Counted from the first letter of the stretch, positions 1-64,000 are shown. The stretch: 64,000 nucleotides of DNA from Lama guanicoe (GCA_013239625.1 MU057201.1:124001-188000), one strand, 5' to 3'. The notes: generated by a model from the sequence alone, not told the origin. A program made the numbers and translations.

Positions 1-739
1 AAAGCTACATCATGAAAAAGCTCATGTGTCATGCTAAGGCATATATCAGTTATTCTGTATTCACTGGGAACCATGGAAAGATAGTGAATGAGTAACTGAT
101 ATGATTAGGTTTGTGATTTAATGTTCACTCTGGGGCTGATGTTGAAGATAGACGGTGGAAAGATGGAATGTGGGCCACGACCAGTAATGAGTATTCTGCA
201 GGTGATAGTTATCCAGGGCTTAAAGACAAAGAAGATGAGCAGATAAAAGTGACATTCAGATTCATTAGAACTTGGTGATTAGTTGGAAAAGGAGATTGGG
301 GAGAGATAGGGATCTGGGATGAGACCAAGTTTCTGGCTTAGGAATTAGACCATTCTTGGATCTGACACTAGCCAGGCTCTCTTTACCTCTTTGATTCCTT
401 TGCTTGGAATATTTTGTGTTTCCTCTTTTCTTTCCCATAACTTTCAACAAACCAGTTCTTACTCATTGGATCTGTTCACTTCATTCAGAGGTTCTTCCTG
501 AGCCACCAAGTCTATTTTAGTAGTTCCTTTAATGGTCATCTCATAGGTCCTCAAACTTTTGTATAGCACCATATTGAAATAGAACGAATCTCATTAAATT
601 GTGGATATTCGCCTCATTTTTTAACAGGTTTAAAAATCAACTGTAGACTGAGTTACCATTTACATGCAATAAAATCACCCATTTTAAGTGTACATTTCAA
701 TGCATTTTGAAATAATACATACATACATATATATATATA

Positions 740-1330
740 CTGATTTCCCCACCTTATCCTTAGTTTCTCTTTCTGTGTGATCAGTTACCCATAGTCAACT
801 GTGGTTTGAAGATATTAAATGGAGAATTCCAGAAATAAACAATCATAAGTTTTAAATTTCATGCCGTTTGAGCAGCCTGATGAAATCTCTCAGTATCACG
901 GCCCTCCCTGACCATCCCAACTGCCCGGGATCTCCAACCATGATGTCATCTGCTCCTGATATCCAGCCATCCACATCGCCATAGCTTGATGATCCAGTAT
1001 CACCTGGAGCAGATGATTCTTCCGACATAATCATCAGAAGGTCAATAGTAGCCTAACACTAGGTTACAATGCCCACATCATTCCTCACTTCATCTCATCG
1101 TGTAAGCATTTTATCATCTCACATCATCACAAAAAGAAGGGTGAAAATAGTACAATGAGATATTTTAAGAGAGACAGAGAGAGAGACCACATTCATATAA
1201 CTTTTATTCCTGTATATTGTTATAATTGTTCTATTTTATTGTTGTTGTTGTTGTTGTTAATCTCCTAGTGTGCCTAAACTTTATCTGTGGCTTTAGGAAT
1301 CCACTGGCGGGGGGGTGGGGGTCTTAGAAC
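740..1330 (+). mobile_element. MER44/Tigger7-like DNA transposon
   Basis: Starts ccccaccttatcc...cagttacccatagtcaactgtgg...aaatggagaattccagaaataaacaat, resembling the MER44 consensus. Confidence 0.7.
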
Positions 1331-1336
1331 ATATGC

Positions 1337-1394
1337 CTCATACACTCACACACATATACACGTATACATGTGTATATGTGTGTGAGTGTATGAG
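1337..1394. repeat. Perfect 25-bp inverted repeat with 8-nt loop, made of CA/TG microsatellite-like arms
   Basis: ctcatacactcacacacatatacac (1337-1361) is the exact reverse complement of 1370-1394. Confidence 0.95.
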
Positions 1395-1424
1395 TGTGTT
1401 TTAACTGTCTTCTATGCACCCCAT

Positions 1425-1890
1425 TAGTAAGGAAGAGTTTCCTGCCCTAGGATTATGGGAATGGCTGAACACATGACACCTGACACTGGGCAGATAAGAC
1501 CAACAACAGTTTATTGGTCATATACACTCACAACTCAGAGGAGGACACTGTATGCCACTTGGAGGGTTGCACTTGGGAACAGAGTGAGCAAAGCAGGGGC
1601 TATGGGAGGCAGGCTGTGTAGTATAGGGAGGATGTGGTGCCTCTGCTTCCTGGAGGGAGGATGTAATTGGCTGGTTTGAATAATCACTCATGCTGGCAAG
1701 AAACTGAAACCCTCTCCTCAGGGATAAGCAAGAACTGTGCCTGGTCTGAGTTGTTTGTCTGGGGAACCCTATCCGTGGGAGCAGAGTCGGGAGGGGAACT
1801 TGTAGTTAGAGCACTTGAGGTCTTCCAAGGTTCCCCAGATGTGAAGGCAGCACACAATATTGGGCCTTAATTTTAGGTCTTACACCAGGG
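1425..1890 (-). mobile_element. Old ERV/ERVL-type LTR
   Basis: Minus-strand AATAAA at about 1510 and LTR-like composition; it interrupts an L1 fragment. Confidence 0.45.
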
Positions 1891-1924
1891 TATGCAAATA
1901 CGTATGTACAGATGTATATGTGAG

Positions 1925-2875
1925 TGTGAACACCACCACAATCAGGATACAGAACATTTCTGTCACTCGAAAACATTTGCTTGTGCCACTTTGCAACGAG
2001 TCACCCCCTAGTCCAAGCAATCCAGCCCTATAGATTAGTTTTTCCTATTCCAGGACTATAAATGAAATTATCCAGTATGTACTATTTTATGTCTGGCTTT
2101 CTTCACTTCAGCATAATGCTTCAGTATTCATCCATGTTATAGCATGTCTCAGTACTTCATCCTTTTTATTGGTAGGTAGTAGTCCAATGTATGGATATAC
2201 CAAATTTGTTTTATTTAGAAATCCGCTTGATGAAAATGTGCGTAGTTTCTACTTTTAGTCGTGAATAAAGCTTTTATGAAAATTATTATGCAAGACTTTA
2301 TTTGAGCATATGTTTTTCTTTCTAGGGCAAATACCCAGGAGTGGAATTTCTAAGTTATATGGCTGGTGTATATTTAAGTTAATAAGAAATTGCCAAACTG
2401 TTTTCCAACATGGGTTTTCAATTACACACTCCCACCAGCAATATATGAAAGTTCCAGTTTCTCTACTTCCTCACCAGCACTTGCTGTTGTCATTATTTTA
2501 ATGTATTTTTAATTTATTATTTTTAATTTTACGCATTCTAGTGTGGATGAGTCTTACCTCATTGTATTTTTATTTTCCTTTCCCTGATGAACAGTAATAT
2601 TAAGCACATTACTCATATCTTTATTGCCCATTTGTATATCTTCTTTATGAAGGATCTGTTCAAGTCCCTGGGCCATTTTTAATTGTCATTTTTCTCCTTA
2701 TTACTGAGTGATAGTGGTTCTTTATATAGTACAGATAATAGTCCTTTGTCAGATATATGTATTTCAAATGTTTTTTTCTAGGTCTGTACCTTGTTTTTCA
2801 ATTCTCTGAAAGTTATCTTTTGAAGTATGTTTTTCATACTTTATATGAAGTCCAATTTATAATTTTTGTCTTTTG
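1925..2875 (-). mobile_element. Ancient L1 (L1M) 3' fragment
   Basis: Typical antisense L1 strings such as aagaaattgccaaactgttttcca, cactcccaccagcaatatatga and tcctttgtcagatatatg. Confidence 0.8.
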
Positions 2876-2879
2876 TGAT

Positions 2880-3690
2880 TTGAGGTCCTCCAAAAAGCAG
2901 ATGCCCAGATGGAATTAGGCATTCAAGTAGTTTATTGGGGGAAACATCTGAGGAGGATAAAGAAGAGGAGGAGAAGAAGGGCAGGTGAGAAGAGGCTTCA
3001 GTCCATAATGCCAGGAAAGAGAGAAGAAAGAACAAGCCTTAGCCCACAGTTCATGTCTGAAAAAAATCTCATTTGGGCCAATGGGGGAGTCAGAACAAAG
3101 ATCGTTATTGGAGTCCTGTGTCAGACAGGAATGGCCTACTTCTCGTACCCCTGCTCTGCTCAGTCATTGGCTAGTAGCAACCTAAAGAGAGCTTGACCTC
3201 AGTGCGAAGACTACATTAGATCCAAAAGTACAGCAGCTGGAAGGTGGCTCTCAGTCTTATCCTTATAGAAGTTTGTCTTGAAGGGACATCTGAGTGGCAC
3301 ACTTCCACAGGTACCTCCGTGCACCCCTCGTTCAGCACAGATACACATCTCCATGCAGGTTAAGGGCGCATCCTTCATGGTTGCCATGGCCTCTCTTCCT
3401 GAGGGGAAACTCAGAAGATGTAGATTAGCTACAGGCCCTGTTGCTGTAATTGGTCTCCCGGTCACAGTTGTGACTCACTCTCCACCTCCTCCACTATCCA
3501 GCCTAAAATTCCATCATTTTCAGATTTAATCTTGCAGGTCTTGGTGGCTTATCTGGTCATAAGGTCTTGAGCCCTTGGTAACCATATCCCTTTCAGCCCA
3601 GGGGTGCTGCAAATGCGCAGCAATTCACAGTTAAAACTGAACAAGGGAGTATCAGGCGGTGCCAAGTGAATCACCTGGGTCCAAGCCAAC
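2880..3690 (-). mobile_element. ERVL-type LTR plus internal fragment
   Basis: LTR-like opening with minus-strand AATAAA at about 2931; the downstream sequence resembles ERVL internal remnants. Confidence 0.45.
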
Positions 3691-3699
3691 TAGAGTTTG

Positions 3700-4250
3700 T
3701 TTCCTTCTTTTTTTAAGGCTGAAGAATATTCCATTGCATGTATATACTCCATTTTCTTTATCAATTCACTCATTGATGGACGTTTAGGTTGAGTTCATAT
3801 CTTGGCTATTGTGAATAATGCTGCAATGAGCGTGGGAGTGCAGGTCTNNNNNNNNNNNNNNNNNNNNNNNNNNNNNNNNNNNNNNNNNNNNNNNNNNNNN
3901 NNNNNNNNNNNNNNNNNNNNNNNNNNNNNNNNNNNNNNNNNNNNNNNNNNNNNNNNNNNNNNNNNNNNNNNNNNNNNNNNNNNNNNNNNNNNNNNNNNNN
4001 NNNNNNNNNNNNNGGAGCTCTACATCCTTACCAACACTTTATCTTTTGTTGTTGTTGTTTTCAACAATAACCATCCTAACAGGTGTGAGGTGACAGACAT
4101 CTCATTGTGGTTTTGATTTGCATTGCCCTGATGATTAGTGACGTTGAGTACTTTGCATAATTCTGTAAATAAACGAAAAGCCACTGACATGTACACTTTA
4201 AATAGGTGACTTTTAAGATATGCCAATTATATCTCAATAAAGCTGTTAAG
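3700..4250. mobile_element. L1 3' fragments (antisense, then sense) around an N gap
   Basis: ttggctattgtgaataatgctgcaatg, gttttgatttgcattgccctgatgattagtga and ttatatctcaataaagctgtt. Confidence 0.75.
3848..4013. other. N gap
   Basis: Run of N. Confidence 1.
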
Positions 4251-4284
4251 AATAAAAATGGTCCCAGGACAGACAGTATATTGG

Positions 4285-4470
4285 TCAAGAGTACAGGGCT
4301 TCTGGTATCTTTGATGTGAGTCCCAGTTCTGCTACTTTTTAGCTGTAGGACCTCAGGCAAATTAGACAGCCTTTGCTAAGCCTCAGTTGCCTCAACTATA
4401 AATGGTGCTTACTTCATGAGGGTGTTGAAGATCAGACAAGAACATCTGTGTAAGGTTCTTGGGACCTAGG
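4285..4470 (+). mobile_element. MIR SINE
   Basis: cccagttctgctactttttagctgtaggacctcaggcaaatta...cctcagtt, resembling the MIR core. Confidence 0.6.
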
Positions 4471-5229
4471 GAGGCTCAAAAATCTCCAGCCATTTTGTGT
4501 GATATAGGTCTTCATCTCTAATTCAAGGACATCCTTTAAATGAAATGAAGTGAGCCTTCTAAAAATTGCAAAAAAAATACTATAGATCTAAGGAATTATT
4601 TTGCAGAAATATAGTAAGAAGTGAGATTTTTCTGGACATCAGCCAGGTTTATACATAAATTAACAATCTTATTACTGCATTCTTTTCCCCACAACCTATA
4701 AATGATTTTTAACTAGCTCTGTCGTTCTGCTGGTTTCCTAAATAATGCATTAAATAAAATTGTAATAGGTGTTCATCAACAAGCTGTGTGAGGATTATGG
4801 TTGTAACAATCTGAGGGTTGTACTTTCAAACCACTTATTACACAAGTTGTTTCCACCCAGATTGTTCTGGAACCTAAGAATTCAAGACACTATATCACTC
4901 AAAGGCCACTATGTCCCTTCTGTGTCTATATTTCCAATATGAAATTTTTTGTACACATGTGTCACAAAATTTGTGTAATTTTATCTTAACTTTTAGAGTT
5001 CAAGTCTATATTGGCCTCAACAGACCATCAAAAAAAAAGGTTAATTGCATTTTCTCTCATGCCTCTTATATTTATATTCTACTTGTTATCAGTCTTCATG
5101 TTTCTCCCTCCTTTGATATTCACTTCTGAAGTGGGGCTTAATGGTGGGGGACAGACTAAATTGCTGAGAAGGAAGTTAGGGAAAAAAACCCATGAATGAC
5201 AACTGTTATGGGTGAGATGGCGAAGTAAT

Positions 5230-5405
5230 TGCTATGAACTGAATGTTTGTGTCCCTCGTCCTGAATCCATATGTTGAAGCCCTAATCCCCAGTGTGGTGG
5301 TATTTGAAGGTAGGGCATTTGGCGAGGTTATTAGGCTTAGATGAGGTCATGAGTTGGAGCGCTCAAGATACGCTTAGTGTCCTTATAAGAAGAGAAGAGA
5401 TAGGA

Positions 5406-5442
<37 letters not shown>

Positions 5443-5626
5443 CTCTCTCACTCTCCACCATGTAAGGATACAGTAAAAAGGCAGCAAAAGGGGCCCTCAC
5501 AAGACACGTGATGTGCCAGCACCTTGAGTTTGGACTTCCTAGCCTCTAGAACTGAGAAAAAATAAATGTTCTGTTGTTTAAGACACCAAGTCTATGTTAT
5601 TTTATTATAGCAGCCTGAACTGAGAT
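5230..5626 (+). mobile_element. MLT1A/B-type MaLR LTR with internal (CT)n
   Basis: tgctatgaactgaatgtttgtgtccc...gttgaagccctaatcccc...ggacttcctagcctctagaactgaga...tatagcagcctgaactgaga. Confidence 0.85.
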
Positions 5627-7227
5627 GCTAATGAAAAATAACCTCCCTTCTCTACTTACAAATGCCATTTTTTCTTCTGTTGCTTTATACAATCTTTCAA
5701 TAATGCTCATGATTAATTCTTGCAAAATATCAACGCTCCCCTAGACATCTGTATCACAAAAAGGAATTGGGATGATACAACTAGTGTAAACAAAGGAACA
5801 GTCCCCAACAGAACCATTGTGGCAGGAGGAAGAACACTGCAGGGAATTTTTGTTGAGGGAGGTAGGGGGTTACCAGCACTGTTCAAAGGATCCCCCACAG
5901 TCCCTGCCCATTCCACCTGCCTCGAGAGCTGGGCAGACACAGATAGCAGGGAATATGCTGGATCTACTCCATAAAGTAAACTGCTTCCAAACAGCTCTCA
6001 AACCACTTCAGCAGAATCTATGTTTAAAACCAAACAGTGAATATGCTTATCACAATCGTCTTTCATACCCATCCAGGAAGGCTGACTGCCAGTACCTTGA
6101 ACTGGAACCTCATAATCAGCCTGCTTTCAATTATTTTAAGAACGTGTGAATCATAAAATTTAATTTCATTAAGCAATTCAGATTTTTCCTCTGACTTCAA
6201 GACTTTGAACTCTTACATGCCAAATGGCAAGTTAATGGTGGTTTCAGCATTTGGAGCAACAAAAACATAACCAAGACAGGGCAAGTAACGTACCTCCACT
6301 CAATGTACGCTTGCAAACTACAACACATGAATGGCAAAAGCTTACTGGTTCAAATGAAAAAGAGAGAAAAAAACGTGAAAGAAAACACTAGTGTGATTTA
6401 TTCCTCTATCCCATGTTCTGGAAAAATAGTCAAAAGTTAGAAATGAGACAAAGCATTAGATTGTATAATCTTTGAACATTACACCAGAGAATGGTATATA
6501 TGCCCACCTGTGGATCATCTGACTCAGGATATTTAACTTTGTTGACCAACAGTTGGTAAGGGAGCACAGGCTTTTGACAGTAGTATAAATATAAACGGCT
6601 AAACTGCAGATAAGCAAGGAGGAATGACTTTTTCCTCCTCACTAGGGAAGTTTAGCGTTCTATTGTCCCACAGGTCTTCAACCAGGTTTGTATACAAACA
6701 ATATCATCTCTGCATGCTTTTTCCCACCCCCACTACCTACACAGTGAAGGTTCTAGAAATGTTTTTCAAAAGCACCTGCATATTTCTACTGGCTTCCTGA
6801 ATCATGGGTTAAATAAAACTCTGACATTGTTCACCATTTGTGTGGGATTAATGGTTTGTGGCAATTTGGGTGCCTTCAAATGGCTTTTGGAAACGAGGAA
6901 AACTTTTCAGAGAAGCCTTCTGGCTGACTTCTCACATCACCTCGGCCAAAATAAACATCCATTTCTTAGGAGGCTTGAACAATCCTAACTGGTTTAGAGG
7001 ATTTATTATCTGGGATTGAATGGTCGCTAGTGGGGTCTCCATCCCCAAGAACATTTAAGAATTTTGACCTTGGTATTTTACATGCAAGAGTCAATGGAGA
7101 TGACGGTGTCTCTAATGGCACCCACGGAAGGGAGAGGGATATATCTTCTGGACCCCTCTTACATGAACAGGGAGGGAGAGGTGCCATATTCACTGAGACT
7201 CAACTTCTTTTTAAATAGTGTCTGACA

Positions 7228-7233
7228 TTTATT
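7228..7233 (-). terminator. Probable RTL8 polyadenylation signal (AATAAA)
   Basis: tttatt on the plus strand at the end of the GC-rich 3' UTR, giving an mRNA of about 1.3 kb. Confidence 0.7.
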
Positions 7234-7389
7234 GAAAATAAGGAAAAGACATTTGTCCAGGTAGTGTAGAAGAGCTGGGTAGAATATAAGAGTTATACTG
7301 TTGATCAACAAACACGTAACTAAGAAAATACTGCAAATTCAGAAGAGAACCGGATTCTGGGCGAAACTAACAGGTCCACAGGAGACAAT

Positions 7390-8720
<1,331 letters not shown>

Positions 8721-9009
8721 GGTCACCGAAGGAGCCCAGAATACCTAGTGTTCAGTGGTGAGGGCGAAACCTGCTTGGAAGCCCTTGGAGAGAGAAGGGC
8801 TAAGTGCTCTGGAGTAGAGAAGTAGGCCTGGTGCCCACCCTCCCTGTTGGCCATTCACTTGCACTTCCGAGTTCATTGGAGGACACTCGGCCTCTGGATG
8901 CCCCTTGTGTGAGGTTCTGTTGTGAACATATTTTTTTATTTATGCATCTCTCAGCCAGAGATTATTGGCACTCAGACTGCAGATGTGGTTACCTGCAACA
9001 TTAATGGGA

Positions 9010-9820
9010 AAGCCCCAAATATTAGCCAACATAATTCAGAGCAGCATATTCAAAGAATGATGAACCATGATTGGAGAATGTAAGGAAGGTTTAATGTTAA
9101 GAAATCTCTTAACTTACTATATTAAAGACCAAAAGAGTATAATCAAGAAAGAATATAAGAATAGATGGATGCTTTCCAAATGAAACTTTATACATTTTCA
9201 TATGTAAGAATAAATAAGAGGAATAAGTAATAGTTTTAACAAATTGGAAAGGCAGGTGGGAGGATTAGCCATTACCTGTTATATCTGAATTCAGTTTTAT
9301 GACTGAGTATAAAATTAATATAAATTTATCACCAGTTTTCATATATATGGAAAATAACCAGTTAAAATATATAATGGTAGAAGACCCTATTCAGAAAAGC
9401 AATTCAAAGGAAATAGTGCCTAGGAATGTATTTTTTAAATTGTAAAAACCACATGAAGAAATGTTTTAAATGCTAAAGAAGGGTACAAAAGAATACTCAA
9501 ACAAATGGAATGATATCCCCAGATCTGGGATAGGTTGATACAATATCATAAAGTTGTTAAATTTTCCTAAGTTAAATTATACTTCCAACACATTTCCAGT
9601 GATGGAGTTTTGTCATGAGACAATATTGTGCTTAATCAAATTACATGCATTATTTTTTCCTCCAACATAATCCTACCAAAACACCAAGAAGTTTTTGTTT
9701 TGATTAGACATGCTGATTTTAAGGTCCATATGGAAGAATACACAAGCAAAAATAGTATGAAAATTTTTGAAAGATAAAGGTAATGAGGGATGATTTGCTT
9801 CAACAGATGTTCACAAATCT
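9010..9820 (+). mobile_element. Ancient L1 ORF2 fragments
   Basis: aaatattagccaacataattca..., aaatggaatgatatcccc...caatatcataaag and aaggtccatatggaagaa, matching L1 ORF2 remnants. Confidence 0.6.
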
Positions 9821-10309
9821 GTTATTATTTATTGGTTATTTTTATTGTCTTTTCCTCCTGACTAAAATCCAAGATGCTGGCAACCTCAGGTATCCATTAT
9901 CTTAAACAATTCCTTCTGATATTTTTTCCAGTAAATGCCTTGGGGATAGGGCTTTCCCATAGCCAGGTCCCAGTCTGGTGAAATAAACACTGTCCTGAGA
10001 ATGGGACTTTTTCAGGGAGTGACAACAGGTCAAATAGTGCCCTAGGTTGGGACTTTTCAGTCAGATCTACCACATCCACATGTTTGCATTGAGAGACTGT
10101 TTTCCTTCACTAAAGCCTGCCTGCCTGGGAATTCTGCTCATCAGACCTCAGCCTGCCTACCTCATGGCCTTATCACCATCCTCTTGCCCAGGGCCTTGGG
10201 AATCACCCCACATAACCAGGATTAGCATCCTTTCCTCTACCCCAGGCTTCAGCCACCCTCTCTGCCTTGGCCTTCCAGGCAGGCAGGTGTGTTTAATAGG
10301 CCAGACACA

Positions 10310-12285
10310 GCTTGTGTTAAATAGTAGACTGAAAGATATGTCATAAGAAAATATCCAGAATGAAGCACAGAAAGATAAACAGATGAAAAATATAGATAAG
10401 GTAAGACACATAGAGGAGAGTGTGAAAAGGATTAGATTATACTTAGTTGGAGTTTCAGAAGAAGAGAAGAAAGAAAATAAAACAAAAGCAATATTTGAAC
10501 AGATATTACCTGAGAACAAATAGCCAGCAGAGAAAAATGAAAGAAATATACACCTAAGCACAGGTTAGAAAAACTATTGAAAACCAAATGCAAATAGAAA
10601 AATTCTAAAGCTTTCAGGGGTTAAAACCAAATTACCTTCATAGTAGCAATAATTAGCCAGACGAAATATACTTCAAGAATGAAGATATTTTTATGCAAAA
10701 AAGAAAAAGAAGGGAAGTGGGTATAGCTCAGTGGTAGAGTACATGCTTAGCATGCATGAGGTCCTGGATTCAATTGCCAGTACCTCCGTTAAATAGATAA
10801 ACAAACAAACAAACATAATTAACCCTCCCCCACGCCCCCCAAAAAGAAAAAGAAAAACCTGAGAGAACTTGTCACCAGCAGAATAGTACTTAAAAGAAGT
10901 ACTTCCTCAGGCAGAAGAGAAAATTTTAAATGAGTGAAAAGTAATAAACTGGAAAAATATGTGGGCAGATCTGAGCAAATACTGCCTTATAGGGTTTAAA
11001 ATGTGGAGAGAGACTTAAAATACACAAAAATAATGCCTAGAAATCAGTAGGGGAATATATGGAGATAAAGTTACCTAAGTTCTTGCTTTGCCTGGGGAGA
11101 TTTTAAAAGTACCACATAAGATCAGGATTTGATAAATCAAGGAAGCATGCTGTAATCTCTAATGAAACCACAAAGAATAGCAAACACACATAAAACTTCC
11201 AAGAGAATGAAGGAAGGGTAAGAAATGGAAAAACAAAATAATGAATTAAAAATAAGACAAAGGAGAGAAGAGGGAATACAGACCAGCAGGGCAGGACAAA
11301 TAAAAATCACCTTAAGATGATGGGTTTAATTCCAAATGTATCGGCAATGACATTAAATGTAAATAGACTATGTATGACAATTAGTATATGAGGATGGTCA
11401 GACTATATAAAAATGTGAAATTTGAAAATATTCTGTTTACAAGAGAAATCCTAAATTTAAGTTTGCATAGACGTTGGAATTGAAAGGGTGGGGGAATCTG
11501 TACTATGAAAGTAATAAAAACAAGCTGTTGCAACTAAATTAATAGCAGCCAAATAGACTTAAAGACAAAAAGTATAAGGAATAAGGAGGAACACTTCATG
11601 GCAAGTATGATAATGATCAGAAGGTCAATTCACTAGGAATATGTAACTTATCATTTTTATGTGCCTACTAACATAAATTTAAAATATTTGATGGTAATTG
11701 GATAGAAACTCCAGGAGAAATATAATTATAAATCCTTCATCATAGTGGAAGATATCTGATACAGTTTTCTCAGTAACTGATAGAACAAGTAGAAAAAGAA
11801 TCAGTAAGGAAATCAAAGATTTTTTATGACCTAGTGCAGCTGCACAGAACACTGCTAAGAATAACTGAGGATTGCACATTCTTTTGAAGGGGGGGCTTCT
11901 GGAGTGATGGAAATGTTTTCTTTCTTGACCTGAGTGAAGGGATCCTCCCATTTTCTTTTGAACACTTCCCTGTGAGTCAAAAATGGTGTCCCAAAAATGG
12001 TGGGGGGGGATAATTTTTTTAAACTGGCAAAGCTTACTATTTAGGGATGCAAGCTTACTCAGTGAAACTAAAAAGAAAAGTAAGGAGGTGATTACTATGA
12101 AAGTCAGGATAATGGTAACCTTTGAGAGGGAGGAATATTGCGATGAAGAGGAGCCAGGTGTGAGGTTTCAAGGTTGCTGGCAAATTATATTTCTTTTTGT
12201 GATTGGTAGTTCCAGGTTTTCTTTGTGATAAATCATTGAGTTGTGCATATCTGTGAGGTCCTGATATATACATCACAATGTCACA
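10310..12285 (+). mobile_element. Ancient L1 (ORF1, endonuclease start and 3' end fragments)
   Basis: A-rich; gttggagtttcagaagaagag (ORF1), atgacattaaatgtaaatagacta (endonuclease start), and an L1M 3' end at about 11880-12285. Confidence 0.7.
10712..10857 (+). mobile_element. tRNA-derived SINE (camelid Vic-1-like)
   Basis: A box gtatagctcagtggtagag, B box ggattcaattgcc, A-rich tail with C tract. Confidence 0.85.
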
Positions 12286-12899
12286 ATTGTATCAGAGTGT
12301 GTGCACGTGTACGTAGACTTGTCTTTCTGTATCATCCTGGGATGAGTGAAGCACAGGGTCAGCCTTTGATCTGCTCACTTCTGCCAGCACTCAGAACACA
12401 GCTCACCCACCCTACCAAGGGAGGTAAATGGTTTTACCATTTCCCTGGAACTGCCTCAGAAAGACAATTCTATGCTGTAGCCCCGAAATAGGGAGGGTGC
12501 CCAGGAGGCTAAATTAGCCAGAGCGGAAACTGCAGAGTTAGAGGGAGACTTAAGGAAGGTATTAGATAAGTCCTGGTGATTGCGCTAGAGCCAAGTGCTG
12601 CTCAGAGACGTGGCAGCCCTGGGAGGAGCTCCCCATTGTGCACGGGAACAGAGAAAGGAAGGGGTTCAGTGCTCCCCATCGCACTTGGAGGAAAATCCCC
12701 AACTGTGCCAGACATGACAAGACCCCATGACAAACTTACCCAGCCTACTTCTCCCTACCCACCTCTCCTAAACTCCAACCACACTCCTCACTCCTCCAGC
12801 CATTCTGCCCGCTTGTTTCTTAAACACAATAAGCTCAATTACTCACATGCATTCTTTTCTCAGACGGGGAAATAAATTGCCAAATATAAAATACAACAT

Positions 12900-13300
12900 T
12901 TGTATTAGTCATGTGTGTGGTGGGTGGGGGAGAGATTAATTGATTTATTATAAAGAACTGGCACACAATTGTGGAGACTGACAAGACCCAAGACCTGCAG
13001 TTTGTAAGCAGGAGACTCAGGAAAGCTAATTTTTCAGTTCAAATCAAAAGGCAGGAAAAAAACTGATGTCCCAGCACAAGGCAGGCAGGCAGGAGGTTTC
13101 CTTACCACTTGAGAGAATATCAGCCTTTTTGTTCCATTCAGGCTTTCAACTAATTGAATGGGGCCCTTCCACATTAGGGAGGGAAACCTGCTTTACTCAG
13201 TCTGCAAATTCACATGTTAATCGCACCTAGAAACATCCTCACAGCACACGTAAAATTATGTTTGACCAAATGTAGGAGCAACCCTGTGGCTCAGTCAAGT
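12900..13300 (+). mobile_element. MLT2-type LTR
   Basis: tgtattagtc...aaagaactggcacacaattgtggagactgacaag...ctgctttactcagtctg...tgtggctcagtcaagtt. Confidence 0.8.
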
Positions 13301-15429
13301 TAAAAAAAAAAAAAAAACAATCCGAGCTTTCATGAGCTATTATGTTTTCTCTGGGAGATTTTATTTTATTTTGGGGGGAGGGGGTGATTAGGTTTATTTA
13401 CTTTATTTTTTTCTGGTACATTTTAAAATTTAAAGAAAGCTTTTAACACAAGTTTGGTCAAGGTCATGAGGAAATGAATATTCTCTCAGATTTTTAAACA
13501 ATATTTCAAACACTGTGATTACGCACGTCAAAACCTTATACATGTCTAATGCATTTTGTCCCAGAGGATCCGCTTCCAGAAGTTTGTCCTGTGGGTGGAA
13601 AACACGCCCCAGCATGCTGACCGTGCCAGGAACGCATTTCACGGGGAAGCAAGTTCAGCAACGGGTCTGTGGCCCTGAAATTCACCAGTCTCCCCGTGGG
13701 CCCAGCACTGAAAGCACCTGGCATGATGCTCTAGAAGGATACGGGAGGAGAGGGACCAAGAGTGGGTTCTGAGGGCCACTGGGAGGCAAGGAGACAGGAA
13801 GTGCTAAGGAGATGAGAATATATGGAGGAGGGGACAGAGCCAGAGGTCTGTTACTGGGTCCTGACTCTACAGCCATTGGTGAATTGTCTAATGAGGTCTT
13901 TTGACTGTTGATCCATTGGGAACTTATTTTCTTCTGACTAGAATGGCAGGACACGCATCTCTGACCAAACAGGTACCTGAGCCACAGAGATGTCTGTAGG
14001 TGTGAGAGTAGCAGGTGTGAGAGCCTAAGTGAGGAGAGCACTAGCATCAGAGACATAGAGCCAGATTACTCTGCAGTCCTAAGAACAAGACACTGGCCCA
14101 CATGGATGACTTACCCATTAGAGTCTGGCTGCTTCTTTGTAAGTCAAAGCTTAGAAGTGAGTTCTTCCAGAGTTGGACTTTTGGGGAAAGATGCTAACAA
14201 AGATCCAGAGGGCAGGATATTATTGGGGGCCTTGTCCAGCAATCAGTGAAGTGATGGATCTGGGAGCTTAATTCACATGGGGAGGGTAGATAAAGAAGAA
14301 TTGTTGATCTGAATCCTGTCCCAGAATTTGCCAAGTCTTGCCCCATGTGTTACTAAGCTGTCCCTCTGGAAATTAATTTCACCAATTTCATTTTGCTGTT
14401 CCTTCAGATTTCCTCTTGTAGAATTATGAGGCCATCTCTCTCAGCTACTGTTGGCTGCAGATGATATTCCAGGGTGAGCAGGGCAACATCATGAATTATA
14501 GCAAAACATAACCCAGTGACTATGTGGTTCACCTACCACAGTTGGGACCAGTAGAGTTCAACACACAAGGTAGTTATCCCTCTGAAATCTGCACATCCCT
14601 GATTGAACAGCTGTAAAAGTCATTTAGCAGATGGCCTCCTGAAAAGGGGAAGACTTCTAGCCTCAGACTGAATAATAATGAAGCTTGGTGTCCTTTCCAC
14701 ACAAGAGCTGAAGTGGGTTATCCTTCCCCTAGAAAAAGAGAAAACATAACCCTGCAGATGAGGGTGGGAACATGAAATGGGGGAGGGAATAAGAGAAGAG
14801 GTTCCTTATGCCTGAGTCATGAAACTAGAGAAGTGGAGTGGTGCGATTAACACATAAAGAGAAGAAACAAAAGAATCTGAAAATTCTGAAAAAGGTGGCT
14901 TGGAGCTTTTTGAATTCACTGCTGGGACCAATCCAGGGAGGCTACCATGCATTACTTTGTCCTCGGTTTTCCCTGACCTCCCCCAAGTGTCTGCAACCTG
15001 AACTGACTTGCCAAAATTCCAAGTACAAACCTTGGGTCCTTCACACACTGCCCAGCCCTGTACTATCCGATCCCAGAGCTCGCACGATTCCCCTGCGTCT
15101 CTGCCCTGATGTTTCTTCATGTCCGTATCTAATAGTGAAGAACTCACACTTACCTGTCAGGGTGGAAAGGGTAGAGCATGGAAGGCTTCCTGGAGGAGGA
15201 GACCATTGATCTAGGGCTGGGTAAAGTGGATAAGCAAGATTTCCAAAGTCTGAGATGACAGGAGACAAAGGAAAAGATACGTGCAAAGGCTTCAGAAGTA
15301 GAGCCAGGCGTTGTAAGATGGACATAGATGTACAAAGACATAACAGTAAGAGCAATGATTTCAGCGATTTCGCTGGGCCTTGAGAAATGGGCAATTTCCA
15401 GCAGGACACCTGGGGGAATGGACAACCCC

Positions 15430-16100
15430 GCCGTCAATCATTGCAGGCCCACCAATCACGATGGCGGGGGCGGGGCCGTAGGACGTCCGCGGCGCCCTAA
15501 CACGTCACTAAGCTCGCGACCCTGGACTGTACGGCGCGGCTTCCGTGGACCGTTCGTCCGCGTGATGAGGGGACATGGCGGCTCCCTTTCCAGTGACCTC
15601 AAAAGTGTAAGTTTCACTGATTTCACTTCGTAGTGGGCTGTCCGTCGTGTGATTCGGAGAGAATCGGGTAGCTGGTGTGTCCGGATACACTTCGGCAGAC
15701 GTGCGTCCCGGGCTCCTGGGCGGTTGGCGGAGAAGGCCTCCTAGCCGCGTTCGGCCGCAGAGCCGGGCTTTCTGTGCCAACGTGGTGAAACGTTCAGAAC
15801 CTGTTCTCTGCTTAAACGCGGGTCTTGGACCGCCCCCTCCCCCAGGTCGTGGGCTTAACGCTTTGTGGTGTTCGCGGCGTAAAGGGTGGAGAGGGCTGGC
15901 GCGGCTGGCCGGGTCGGGGTGAGGGTGGGTGTGGGTCCGGCCCAGCGCGGTGGCCGTTGGGCGCCGCGAGCCGCTTTTGCCTTTTGCTGCCCGGGGTCGT
16001 TGGGTGGATGGCGTCGCCGGGGGTTTCTCTGCGTCTTGGTCTTGGCCGTTTTCGCGAGATTTCTTACCAGTGACAGGCTGCCTTTGAGCGCGGTTTTGTG
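15430..16100 (+). promoter_or_regulatory. Orphan CpG-island promoter with candidate first exon (about 15530-15606)
   Basis: CCAAT 15452-15456, GC box 15467-15476, CACGTCA 15501-15507, CTCGCGA 15513-15519, ETS-like CTTCCG 15540-15545, YY1-type ACATGGCGGC 15573-15582, and donor GTAAGT 15607-15612. Confidence 0.75.
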
Positions 16101-16487
16101 TTTCACTTAACCACACGGCTTTAAGGTTAATAGCATTTGTTGGTTGAATTTCGGAATGGTCGTCTTCATGTGTTGCCTGAAAAAGAAAAACAATGATGAG
16201 AATTTCAACGTGAAAATGAGTAAACAGATGGCCTGGTCCTTAGTCCTGTTCCTCGGTTCCCTGCGGGTGCTGCGGTTACAGACACATTGGCTTTATTAGA
16301 ATGTCAGCTTTCAGAATAGCCTGATCTTGACAGTTTCCCATCAAAGTTTGGATCTGACTTTTTGTTGTGGTTGGAAACTCTTGCAGCGGCAGGCAGCAGC
16401 AAGGTGGCCTGGATGGGACTGTGGGAAATAGACTTCCAGGCTGTGGACACTGTGGAGCTCAGATGCCTCTTCCCCTAGAATGACAAC

Positions 16488-17253
16488 ATGGACCGGAAGG
16501 TAATTTAAAGCATTTCTATCTATGAAAAAGGGTAAAGATGGGACCTGTGGGCCACATGGGTGGTGGGAAATGGTGGCCTGCCAGAGCACGCCCACAGCAG
16601 CAGGGTGGACATTTCTCTGGGAGGGATCCTGGAAACACAGGATACAATGAAAGTAATGCAAAGGTCATTGCTTCTTCAGATGTTCACCCTGCGATGCGTT
16701 CTTGGCCATGCCTTTGCTTGCAGACTTGGCTGGGACCGCACATCCTGTTTGATCCACAGTCTGCAGTATCTGAGTCTTAAAGTTTCATAGCTCTTTCTCA
16801 CTATCTTCTTTGAGCTTCGGTTTTCTCTTTTGCACAGCAGGATTCATACCATGGTGTCATGGATGTTGTGAGAATCAAGTGTGATGACCTCCGTTAAGGG
16901 CTTAGCCCACAGGTGGTGCTCAAGGAATCCCGACCCCATTTCCTGAGTCCGCATATTGGAGCCGAACACGCTGGTATTTGGTGTAACTCTTCTTACCCCT
17001 GCTTCCCACTCTTACCCAAGCGCTTTAGCCTTTGGCATCTTATCATTGAAATGGTTGTTTCCTTTCTCAGGGCCAGCAGGCTACCTTAGAAGTTACTCAA
17101 GGGTCTCCTCGGAAAGCACACCTCTTTAATCCAGCTGTGAAGCAGCAGGGACGCCCAGGACGCCAGGCTTTTCCTTCCTCTCAGCAACGTTCTGCTCTGA
17201 TCAACTCGACACCTTACGCGGAGGCGGACGTGTGTCAACACCTGCACCTGTGA
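16488..17253 (+). CDS. Candidate spliced ETD-like microprotein ORF or degenerate ETD relic (exons 16488-16499 and 17071-17253, 64 aa)
   Basis: AACATGG start, donor AAG|GTAATT at 16500, acceptor ttgtttcctttctcag| at 17070, phase 0. Product is MDRK|GQQATLEVTQGSPRKAHLFNP...SALINSTPYAEADVCQHLHL*. EVTQGSPRK resembles ETD EVPKGSPRE; a second frame gives NVL and RHLTRRR, resembling ETD NVLIFLINRQLGRHR. Confidence 0.35.
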
Positions 17254-17760
17254 GGACTTTGTAGCACGTGAACCCTTGCAGGCAGAGGGTGCCTGTAGCC
17301 TGGCAGTGCCAGAAAGGTCTTCACTTCTTTCCTTTTCTGTATAAATCACTTCTTTTCTGTGTGGTGTTGAATTTATCGAATTCCGGTGAAGACATTTGGT
17401 CATTCAAAGGGGCGCTTGTAGCAGGGGTTGGGCGTTAAACAGAAACATGCACTGTTCTGAAGTGTTCTCAAAGAGGCTTGTAACCCTCAGTCTCAGCAGC
17501 TAACTCTGGTTCCTCTACTTGCCTATTGGTACCAGTTTCAACCAGAACCTGGCATCATAGAAGCTGAAGTTCAGCCACCCAAGTTCAAAGTGCACGTTTC
17601 TTTATTGAGGAGAAGTGAGAGTGCCTAGGCTCTTCCCAGCACATGGGCATCTCCTGCTCTTTTGGTTTATCCCTGTAATGGGTTAAATTACTTTAAATCC
17701 TTGGAAGATGGGGGTCATGGTTCATTTCTCACTTAGTGAAAAACTGAAACAGATACTGTC

Positions 17761-18352
17761 TTTTTTCCTGCCTCAGGTTTATTTGTACAAACAGCACAGG
17801 TAGACATGAGCCCCATGCAGACAGTAGCCCAGGGGTCACACTAGTCCTTCTATCCTCACATCAATAGATGGAAGCCTCTACTGTGGAGCCTTTATGGCGG
17901 CCTGTGCGCCTTTGAGAGACTGAGTCTGAGCTGGAGCTGCGGCTGTGGCCTTGGTCTGAGCCTTGTCCTTGGCCTTTGGCCCTCAGAGCCTGAGACCCTT
18001 GGCGACGCGGGCACGAGCACGTTTCCCGAGCTTGGGGTGAGCAATGCAGGCAAGTCAGCTGAGCTCGCAGCTGCCGCCCTGTGGGATCTTAGGCTTGACC
18101 TCCTTGGGCTTTCTGAGAGCCTTGACAGCTTCAGCACGTGCACTCACGGCCTTGGCGTTGTTGGCCTGCATCTGCTTCAGGCCCTTGTGCTTCTTGGCAA
18201 AGTGCATGTTCCTCAGGAGCTTGGGGTCCACCCCCTTAAGAGATTTGTATTGTTGTGATCGGGGTTTTTTGATACCGTTTCTGTGCCATTTTCGGGGATG
18301 GTTGTGTATGGTGTGGATCTTCGACTTGGCCATGCTTGCACCAGAGCCGGGG
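17761..18352 (-). pseudogene. RPL29: RPL29 processed pseudogene
   Basis: [49 protein letters not shown] from ATG 18331-18333, intronless. Premature TGA at 18055-18057 plus a second TGA; native TAG at 17878-17880; AATAAA at 17778-17783; short A tail; degenerate TSD ctgaaaca..tactgt at 17744-17760 and 18353-18370. Confidence 0.95.
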
Positions 18353-21300
18353 CTGAAACATGTACTGTTCAGGAGAGGCTTTATCCTGACCCGTGTTCCT
18401 TCAGCAAGAGACATGACGGTGACCACACCTGGCTCATTTCCTAGTCAAAGCAGTTGTGAAACTGCCCAGTAACCATGGCGCCTCCACTTCCTTCCACACA
18501 GATTTGTGCCCGCTGCCGTCTGCGGTCTTCCTGAGTCTTCTCACTGGAGGGCCTAAATGCATTTTTTTCATTTTCATTTTCATTTTCATTTTGTAGCACC
18601 TCTATTGTGGTGCGGTTCCTGTACAGTAAAGTGCACATATTTCACATGTACGATGCGATGGGTCTTGCTAGATGTATCCACCGGAAATGAACTGTTTGGT
18701 GGGCGATTCTGCTGAGTATTAGCGTGTAGGAAGCGGTCACAAGGCAGGGCATCCCTAAGGGGCTTTTTCTGATTGGTGGCAACCGCAGGAATTGGGACCC
18801 TTGAGGAGGGAGGAGGTGATACTACCGAAGCTCATGCTGGGATGCTGGCTGCTTAGTTCTTTGCCCGGGAGCGCATTCCTAGGCCTGCCTTGTCCTGAGG
18901 CATGTGCTCCACCAGCGTTTTCCGCGTGTGTGGGAATGGTCATGTACCGTTGAGTTTTTAAGTGCGGTCTCCCCCGTCAGGCTCATGTTTGCCTTAGCTA
19001 TTTCTTCATGCCCCTTGTTTCTGTGGGTGACAGGAACAGAATGGGTAATAGTGGACACTCGAAGGCAAGGCCTTTTGAAATGAGGTGTCTTCCCTGTTGT
19101 GCTGATTCCCTGTTACATGCAGACAGTAGTTGACTTGCGACAGCAGCAGGCATTTTGAGAGGCTCGTTAGCCCACTGGAAATGACTCGTTAGCCCACTGG
19201 AAGTGGTGGTGGTGGTAGCCATGATGGTGGCTGTGGCAGTGAGGGTGCTGATTAAGAAAAAAAGCCACAGCTGTCACTGGTAGAAAGCTGAATAGAATGG
19301 AGACCTGTCCTTAGTTCTTTTCATTGGTTTATTACCGAATCGTCTCAAACCGTGTGGTTTAAAGACTGGTAGGGTCTCTGTTTCCCAGAGAACAGTCACG
19401 GTGTGCAGAATGGATTTTGCCGTGGTAACAGAGCCAACAAAACTGTATAGGGTGCATCATAGCCAGGTTTAACGGGTCCTGTATCTTGTGGTATTAATCA
19501 CTAAGCTGCGAGAAGCCTTCTTAAGTAACATTTTCTTGCATGAGAAACCAGCGGTTACCCACACCTCCGTGTGCTCCCCCTTTCTGCTGAGCGTGGTTAT
19601 CCCGAGGTCGCACAGTGTGTTTTTGCAGTAGGAGCCATAAGTGGTTGTGATAATGTCATAAAAGTTGGGAGAATACATCTTGAACCAAATGGCTTTCATG
19701 GCTGAGTTGCCGGCCACCATGATTGTCGGTTCTTTTTGAGAGAAAATGACAGAGGGTAGAGGGCCAGACAAGGGCCGGAGCGTCCTGATCAGGAAAGATG
19801 GAATACCTAGAGAATAGGGTCCCTCCTTCAGAGGCCTGCAGCCTGCAGGTGGGGAGAGGACCGGGGACAGCAGCACTGGAAAGAGCTGCTCGTAGAGACC
19901 GAGGGCAAGGGACTGGGGTGTGAAAGTTATGAGAAGCATCGGTGTTCAAATAAGTGTCTTCTGCCCCTTCCGCATCCCTGGTGCTGCCTGGGACCGGCAC
20001 AGCACGGGGACCAGGGTGTCAGTGCACGTGGCTGAGTGCGCCACGAGAACGCACGGCCTTGTGGCAAAGAGGAGACTTTCGTGCTGGGGGGCTGCTCCTG
20101 ATTTTCTAGCATCCTTGAGGCTTTTGGACTTTGCTGCTAGGGAAGTTCTTGTGCTTGTGCCTCATGCCGTGCCCTGCCTTAGGCTGGGGAAAGTGGCTTA
20201 GGAAAGGTGGGCCTTCGCCCTCCTACGCTGGGGCCTAGCACGGTCCTCCGAGGGAGTCTCCTGGGAGGCACCTGATGACACTGATGTTGAACGTGGTGAA
20301 TGATCCCACTTGGGCGAGCTGACCGCCCAGCGTCTCATGTTGCTTCTGAGCTGTGCTCCTCGGAGAGGCTAATGAGAGTGAGCTGCTGTTGCTGGTGTGT
20401 TCTGATACTCTGGCCAGACAGCTCTCCTGTCGACACTCCTATGGCTCGGATGCCTTGTTGAAGTCCTGCCCAGGGCACACACCGGCCACGGCTGCGTGGG
20501 GGGCGTGGGACGTGTTGGGTCTGGGGGAAGAAGTTGCCCGTGGCCGGTTGTCGGGCCTCGGTGCTGATCCAAAGGAGCTGAACAGAAGCAGACCCAGGCT
20601 GCAGGGCAGTGGCGAGTTGGGGGTCCTTAAGATTTCCACTTGCATTTGTGTGGATGTGGTTGGAGCGTGTCTGTGTTCGCCGTCTGCCCGCTTCCGCTGA
20701 GACACTCTGCACGTGGGTTGGAAGAAAGGCCCCGTGGGGGGTCCCGTAAGTGGACAGTGCATGAAACTGGGGCGTTGGGATCCTCGGGGACAGGTGCGGA
20801 TGAGCCTGGATGTCCAGGGACCTCCCGGGTCAGGTGTCCGGGCTGGAGGAGGAAGCCCTCCTATGCTTCTTGCTGAAGAGGGCACCCCCCCCAGGCCGTG
20901 GCTGTCCCGTCCCCTGTTTATGTGCTGGGAAGCATTGCTGCTTGGTGGTCTGGCCCCTCTGCCATTTTGGTCTCCCTGTTGGGGTAGCTGACCCTCCCTC
21001 AAGGGGACCTTGTCTGCACTGTCAAGGAAGAGGCAGTGCTCAGCAGCATTGAGAATTCGTGCATTGTGCGTGACACTGGGCTACCGGAGGGGTGGCAGGG
21101 GACGGGGGTTGCACTTTGAGGAGGGAGGGGTGCTGTGATTTCCCCTTTTTGGGCTCTTGATTTCTCTTGATTTGTCAAATCTGGGTCGGCACGTAAGTGG
21201 TCCAGCAGGGATCTGTGGAGGGTCAGCAAGTATGAGAGCGACCATGGGGCGGACAAGGGGCTTTGGTGTGAAAGTTTTGGTGGGCGTTAGTGGTGGCAGG

Positions 21301-22144
21301 AATGTTCTCCTGTCCCCTTTCTTTGTTTTCCCACACTAACTTTGTGTCCGCATTGCTGGGGGACAGAAGATACTAGTGGACACTGATACGATATGAGAAA
21401 ATATGGCTCTCTTGTAAAGTTGAGACCCTTGTTTTGGGGGCATGGTGATTTTCCATTTTTCAGGGAATCGTGGTTTTGTCTGCAGGTGAAGGGTTTGCTG
21501 TCTCACCCTTGTTTTGTCTCCTGAGACCTGTGGACAGTGGCCACTGTGGGAACGGGTGTCTTCAGCCTGTTATACTATTTGGAGGACAGAGTCTGAGGGG
21601 GGTCTGAGAAGGAATTGTTATTTTTGCTGATTTTTTTTCTCCAGAGTCATTTTCTTCCTTCTTCACATAGGTTGAAGGGCTCTTGGGCACTACTTATGAT
21701 GTTCCTGTTCTCCTGTTCTTCAGGGGGGTCTGGTTGCATTTCTGGTTTTAACTGCTTCAGTTGTTCTGACTTTACCTAGTTCTCAGTTATTGCAAAGATT
21801 TTTGCTGCCAGGTCCTTGAAGGAACATTCATGGGTGTAAAATTAGCAAGAGGCTCATGTAGCTTTTAAACAGATTTGCATAGATTGCAAAGGGACAGAGA
21901 AACAATTGACAAATTTTCCAAAGGAAATGTTTTAAGAAAAGGGTAAGTGAGAGGTCTTTCCCCTGTTTTTCAACAGGGATAATTTAATTTTTCTTATTTT
22001 ATTTGCCCTTACAACATACTACCATGAGATATCAGGTCACCTTGGACTGGTGTAGACTCTACCCTAGAAGACAGGGTGCGCAGTCAGTGTGCTGATCTCC
22101 AGGATATAGGATATAGTTAAACAGGAACCAAGCACCTGCGCTTC

Positions 22145-22435
22145 TCCTCCAGGGCTCAGAGTTGATGTGTTGTATACTGAAAAATTTGCTAATAGGGTAA
22201 ATCTTAGTCTATCTTCTGTCATGTTCTTCTTACAAAAAATACCACTACTATTAATTAATGAGGGTGGAATGAAACTTCAGAGAGGATGGATGTGTTTGAG
22301 GCATAGATTATGATGTCGGTTCACGGATTTATACTTAGCTCCAAACTCATTAAGTTGTATGTATTAAATATGTACAGCTTTTTGTATGCCAATCATACCT
22401 TCATGCTTCAGTAAAGTGGTTAAAAATAATAATAA
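22145..22435 (+). mobile_element. L1M 3' end
   Basis: tgttgtatactgaaaaatttgctaatagggtaaatctta...tgtacagctttttgtatgccaatcatacct followed by an A tail. Confidence 0.7.
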
Positions 22436-23242
22436 AAAAGACCTCCTCATGATTACAGATGAATGCTCCCCCTCAAATGTTTTTAAATTTTAGAACTGAA
22501 GGGGAAGAATACTTCTACATGGGGAAATGGTAATGCCATTTACTGCTCCTGTATTATTGTTTTGCCTTGATTTTTCTATGTATGTGTAGCATTTGCATTG
22601 GCAGTGTATAAGGTTAACCTTTAGTCCATAGGACTTTGAATTTCATAGAATCACAGCAATTCTTCGGAAGCCGTGAACTTCACCTGGAGGACGTACACTC
22701 AAGGAGTGGCCCTGTGATGTCAGCTGTTTGTCATTTGACCAGAAATTGACTTTGGGGTACTGTGCCTTTGGGAATGGCTTGGACTTTGGGTGGTTTTCAT
22801 TTTTTATAATATGTGCTTTTGTGCTTCCTCAAGAAATCTTTAAAAATATTTTACATAGGGGACATGTCAAAGTGTGTATGTACTGTATTTGGATTCTGTA
22901 GGGTGGAAGGCAGTGTCTCAGGCTGATTGGTCTCTCCGGCAGGCCCCTGTTCTCTGACACCTTCTGTATTCTGTGTGACTTAGTTTCCTTGCCATAGCTA
23001 CTTGGTTTGTACCTCTTCATCTTATGTTACTTGAGTCAATATTACTTTTGTTATATTTAGAGTTTGTGATTAGACCAAAAATGAGTGATAGCCTGCAAAG
23101 GCTCATTAATAACCTTTCACTGCAGAGAATATAATTTAAAAGACATACTGTTGAGTTTCCCTGAGCTGTCCTCATTTCTGCATCTTTAAAATGTATCTGT
23201 TGCTTAAGTTTCTTGCATTTCTTAAAATACTTGTGTTCTTCC

Positions 23243-23248
23243 AATAAA
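23243..23248 (+). terminator. Candidate poly(A) signal of the plus-strand transcript starting at the 15.5 kb island
   Basis: AATAAA followed by T-rich tttatttgttt, at the end of a long G/T-rich stretch. Confidence 0.35.
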
Positions 23249-23387
23249 ATTTATTTGTTTCAGAAGATTTCGCTTGTAGATGTTTATTATTCACAATGAA
23301 CACCAGCATGATCAAGGAAGCTGTGGCTCTGCCGTGTGCATCATTGCCTGAACCTGAGCCCAGAGCTATAGTATCTGATGCATTAAA

Positions 23388-23496
23388 GGGGGGAGGATAT
23401 AGCTCAGTGGTAGAGTGTGTGCGTAGCAAGCATGAGGTCCTGGGTTCTAGTCCCCAGTACTGCCATTAAATAAATAACCCTAACTACCCCCCCAAA
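23388..23496 (+). mobile_element. tRNA-derived SINE (Vic-1-like)
   Basis: A and B boxes; flanking atctgatgc repeated as a TSD. Confidence 0.85.
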
Positions 23497-24279
23497 TCTG
23501 ATGCCCTAAAAACAGGAGCTGGTAGCAGAGGAATGGGGTCTCTAGGCCATGATAGAAGTCCCCCCCATTTGTTAAGCCCTCCCCTTTGTTTAGGGAATTA
23601 TTTCCCTAAAGGTAGTAGGTAATCTAATGCCTCCCTATGAGAAATGATCTTTTACCAACTTCTTGAAGGCCATAAACGCATATTTGGGGATTGTGGAGGT
23701 TGTGGGGGAGTCTCCTGATCCTCCCAAGGGTAAGGCAGAGGTAGGGTGACCAGCAGGGTTGTAGAGAAGATCAGTGCAGAAGCAGCAGGCACACATTTAA
23801 TTCCTGGTGAAGCCTGCATTAGAATCTTGGTTCCTTGTGTCGGAGATATCTTTCAATATACCACACCACTAGGTCTTATAAAGGCTTGGTAATAGAATAA
23901 AATTAGTTAAGTGGGTAGAAGAATTTTTGGCATTGCTTGTTCTTTAAAGATACCAATACATTTTCCAGTTCTAATTGGAATTAGACATGCAATTAACTAA
24001 AATTGCACGTCTTCTGTTAACCATAGTTTAAACATTTCAGCAAACAGCGTTATCACTGTAGTCATTAAATTCTCCCCCCAAAGGGAAAGGAGAACAAGAC
24101 AGGCAATCTGTTCCAGCTGTAGATATGCTGAGTGGTTGCGTACAGTTCTCTTCCTGGGATTTCATAAAGATCTTGGCGCAGGTATCAGCAACTGTGTTCT
24201 TGCCATCCAGTCTAGAGTCTTCCAAACACCATGAAATCACACAGCCATTCACATCTTTACATTTCCAGGCTTCACCTTG

Positions 24280-24965
24280 AGTGCGTTCCGCGGAGGCGGG
24301 CCCAGAGCGGGAGTGGGCGTGGCCATGGGCAGTACCGGGCTCTTGCGCGGGTTCCGCCCACAAGGCTGGATGGTTGCTAGTGCGCAGGCGCAACATGGGG
24401 CCCGAGCTAGGGCCGGAGGGGTGGGTAACGGGGGTAAGGGAAGTGGGCGAGGCTAACGCCCGTTCCAGGAGGCGGGGTCGGAAGTGGGGGAGCCGAGCCT
24501 AGGCTTCCCAAGGCGGGCCACGAGTGAGGGGCAGGGCCAGGGGAGGAGCCCAGGGTGCTGCGTCTTGTATGATGAGGGCAGAGCACTCGGCGCTTGCGGA
24601 GGGGAGGGCCAAGGGCTCTGTAGCTGAAGAGTTAGTCAGATGCCCACCCTCCCTGCCCTCTCTGCCCTCTCTGCCACTCACTTGCCCTTCCAAGTTCCTT
24701 GGCTGACCCTCAACCTCTGGACCTCACCTTGCGTGAGGTTCTTTGAACACATATTCCTGCTTATTCATGCATCTCTCAGCCAGAGATTGACACTCAGGCT
24801 GCAGATGTTGCCTGCAAAATTAATGGGAAAGCCCCAAATATTAGCTAACATGATCCAGGGCAGCATGTTCAAAGAATGATGCACCATCACCAGGGAATGT
24901 AAGGAAGGTTGAATGCTAAGAAATCTTATAATTTGCTGTATTAAGAGACCAAAAGAAGATAATCA
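24280..24965 (-). pseudogene. Duplicate of the RTL8 promoter and upstream region with no CDS
   Basis: Colinear similarity with 8481-9145, for example ttccgcccacaaggctgg..ctagtgcgcaggcgc, atgcatctctcagccagagatt and taatgggaaagccccaaatattagc. Perfect NRF1-type TGCGCAGGCGCA at 24381-24392. No RTL8 coding sequence to the left of 24280. Confidence 0.85.
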
Positions 24966-26039
24966 TATGGCCATCTCCATCGATACTGAAAAGATAAAAA
25001 TGAGGTGTTATCTGATTTTACCAGTCGTTTACTATTAGTCTGTCTACTACCAATACCAGAAAATCTAATTACCACTCTAATCATTACATTACTTTCTCTA
25101 ACATCATAATCACATATATGCAAATAATTCACAATTTACTCAGGGCAATGACACTCCAGTTTCTTTCATAATTCATGTGTTTTTATGAGAGAATGCTGCA
25201 GGTCAGCTCTTCTGAATGCCCAAAACAACTCAGCCCAAAGATGATGTGGCTCCTGTTCCAGTTTAAAATATGTTACTGATTAATGTGTTTAGAGTTGGGA
25301 TTTTATTTGAACTCTTATGTATTGTTTATATTTTGGAACATTTAAGAGAATCTTAGTTTCACTGATTTTTTTAAAGTTTACTTTTTGAAATAAATAGAAT
25401 TATTTACTATTCATGAAGGTTTTATTCATTAAGACTTTTTTTCCCCCTCTCAAATCTGCTCTTCTGTCTTCCCCACCTTGGTAATTGGCAATTCTTTCCT
25501 TCTTATTGCTCAGGCCAAACATCTTGGTTCTCCCTTGACTCCTCTGTTTCTTTCATCCCCACATTAACTCAATTAGCAAATCCTCAACTCTGCCTTCAGC
25601 ATACAATCAAAGGGCTGCACATCCAGGGACAGGAGGAATTGCTGTGGCCTTCTTTACAGTCAAGCTACCACGGTCTGTATACAGAAACATGAACCAATAC
25701 CTAGAGCAGAGTCTCATAAGCAGAATATGAACTCATAAAAAGACAGGAGCTAATATACAGGAACAAAGTCTGTATGTAAGGTATGAGCTACCCAAGGTGT
25801 ATGAATCCCTTCTAATCCACTGGAGTGAACATTGAATCAAAAACTGGGTTTAAAGGAAACAATTGCAAGGGGTTGGAATTTCAGCTCAGCCATTTCTCTT
25901 CATACCCTAAGAATAGAAAATAAAGGGAATCTCCTTTCTATCTCCGGGAGAGTAGACGAGAAAATAAACATCTAGCCCACAACTTGAATGTTATGCAAAG
26001 TTCAGGTGCAGGATTAGGGTTTTAGACCACTGCCTGGGA

Positions 26040-26570
26040 TCAATAAAACTTTTTGATTGATGGAAGAAATTTTCACAATTGAGGTATGGGGAAGTCATTC
26101 TGGCTTATATGTGATTTGACTTGAACTTTATACTAACTAGAACAGCCTGGCTTATGACCTGTTTATCATGCATTGTGCATCTGCTTTAGCCATTAAGAAA
26201 AAAATGCATTATCCAGAAGTAAAGTATGCCTACTTAAGATAAGGATAAATGCCACCCACTTCCTATGATGCCCATGCTGGTTCTTCTCTAAAGATAAGGT
26301 TCCCTTCCCAGATACCAAGGTCATGCTGACTCACTGTGTATGTGTTAATCTGTCTGTTTTGAAATCTTAAAGGAATGTACCCCTGTCATGTTTGTGTTGG
26401 ATGGTTGTTCTTTGTTTTGAAAAGCTATAAAACTGATGAAAACCAGGCTTCTCCAGAGCAGCTTCTCAGAGTTACTGATAGGCTGTTTCCTAGGCTACAT
26501 TTCCTTGGTTTGGTTCAAATACAACTTTTCTATTCTGATTATAGATTGTTTATTAATTATTTGTGTTGAT
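26040..26570 (+). mobile_element. ERV1-type LTR
   Basis: agataaggataaatgcc..., TATA-like gctataaaa at about 26424, ends tgtgttga. Confidence 0.5.
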
Positions 26571-26904
26571 GTGCTGATAAATGGCATGGCTTGGCACCGT
26601 CTGGGTTAGAAGTGGCAATGCGATATGGACTAGTGTTCTGAGCAGGTTCAAATTATTGGTTCTTGTTTTGGTTCCAGTGTTAATAAAAAGGGCAACCCCC
26701 CAAAGGGTTGGTCATCACAGTAATACTTTGTTCTTTAGCAACATCTTTCATTGGAGGGACTAAGAACACTGAAAATACACCCCTGTGAGGTCACCTGTAC
26801 TAATTTCCTATGGGAAATTCCTTAATATCGTGAACAACGATTCATCAAAAGAAAATGGTTCACTCAGAATCTTAGGATGTGGACTGAGTGGCCTCGGATA
26901 GCCT

Positions 26905-27270
26905 GGCTTGTGCTCCCCTCCCAATCTGTCTCTTGAAGCCTTAACTCCTGTTTGATTGTATTTGAAGACAGGGCTTTGGGGGGATAATTAAGTTTAAATG
27001 AGGTCCTGAGGGTAGAATCCTAATCTAATAAGAAGAGGAAAAGAGAGAGAGATCTTTCTGCCCAGATACATGGAGGAAAGACCATAGTGAGGACGTAGGG
27101 AGAAGGCAGTTATCTGCAAGCCAGAAAGACAGCTGTCACCAGGAACCAAATTGGCTGGCACCTTGATCTTGGACTTCTCACCCTCCAGACCTGTGAGAAA
27201 TAAATTTTTGTAGTCTTGGCTACCCAGTCTGTGGTGTTTTGTTTTGGCAACCTGAGCTGACTAAGACACC
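26905..27270 (+). mobile_element. MLT1-type MaLR LTR
   Basis: gtatttgaagacagggcttt...ggcaccttgatcttggacttc...gagctgactaagaca. Confidence 0.85.
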
Positions 27271-27842
27271 TAATCTAGGGCTTTCCTGACTGTGATCTGG
27301 GAAACACTGATGTGTCTGGACTGTTAGTAGGTGTCAGTTCTTTGGCCAAACACCTTTGAGAATGCCACATAATATTAACATCTATTGGAAATCCACGATG
27401 TACATTAGCTTATTAGAGGCTTCCAGAGCCCTAGAGTGAGGAAAGCTGGCTACCATTGTTGGAGGAGCACCTTTTAACATCTCCATCAGATTCCTTACAT
27501 GGGGTATTTGGAAGCACCGTGGATTGTTTTTGTTTTTGTTTTATACATGTGTCCAGGTCCTAACTCTGCTTGCTCCACACTTACTGAACCAGAATATCTA
27601 GGGGCAGTGCATGGGCATAGGTGTGTTTTCAAAGACCGTGTAGATAATTTTGGTGAATGACCCTAATTACGAACGACTGAAGACATACAAATTTTGTGGA
27701 GCTCAGTTTGGGAGCAACTGATCTAGGACAGCATCCTCATTTTATAGGCAAAGAAATTAAGATCCTTGTAGGGAAAATGACTTGCCCAAGTGTGAGCACA
27801 GAACAAATAATGTTTGAACCCTTTTTTGTCCGCAATAAATGA

Positions 27843-27856
27843 CCTCTAGGTGGCAG
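27843..27856 (+). promoter_or_regulatory. CTCF-like motif (forward)
   Basis: CCTCTAGGTGGCAG is close to the CCASYAGRKGGCR core. Confidence 0.55.
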
Positions 27857-29902
27857 TTTATGTCTTGGTTTTAGTCTGTGCCCGCACAGGCAGAGAGGTT
27901 GACCCATTACTGGCTGAATTTGAACGTGGAAATATAACAGTTTAGTCAAATTAATGTCTGTCATGATACAGTGCCTTGGACCAAGCAGCTTATGAGCTGT
28001 TTCTTTGTATTCCTCACAGGCCTGGTCTCCAGCCTGGGAAGAGGAGAACTGAGGGAAGATGAAGTCTAGATAGGGAAGGGAGAGGTGAGGGGACCACAGT
28101 GCCTCTCCCATAGAGCTTATTGTGGCCAAGAAGCCAACTACTCTGCCCACCCACAGTACCATCTTCTGAATCCTGAATGATGGGCAGAGATACATGTCAG
28201 GCTGAGACAACTGGTTTTCCCAAGCCACCCCTCAGTTGATACATTCTTTGAGAAGGAATACTTTGAAAAATATAGCTGATGAAGGACCATTTAGAGAGAT
28301 GCCTTCTGAAATCCAGTCATTTTGAGAATCTTTTCTCTTGTCCCTACTGTTGCTCATTAGAATCCTAGAATATTTGGAGAGTTTCAGACTCTCCCAGGCC
28401 AATACCAGGGTTCTAGTCATGTACCTGCTACTAACTTCCAAAGTGACCTTGACAAATCACCTCCCTTTCCTCAGCCTCAGTTTCTGCATCTAATTTATTC
28501 GCATTAAACTCATTCAGTAAATCAGTGACAGTTTGGATGATGGCTGGTCTTTGACTTCAGCGACTCTAACAATTTATGTTGGGCAAGATACAGCACCACA
28601 GACACACACACACATACATACACACACACACAGAGGAAACGCACATGTGCGTTTCAAATACCTATTACACACTTAGTAAGAGCTTCCCTTTTTTTTTTAG
28701 TATCTTCAAAGGAAAAGTCCAGAGGTATAGCTGGCTCCAGACACAGAGCTCCAGTTCCACTTCTTTGTGATTCCCTCGGGTCTGTCATCCTCCATGATTT
28801 GGCTTCATTGTCAGGCTCTTGGCAAGATGGCTACAGCAGTTCCCAGGGGTCACATCCAGATCTAACAATTTCCACAGGGGAAAAGAAAGGACTACTCCTC
28901 TGTGCATTCACTTCTTAGGAGAGAGGAAACCTTTCTTAGAAGCACCTTTGTGCACTGTTCACCTTTCACTGGCTCTGATTGGGCCATATTTCCGTTGTTG
29001 TTGTTGTTTTTTCACTTGCTGACGAAGGGAATGATAGAATCCTGATTAGCATGCACCGACCGATCTTGGTGGGGGGCGAGGAGAACTGAAGTCAACTGTT
29101 TGTTAACCCTCCTTCTTTCCCAAGTCGAAACGATGAAAGGCTTATAGTGTAAAAATGGGGTCATTCCAAATCTGCTGAGAGGGAGTAAATGGTCATTTTC
29201 ATGATGCGATTCAATAATTGCTGTCTATTCTATTCCATGGGACCTGTGTGTTTGTGTGCAGAGGGGGAGGGGCCACCTTGTGGAGAGGATAATAGCCACC
29301 ATCCAAAGATGCTGTCATTCTTCTAGATTTACTTAAGGTATGTTATCCAGGGATGGGAAGTGAGATGCAGTGTCAGGCAAGGAACAGAGTTAAATAGAAC
29401 GAGTGGCAGGCATTTATGAGTTTTATTTACGGTGGTAAACTCAGGCAGCAGTTTGTGATTCTGTTTTCTGGTTTGTCTAATGCAAACTGGAGCAGATGCT
29501 AGCCTGTGACATATGGCATTGAGAGGCAAGAAGCCCACTGGCATAATGTAGGGGAAGAAATTCAAAACGTCTGAACACGAGAGCACTGTATTGGATCTTA
29601 TGAGCACCCACTCATTCACTCCCTAAGTTTGCCCTCCAAAGAAATTAAAACGTCTGTCCTGTAACCCTTATCTCTATAAATTAGTGGGTGAGGGAAGCAT
29701 CAAAAGCTTTAAAAAGCACTTCTGCTGGCTATTCTCTTGAGACCGAGGATGCCACTGAGAAGTAGGCGCCACTGAAATGGGCTTTCTGATTTCTAGCATG
29801 CTGCAGGGAGCCAGGCATAGATGAGTCTAGGTAGTGGAAGTTAACAGGAGCAGCAAAGTGGGTTTTATCAACATAACAGACATCTGGGGATCATTGACAT
29901 GT

Positions 29903-30102
29903 TGCTATGGACTGAATTGTGTCCCCTGCCAAATTCATATCTTGAAGCTCTCACTCCCAATGCGACTATATTTTTTAAATTTGTAATGTGTTAATTTCTA
30001 GTATACAGCATAGTGATTCAGTTATACTATACAGTAGGACCTTGTTGTTTATCTATTTTATATATAATAGTGTGTATCTGCAAATCCAGAATTCCCAATT
30101 TA
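29903..30102. mobile_element. MLT1 5' fragment interrupted by an antisense L1 3' end
   Basis: tgctatggactgaattgtgtccc, then gtatacagcatagtgattcagttata...tacagtaggaccttgttg. Confidence 0.7.
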
Positions 30103-30444
30103 NNNNNNNNNNNNNNNNNNNNNNNNNNNNNNNNNNNNNNNNNNNNNNNNNNNNNNNNNNNNNNNNNNNNNNNNNNNNNNNNNNNNNNNNNNNNNNNNNN
30201 NNNNNNNNNNNNNNNNNNNNNNNNNNNNNNNNNNNNNNNNNNNNNNNNNNNAACCAATAAAAGCCANNNNNNNNNNNNNNNNNNNNNNNNNNNNNNNNNN
30301 NNNNNNNNNNNNNNNNNNNNNNNNNNNNNNNNNNNNNNNNNNNNNNNNNNNNNNNNNNNNNNNNNNNNNNNNNNNNNNNNNNNNNNNNNNNNNNNNNNNN
30401 NNNNNNNNNNNNNNNNNNNNNNNNNNNNNNNNNNNNNNNNNNNN
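30103..30444. other. Two N gaps separated by a 15-nt island (30252-30266)
   Basis: Runs of N. Confidence 1.
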
Positions 30445-31559
30445 ATACACATGCAGAGATCTCTAGGTATGGATAATTAACCTCGGAGTTCCCAGGAATG
30501 AAATCTACAGGCAGTTCACCAGGCCTTAGTTGATCTGTATAACCAAAAAGATTCTTAGGTCTGGCCTGCAGTGGTTCCTGGCACTTAAGCCACCACACTA
30601 GCCTAACGGACAGAGAGAATTCCCAGGCATGAATCATTAGTTACACACACCCAGAGTCCTTAGAATGGAGCATGCTCAGGGGAACCTGAGCAAGAAATCC
30701 GCTGTAATACTTGTGAACCGTCTTCCCCTTGGCCTCCCCCACAAAGCACCTGCACCCGCTGACCTTGGCAACTTGCAGCGGGAACCGGGACAGCCTCAGA
30801 CCTTTCAGAGACTAATTGGAAACTGCCTTTAAGTCAATGCTAGTACTAAGGGACCCAGGACACCCCTGCAGTAGTACCTAGCGTGGACTGGAAGGAGTGC
30901 TTATGAAACTTAGGGGAAAATGGGGTTCTTCCCTGAGTCTGCCACTGGGCAGGTTCAGGGAGACCCTGACCCCCACCTCTGGAATTATTCTACCAGTTTC
31001 CAGATACACTTGGCAGCGGACAGCATCTGCACATTGCTTAGAGTGTGTACTTTTTGTTGCTGCTGTTGATGTCCAACTGCATGGCCCGCCCATCTCCCCT
31101 GATATAGCTGAGGACCCTCTCAGACAGGGACACTGGGGCCCCCTTTGAGAACCCACCAAGCCAAGTCCCTAACCCCCTCTCCAGTTGGAGTGTTTCTTAT
31201 CTGGCTGGTAGCTGTCAGGGCCAACCTGACCTTCTGTTGCATCCTCTAACCTCTGTGCTCCAAGACGTGGAGTCACAGAAGACACTGAAGTCATCTTCTG
31301 CACCTCCAGAGGGAAGAAGGGAGAAAGCAGGGAGTGGGGCGTTGTCCCCATCGTTTTCTTCCTAAATCCACTGTGTCATGGCTTTGGCTCACCATGCTGG
31401 GACAGGCTGCTCCAGCAAGCCTCCTAACTTGGGGAATCTCCAGGCAGAGACAGGCGCCCATCTCCTAAGTGCTGCCACGTTGGCTACCTGGCCCCTGGAG
31501 AAGGGGATATTAGGGTAAGAAGGGGCAAATGGAGCTATTAGAGCGTGCCCTCCTTATCA

Positions 31560-32420
31560 ACAGAGGAAGTAAAATGTGATAGCTTGTCCTTATGGGAACT
31601 GCAGAGATTTTGGCCGCCATCCAAGACTTGAAAAATGCAGGTGTTACTCCTACCACACACGACTAATGTGGATCCACAGGTAAAACAGACTCTCTAGCTG
31701 GTCTAGGCTACCATGCTGGTAAATCTGACCCTGGCCCTTATCATCCAGCAGATCCAATGGTGCCCAGAATCTTTGGGGTAAATCAATATGCTTGTTATAA
31801 GGAGCTTGTGGCAAGCCCTGATAGGAGACTCTCAGCACAGGCTGCTAGGATGTAATAGCCACTACGAACCAGCAACTAAACTTATGGTGCTGTTTCTCCC
31901 ATTGCCAAGATTTGCAAGTTTGGAACAAAGAGACTGGTAGAAATAAAGGTGGTGCCTCTCATAATTACACCTGACCCATCTGTAACCATTTTACTTTGTG
32001 TCCTTGCAACTCTGATCTCTGCGGGTTTAGAGGTTTTCTAAAACCTCTCCGTTCCCTAGAAGAAATGCATCTAGTATGGGACAAAACAATGGTTCCACAA
32101 AATGTGAAGCCACTCTTGGCCCCTGGAGCCACTCAAAACAGGTGGTTATGGTGTTCATGCTTTCAAATGAGGATAGGACGGAATGCAGATGAGACTCAGA
32201 TCCCCTAAGGTACCTTTTTACAGAACAATCCTGAGGGGGTGCGTGACAGAGTACTGCAACCCTACGAAGCCCACCGAGGCTCAGATTCCTTGGGAATGAA
32301 ACTGTACCTCTCCAGTAGGTAAGACAAAAGGATGGTGGAATTGACAGAGAAGTCATAAATAACAGGACCACCTCATGGTTCTGTGTGGACACAGGACTTA
32401 CCCTCTACCTGTATTTCCCT
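31560..32420 (+). mobile_element. ERVL/MaLR internal remnants
   Basis: Degenerate strings like those at 41.5-42.8 kb; no ORF. Confidence 0.4.
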
Positions 32421-35400
32421 GCTGATGGTCTTTTTTTAAAACTCTCTCACCTCCTCTTTACTTTTGTAAATAGGATAGAGTGGTGGTGGTGGTGAGTTCA
32501 CCATTTAGGTCATGGAATTGCAAAATATCAATATTAAGTTAGGATAATGGCGGTGCTAGAGAAAGAAGAGACATCACAGGGAGAGCTTGAACTATAAACA
32601 GAGGCCCCATGACTTCCCTCCGACTGTGATAGCCAGACATGTTTGTATGTGTTGTTTCTGTCAGGGTAATTCCTGATGGTACGTGGAGTCATTACGTGAT
32701 GCCAGGAGGGAGTGTTTCTGGAATCATGTGAATGGAAGAGGGGTGTTTGTACATGTTAGGAGTAGGAAGTAATTACTGTCCATAATACTTTTCTGTCTAC
32801 CTTACTTGCCCTCCTTTTGGAAACTGCTGAAAATCACAGCGATTCGCTTCTCCAGAACACAGTATTGGCATAGAAATACAAGTGATAGAAGGACATTAGT
32901 ACCCAGCAAAGCCCCCGAAAATTGGGTATCCTTGCTTGTCCCACAGCCTCCAACTTTTAAAACTTTGTTACCTTGCCCAGAATCACTCAGATTCTTTGGT
33001 TCAACAAAATTTAGCTTATAAACTTGACCTCTAGGCTCCCAAGCATTCAAGAAGGATTTGAAGCAAAGCTCTTCAATTTGCAGTAAAAGTACCCAAAGTG
33101 GGGACAATGGTAACTCATGTCTTGAAAGCAGCATGTTTACAACTCTGACCACTCCCACCCCTATAACAGGTCTCTCTGAGTTGCTGGAGAAGGGAGCCAA
33201 TGACAGTAGTCATTCAGGTGACCAGAAGCAGTCTGAGCTTGAAGGCAGTCATGGAACTGGGTCCAAGGAAGGGGGTCAAGGGTCACAACAGAAAGAGCAG
33301 GCTGTAGACCAGCCTGAGGGACGTCCAGGGTCTGGAACCTGCATCTGTGCCTGTAAAGTCAGAAGTTTGGTTCTGTCAGGAGAGGATCTGGGAGAAAGGA
33401 AGGGGAGAATGATAGAGTAAAGGTTAAAAAGGAATTTTTTTTTGATCTGATATGTAAGAGTGGTGCTCCCTCCCATCTGGTACTTTCAGAGAATGGCACT
33501 TTTAGGAAAACCTGAATGAAAGTTAAAAAATTTTCAACTGTAATTATCTAGAACTGTGTATATTTGATCTTTTTCTGTTAATGGGCAAAGAGCTGTGTTT
33601 TCTGAGGAGAAAGTGGTATTTAATTAGTTACAATTTCCACACTGAAACCATTTTGCTGTTATTTAAGTATTGTTATAAGAATGCTTTTAATATTTCCTTA
33701 AAACTAATTTCTTTGGTTAGAATTCAAATCCTAAGTGACTCTGAATTCCATCTGACTCTCCACTGGTGCGCACTGGTACCTGTCCTTGGGAGTGCTGAGC
33801 CAAGGATGCAGGGATGGAGTGCCCAGCTCTGTGCTCCCCAAATTCCAGGATCCGTGCCACCCACTTGGGTAGTGAATTTTACCCTAAAGATTTAAAAAGG
33901 AGGCCAATTAACAACTAACCATAAAAGTGGTGATCACTTTGTAATGTATAAAGATATTGAATCACTATGTTGTACACCTGAAACTAATAAATAACCTTGT
34001 AAGTCAATGATAATTCAATTAAAAAGTGCACAGAAAAGAGCTAATCACAGCAGTCAATGTCTCACATTAGTAGGGAGAATATTATTGGCAGCATTTCATC
34101 GCTCCGCCACTATCCTTCTCTGTTTGTCTCCTCCTGAAAATTAGGGGTAATAATAGTACCTATCTCTGGGTTGCTGAGGATTAAATGAAATGATGTATAT
34201 AAAGTGCTTAGGACATTGCATGGGTTATGGCAAGTGTGCAATAGTGTTTCCAAGTATTATTATTTCTCTATAACTAGTGGAGTATATAAATGTATGTTAT
34301 ATAATATCTATATATTTCGCTCTGTCTCCATCACTTGAGCCTTTGGTGAGGTGACGTCACATCTATTAAACCCATTCCACGTGGATATAATATAATTACT
34401 TGTTTTTAATGTCTACATGGTATCCCATCACATAGATGGACTATTTCTAGTTAGCCAAGCTCCTGTTGTGCAGTTAATTTTCCCTATCTTGCTATTATGA
34501 CCAATACAAAAATGTAAGAACCTTATCTAAACATCATAAGGCACTTGTCCAATTTTTAAGTTTTGAATATTTTTCAGTTTTGAAAAATCACATCACATTT
34601 TTTGTTTTGTTTTTACCTTAACTGTGACATTGCAGAGATTAGCTGATAAAAAGTTATGTAGAGGGAGGAAGCTCTGGGCTACCTGAAGATTATTGGCCAT
34701 TTTAGTTTTAAGGCATTTAAGGCATGGGTTGCTTGGAAGGCAAAGAAATCATATTTCACATGATCATTCAGGAACATTCTAGGATATGCATCCACTATTG
34801 CAGAAAGATAGGAAGGCAGAATCTAGCTGGACTCGTGTGTCACTCCCCAACCCCCCTTCCCCCCAATTTTCTTCTAAATGCAGTAAATTCATTTTAATAA
34901 ATTTTAGTATTTCTCTGGCAGGTGAAGGACAGATTTATTACTTGAAGCAAGTAAGGAGAACACCAGGGATATTTCCCAAACCAGTGTGTCCAGTTTTAAT
35001 TTTTATCAAAGTAATACATGCATATAAAGGATTAAAAAAATCAACCAGTACAAAAGGACATATAATGAAAAGCAGGAACTCCCTGCCACCCTTCTCAACT
35101 TTTGCTTCCCCCACCTAGAGGCAAAAACTTTTACACATGTCTGTTTAGAGGTTAACTCCACTTCCCCTAATAATATGCTTTTATTACTGTTTCTTAACTT
35201 GATGAGACATTTTCTGCATCCCCTCAGCTCTCCTCCCCCTCCGTATGGTTGTATCACTAGTTTTAACTCTTCTGTTGGTTACTTTGTTAACTTTAAAAAT
35301 ATAACCCCTAGGCTTGTCTTATTCTTTCAACTAGAGACAGTATCTGGGCCCCCTACCATATGAGAATCACACCGCTATTCCATCTCCTCCCCTCTGACTG

Positions 35401-36330
35401 CCAAGAACTTGTTGCCTGTTCTTTTCAAAGCTGGTTAACATTCCCATTCTGTGCTATAACTGTAATTGTCTTCCTGCTTTGCCTAGAGATTTATTCTAAA
35501 AATGAAAAATCACAATTAATATTTCCATTGTAATGATTATTTAAACATCGTTCACCGAAAAGCAAAACTGAATGCTCTGATGGGATTTTCTCATCTGTGA
35601 CTGCAGTCTTGATTCATGTGCTCAGGTTCAAGCAGATTCCCTTCCTCTGGTTCCTGGCAACAGTTCAACAACAGGCCACATCCGAGGATGCTTCGTATTT
35701 GAAGCCTACTTTTCTTGTACAGTTTGAAATGTTTGTTTTTCCCTGTAGTTTCCATTTGCTATAGTTTTTTTCTTTTGGGGTGAAGAAATCCAGGCCTTCC
35801 AGATCATGTGATTAATTTCTTCCAGCTTCTGACTCCATCCATCTGTTTCTTACAATTTATTCAATTCAGTTGGAAGTCTATTCACTTCTTTTTCTAATTT
35901 GGAAGATTTGCTTTCTATTTGGACCATTCTTGCACAGTTTATCTTTATTAAAGTTGTTAGTAACTTTTCCTTTTTTTTCCCCCATCAGGGCAGCTTGTGC
36001 CCATTGTCATTTCCCAGCGTTCGTGCTGTCTTGTTTTATGGATGCAAGAACTTCTCAATCATTTCTGAGGATTTTCAGATTTTTAATATTTCCTTGGGAT
36101 TCAGCTTTTCCTTATATCTTAGTCTTCTGGGGTTATATTGCAGGCTTTCCGCAAATAATGGTTTCTAGCCGCCCATTTATAATTAAAAGATGGGGCCATA
36201 GAAGGACAGACCGGCAAATCTGTGCACGAGGCGAGCTGGTCACTTTGCTCTAGGGCGGGAGAGCTGGTGGGTGGAGGTCGGCCATCCTGCCGGGCTCCCC
36301 GCCCTCTGCAATGCCACAAAGTTAGTTGCT

Positions 36331-36564
36331 CTAAATGTGTACCTGCAGGCGGACGTTGAGAATCANNNNNNNNNNNNNNNNNNNNNNNNNNNNNNNNNNN
36401 NNNNNNNNNNNNNNNNNNNNNNNNNNNNNNNNNNNNNNNNNNNNNNNNNNNNNNNNNNNNNNNNNNNNNNNNNNNNNNNNNNNNNNNNNNNNNNNCAGCC
36501 GCACCGCCAGCCCGGACAGGGCCGCCGCCGCCGCCGCCGTCATCGATCTGGTGTAGCCTCCCAT
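36331..36564 (-). CDS. SMIM10: Small integral membrane protein 10, 77 aa, middle hidden by an N run
   Basis: [23 protein letters not shown][44 X][10 protein letters not shown] matches recalled human SMIM10 (..[20 protein letters not shown]...ILNVHLQVYI). Upstream in-frame PEASGSRHC matches human MEALGSGHY, which separates it from SMIM10L2A/B. Confidence 0.9.
   Translation of the reverse strand: [77 protein letters not shown]
36366..36495. other. 130-nt N gap inside the SMIM10 CDS
   Basis: Run of N. Confidence 1.
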
Positions 36565-37774
36565 GCAGTGCCTAGAGCCCGAGGCTTCCGGCCGGCTTCC
36601 CAGAACCGACCGACGGATAGAGGGACGGATGCGGGAGAACCGGTGCGGGAGGCGGGTCGCGCGGCTGCAGATGCCAGCGGCGCTGCACGGCGGGTACCCT
36701 CCTCCTCCTGCAGCGCTCGGGCCGCCGCGGTCGCTGGTGGCCCGCTGGGAACGCGGGGCTGGGACGCCTCGGGGCCGCGCGGGGCGGGGCCGGGCGGGGC
36801 GCCAGGGATCCGGAGCCCAGGGTAGTGCAGTTTCCCCGGGAGACCTAGCTTCCTGACCCCGGTGGTCTTTCTTTTTTTTTTAATTTTTAAACTTTAACGG
36901 AAGCAAAACGAAACTTGCTCAAAACGTTAGAGATTTTCCTTCATAAGCACGATCTTGAGTAGCTTAGAAAACGTAAATGCATTTCCTCTTGCCTCAAATC
37001 CCTTTAGGAATTTTTTCAATCCTCAATTGTGAGCTAGTACAAATACACCAAACCTACTAATTTTCTGAACGTGTGTGCATTCTGGTTTAATCATGCAAGC
37101 GACTTTATTGTTTTTGTTTTTGCTTTAGATCTTTAGTATTCTGCTAATGAGAAAAGTTATACAAACAAGTTTTCAGAAATTGTCAACATCACATTTAGAA
37201 CAATGGAAGGCAAATTCCCTTGGCAGCTTCCCCGCCCCGCCCCCGCCATGAACTAAGATTATGTTTCCTGTATATACTTCCAGACGCGATATGTTGATAG
37301 AGTGCTTTTACCATGTCAATAATATACGACTACCTAACTCTCTTTGATGACGGATTATTACACCAATATATATGACGAATAATGCTCAGTAATTCAGTTA
37401 GCAAGTCCCCTGTTGATGGACATTCTGAATGCTTCTCGTTTTTCTTAAGCCAAAAATTGCTGCAGTGAATATCGTACACATTAATTTGCAAGTGGCAGAA
37501 GAGTACGAATAATGCCCCACCTTTATGTATAAACACAATCATGTAAGTGTAGATATTTAGTGTTTGAGGTCATAAAGTTTTACTAATATATGTGGTCGAT
37601 CAAAGAAGTTTAGAGACCAGGTTTCTATACAACATTGAGTGTTAATCTTGGAATTTTTTCCTTCAGTATGATACTCAGTAATTCCATTTCATTTTTCTTC
37701 TAATCTGCATTCATTTAATTATCAGTGAAGCTGAGCAACTTTTCTAAATTTCTTTTTAATATTGTTGTACTGAT

Positions 37775-38169
37775 TGTTAGAATCGGAGAGAAAGGATCAG
37801 AGACAGCGCAATGGCAGAGTCAGGTTTATTGCAAGAAACCTGCAGTCAGTCTCCAGTTAGACTGGAGCCCGCTCTCTGCCTACAGGCTTGGTTATTTATG
37901 CCTGGGGGTAGAGCTGATGGGGGGGTTATGCAAATAAGGGATCCTGAAAGTGAAAGGGGCGTGTCTGAAAGTGAAAGGGGCGTGTCTGAAAGAGAGAGGG
38001 GCCTGTGGGAAAGAGAGAGGGGCCTGCTGGATGAATTCTCTCATCAGAAGTTCTCACTCAGGTCTGGGGAGGGTTTTACAGGCAGAAGACGGAAGCTGTG
38101 GCTTGCAGTTGGCTAGGCTTGTCCCAAAATGGCGGTGGATCACCAAAATGGAGTTGGTCTTATCTATCA
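37775..38169 (-). mobile_element. Solo ERV LTR, 395 bp, with 5-bp TSD
   Basis: TG...CA termini, CTGAT at both 37770-37774 and 38170-38174, minus-strand AATAAA near 37824, and internal 21-bp tandem repeats. Confidence 0.85.
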
Positions 38170-39039
38170 CTGATGGCTTGTAAAACATTGAAACAACTAT
38201 ATATTATGAGAAGAGTAAGTTTCCTAGGATCACAACCCCCAGAAAGAAAGACTATTAACAGCTTGGTATTTTTTTTATCAATTATTTACATATTTAATAA
38301 GCAAGGTAATTATTTACATATATCACACACACACATCGTAAAACCAAAATGGAATCGTACAACCATACTGCCTTGATAGTTGTTTTTAAATATAAATGAT
38401 ATATCTTGCTTATCTTTCCATACTGATTCTTTATGATCAATAATACTGTGTATTATTCCTTATGGATGGCCAATAATTAACTGATGGGTATTTGGATGGT
38501 TTCAGCTTTTTTTTTTTCATGATCATAAACAATGTTGAGATTGACATCCTTGCGTGCATAACTTTGCACACTTCTCTGATATTTCCCTGGGATACATTCC
38601 TAGAGATGGAATTCTTGGAACAAAAGGTTTTCATCTGCTTAAGGATTTTCATACGTATTGTCAAACTGTCTTCCACACCTTGTACTGCTGTATCCGTGAA
38701 CTTCCTCAACTTTCCTAACAATGGGCACCCATGTTCTTTTAAATCTTTGACATTCTATTGGGTGAAAAGGATATCTCATTATTTTAATTAGCATATTTTT
38801 GTTTACTAGCAAGGTTAGACATCATTTATGTGGGCAGATATCTTTGTGCATTTGTATGAAAGGAGCTACTCTGTCAAAAGATTTGCAGTCTAAATTTTAA
38901 GCAGTATTTCCAATTTCTGTGTCAAAAACGTATCAATTTCCATTCCCTCAGGCAATGTATGAGGCTGTTCACTTCTCCACACCCTCACCCGTATTATTAT
39001 GTATTATTTTATTATTACTAATCTAAAAGCAAAGCATTC

Positions 39040-39180
39040 TTCTTTTTTTTTTTAATTTTCTTGTAGGGGAGAAATTAGGTTTACTTAGTTATTTATTTCT
39101 TAGAGGAGGTACTGGGGATTGAACCCAGGACCTCGTGCATGATAAGCATGTGCTCTACCACTTAAGCTATACCCTTCCCC
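39040..39180 (-). mobile_element. tRNA-derived SINE (Vic-1-like)
   Basis: ggtactggggattgaacccaggacc...ctctaccacttaagctataccc; TSD agcaaagcatt. Confidence 0.85.
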
Positions 39181-40164
39181 AGCAAAGCATTATTCTAATT
39201 ATTTTAATTTTTAACTTGCTTATATTTGATTACAGCTGAGGCTGAATATTCTGTTTATTGGTCATTCATGGTGACGTGAAAAGGAAGGAGGGCCCCGTGT
39301 GGGGGATAACTGGAAGGCAGGTGGAGGGCTTACAAGTCACATGCGGACCAAAGGGTCCTGGAGACCCCAGGGGCAGTGGCAACAGTGGAAGAGGAGAGTT
39401 AGGCAGCTGCCCCCTCTTGTCCCCCATTTCCTTGCCCCTCAGGCTACCCAGGCTCTTGTCCCTTTGCTCATTTTTATATTAAAATTTTTGCCTAAGGCAG
39501 GCAGAACAGCACAAGCAGCCTGCAAATGATAAAGTCTCAACCATAGCTTTAGGAGAAACAGAGTATACAAAACAGCCTCAGGGATGCATTAAATAAAGGA
39601 AATAAGGGTTCCTCCCTCACACCAGACATGGAATATAAAACAGTAGAAACAGGCCAAAGTTATTATCTTTGGGAAATTCTACAATCTCCTAGCTCTTCTT
39701 ATATGCACAACAGAGTGCATACACCTTGATTTTTCTGTCTGAATCACCCACTTTTAATATGTATGGGAGGAATATAATTTTTAACTGCCATATTGGTCTA
39801 GAGATAATAGATTTAAATTGAATCAGAGGCTTTTGAGTAGAAGACAATGGCTCTGAGCTAACACTCATCCTGGGGACTCAGAGCACCACTGTTGCCCACA
39901 GGCAGAGTGAGAGCTCATGTAGGTCAAATGGTAAATGGAGTTTGGGCCTAAATCCAACTCATAGTGGAGCCAAGGGGTGTACAAACCCGCTGTCTGGTAA
40001 TTACCCCACTTCCTGTGTTTACAGTTGCAATAGGTAGAACCAGTAACTGGCAAAACACCCCCGTTGGCTCCCTGACCTGTGGAGGAAGAATTTTTCTGTT
40101 AGGAAGGGCCAGGTAGAAACCTGGAACTTACCTTCCTTTCCAAGTATAGCAGTAAGAGCCAGCA

Positions 40165-40400
40165 CACATACAGCACTTACACTATGTGCCACTCTTCCAA
40201 GCATTTTTACACATAGTAACACATTATTCCTCAAAACAGTCCTACAAAGTAGGTATTATTATTGAACACAGTTTACACAAAAGGAAACTAAGGCATTGAA
40301 AGCTTAAGTAACTTGCCCACGGTCACCAGTTAGTAATTGGTAGAACTGGAATTTCAACTAGAAGCTGGCTCCAGAGTCCATGCTCTTAACCATTATATTA
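40165..40400 (-). mobile_element. MIR SINE
   Basis: aggaaactaaggcattgaaagcttaagtaacttgcccacggtcac...gctccagagtccatgctcttaacc. Confidence 0.75.
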
Positions 40401-40701
40401 TACTGTCAAAAGAGTAGACCAAAGCCAAGACTGCATGCATGGGGGACTCACAGCAATTAGGGCCACCATCAAGACTTTAAAATTCCAGAGTAGTGATCCC
40501 CGTCACATCCCTGTTTGATGGACCTGTTTGGCTAGTGAGGAATACAGAGGGCTCTTGAAGGAGAAGTGGTGTATCAGGATTGGCCCTGAGCAGTTCGGAA
40601 GGCACAGGTAAGGTACACGAGCAGTGGCTCCACTCCCAGTGCACTTGTGCCTGCCACACTGCCTTTCCTCTCTCAATCCACACCTATGGTTTCGTGGGGA
40701 C

Positions 40702-41078
40702 TGTTATGGACTAAATTGTGTCCCTCCCAAATTCATATGTTGAAGTCCTAACCCCCAGGATCACCGAATGTGACTGTATTTGGAGACGAGGTCTTTAAAC
40801 AAGTAATTAAGGTCATACAAGGTCACTGAGGTGGGCTCTAGTCCATCATGACTGGTGTCCTATGGGAAGAGGAGATTAGGACACAAATAGGCCCAGAGGG
40901 AAGACCCTGTGAAGACGCATGGAGACGACGGCAAAGGTGAGGCCTTCAGAAGAAACCAACTCTGCTGATTACCTTGATCTCTGACTTCCAGCCTCCAGAA
41001 CTATAAGGAAATAAATTTCATTTTTGAGGCCATCCAGCCAGTGGTGCTTTGTTATGGCAGCCCTAGCAGACTAATATA
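40702..41078 (+). mobile_element. MLT1B/C-type LTR
   Basis: tgttatggactaaattgtgtccc...gacttccagcctccagaact...gttatggcagccctagcagactaata. Confidence 0.85.
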
Positions 41079-41098
41079 GGGACCTCTTTATAACCGGT

Positions 41099-41475
41099 TG
41101 TACCAGTCAGGGACCGCCTGAGAAACAGAACCGACAGGAGGTGTATAGATATGTACAAGAGAAGATTTATTATAGGAATTATCTACACAGTTATGAAAAC
41201 CGAGAAGTTCCACAATCTGCCGTCAGTAATATGGAAAACCAGTGGTATAATTCAGTCCTAATCCAAAGGCCTGAGAACCAGGGTGCTGGTATAAACACTG
41301 GAGTCCAAAGGCCCAGGGACCAGCAGCTCCATTGAATGTTCGAGGGCAAGAAAAGACGGATGTCCCAGCTCAAGAAGAGAGGGAATTCTCCCTTTGCCTT
41401 TTTGGTCCATTTGGGCCCTCAGAGGATTGGCTGATGCCCAGCCACTTTGGTGAGGGTGAGTTTCTTTACTCAGTC
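41099..41475 (+). mobile_element. MLT2-type LTR
   Basis: gaaacagaaccgacagga...ggatgtcccagctcaagaagag...tctttactcagtc. Confidence 0.75.
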
Positions 41476-42860
41476 AGGAGTCTGTTTCAGTATAGCTCTG
41501 CATGACCTAAGGGCACCAGCCAGAAGCCTATTACTGAAGCATCGCAGCCCCACAGAGGAGTAGACCAGAAAGATGGTGAAAAAGTAAAATCTTCCCTGAG
41601 AACATAATTTCAAGTGATATATCTTGTTGTTCACTTTGCTTGGAAGGAGAAATAGCCTCAGGTATGACTGTACACTATCTGATGTCCAGCAACTTGGAGA
41701 GAACAAAATTTGTAGTATTGGTGACAAGAAGGTTTGAGAGAAGTAATTTGTGGTTGGACCTTTAGGAATGGCCACAGGGTGTGAATGCATTTGTGTTCCA
41801 TATAAATGCCCAACAGAGGGCATCAAGTGCGATGAAGGCTCTCAGTCATCATGGGAACAAGATGACTTACGTAAGTATGCTAGCCTGCCCCACTGAGAAG
41901 CTTGCTCAAGATCCTGTGTACAAAGTGGCCATGGTTGCAGGCACAGAGGCTCTGAATAGGCTCGATTACACGGGCCTCCCCTCACCAAGGCTGATGTAGC
42001 TAGCAGAACAGTTGAGTGTCCAATCCCAATGTGCCAATAGCAGAGGCCAGTGCCAGACTCCCAATATGTGCCATTTGCTTGTGGTGGGAGGGGGCTTCAA
42101 CCAGCCATCTGGTGGCAGATTGATTACATTGGACCCCTTCTATCATGGAAGGGACCGCAATATGGACTCCTTCCCTGATGGCAACACTTCAACCAGCACC
42201 ACTTTCATGGGCAGACTTCCAATTATGATATCCCAGACAACATTGCTTCTGACCAAGGAACTCATTTTACAGCAGAAGGCAAAAAGAGAGCTGAACAGAA
42301 TTAACATGGGTCGTACCTTATCATCCATCAGCTAGAATGGTGGATTGCCTTTTCAATGTCCATCTGCAAGTATTTTCTTCATGTCCCCTTGATTTTGGCC
42401 TCTACTGATTTAAAGGTCTGATTATTAGTCTACCAGTAGAAACAACAATGATGCCATTGAATTGATTGTTGAGACTTCATCCTAACTATTTGAGCTACAT
42501 GTGTCACTGGACCAACAGGCAAAATACAGGTTTGATTGGTGTGATTGGTCCCAATCATTGAGGAGATGTTTGGCTGCCCTTCCACCATGCAGACAAGGAT
42601 AATTAAGTCTGAGACCCAGGGCTCCTCCTGCTACAGCCATACTAAGTAGTAAAAGCTAATGAAAGATTATGGCAACATCACATAGGTAGGACCACCGAGG
42701 GCTCAAACCTCCCAGTGATGAAGCTTTATCTCAGCCCACCAGCCAAAGAGAACTTGATAGCTGAGAAACTGGCTAAAGGTAGGAGAAAATGGACTGGGGA
42801 GTGGAAGAAATAAGTTATAAATTCCAACTGTGGCTTTGTGACTAGTTTCAGAAACAAAAT
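41476..42860 (+). mobile_element. ERVL internal (pol/integrase) remnants
   Basis: gttccatataaatgcccaacagagg, ggtggcagattgattacattggacccctt (WQIDYIGPL-like) and cattgcttctgaccaaggaactcattttacag (IASDQGTHFT-like). Confidence 0.75.
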
Positions 42861-45206
42861 GGAAGTAGCAATTCAATTTTTTCCTTTTTTTTTTTTTGCC
42901 CATTGAGGCTCAATTATTCCAACACATTTGTTGAAAGGTTATCCTTTCTCCACTGAATTACTTTTTCATCTTTGTAAAAAATCAGTTAGCCGTATTTGTA
43001 TAGGTCGGTTTCTGGACTCTCTTCTGTTCCATTGATATGTGCGTGTCTCTTTTCCTTATTTTGGTGTGTGTATGTTGTGGGTACGTTAGTGTATTCTCTT
43101 TGCCCTGTTCCCTTACCTAGGGTATGTTGATTGTATGTTCACAATTTAGTCCACAAATTATATAATATCAGTACATGATGATGGTGAACTTAAAGAGGAA
43201 TGAACATTGGTTACCAATCCTGAATTTAGAGCTGGATGTGATAAGTTGTGAGACTTTGAGCATCCCCTTTTGCAGAGAAGTTGAGTGTGATTTGTTTGGT
43301 ACAAGGCATAGTTGTGCTATGTTTAAATGAGACATGTTATTGTTGCTGTCACTGTTGTTGTTTAGAATTTGAAGTGTGGAAAAAGATTGAATAGACACTC
43401 ATCATTATTTAAATCTAATCTGTTACTGAAAATATGTCAGATACCACAGTTTTGGATAGCAGAAACCTATCTTTCATTAATTTAAATGGAAAAAATATTT
43501 CTTTGCTCATTCAAACCAATTTTCCCAAAATGGGCTGGAGAGCTGAAAACATGACACAGAAGCCATAATGGTGTGGTTGGAGTCAGCTGACCAGACTGAA
43601 ACTGCAACACATAACTTTAAAAAGTATCAGAAGTGATGTGACTGTTGGTAGCATCGAGGGGGACAGTGAAAGGTCCGATGCAGTCAATCTGTCAGTAGCC
43701 AGCAGGGTCAATGTCCCCTGCAGTGTGGCCTCCATTGTTGCAAGACAGACAGGCCAACTTTGGCAAGAGTCACAAATCTGGCAGTAGCAGTGGATTCTGC
43801 ATCAGAAAGAGTTCTTTAGTTTGTGCCCAGTCCCTGACGCCAGATGTGTTGCCATGTGTGATGGCATTCTGGCAGAGCAGGCTCGATCAGCAGCTTGATT
43901 TTAGTTGGTCTCCTCAGAGAACAGACCTTTGTTGTTGGTATCCCTGTGAGTGACCCAGACAGTCCCATCAGCATCCACAGTTTGTGCTTCTACAGGTTAC
44001 GACCCCCAAAAGAGCTGTCTTTAACCTGCTAGTCTGTCATCTTTCAATTGGCAGGTCAAATGGCCAGGCCATTGGCAACAGCCCCAGAGTCAGCAAAAGT
44101 ATAACAAGTTTCATCAAGGAGGGGGGATTGACCAGACTTATGAGAAAAGCCTTGAATTCTGCCCATTGACCGTAAGTGTGATAAGACTGCAGTCAGGGCT
44201 GTTGATTTGGAGGAGTTCTGACGTCATCTATACAGTGGAAACTTTGGACATCAGAGGATAAAGGCACTCACACAAATGCTGACCCCTCCCCCACAAGCGC
44301 ACACAAGAGTGGCAAATAGCAGGGGAGTTCGTCCCAGTAGGGGCTGAATGGGAGAATCTCCTCTGATTTTGAGCACAAATAGTGCATGCTTTTGACACAT
44401 CCATTTGCTTATACGTTTTCACGTCACCAGTAGCAGATTGAATTGGCACAGAGGGCTCTAACCACAAGGTCACTTGAACGTTTTTTCTTTGCTGAGAGTT
44501 TTACTCAAGTTCTCTCAGTTTAACTCGGGCTCTTTTTGTTCCCTATGGGAACAGAGACCGAGTTGTTTGGCACCTGCCCTTGAAGTTACAACCGCAGGTG
44601 TGGAAGGAGGGAACAGGGATACACGGGGGGAAGGGAGGAGACTGGAGGAGGCTGGCCTGATGGGAGTAGCTGGAGGCTTTCTCCTTTGTCTCTCAGCCCC
44701 TGGAGGAGTCTCCTCCCTCTTGTACCTTGCAGAGTGTCCCGGCTCATGAGGCTTCCTTTCTGCCTCCCCGTGTGCCACAGCTCTACCCTGGAGCCCTAAA
44801 GGCCACTGGCCATCTCTGTGCCCAGCACCCTGTCCTGCCAAAGGACTGGATAGGATGGTGACTCGGATGCTTGTGGCCAGCAGTCATAAAAATTTGGGTC
44901 CCTACCCCTGCAAATTCCCCATGCATACTCTTTTTTGTTCTTTAAAGCAGCTGAGATCCTGGTAGAGGAGGAGGGCGGCATCGGAGGTGTGGACCGAGAG
45001 AGCAACTCTGCACCAGTAAGCAATGCTTTACATTTATTTTGAATTTCGGTTGGCTGCCCACATGGGCTCAACTATTGAACTTCTAATGTTTTTTCATTAC
45101 CTAAAGCTGTATATTCTCATTTCGAACACTTTATTTCAGCTTTGGAGACCCCTTGACTCAGCAACCACAGTCATATTCCCTTTTAACTAGGGTTCCAGGG
45201 CTGTCC

Positions 45207-45257
45207 CATTGTCATGTTAATATCATTGTCATGATAATGTCATTGTCAAGATAACAG
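45207..45257 (+). repeat. 17-bp tandem repeat x3, Sox-Oct-like
   Basis: cattgtcatgttaatat / cattgtcatgataatgt / cattgtcaagataacag. Confidence 0.9.
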
Positions 45258-45299
45258 CCCTTCCCTTGCCCTCCAAGAGGAGCAGGATGGAGAACTAAG

Positions 45300-45680
45300 G
45301 TACCAAACTTTTAGAAAAAGAGATCAGACTTGGGGTGGTGGTGGCGGGGAGAGGGGGCTGGAGGAAGGTGGTCAAAAGATACCAATTTCCATTTATAAGA
45401 TAAATAGGCACTAGGGGTGTAATATACAACATGATAAATATAATTGACAGTGCTGTATGTTGTGTACGAAAGTTGTTAAAAGAGTAAAATCCTAGGTTCT
45501 CATCACAAGAAAAAAGCGTTTTTTTCTATATCTTTAATGTTGTATCTGTATGAGAGAATGGATGTTCAGTAAACTTACTGTGGTCATCATTTCACAATAT
45601 GTGTAAGTCAAACCTTTGTGCTGTACACCTGAAACTCATGCAGTGTTGTGTGTCAATTACATTTCAATAAAACTGGAAAC
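45300..45680 (+). mobile_element. L1MA-type 3' end
   Basis: tatacaacatgataaatataattgacagtgctgtatg...ttctcatcacaagaaaaaa...tcaattacatttcaataaaactggaa; aactaaggtacc on both flanks may be a TSD. Confidence 0.8.
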
Positions 45681-46249
45681 AAAGAACTAAGGTACCTAGG
45701 AGAGGAATTTTTGTATGAGGATTGAAAATGCCCTAGGACTGTATGCCCTCCTCTCCACCCCCCAAAAACCCCTGGCTGCTAACCTGGGTTCTGCCAATTC
45801 AACGCCATTGTGCTAAGCTTTAATTTGCAACTAAGTTAAATGCAGACAGAGGCAGGACATGGCAACATCTGCTTTTTGGGCGTGCGGCCACCACCGAGTC
45901 AGATACTGGGATCAGTGGTAGCAGGTGAAGCACAGTTCTAAGTCTGGCCTTGCCTCTCCCCCAGAGTTGGTCTCGGAAGACCAGCCTAGAGTCTATTCCG
46001 CTACCTTTCCCACAGATCCTGTAACATACCTAATACACCTATAAGAAATGCTTGCTAATTTAAACTAGTTAAGAGTGGATTCTGTTGTGGGAAAGGAAGA
46101 ATGCTGATGAACCTTTTTATGTATGACTGATGGCATTGTTCACTTCTCAGCCCATGACCTGCTTCTCAGACATACCATTTAACCATGAGAAGTAGTTATT
46201 AACCATGACAAGTAACCGTTTTCAGTAAAGAACACTTGGATGTCCTTTA

Positions 46250-46470
46250 TTTAAACACTGAAATATAGTTGATTTACAATGTTGTGTTAGTTTATGGTGT
46301 ACAGCACAGTGATTCAGTTATACATATATTCTTTTCCATTATAGGTTATTACAAATTGTTTAATATAGTTCTCTGTGCTGTACAGTAGGACCTTGTTGTT
46401 TATCTATTCTATATATAGTAGTTTGTGTCACCTAATCCCAAACTCCCAATTTGTTCCCCCCCCCACACAC
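46250..46470 (-). mobile_element. L1 3' end
   Basis: atagttgatttacaatgttgtgttag...ggtgtacagcacagtgattcagtta...tacagtaggaccttg. Confidence 0.8.
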
Positions 46471-47329
46471 ACACTCACAACATGTCCTCTAAAAATGGAT
46501 GAAGGAGGAGCTGTGAGTCCTTCCACGGCCAAGTACTCTATAACAACTCCTTTGCACCTGAAGTGGTGCAATAGTGATTCTAAGTAGATTGGTCAATTGA
46601 TTGCAGAGAAGACCCCAACAATTCCTCCTCTCCCTGGATGTGCAGCCCTTGGCACTGGGACTTCATCACCCTTTCCAACAAGAGGTGGAGTCTGTTTCTC
46701 TACCCTCTTGAATCTGGGCTGATCTGTGACTTGCTTTGACCTACAGAATGTGGTGGAGAGGATATTGTGGGATTTCTGAGCCTAGTCAAGGAGGCTCTGA
46801 AGCTCCTACTCTTGTTCTTTTAGAACCCTGAGACCTCTATGTCTAGAAGCCTTGGACCTAAATCTCATGGGAAGCTCTGAAATATGTAGACTCCTGCCCC
46901 ACCCTGCAACCAGAGCTCCCGAGCATGAGCAGAGGACAGAGGTGTCCACCCCCAACTCAAAAGCTACCCTGGAAAATACTGACTTGTTCTCTGAATCTGA
47001 CACAAAGGACCAACGGCTCTTGGCCCGGGGCCCCACTTGGCTGGCAACTGGGCAGTGACTCCAAGTTTTCCAGGAGGGCAGAGAGAAGTCCCCAAAGCCC
47101 ATATAAGCATATATCAGTCCACAAGCCGTTCTCCGGGCAGCAGGGTGGAGAGGTGGGTCTGAGCCCTCTCCAACACACACCTTCCTGGCTACCTATTGCT
47201 GTTTTCTGAATTCTGCTCCCTGTCAAAGCTGCCCGGGCCCAGCCCTCCCATTCCGCAAGAGGCAGCACCACCCATCCTGGCCCACGAGAGCCCACTGTTC
47301 TATCCTGTGGGACTGTGATCAGTGTCACA

Positions 47330-47984
47330 TCCCCTTGAAGCCTCGTGGTCTCCTAACAAAGATTCTCTCTACCAGACTCTACCAGCCTCCCTTGAGCCCT
47401 CTTCTCACTTAAGCCTCAACCTTGGTCTATAAAGACACGAACAAACACTAACATAGTTTCTAACAGCTCAAGGTCTCCTCTCAAGGATGACTTTAGTCCC
47501 CCCGACCCCTTTCTAATTTTGAGAGGTATGTCATTAGGATTGATGGAGGTCCTGGGGACTGAACCTAGGACCTCATGCTACACCCTCCCCTGACCTTAGT
47601 CCCCTTTAAAGTGTCTGAAGAAAACTCAAGGCTGCTGGAAGAATGTACTGTTTCTTCCAGGCAACAGCTGAACCTAGGGTCCCTGTCTCCCTGTCTCTGT
47701 GGGAGGGCAGGACCTCACTTTGACAGGCGTCAGTTAATAAACCCTGACGGGTTACACACAGACCCCCTTCCCTCCCCCAGCTTCCCACTCTAATTTTTTC
47801 ACTTTCCTGACTGTACTGAGCCTTCACTTACTCCCTTCTCAACTCCTTCATTCTCCCGTTAAAACACCCAGTCACCCCCGTGCAAATCGAAGTTCATGCT
47901 GGACTCTGTTCTCTGTGGCAATAGGAGATTACTAATTAAAATCTGTCCCTACCGCTTTAGTGTCTGGCTTTGTTTATCCTGACA
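47330..47984 (+). mobile_element. ERV1-type LTR containing a degenerate antisense SINE (about 47505-47590)
   Basis: Ends attaaaatctgtcc...tttatcctgaca; the SINE remnant ggggactgaacctaggacctcatgcta is flanked by ttagtcccc. Confidence 0.55.
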
Positions 47985-48980
47985 CTGCCACCACCCGCTC
48001 CACGTACACAGATCTTCTAGCTGCCCCAAAGGGAAAGGAGAGAGGACAAATGATGCGACTGTGGCCTTGCCTTCGCTCCTCGGACAGCTATTTCCCTTGA
48101 TGCTGCTATGAAGTTGTTTCGCAGCAAATGAAACAGAAGTTATAGGTGTGAGAAAGCATGGCCTCCTTCGCCGATACTTCCAGACCCAATGCCTGTCTAG
48201 ACTGACAGAGCCGGTCTAAACAGGATGAGTGTCAAAGGCGCTCTCAAGAAGGGAGTTAACCCTCTAGACAAGGGAGTTAACCTTGTCTCCTGGCTCCTCA
48301 GGAATTCTGGGAAAGAGCAGTGACAGGAAGAGCTACCTTCTTGGTACCTGACCAGAAAATTCCAGACAGGTTGATTAAGATTATATTTCTGGGAGAGGTT
48401 GCAACCACAATTCGATCAGATACTAAATCTAGCTTTGGTATTGTGAGCTTTTAGCAAGAATAACGCCATTTGGGGTCTGTTAACAAAATAAGAAACAGAG
48501 TAGCTGATGAGTATTAAGGGGGGAAAATGTTTCTTTCCTAACACCTCCCCCAACCCATAACTACTAGTTTATCAGTTTACTTTGTTTTTGGCAAGCCCAT
48601 CTCCCTAGAACACGAGACTGGGGCGAGTGGAACAGTATCTATCTTACTCCCTACTGGGTTCCCAGTGTACAGAGTATGACAGTGAATCCATGCTCAATAA
48701 ATATGTCTTTTACATTTGACTGTTGAAAAGGTACGATTTAAAACAACTATGAAGTAATATGCTGCCCATCAAATCAGCAAAGGCTTCAAAGATAGAAAGA
48801 GGGTTGCAAATGACAAGGCCAAAGCAGCAGTCTCTCACATTTCCAGAAAGAGTGTAGTTGTTTTTCTGGAAAGCAGCTTGGCAACACATGTTCAAAATCT
48901 AAAAGGATTCCATTGCCTTTGAGCCAGTAATTCCTCTTCTGGTCATTGATAACCTAAACTAGAGGGCTCATCAGTGGTAC

Positions 48981-49523
48981 TGAAGGAGAGCAGAGTTTGC
49001 CACACCAAAATATGCCACTTTGGCTTATGAATTATTTTGGGCTGATTATTTCTGAGATGCTGCCAACAGAGGAGAAGCTCGGAAAACCAAGTAGAAGTTA
49101 CTCTTTCTAAGAGTCATTTACATTTATAAGGTAAATCTCCATTTGTAAGGGTGTCCCCTTCCCTGTACCAGAAAGAGAGGGATGACTTTACCTCCAGAAA
49201 CTCTTGTCAGTGGAGAAAGCAGACTTAAATCTGCATAACAACCTTGCCCTCAGTTACTGTGCTTTTCCTGGTCACCTCCCAAACCTGCCCAACCCCCTCA
49301 CATCTCCTTTGTCTTTAGCTGGAGATGGATTTAACGGGGTGGCTTGGGCCATTTGGGGGAGTTACTTAGTTTTCTTGGGTCTCTCCACCATTTACAGAAG
49401 GGATACGTTATTAAACTTGCTTGTTTTTCTCCTTTGTGTTTGCCTTCTGTTATGGGCTGGAGGGAGTCAGATCTCAACCAAGAACCTAGAAGGATGGAGG
49501 GAAAATTGCCTTTCCTCCCCTAC
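48981..49523 (+). mobile_element. MER34-like ERV1 LTR
   Basis: tgaaggagagcagagtttgccacaccaaaatatgccactttggc...ttcctcccctac. Confidence 0.7.
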
Positions 49524-49875
49524 TGTATGCACAAAGATTTCACCACAATGAAGTATACTGCCCATGTTGTTTTGTAATAATAAACATTAGAAAACAATGC
49601 CATAGGAGCAGATATAACACTTTGGAAAGATCTTTACAAGATTTTGTTACAAAGTAGAAACAAGATATTATGTAGAGAAACGCTACATTTAAATTTTTAA
49701 ATTTACATTTAAGTAGGGGGGAAATAATGTAAACAACATGCCGTGGTGTTCTGAGTGGTTATCTGAAGCACGTAATATCAAATGATTTTTATTTTCTACT
49801 ATTGGTTTATCTGAATTTTCCAAATCTTCCCCACTTTGGTAGTTAAGAGGTAGGTAGAATTTACACGAGCATCTT

Positions 49876-49888
49876 TGCCCCCTGGTGG
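49876..49888 (-). promoter_or_regulatory. CTCF motif (reverse)
   Basis: tgccccctggtgg reads CCACCAGGGGGCA on the minus strand, a near-consensus core in non-repeat sequence. Confidence 0.65.
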
Positions 49889-50599
49889 TTCATTCAGTAA
49901 TTGTCCGCCTTTAGTCTAAGGGAGGAATGTTGGCATTCACCGAGATGGAAGAGCAGGTACCACTGCAGGCTTTAATCCCAAAGCAGAACTTTCAAAATTC
50001 ACAAGTACTTTGGTAGGACAAGTGGTTGCGACCTAGACGAGCAGTTTTGTGGAACTCTAGTTGTTACCTTTGACCATATGAGGACAGTGTGCTCTCAGCT
50101 GCTGTGAGACAGAGAAACATCCACAGCGGGAAGAGGAAAACCGGTTCTGGAATCAGCTGGGCACTTGTGGCAGGGTCTCTGCAATCAGAGGGCTAAAGAG
50201 GCCAGGCGACTGGGATTGCGGTGGGGGTCTTGGGGTTGGAGAAGAGGGGACGCAGTGAACTGGCAGTCGGGGGTGACAGATTTGGTGACTGTCTACGGGG
50301 TATCAAGAGGGTGGGCAGGAAGAGTGGGGGACGGTGGTGCAGCCACCCAGAGGACCAGGAGGAGCAGAGGACAGGGGAGGGAAGGAGCCCTGGTCCCGGC
50401 CAGCAGCCGCTGAATCCAGCTGGGCAGCTAAAGCCTCTCAAAGACACGTCTTACCTCACCATGTTGTCAAGGGCCACCCCCACTCCAAGTTCTTAGGGGC
50501 CCCTGGTTTTCTCTCCGAGAATCCTCGAGAGGCCCTAGAATTTTCCATAAAGAGTGCTTTCCCAGCTGACCTCTCCTTATTCACTGAGCATAACAGGGA

Positions 50600-51125
50600 A
50601 TGGGCAGCCTGCCCCTACCTTAGTTAGGGTGCTTGGGCAGTCAAGTTTGATGGGGGACAGATATAAGGGTGGAACGGGAGGACTCACTGACCGAGGAGCA
50701 CTTTCCCATGACGCTAGGACCCATGAAGCCAGTATCAATCCACTGCAGGGATGGCTGCTTGAGGCTAAGGAACGGGGGAGGAGGGAGGACAAGCAATGGC
50801 TACAATAAACAAAGTGGACATGCCAGAACTGATTAGATATTGGGGAAGGAGTCAGAAAGTTCAAAGTGCCAGGGATGTGGCAATGTTACAATGGAGTTAC
50901 AATGTGAGCCCAGATAAACATAGTCATGTTCCCTGGGAAGGCTCAGAAGACATCCCTTCACAAGGAATGCACTGGCAAGCAGGAGCACCTGCTGCTTTGA
51001 GAAGATCAATGACGGTTGTCTTCTGTAGACCAAGACTGACAGAAGTAGTGGAACTGGGCCCCCCAGTATCAATGGAGATGGTAGGGTTCTGGTATGGCAT
51101 AAGCCAATGATGATATTTAACTGAC
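50600..51125 (+). mobile_element. ERVL gag-like remnant
   Basis: gtggacatgccagaactg...aggagcacctgctgctttgagaagatc...gaactgggccccccag. Confidence 0.5.
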
Positions 51126-51148
51126 CCAGGCAAGACTCAAGTAATTCT

Positions 51149-53236
51149 TTTTTTTATTTTTTAGAGCAAACAATTCCAAAACTTATATGAAACCATAAAA
51201 GACCCTGAATTGCCAAAGGAATCTTTTGTAGGTCTGTTTTTCTCTCTTTCTTCTTTCTTTCTATTCTCTTTTCTTATGGTTGATAACTAGAGAAGTTCCT
51301 TTAACATTTATTGTAAAGCTGGTTTGGTGGTGCTGAAATCTTTTAGCTTTTGTTTATCTGTGAAGCTTTTGATTTCTCCATCAAATCTGAATGAGAGCCT
51401 TGCTGGATAGAGTATTCTTGGTTGTAAGTTTTACCCTTTCATCACTTTAAATATATCGTGCCACTCCCTTCTGGCCTGTAGACTTTCTGCTGAAAAATCA
51501 GCTGAAAACCTTATGGGAGTTTCCTTGTATGTTATTTGTTGTCTTTCTCTTGCTGATTTTAATATTTTCTCCTTATCCTTAATTGTTGTCAATTTGATGA
51601 CTATGTGCCTTGCTGTGCTCCTCTTTGGGTTGATCCTGAGTGGAACTCTCTGTGGTTCCTGGACTTGGGTGACTGTTTCCTTTCCCAAGTTGGGAAAGTT
51701 TTCAGTGATTATCTCTTCAAAAATTTTCTCAGGTCCTTTTTCTCTCTCTTCTCTTTCTGGGACCCCTATGATGCAAATATTAGTAAGTTTCATGTTGTCC
51801 CAGAGTTCTCTTAAACTATCCTCATTTCTTTTCATTCTTTTTTCTTTTTTCTGTTCTGAAGTAGTGATTTCCTCTAATCTGTCTTCTAGCTCACTGATCA
51901 GTTCTTCTGCCTCATTTAGTCTGTTCTTGGTTCCTTCTACTGTGTTATTCATTTCAGTGATTGTATTCTTCAACTCTGTTTGGGCATTCTTTATATTTCC
52001 CAACTCTTTGCTAAAAACTTTACTCTGAGCATCTATACTCCTCTTGAGTTCTCTGAACATCTTTGCCATCATTACTTTAAACTCTTTCTCAGATAAATTG
52101 CCTATCTCCTCATCACTTATTTTTTCTTCTGGGATTTTATCTTGTGACTTGGCCTGGAATTCTGCCGCCTCATATCGTCTATCTTTCTATTTGTATTTTT
52201 AGGTAGGTTCATTACATTTCTCGACCTTGGAGAGGTGAGGGACGTCTTATGCGTCCCAGCAGTACACTCCTCTCTCATCACCCAAGGGTCAGGGTCCAAC
52301 TGGTCCCAATGTAGAGTCTGGCCTGTATTTGTGGATTCCTTCCACAGGCTTTGGGATTATTGTTTTCTTATTTCTAGTATCTGCCCCCTGGTGGATGAGG
52401 CTGGACTAGAGGCTTGTGCAGGTTTCCTGGCAGGAGGAGCCAGTGCCTGCCCACTGCTGGGTGGAGCTTGGTCATGGACCTCTGGTGGGTAGGGCCACGT
52501 CTAGAGGCCTCTGTGGCTCAGGAAGTCTGCTGATGGATGTGGCTATGTTCCCACCCTGTATGTTGTTTGGCCTGAGGATTCCCTACAGGCTGCTGGGTGG
52601 GGCTAGGTCTTGGTGCTAATGATCCAATCAAGATGTCAGCCTCCAGGAAAGCTCATGTACATGAACATTCCCAGAATGTCCGCCACCAGCCTTTATGTCC
52701 CCTGGGTGAGCCACAGCCGTACCCTACCTCCGCAGGAGACCTTCCAAAACCAGCAGGCAGGCCTGGCCCAGGTTCCTATGAGATCACTGCGTCTGCTGTT
52801 CGACCTGGCACACTTGAGATTCTGTGTACGCTTCCCAAGAGAATGAAGTCTGTTTCCCCCAGTCCTGTGGGGCTTCTGGAGTTAAGTCCCATTGGCCTTC
52901 AAAACCAGATGTCCTGGGGTCTCCTCCTCCCCCCAATGCCAGAACCCTGGGCTGGGGAGCCTGACGTGGGGCTTAGAGCTCTCACCCCTGTGGGAGGGCC
53001 TCTGTGACTTAACTATTCTTCAGCTTGTGTGTTGCCCACTCGGGGATCTGGGGCCTGATTATATCGCGAGCACGCCCCTCCTACCATCCTACTGTGGTTC
53101 CCTCTTTATGTTTCCAGTTGAAGAAGATCCTTTTTGCTGGGTTTCAATCTGTTTTTTTTTCCTGTGGTTGTTTAGCAGTCAGTTGTGATTTTGCTGTAGT
53201 CACGAGGAGAGGCGAGCTCGTGGGCCCTACTACTCC
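51149..53236 (-). mobile_element. L1-derived insertion: 5' UTR + ORF1 + short inverted ORF2 fragment + poly(A), flanked by an 18-bp TSD
   Basis: ORF1p motifs (LRELWDNMKLTNICIIGVPE, RINPKRSTARHIVIKL, ITYKETPIRFSADFS). TSD caagactca(a/c)gtaattct at 51131-51148 and 53237-53254. T tract at 51149-51162. Confidence 0.9.
51287..52173 (-). pseudogene. Disrupted L1 ORF1 (RNA-binding protein)
   Basis: Likely ATG at 52171-52173, an early frameshift, an open segment at 51431-52072, premature TAA codons, and the native-position TAG at 51287-51289 after KPALQ*MLKELL. Confidence 0.85.
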
Positions 53237-53265
53237 CAAGACTCACGTAATTCTCATAATGGGCT

Positions 53266-53630
53266 GTATTGGCTGAATTGTGTCCACCCTCCCCCAGTTC
53301 ATATGCTGAAGCCCTAATCAATGTGATTGTATTTGGAAGTGGGGCCTTTGGGAGGTAATTAGGGTTAGATTAGGTCATGAGGGTGGAACCTCCATGATGG
53401 GCTTAATGCCCTTATAAAAATAAGAGATTGGAGATCCCCCACTCCTTCAACCTGGACCAAGAAAAGGCCATGTAAGGACATAACGAGGGGCAGAGCCCTC
53501 ACCAAGAACCTGGTCTTGCCAGCACCCTGATCTTGGACTCCCAGCCTCCAGAACCATGAGAGATAAAGGTTTGTTGCTTCAGTCACCCAGCCTTTGGTAT
53601 TTGTTATAGCATCCTGAACTGACTGAGACA
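53266..53630 (+). mobile_element. MLT1A-type LTR
   Basis: ggctgaattgtgtcc...gactcccagcctccagaaccatgaga...gttatagcatcctgaactgactgagaca. Confidence 0.85.
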
Positions 53631-55089
53631 TATGTCAAAGTCAGAAAGGTCATCAACAGTGAGTCTCCAGAAGCCAGATGTCAAGGTAAGGCGGTGTGTC
53701 AGCGCCAGTTAATCCCTAGGAGAGTAGAAGCAGACATAGTTCTGGTCAATTTTGTTTCCCAGTAGTTTAAACTCAACTTTTAAAAAATATTGGCAAGAAT
53801 TCCTGGCTGCTAGGTAGAGTACTAAAGGAGTCTCAAGAGGTCTGCCGAATCCCCATCTTTTGGAGGCTGGTACCAAAGGGGGACACTTGTCCTTTTCTAT
53901 CACCCATGTCTGGCTTCCCATCAGTAGCAGAGTCCTGGACTGTACCAACTTGAGTGTTGACCCCATTTGTGTTCCTTCTGTTTTTACAGTTTTTGAAATG
54001 AGGCCATGTTCTCAGGTGACCCAACTAGAAAACTAGAAAGTAGCATCATTTAATAAAACCACCTTGTTAATTAAAAATGCAAGGAGCTGGAGAAAACCGA
54101 TCTCTAGCACTAAGAGGATTTGGATCGGCCAAGATTTTCATCAAAGAAAAAGAGATTATAAATAGCGACTATACCATTTTTGCAAATTCATATCAACCTA
54201 ACAAGGTTTCACTGCACTTCCTAACACCGACCTTTCAGCACAGAAACCCCGCAGGCCTAATGAATCCTGATGAGGCAATCTTAGCAGTGCTTCGGCAGCA
54301 CCTGGGAAACTGGATGGGATGAAAGGTGTTGCTCCTGGTTGAAAATCCTTAGAAATGAATGTCCAGTGTTTGCTGCTATTCATTACATGAAAGCTCTTAA
54401 GAAAGGAATTTTAGTACTGACATTAAGGGAGTTCCTGTAAGGACTTTAAGTCACAACCCATGCAGCAAATACTTAGCAAGAAGCTTAGGGTGGAGATTTC
54501 TTGGCCTGCTAGGACTCTTGGAGGTGATTGTTTTCCATCACTGTAGAAGAGGTTTTGCTCTGTACATAAACTGAGTGGCACAAGATTTTTCTTTAACTGA
54601 CCGGCTCGTACTGAGTTATGCCCTCATCCTGAGGTGAAAGCATCTGTGTCAGATCTCAGGCCCAGTTGACGGCAGCAGGGCCCCAGCCACGGAGGGTCTG
54701 AGGAGTGGAGCTGGCATCTTCCCCTGAGGAGCAGGGCCAGGCACTGAGGGATGGCGACAGCGGTGGAGCCCTAGACAAGGAGGCCACTTGGTGTTTGGGT
54801 GTGTGGTCAGAGTAGGTTGAAGGGTTCCACCTTGAAGTGACAAGAAGCCTGTTGACAGAATCTTAGAGCAAGAAGTAAACCAGAGCCTCAGAAGAGTTAT
54901 TCTGAAGAACCAAGGCCCTGGCAGCTAAGGCGTGCGTGGGGGTGCAGTGAAGGGAAGGTTACCAAGTGGGAAGAAGGGACCTAACACTTTCATGGGACAC
55001 CCTTGAGTCTCCACTGGACTCACACTACTGCTACGTGGTGAGGTCTCTCCCCCAACCCCAACACACACGTGGAAGGTAGCCAGACATAG

Positions 55090-55275
55090 AGGAAGGAACG
55101 TAGATTTTAGAGTCAAGCAGACTTGGGTTCAAATCATTTATTTATCTGCTGTGTGACCTCAGGCACATTACTTGCCCTCTCTGATCTTTAATTCCCTCAT
55201 GTATAAAATAAGAATAACAAGAGTAGTTAACGTATAGGGTGTTTTTTGAATTAATGGGGACAGTGAAAGTGTAAC
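55090..55275 (+). mobile_element. MIR SINE
   Basis: agagtcaagcagacttgggttcaaatc...gctgtgtgacctcaggcacattactt. Confidence 0.7.
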
Positions 55276-55959
55276 AAGTTCAGTGAGGTGTCTCCGCTCA
55301 TCAGGGGTATAGACCTAAAGTGGTTTCATTTTATTGCTTTCATATTTCCCAGTAAATATCCCTCAACTGCACTGTGCTCCTGATGGAGGCATAATACCAC
55401 ATTCTGCTGAGGTGTGACTCTTTTCCCCCATCCCATGGTAGTTTTTGGCAAGACCATGGGCCCCAATCTTCTCTATCATCCAGGATAATTCCCGGGCTTG
55501 CAGACAGATGCCACATATGTCTTACCTACCTCAGGAAATTGAGGCGCCTATCTTTGGCCCCCTCTGCACCTGGCAGTCCCCAGGTCTGCATCTCTTCCGA
55601 AGTCCCTTCCTCTATGTCCCAGCAGTGTCAGGCATGGTGCCAGGATGGTAGCTTCGTAACTTTCGGGGGCAGGATACACACCAGTCTCCATTTTGGTAAG
55701 ATGGTGGGTTACTTCCGGTGAGCCGTCTTTTTATGAGTGGTTCTCTTAGAGCTTCCCCTCTCTTAGCTTGGGGAAAGGAAACATTGCACAGCCCCAGATT
55801 AGACCACTTCTAGCAACTGGGCACTGGGGCATAAAGCTGGTTTTCCTGCAGCAAGGTCTGTGGGCTGGTGGCTGGTCCTCTAACTTAGAATGTGGGGTAC
55901 TGAGTGTCTTTTGCTTTAAGTTTTGGGCCCTTAGCTGTGATTCTCAGAGAACCAGTATA

Positions 55960-56170
55960 CTGTAGGGACAGAAATCAGATTAGTGGTTGCCTGGGGCTTG
56001 GGGTAGGGTTCCAGGGATTGACTGTGAAGGGATTTGCAGAAACTTTGGGGGGTGATGGAAATGTTCCACATCTTATTCTGGTGGTGATTGTGTGATAAAA
56101 CTCATTGAACTGTGCACCTCAAAAGAGTAAATTTTACTGAATTGAAATTATTCCTTAATAAAAGGGAAAA
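55960..56170 (+). mobile_element. L1MB-type 3' end
   Basis: cagattagtggttgcctgggg...ggtgatggaaatgttc...aaactcattgaactgtgcac. Confidence 0.75.
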
Positions 56171-56837
56171 AAAGCAGGAAAGAGGAAAAAAGTCTCTTTG
56201 AGCAACTGAGAGGGTCATATCACAAGGTGAAGGGCGTAGGGCCTGGCATCAGAGTTCCATACGCAGTAGCCACTGGGCCCGGCCCGGGCCAGAGCTCTGC
56301 GGGTCCCCGCCAGCAGTGCTGTAGTCTGTAGTCACAAAGCTATGAATCTGATCACCCCATCGTGACCTCTCCTGGGCTGTCCTGTCACCTGAGGCTTCTA
56401 CTGTGGCTCCAGTAAGGCCCACACTAGTGAGGTTCCTGTTTGGGTGGGCCCCCGGAGAAAGGAGGGCCTGCTTCAGCACCCCTGCTCTGCGTGCCCGAAG
56501 GGGCACATTCCTGGTGGAGCCGGAGCATCCCTGCAGAGAAGGCCGAGCCCAGCGCCTCCCAGGAGGCTGGCCAGGTTGGTACCTTGGGCTCTGCTCTCAG
56601 CGTGGCTTCTCCTGATATCCCTGCAGAGAGGGGCCTCGCCCTGAGCCACACTCACTTATTCTCCTCCCCAGGAGCCCTGCGTTCAGCACAGAGGATAGAG
56701 TGAGATAAAGTGAGAGAAAGAGGCTTGTGTTTTGCTGACTCCTGACTCAGGAGCTGCAAAGGCCTTACTTATGGAATATGCCTCCCTGTTTTCATCAGCA
56801 ACTTTAAAATATTTTATTTAAATATTTCAAGCTCTTG

Positions 56838-56925
56838 AGGGGAGGGTATAGCCCAGTGGTAGAGTGCGTGCTTAGCATGCATGAGGTCCTGGGTTCAATC
56901 CCCAGTAGCTCCATTATAAAAATAA
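56838..56925 (+). mobile_element. tRNA-derived SINE (short, Vic-1-like)
   Basis: A and B boxes; TSD ttcaa(g/a)ctcttgag. Confidence 0.85.
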
Positions 56926-57299
56926 TACTTCAAACTCTTGAGGTTTGACACTTTGGAAAAGGAGGCCTCGCCCAAAGCTTTCAAAAAGCCATTATGGAGT
57001 AAGTGAGTGACCATTTGGGAAGGGCAGGGGGTCTGTAAACTCAGATGCCACCTGGGGTCACTCCGTCATTTGAGATGCCCATATAAGTGGCTAAAAACTC
57101 TGTCTTGCATCCATGGGCGCACCAGCATGTGTCTGGGCATTCTGAGGAGAACCTGCTTTTTTCTGAATTCCACACCTCTGGCAGCATGTTCTTGCTTGGG
57201 CTGAGTTAGCTCAGTAAACAGAGGTTCTCACCATCTCACCCTCACTGACACTGTCCCCCACACCGGAGACAGGCAGTGTGGAAATGAAGAGCCCAGCCT

Positions 57300-57650
57300 T
57301 GGGTGCAATTTGCATCACCTGGGGAGCTTTTAAAACTCCCAATGCCAAGGCTGCAACCCCTGCTGATTACATCAGAACCTCTTGAGGGAGGGTGATGTGG
57401 AACCCAAGCGTCAGTATTTTTAAAGCCTGTGTTGTGCAGCCAAAGTTGAGAAACAGTACTTTCGAAGCTCAGATAGACCTGGGTTTAGTCCTGGTCCTGC
57501 CACTTATGGGCTCATGGACCTTGAATTAATTACCTAACCTTCTGAATCTCAATTTCTTCATCTCTAAAAGGATTTGTACGAAGAGTGCACGACTCAATCC
57601 TGATAAAGCCAGGTGCCTGGCAGAGACTAAGTGCCTAATAAATGGAAGCC
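57300..57650. mobile_element. MER5-like fragment followed by MIR
   Basis: atcacctggggagcttttaaaa...gcagccaaagttgagaaac, then agacctgggtttagtcctggtcctgccactt. Confidence 0.6.
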
Positions 57651-58784
57651 GTTAATGTATTTTTTATAAGACAGTCCATTGCTGTTATTGATGGTGGGTA
57701 AAAAGCAGTTTAACACCCTTAAAACTGCTAGCTTGGGAAACCAGTGCTGTGAATGTAGGAATAAGAGAAGATAAACTGTAGCCACAAATGTTTATTGTGA
57801 TTCTAACTCATGCTAAGCTTCAAGGGGATGAAGTGATGGTGTGATCTTTGCTTTCCAAGGATTCACAAATCTAGTTGTGGGGAGAATAGGTCTGTAGACA
57901 AAGAAAGAGGAAGTTAACCTTAACTTATGTTAGACAATGAATAAACTCAAACTCTGCTAGAATGGTCAGGAGAGTTTTCAGTGAGAAAGATATGATTTTG
58001 AAATATGGGCAAGATTTGGACTAGCAGAGGAGATTGGGGAGGGCATCTCAGGCAGAGGAAATGGCTAAGGAGAGACTCAGTGGCTGGAATAAAGATGGGT
58101 GGACTGGTTGGAGTGAAACAGAGTGTTTGTTATGTAAAGCACTGGGGGATACGAGTGGAGATGAAGGTTTGAGAAGAACTTGAATCCCAGGTGAAGGGCT
58201 GTGGACTTGATCCTGTAGGTTTGAAGGAGTATGTGTGAGTGGCGTGATGGAATCATTTGAGCACTGAATGAAAAGCTAGGCATATGGTGGGGGGCGGAGC
58301 ATCAAGGATGGTAATTAATCACATCCCTTCCTTATGGGGTCTAAACCAATAGAGAAATATACATGTGAATCAGAATCAAAGTATGAGCTTTGTTAATAAT
58401 AAAGCCGTGTTGGAGAAAATAGCATGGCCTCAAGGCCAAAATGGACTTCCTACTCCTTCCTCTAAAATTAGATGAAATTAGCCATCTCTTCACAAGCAGG
58501 AGAAGCCCTGACCTGCTTGCAGAAGCAGGAAACAGAGAGAGTATTTGCCACTTGTACAGACAACCAGAGCTAGGTCAGGTCATTTATTTACAGTACCTTG
58601 AACATATTAACCCCTGCTCAGAATTGGAACCAATGGAAATCAGGCCATCATAAAATGGCAAGTTTATAATTTCAGAAAGTTTATTGACTCCCTCCCTAGG
58701 ACTTCATGGACTCCAGAATAAAGATCCGTGATGTAGGCAATGATAAGTCACAGGGGTTTTTTGGGTAAGGAAATGAAGCAGCAG

Positions 58785-59395
58785 ATTTATTCATCATAGC
58801 TCCAAATTGGAAGCAACCTAAATGCCCTTCAACTTTTAAATGGTTAAACAAACTATGGTACATCCATATCATGAAATACTACTCGGTAGTAAGAAGGAAT
58901 GAAAACTGATACACAACAACCTGAATGAATCTCCAGACAATGATGCTGAGTGAAAAAAGCCAAAATCAAAAGGTAACATACTGTGTGATTCCATTTATAT
59001 AATATTTCCAAAATGTCAAAATTATAGAGATGGAGAACAGAATTGTGGTTGCCAGGGCTTAGGGATGTTGGAGGAGGGAGGGAAATGGCTGTGGTTGTGA
59101 AAAGGTAGCACAAGGGTCTCTGTGATGAAACTGTTGTATAGCTTGACTGTGGTGGTGGTCACAGGTGACAAAATTGGACATAACTTAACACACATACACA
59201 CACAAATGAGTGTGTGTAAAACTGGTGAAATCTGAATAAGGTTGGTGGATTGTATCAATGTTAATTTCCTGCTTGTGACAATATTCTCTAGTTATGCAAG
59301 ATGTGACCATTGGAGAAACTTGGGCGAAGGGTATATGGGATCCTTTGTTTTATTCTTAAAACAACATGTGAATCTTCAATTAACTCAAAGTGAAA
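58785..59395 (+). mobile_element. L1MC-type 3' end
   Basis: aaattggaagcaacctaaatgcccttcaac...tgattccatttatata...ttatgcaagatgtgaccattggagaaact. Confidence 0.85.
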
Positions 59396-59403
59396 AGTGT
59401 TTC

Positions 59404-59538
59404 TTTTAATTTGGGGGGGAGGTCATTAGATTTATTTATTTATTACTATTATTTTTTATTTAATGGAGATATTGGGGTTGAACCCATGACCTCATGCATG
59501 CTAAGCATGTGCTCTACCACTGAGCTATACCCTCCCTC
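59404..59538 (-). mobile_element. tRNA-derived SINE (Vic-1-like)
   Basis: ggggttgaacccatgacctcatgcatgctaagcatgtgctctaccactgagctataccc. Confidence 0.85.
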
Positions 59539-60225
59539 AAAAAGATTTTTTTTAAAGCAAATTTCACAGGGCACTAAGTGTCATATGGTTCTCTTTGTGT
59601 ATGTGCTTATATGGGCACAAAGAAATTTCTAGAAGGCCACAAAAGATACAGTTAATAGTTGTAGTTTTGTGGGCCTGCAGTAAGAAGGAGACCTACTTTT
59701 CATTGTACATTCTTTTATACTCTAAATTATTTTAACAATATGCATATTTTCTTTTTAAGTTTAAAGGAAAATTAGTTGAAGAAAATAAATTGTTGTAGTC
59801 ACTGGAATCATATACACCATTTACCATCAGAGTACTGGCATCTGATTCCTCTTCCTTTGCTGCACTCTGAGGAGTAACTCTGATCTTTGCGTTGTTGGAT
59901 GGGACTCTGATGGCCTGCTGAGGATAACACAAGCTGGGAGCCATCTCGGAGGGACATTTTTACTGTAACCACTGTCCTTTACGGTTGAAAGGAATGATTC
60001 TACTCTTGTTTAAGTGGACAAAAAATTAGGTGGCTCTCTAGGGGATGATATGAAAAAAGATCAAAAGATATTTATAATTGAAGAAAAAGAAAGTCACAGA
60101 ATATTGCATTTATAAACATCTGCATGTGTGCATGAATTGTAAGGGCTGCACAGGAATGGACACTTGCATATACAGAAAATGTTTCTGGGAAAAACTATTA
60201 TCAATGGCCACCATTAAGGAATGGT

Positions 60226-60672
60226 GTGGTAGGCAAAATTGGGTGCCTCAAAGATGCCCATGTCCTTCTTTATCCCCAGAATCTGTGGGTATGCCTTGGC
60301 ACATGGCAAAGGGGAATTAAGGTTGTAGATGGAATTAAGGTTGCTAATCAGCTGACTTTAAGATGGGGAGATTATCCTGGATTATTCAGGTATGCCCAGT
60401 GTAATCACAGTCCTTACAAGTGAAAGAGTGACGCAGGAGAGAGGTTTGAAGATGCTGTACTGTTAGCTTTGAAGATGGAGGAAGCGGCATGAACTGAGGA
60501 ATGCAAGTGGCCTGGAGCCTCCAGAAGGAATGCAGCCCTGGCTCTCCTTGATTTTAGCCCAGTGAGATCCATTTTGGCCTTCTGACCTACAAAACTACAA
60601 GATAATAAATCTATGTTGTTTGAAGCCACTAAGTTCGAGGTACTTTGTAATAGCAACAATAAGAAATGAATA
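60226..60672 (+). mobile_element. MLT1D-type LTR
   Basis: tgtggtaggcaaaa...ggagattatcctggattatt...tgtaatagcaacaataagaaatgaata. Confidence 0.85.
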
Positions 60673-60999
60673 TAAATGGATGTGAAGGTAAGAGGATAAG
60701 CTGGAATATTTTTACCTTTCAATTTCCACTTTTCTTTAAGAGAAAAGAAACAGATTCTTTGACTTTAAGAGCTAAGTGGTGACCCTAGATAAATGGTTTC
60801 ATCGAAAGTCTAGAGCCCAGAGGGAGAGAAAGGTTCTGAATGCATGGGGCTCGAGGCCCACTCAGCCCTGCCAGAGCTGAAGCGTTCTCACTTATCTGAT
60901 ATTTATATTGGGCTTCGGTGGCTGTATTGGTCAGGATTTCCCGAGGAAGCAGAGAGTAGGGGAGGGGGGGGGAGAGAGAGAATGAATTTGAAAAACCTA

Positions 61000-62290
61000 C
61001 AGTTCTCCTATGTCTTTCTTTACTGTCACACAGAACACTCTGATCACTCTAATACCAGATATGTGTGGGTTCCTCTCTTGCCACGCGGTAGTCTGTGACA
61101 CTGGCTGGGTGGCCTACACTTTAATTCAATTCTGACACTATCTACCTAGAGAGAGCGTCAGATCCCACAGGTTAAGGGCTCACTCCTACAAGACTGCCCC
61201 CACCCAAGCCCACTTTGGCAATAAATCTGAGTCTGCCATGACCTCCTCCTCCAGTTTGATTAATTTACTAGAGCGGCTCACTGAACTCAGAGAAACACTC
61301 ACTTCTGCTTACCAGTTTATAAAAGGTATGACAGAGGCTACAGATGAACAACCAGATGAAGAAATCCACAGGGCCAGGTCTGCGAGGGTCCTGAGCGCAG
61401 GAGCTTCTGTCCCTGGGGAGTTGGAATGTGTCACCTTCCCAGAAAAAGCAATCAGAACAGTGGGAGACTGGGGCGGGGGGATGTAGCTCGGCGGTAGAGC
61501 ACATGCTCAGCATGCATGAGGTCCTGGGTTCCATCTCCAGTACTTTCATCAAAAATAAATAAATAAATAAACAAACCTAATTACCTCCCCCTCCAAAAAA
61601 AGACAAAACAATAAACAAACAGAAAGAAAAGTGGGAAACTCAGATTTATAGATTTAGAGTCATTTGGTCAGAAGCACAAGTGACAACCCGGACTTGGGGC
61701 TGGCATCTGAAGTGGGGTGGGAACAGTCTTGTGGGACTGAGTCCTTCACCTGTAGGATCTGACACTACCTCCAGGTAAATAGTGTCAGAGTTGAGTTAAA
61801 TTGTAGGACACCCAGCTGGTGTCAGAAAATTGCTTGATGAGGAGGACCCCGCCCCAATCTGGTATCAGAGTGATTAGAGTATTGTAAGTGTTCTAGCATG
61901 AGAGTAAAGACCTCTCTCTCTCTCTCCCTCCCTCTCTCTCGCTCTCATTGTGATTTATAATACAAAATATCTATTTGGTCTTTGTCCCCAGGCTCTGACA
62001 CAGGGTTCCTAAAACCTTTATAAATCCCTAAGTGATAGGAGCACTCTGAGCATCTTTTTTTTTTTGTAATGGGGGACTCTGGGTGGGCTCCTGGATGGAG
62101 GGGGCTGGTCACCGGAAAGACCAAGCCATGATTACAAGCTTGGAATTTTCAGCCCTAACCTCCACTCTCCGGAGAGGGGAGAGGGGCTAGAAGTCAAGTT
62201 AATAATTGATGGTGCCTACGTGACGAAGCCTCCACAAAACCCCAGTAGTAGGGGGTTCAGGGAGCTTCAAGGTTGGTAAATGCATCAGAA
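61000..62290. mobile_element. MER21-like LTR pieces with an internal inverted repeat
   Basis: 61096-61196 is approximately the reverse complement of 61724-61824; ggtcaccggaaagaccaagccatgatt follows. Confidence 0.65.
61470..61625 (+). mobile_element. tRNA-derived SINE (Vic-1-like) inserted in the LTR
   Basis: A and B boxes, (AAAT)n tail, TSD-like agtggga(g/a)act. Confidence 0.85.
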
Positions 62291-63194
62291 AGTTCTTGGA
62301 TAAATAAAGATATGATTAGAAAGTACAAGGACTATGAAGTACACAGCCCAAGAGCTAACTTAGATTCTCAGAAAGACAAAGTCCAAAGTATATCTCATCT
62401 TTAACATCAAGCTTGTAAAAGAGAAAAATCTTTTCAAAATGGTTTCCACAATTGTTCAGAATATCCCTGCTTCTGCCCTCGGTGTTGATGGGATCTCGCA
62501 GGTAGTCTTTAGGTCAAGAACTTGTTTCCATATTTGATGGCACAAATGTCACTGTGAAAGACAGCATCCCTCAAATGTGGAAGATCTTTTTGAACGTTTT
62601 GCTCTTCATATTATAGGCAATACTTAGACTTAGTAACTGATAAAGATTAGCCATTTATAAGGACTAGAATTATCCAGATATTTAAGAGAATCCAGGACTG
62701 TTTCAATTCATACAATGAAAGCTGGACAGACTCTGAAGAGAGCATCTCAATTTTAGGAAAAGAAAGCTGCGTACATGGTCTTTCAAGGTCACCCAGAACC
62801 TTAGCGTGGAAACTGGCTCCCAAATTTCTAACCCATTGCAAAATGGAAACCAGTTTAAATAAATTAAAGCTCATAAACAAACTCTTCTCTGAGTTTCTAA
62901 AGATACATGATTTTTGAAACTTTAGGCATTGCTTTCACTAATAGCAAAAACAATAGCCACCTTACAAGATAACTTTTAAAAATAACCCATTCAAATAGTT
63001 GTATAGAAACATAAATAATTCAGTTCAGCTGCTCTCAGGGTGACAGAGAAGCCATTCTGGTCTTGACCAGGGTTTGAATTCCTGTTTTCAAATAAATAAA
63101 TGTGCCCATTCCAAATGACATCCTAGGGCTTTTATATACAAGTTTCCGTAGAGAGGATCATTCTGTGAGTGATGTCTGTAACCTCACCAAAGTG

Positions 63195-63435
63195 GGCTCA
63201 GCCTCTGGATCTGATGCTTGAGAGCTATTAAGACTTTGGACAAGTGACCTCTTTGAATTGTTAGACATTCAAGAAGTTGTAGCTATTATTATTATTATTA
63301 TTATTATTACTATTATTATAAATTCCCACTTCAATGGGGATAATTAAGTACCTACTTCATAGGATTGATACAGTAATTAAGTGAAATAACACACTTCGCA
63401 CTCTGGCATAGAGTAATTGCTCAGCAAATGGTAGT
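63195..63435 (+). mobile_element. MIR fragments with (TTA)n microsatellite at 63285-63318
   Basis: aatggggataattaagtacctacttcataggattg...ctctggcatagagtaattgctcagcaaatg. Confidence 0.6.
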
Positions 63436-64000
63436 AGCTATTAGTAGCAGTAGCAGTGTGACATCTAATATGACAGGTACGTTACAAAGTCAGCATGTCA
63501 CATCAAAGTCACATTAAAATTATTCTTGAAAAATGCTACGAATATCCTGAAGTGCAATCTGCACCTTTGCGTATATCCTGTCCGGCTGATTTCCTTCTGT
63601 CTCATGCTCGTCCCGTGGCATGTCCTCACTGAATGCAGTGGCAAATGACTCACGCTTTGTCTTTAATTTTCCTCTATTGGGTCGGGGGCAGGCAGCATGA
63701 GCACACAGCTGAATTTGCGTAACTTAAATGCAGTGGATAGGGCAACTGGTTTATTAGCCTTAGGAAACTGGCTCCCTTCAGTGTCATCATCTCCTGTGAG
63801 CCCTCCCCTTTGCTACTTTCTTGTTCTCTGAGACAAAAGAGATTAAAAATCTTTTGAAGGCTGACTACGAGATCTTTTTCTATAGAAACTACAGAATTTT
63901 AGATTTGGAAAGGATCTTGAAAGTGTTGACCAACGCATTGGGCAGCAGGATGGGCCACCAGATGTGGCCGTGCTATTTACAAGTCAGATGTATTTATCCC

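What the first reader, a model, noticed from the sequence alone, without database searches (positions are those of the whole stretch)
15430..17253. Orphan CpG-island gene with a spliced ETD-like microprotein ORF that the ORF track cannot show
Seen: a complete promoter motif set, a first-exon donor at 15607, then a Kozak-context ATG at 16488 only 12 nt before donor AAG|GTAATT. Joining it in phase 0 to a strong acceptor at 17070 gives 64 aa: MDRK|GQQATLEVTQGSPRKAHLFNPAVKQQGRPGRQAFPSSQQRSALINSTPYAEADVCQHLHL. Recalled knowledge: human ETDA/B/C are about 59-aa testis microproteins (MDKEVPKGSPREPALN...NVLIFLINRQLGRHRSD...) encoded in this same Xq26.3 neighbourhood. EVTQGSPRK and LIN fall in the open frame, while NVL (17186) and RHLTRRR (17207) fall in another frame containing TGA at 17198-17200. 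Inference: an extra ETD-family locus between RTL8 and SMIM10 that is either frameshifted into a new C-terminus or decayed into a lncRNA.
Basis: partly seen in the sequence, partly recalled or inferred. Interest (0 to 1): 0.8.

Follow-up and report, generated by a model that had tools for sequence, protein, structure and literature searches.

The report
CpG-island transcript with unconserved small ORF

Summary

The CpG island is real (67 CpG, observed/expected 1.05 against a background of 0.18). RNA runs from several studies hold about a quarter of the stretch.

The ORF looks neither special nor conserved:
- An open frame this long appears in 14-35% of shuffles.
- Five ATGs precede its start in the three-exon model.
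- Its only relatives among 1.8 billion proteins are three unnamed read-through ORFs from host DNA in metagenomes.
- Against those relatives the camel frame carries two compensating frameshifts, near 17152 and 17207.
- In a 6.2-kb orthologous contig (L001) the acceptor AG is lost and the frame is broken.
- Identity there is flat at about 72% across exons, intron and flanks, with no third-position excess.

Only the ATG-GAY-CNG-AAG|GTAATT segment looks locally conserved.

ETD homology could not be tested. No ETD reference sequence was obtainable, and no antisense partner copy was found.

Most likely this is a transcribed lncRNA or pseudogene relic. Interest is low.

The parts
15301..16100 (.). 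CpG island (core 15430-16050)
   Evidence: GC 0.61-0.65, 67-75 CpG, o/e 1.02-1.05 against a background of 0.18. No copy elsewhere in the window.
15432..15507 (+). TATA-less promoter-like motif cluster: CGTCA 15432, CCAAT 15452, ATGGCGG 15461, GGGCGG 15468, GACGTC 15482, CGTCA 15503
   Evidence: Regex scan. These are consensus matches only. The transcription start was not mapped.
15500..15606 (+). Putative exon 1 (5' end unknown), ending at donor AGT|GTAAGT. Holds ATG 15565 and ATG 15575; the latter lies in context ggggacATGG, inside a YY1-like core.
   Evidence: The exon is inferred, not shown by reads.
16387..16499 (+). Putative exon 2, with a weak acceptor at 16386.
   Evidence: Identity to L001 is 64.6%, no higher than the intron.
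16480..16510 (+). Locally conserved segment: ATGACAAYATG-GAY-CNG-AAG|GTAATT (four-codon start plus donor)
   Evidence: The alignment with L001 shows ATG, AAG and GTAATT all kept. The 60-nt windows here score 78-80%, against 72% overall.
17071..17365 (+). Putative terminal exon, from acceptor ...tttctcag|G to about 20 nt past a TATAAA hexamer
   Evidence: Acceptor in the top 1% of AG sites. TATAAA at 17340 is the only poly(A)-signal-like hexamer before 17758, and a GT-rich run follows it. The 3' end is inferred.
17071..17253 (+).
   Evidence: The only hit among 1.84 billion representatives is P0001 (E=3.9e-4, 43% identity, end to end, same stop).
17153..17206 (+). Middle third of the ORF, read out of the frame shared by the relatives. 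Flanked by +1 nt near 17152 and -1 nt near 17207-8. The shared frame has TGA at 17198-200.
   Evidence: Frameshift-aware alignment, stable for frameshift penalties of 6-14. Scores are 133-168 against a null of 28±4.
17340..17345 (+). TATAAA, a possible weak poly(A) signal
   Evidence: Not conserved in L001, which has ATTAAG at that place.

Best explanation
The locus is a CpG-island-promoted transcription unit on the + strand, at about 15.5-17.4 kb. It probably has three short exons and is expressed in camelid tissues, including reproductive tract samples.

Its RNA is most likely non-coding. The terminal exon is old sequence shared with other even-toed ungulates. It may be the relic of a small ETD-type gene. 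It now drifts neutrally and gains different frameshifts and stops in each lineage.

The 64-codon frame is a by-product of three things: a conserved splice donor that happens to follow an ATG, a strong camel-lineage acceptor, and two indels that cancel each other.

- **Shown:** the CpG island, partial presence in RNA, non-conservation of the frame, flat nucleotide identity, and no coding-type substitution pattern.
- **Inferred:** the exon boundaries, the 3' end, and the non-coding function.
For: - **Island.** CpG o/e 1.05 against a background of 0.18.
- **RNA.** Fourteen runs listed as RNA hold 0.20-0.28 of the sampled words of 15430-17400. Five of them are on record as RNA, and the rest are guessed to be RNA. 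DNA-like runs hold 0.9. The three-exon model predicts about 0.26 (inference).
- **Relatives.** Only unnamed ORFs from short ENA and Logan contigs turned up: P0001/P0002 (with a ruminant-type SINE read-through), P0003 and P0004.
- **Frame.** Relative to P0001 and P0003 the camel has +1 nt at about 17152 and -1 nt at about 17207, with a TGA in the shared frame. P0004/L001 breaks the frame after '...AALDS', and L001 has TAG where P0003 has W.
- **Acceptor.** The acceptor CAG|G is CTG|G in L001.
- **Identity to L001.** Exon 2 65%, intron 70%, ORF 72%, 3'UTR 69%, downstream 73%.
- **Substitutions by codon position.** 7/9/7 and 4/4/2. Changed codons are 4 synonymous against 16 non-synonymous, the same as in control frames.
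- **Translation context.** Five ATGs lie upstream of ATG 16488 in the model. One of them opens a 42-codon ORF in strong context that ends 5 nt before it.
- **ORF length.** Expected in 14-35% of shuffles.
- **Family scans.** No Pfam, ESM Atlas or Rfam match.
Against: - The ATG, its four codons and the donor are kept in L001.
- The two camel indels restore the original downstream frame and stop. That pattern is also what selection for an ORF would produce, although chance gives it roughly one time in seven (my estimate).
- The ORF is open to the same stop in three of the four versions. This is biased, because only open frames enter protein databases.
- No other camelid was compared, so constraint within camelids is untested.
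- Junctions and strand of the RNA were not seen.
- An unmethylated-looking CpG island argues that the locus is alive, but it says nothing about coding.
Confidence: 0.6

Rival explanations
1. It is a functional, camelid-specific microprotein gene. An ETD-type small gene lost its original start and frame, then was rescued by a spliced-in ATG (MDRK) and two compensating frameshifts. The result is a 64-aa protein with a new middle segment.
For: - Strong Kozak context at 16488; top-percentile donor and acceptor.
- ATG and donor are conserved in L001.
- The compensating +1/-1 indels keep the old C-terminal frame and stop.
- RNA is present in reproductive-system runs.
Against: - Five upstream ATGs, including a strong one.
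- No constraint detectable against other lineages.
- ORF length is within chance.
- No protein of this sequence is on record in 5.8 or 1.8 billion-protein collections.
- Low 'recognition' by the protein language model.
Confidence: 0.1
2. The exon model is wrong. The CpG island serves another transcript: an unspliced promoter-associated RNA, a divergent or longer gene with exons outside 15.4-17.4 kb, or an enhancer-like element. The RNA words found would then come from different pieces than the three proposed exons.
For: - No junction was observed.
- The acceptor for exon 2 is weak, and stronger unused acceptors exist at 16837/16840.
- The poly(A) hexamer is a weak variant and is not conserved.
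- No sequence demonstrably homologous to the island, and no CpG-rich DNA, lies in the roughly 400 bp of L001 upstream of the equivalent of 16076.
Against: - The share of words held by RNA runs (0.20-0.28) matches the length of the three exons.
- Donor 16500 and acceptor 17070 are among the best sites in the region.
Confidence: 0.2
3. The coding product is a different small ORF of the same transcript. Candidates are the 42-codon ORF from ATG 15575, or a roughly 20-codon peptide from ATG 16488 joined to the alternative acceptor at 17089 (frame 2). In that frame, camel and L001 both stop at the same place.
For: - ATG 15575 has G at -3 and G at +4, and is the second ATG in the model.
- By eye, the frame-2 reading after position 17090 has a stop at the same position in camel and in L001.
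Against: - ATG 15575 lies inside a YY1-like ATGGCGG core, so it may be a promoter element.
- Exon 2 is the least conserved segment, at 65%.
- Acceptor 17089 scores poorly in camel.
- Nothing was tested beyond inspection.
Confidence: 0.05

Closest known systems
ETD family (human ETDA/ETDB/ETDC, mouse Etd) and its antisense ETD-like paralogues (Q3ZM62 / ENSG00000293661 family, including SMIM10L2B-AS1)
   Same: - X-linked neighbourhood: an RTL8 gene and an SMIM10-family ORF are in the window, and one human ETD-like paralogue bears the name SMIM10L2B-AS1 (PMC12679747).
- Small size, about 60 codons.
- Expression in reproductive tissue is reported for some human members, and some RNA runs that hold this stretch are labelled reproductive system.
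- Frequent decay of copies (frameshifts, lost starts, premature stops) is described for primate members in the same paper.
   Different: - Human ETD genes are described as single-exon, each with a downstream antisense paralogue.
- Here the exon has no ATG and carries an in-frame stop at 17047-49 just upstream, so a spliced start is needed.
- No second copy is detectable on either strand in the window or in L001.
- The frame is broken or shifted in at least two of the four versions compared.
- No sequence comparison with a reference ETD protein could be run.
Transcribed unitary pseudogenes, and lncRNAs that carry relics of former coding exons
   Same: An active CpG-island promoter and spliced-looking exons, with an old ORF that drifts neutrally and gains lineage-specific frameshifts and stops.
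   Different: The former coding status of the ancestor is itself not shown here. It rests on the untested ETD resemblance, and on two lineages (P0001, P0003) sharing one continuous frame.
Chance or de novo small ORFs in lncRNAs
   Same: ORF length within the chance range, upstream ATGs, and no family or structure match.
   Different: The sequence is not young. It aligns with DNA of other ungulate lineages at about 72% identity, and part of the frame is shared.

Membership tests
ETD family (ETDA/B/C, Etd) | Significant sequence similarity to reference ETD proteins | not testable with these tools
   - No ETD sequence was returned by any tool.
- Pfam, the ESM Atlas, the word search and HMMER against 1.84 billion representatives gave no named relative.
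- The resemblance is recalled, not tested.
ETD family (ETDA/B/C, Etd) | Single-exon ORF of about 59 codons with its own ATG | tested here: not met
   There is no ATG in the frame between the stop at 17047-49 and 17253. The ORF needs an ATG spliced in from 16488. The single-exon description comes from PMC12679747.
ETD family (ETDA/B/C, Etd) | Downstream antisense ETD-like paralogue (tail-to-tail pair) | tested here: not met
   tblastn with all three camel frames and with P0001-P0003 found no second copy in the window or in L001. All hits had E>0.2. A highly decayed copy, or one outside the window, would be missed. The preprint notes that the mouse pair is not antisense either.
ETD family (ETDA/B/C, Etd) | X-linked position in the RTL8 / SMIM10(L2) / ZNF75D neighbourhood | tested here: inconclusive
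   RTL8 (DUF4939, E=5e-52) lies at 8.1-8.5 kb. An SMIM10-family ORF lies at 36.3-36.6 kb (weak hit to PF15118, which I take for the SMIM10 family from recollection; E=0.015; the middle is masked). Whether that ORF is SMIM10 or SMIM10L2 cannot be told. Chromosome identity was not tested.
ETD family (ETDA/B/C, Etd) | Reading frame conserved across placental mammals | tested here: not met
   The camel is shifted at about 17152 and about 17207, with TGA in the shared frame. L001/P0004 has a frameshift plus TAG. There is no third-position excess.
Protein-coding microprotein gene (generic) | Purifying selection on the ORF relative to flanking DNA | tested here: not met
   Identity is 72% in the ORF, against 70% in the intron and 73% downstream. 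Changed codons are 4 synonymous against 16 non-synonymous, as in control frames. Only one distant species was compared at the DNA level, and no camelid.
Protein-coding microprotein gene (generic) | Start codon reachable by scanning ribosomes | tested here: inconclusive
   In the three-exon model, five ATGs precede ATG 16488. The real transcription start and exon use are unknown.
Spliced polyadenylated lncRNA from a CpG-island promoter | CpG island, transcription, splice junctions, no conserved ORF | tested here: inconclusive
   The island is shown. Partial RNA presence is shown. The lack of a conserved ORF is shown. Junctions and strand were not observed.

The most novel reading that the evidence does not exclude
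Camelids have kept alive a decaying ETD-type gene. A new spliced start codon and two compensating frameshifts would then give a translated 64-aa protein, with a lineage-specific middle segment, expressed in reproductive tissue. This would be a documented case of microprotein 'rescue by frameshift pair'.
Probability: 0.07. Interest if true: 0.55.

Novelty: new member of a known kind. Interest (0 to 1): 0.2.

Why it matters
If the microprotein reading were right, this would be a clean example of a tiny X-linked reproductive gene rebuilt by splicing and paired frameshifts. It would also extend the poorly understood ETD family outside primates and rodents.

As the evidence stands, the value is mostly practical. 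A convincing-looking spliced small ORF behind a real CpG island can still be a neutral by-product. Host DNA hidden in metagenome assemblies was enough to show that here.

The locus is still worth annotating in camelids as an apparently live, unannotated transcription unit next to RTL8.

Tried and rejected
**Searches with no result**
1. Pfam on the exon-3 ORF, on P0001 and P0003, and on the frame-2 tail: nothing.
2. Word search with the 60-aa piece: no candidate.
3. ESM Atlas with the 60-aa piece and with P0003: no usable hit.
4. Rfam on 14800-17750: nothing.
5. Search for a second ETD-like copy in the window and in L001, on both strands: only chance-level hits.
6. Self-comparison of 15000-17750 against the window: no duplicate.
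7. Literature search for ETD sequence or gene structure: only PMC12679747 and its preprint were useful. Neither holds sequences or supplements as text.

**Ideas dropped**
10. I thought the CpG island had decayed by CpG>TpG in L001. Forced alignment upstream of 16076 is only 41-44% identical, and CpG fates are not enriched for TG/CA. I rejected this as unsupported.

11. Alignment with ETDA/B/C, mouse Etd or Q3ZM62.
12. Any database search with the joined 64-aa model. The exons were searched separately by reference. They were concatenated only inside a local script, to list upstream ATGs.

Full report
**What is in the sequence**

Reading 15200-17500 confirms each coordinate in the finding.
- A GC- and CpG-rich block runs from about 15300 to 16100. 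The core 15430-16050 has GC 64.7%, 67 CpG and observed/expected 1.05. The 25-36 kb background has o/e 0.18.
- At its 5' edge lie CCAAT (15452), a GC box (15468), two ATGGCGG cores (15461, 15575) and CGTCA/GACGTC sites. There is no TATA box.
- AGT|GTAAGT is at 15607.
- ATG 16488 (gacaacATGG) is followed by GAC CGG AAG and GTAATT.
- The AG at 17069-70 follows a clean pyrimidine run.
- The frame from 17071 is open for 60 codons to TGA at 17251-53.
- Frame +1 contains NVL (17186), TGA (17198-200) and RHLTRRR (17207).
- On a rough position matrix built from general knowledge, donor 16500 and acceptor 17070 are in the top 1% of GT/AG sites in the window, and donor 15607 in the top 3%. The acceptor I would need for exon 2 (16386) is weak, and stronger acceptors exist at 16837/16840.

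**Is it more than chance?**

The CpG island is. The ORF is not. A stop-free run of 60 or more codons from the exon start occurs in 13.6% of dinucleotide-preserving shuffles in a given frame and in 35% in any frame. The + strand of the window holds 160 such runs.

**Surroundings**

- An RTL8 gene lies at 8072-8527 on the minus strand (DUF4939, E=5e-52).
- An RPL29 processed pseudogene lies at about 17850-18430 on the minus strand (Ribosomal_L29e, E=1e-19).
- An SMIM10-family ORF lies at 36331-36564 on the minus strand. Its middle is masked with N, which I did not try to fill. Its last 11 residues hit PF15118 weakly.
- So 'between RTL8 and SMIM10' holds.
- The locus has no duplicate in the window and no Rfam match.

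**Expression**

- Fourteen runs listed as RNA, spread over several studies, hold 0.20-0.28 of the sampled 31-mers of 15430-17400. Five are on record as RNA, from 'reproductive system' samples; the others are guessed to be RNA.
- Runs that look like genomic DNA of 'organism B' hold about 0.9.
- A three-exon transcript (about 100 + 113 + about 295 nt, ending some 20 nt after TATAAA at 17340) would be about 0.26 of the stretch. The number fits, but that is inference.
- No splice junction, strand or RNA end was therefore observed.

- One local BLAST on the closed script machine still used the whole window file as its database.
- From then on, scripts that used the whole window masked those places; the others used only segments that exclude them.

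**Translation context**

I concatenated the three exons inside a local script only. In that model, ATG 16488 is the sixth ATG.
- ATG 15575 (ggggacATGG) opens a 42-codon ORF that ends 5 nt before ATG 16488.
- ATG 16480 opens an overlapping 12-codon ORF.
- ATG 15575 lies within a YY1-like core, so it may be a promoter element. If it is transcribed, it still stands in the way of scanning ribosomes.

**Relatives**

- Pfam, the word search and the ESM Atlas gave nothing for the 60-aa piece.
- HMMER against 1.84 billion representatives gave a single hit, P0001: 84 aa, E=3.9e-4, 43% identity, query 1-60 aligned to 25-84 without gaps, and the same C-terminus.
- Its cluster mate P0002 (140 aa) shows that the N-terminus is a read-through of what I recognise, from general knowledge, as a ruminant Bov-tA-type SINE. 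It runs straight into 'FLSQ|GQQ', which is the unspliced acceptor.
- Word searches from P0001 and P0003 added only P0003 (106 aa, ENA) and P0004 (69 aa, Logan).
- None carries a name or a Pfam domain. All come from contigs of 0.5-1.3 kb. I read them as host DNA in metagenome or run assemblies, where a gene caller took the longest open frame.

**The frame is not conserved**

- A frameshift-aware protein-to-DNA alignment shows that the ends of the camel ORF match P0001 and P0003 in frame 1. The middle (17153-17206) matches them in frame 2.
- The camel has +1 nt near 17152 and -1 nt near 17207-8. It also has TGA (17198-200) where the others have Cys or Trp.
- The result is the same for frameshift penalties of 6 to 14. 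Scores are 133-168, against 28±4 for shuffled DNA.
The 'open frame' is a mosaic.
- P0004 leaves the shared frame after '...AALDS' and stops four codons later.

**An orthologous contig**

- One scan of metagenome contigs returned L001, a 6.2-kb piece of a JGI contig.
- I do not take L001 for human. Its frame is 88% identical to P0003 and 68-70% to the ruminant P0001, but only about 40-57% to the camel. That places it nearer the ruminant than the camel is.
- L001 is colinear with window 16076-16238, 16236-17749 and 18380-20268.
- It has a 1.65-kb insertion at camel position 16236-8. It lacks the block 17750-18380, which in the camel holds most of the RPL29 retro-copy.
- In L001 the segment ATGACAAYATG-GAY-CNG-AAG|GTAATT is kept.
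- The acceptor CAG|G of 17070 is CTG|G in L001. The frame has the P0004 shift, plus TAG at the Trp of P0003. TATAAA is ATTAAG.
- Identity is flat: exon 2 64.6%, intron 70.4%, ORF 72.2%, 3'UTR 68.8%, downstream 73.3%, overall 71.8%.
- Differences by codon position are 7/9/7 in the N-terminal part and 4/4/2 in the C-terminal part. Changed codons are 4 synonymous against 16 non-synonymous, as in the two control frames.
- Upstream of 16076, homology cannot be demonstrated. The roughly 400 bp available in L001 are AT-rich and CpG-poor.
- So the island is either camel-lineage specific or lost in that lineage. I could not decide which.

**ETD**

- The only usable sources are PMC12679747 and its preprint.
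- They describe human ETDA/B/C and a pseudogene as single-exon X-linked genes.
- Each has a downstream antisense ETD-like paralogue (the Q3ZM62 family, about 40% identical to ETDA). One of these is SMIM10L2B-AS1.
- Orthologues of both families are said to exist throughout placental mammals. Several primate copies are decayed. Some members are testis-specific.
- This makes an ETD-type relic near an SMIM10-family gene plausible.
- By recollection, motifs in frame 1 and frame 2 resemble ETD in the right order. That is a lead, not a test.
- Two described features were tested and not met: single-exon structure, and the antisense partner.
- My estimate that the exon is an ETD-family relic is about 0.6, and it remains unverified.

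**Verdict**

The CpG island, and probably a transcript, are real. The claimed microprotein is not supported: length within chance, upstream ATGs, no conserved frame, the acceptor lost in another lineage, and neutral substitution pattern.

The best reading (0.6) is a transcribed lncRNA or pseudogene relic.

Three things keep a small probability (about 0.1) for a camelid-specific protein: the conserved ATG-plus-donor segment, the compensating pair of indels, and the lack of any camelid comparison.

Interest is low (0.2).

Noticed in passing
window 17750-18430 (-): RPL29 processed pseudogene (Ribosomal_L29e, E=1e-19), with a frameshifted C-terminal part. The block 17750-18380 has no counterpart in the orthologous contig L001, so it is a lineage-specific retro-insertion just 3' of the locus.
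   Followed up: partly
window 36331-36564 (-): SMIM10-family small ORF inside a CpG island (36501-36900). Its middle is masked with N. The C-terminal 11 residues hit PF15118 (DUF4560) at E=0.015. Whether it is SMIM10 or SMIM10L2 was not decided.
   Followed up: partly
window 8072-8527 (-): Intact RTL8-type ORF (151 aa; DUF4939, E=5e-52) within a 1.3-kb CpG island (7501-8800).
   Followed up: partly
window 51431-52072 (-): 213-aa ORF that looks like LINE-1 ORF1p by eye.
   Followed up: no
L001 571-2225: A 1.65-kb AT-rich insertion relative to the camel, at the equivalent of window 16236-16238 (inside the putative intron 1). No clear transposon ORF was seen.
   Followed up: partly
P0001 / P0002 (ENA contigs of 851 and 603 bp): In a ruminant version of the locus, a Bov-tA-type SINE sits directly upstream of the acceptor-equivalent. 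It is read through into the same frame, giving 84- and 140-aa database 'proteins' that are almost certainly gene-caller artefacts on host DNA.
   Followed up: partly
window 16480-16510 and L001 about 2470-2500: The short segment with two ATGs, the four-codon start and the GTAATT donor is better conserved than its surroundings (78-80% against 72%). This hints that the splice donor, not the ORF, is what is kept.
   Followed up: partly
window 17086-17403 (-): A 105-aa antisense ORF covers the whole terminal exon. It is longer than the sense ORF, which shows how easily open frames arise here.
   Followed up: no
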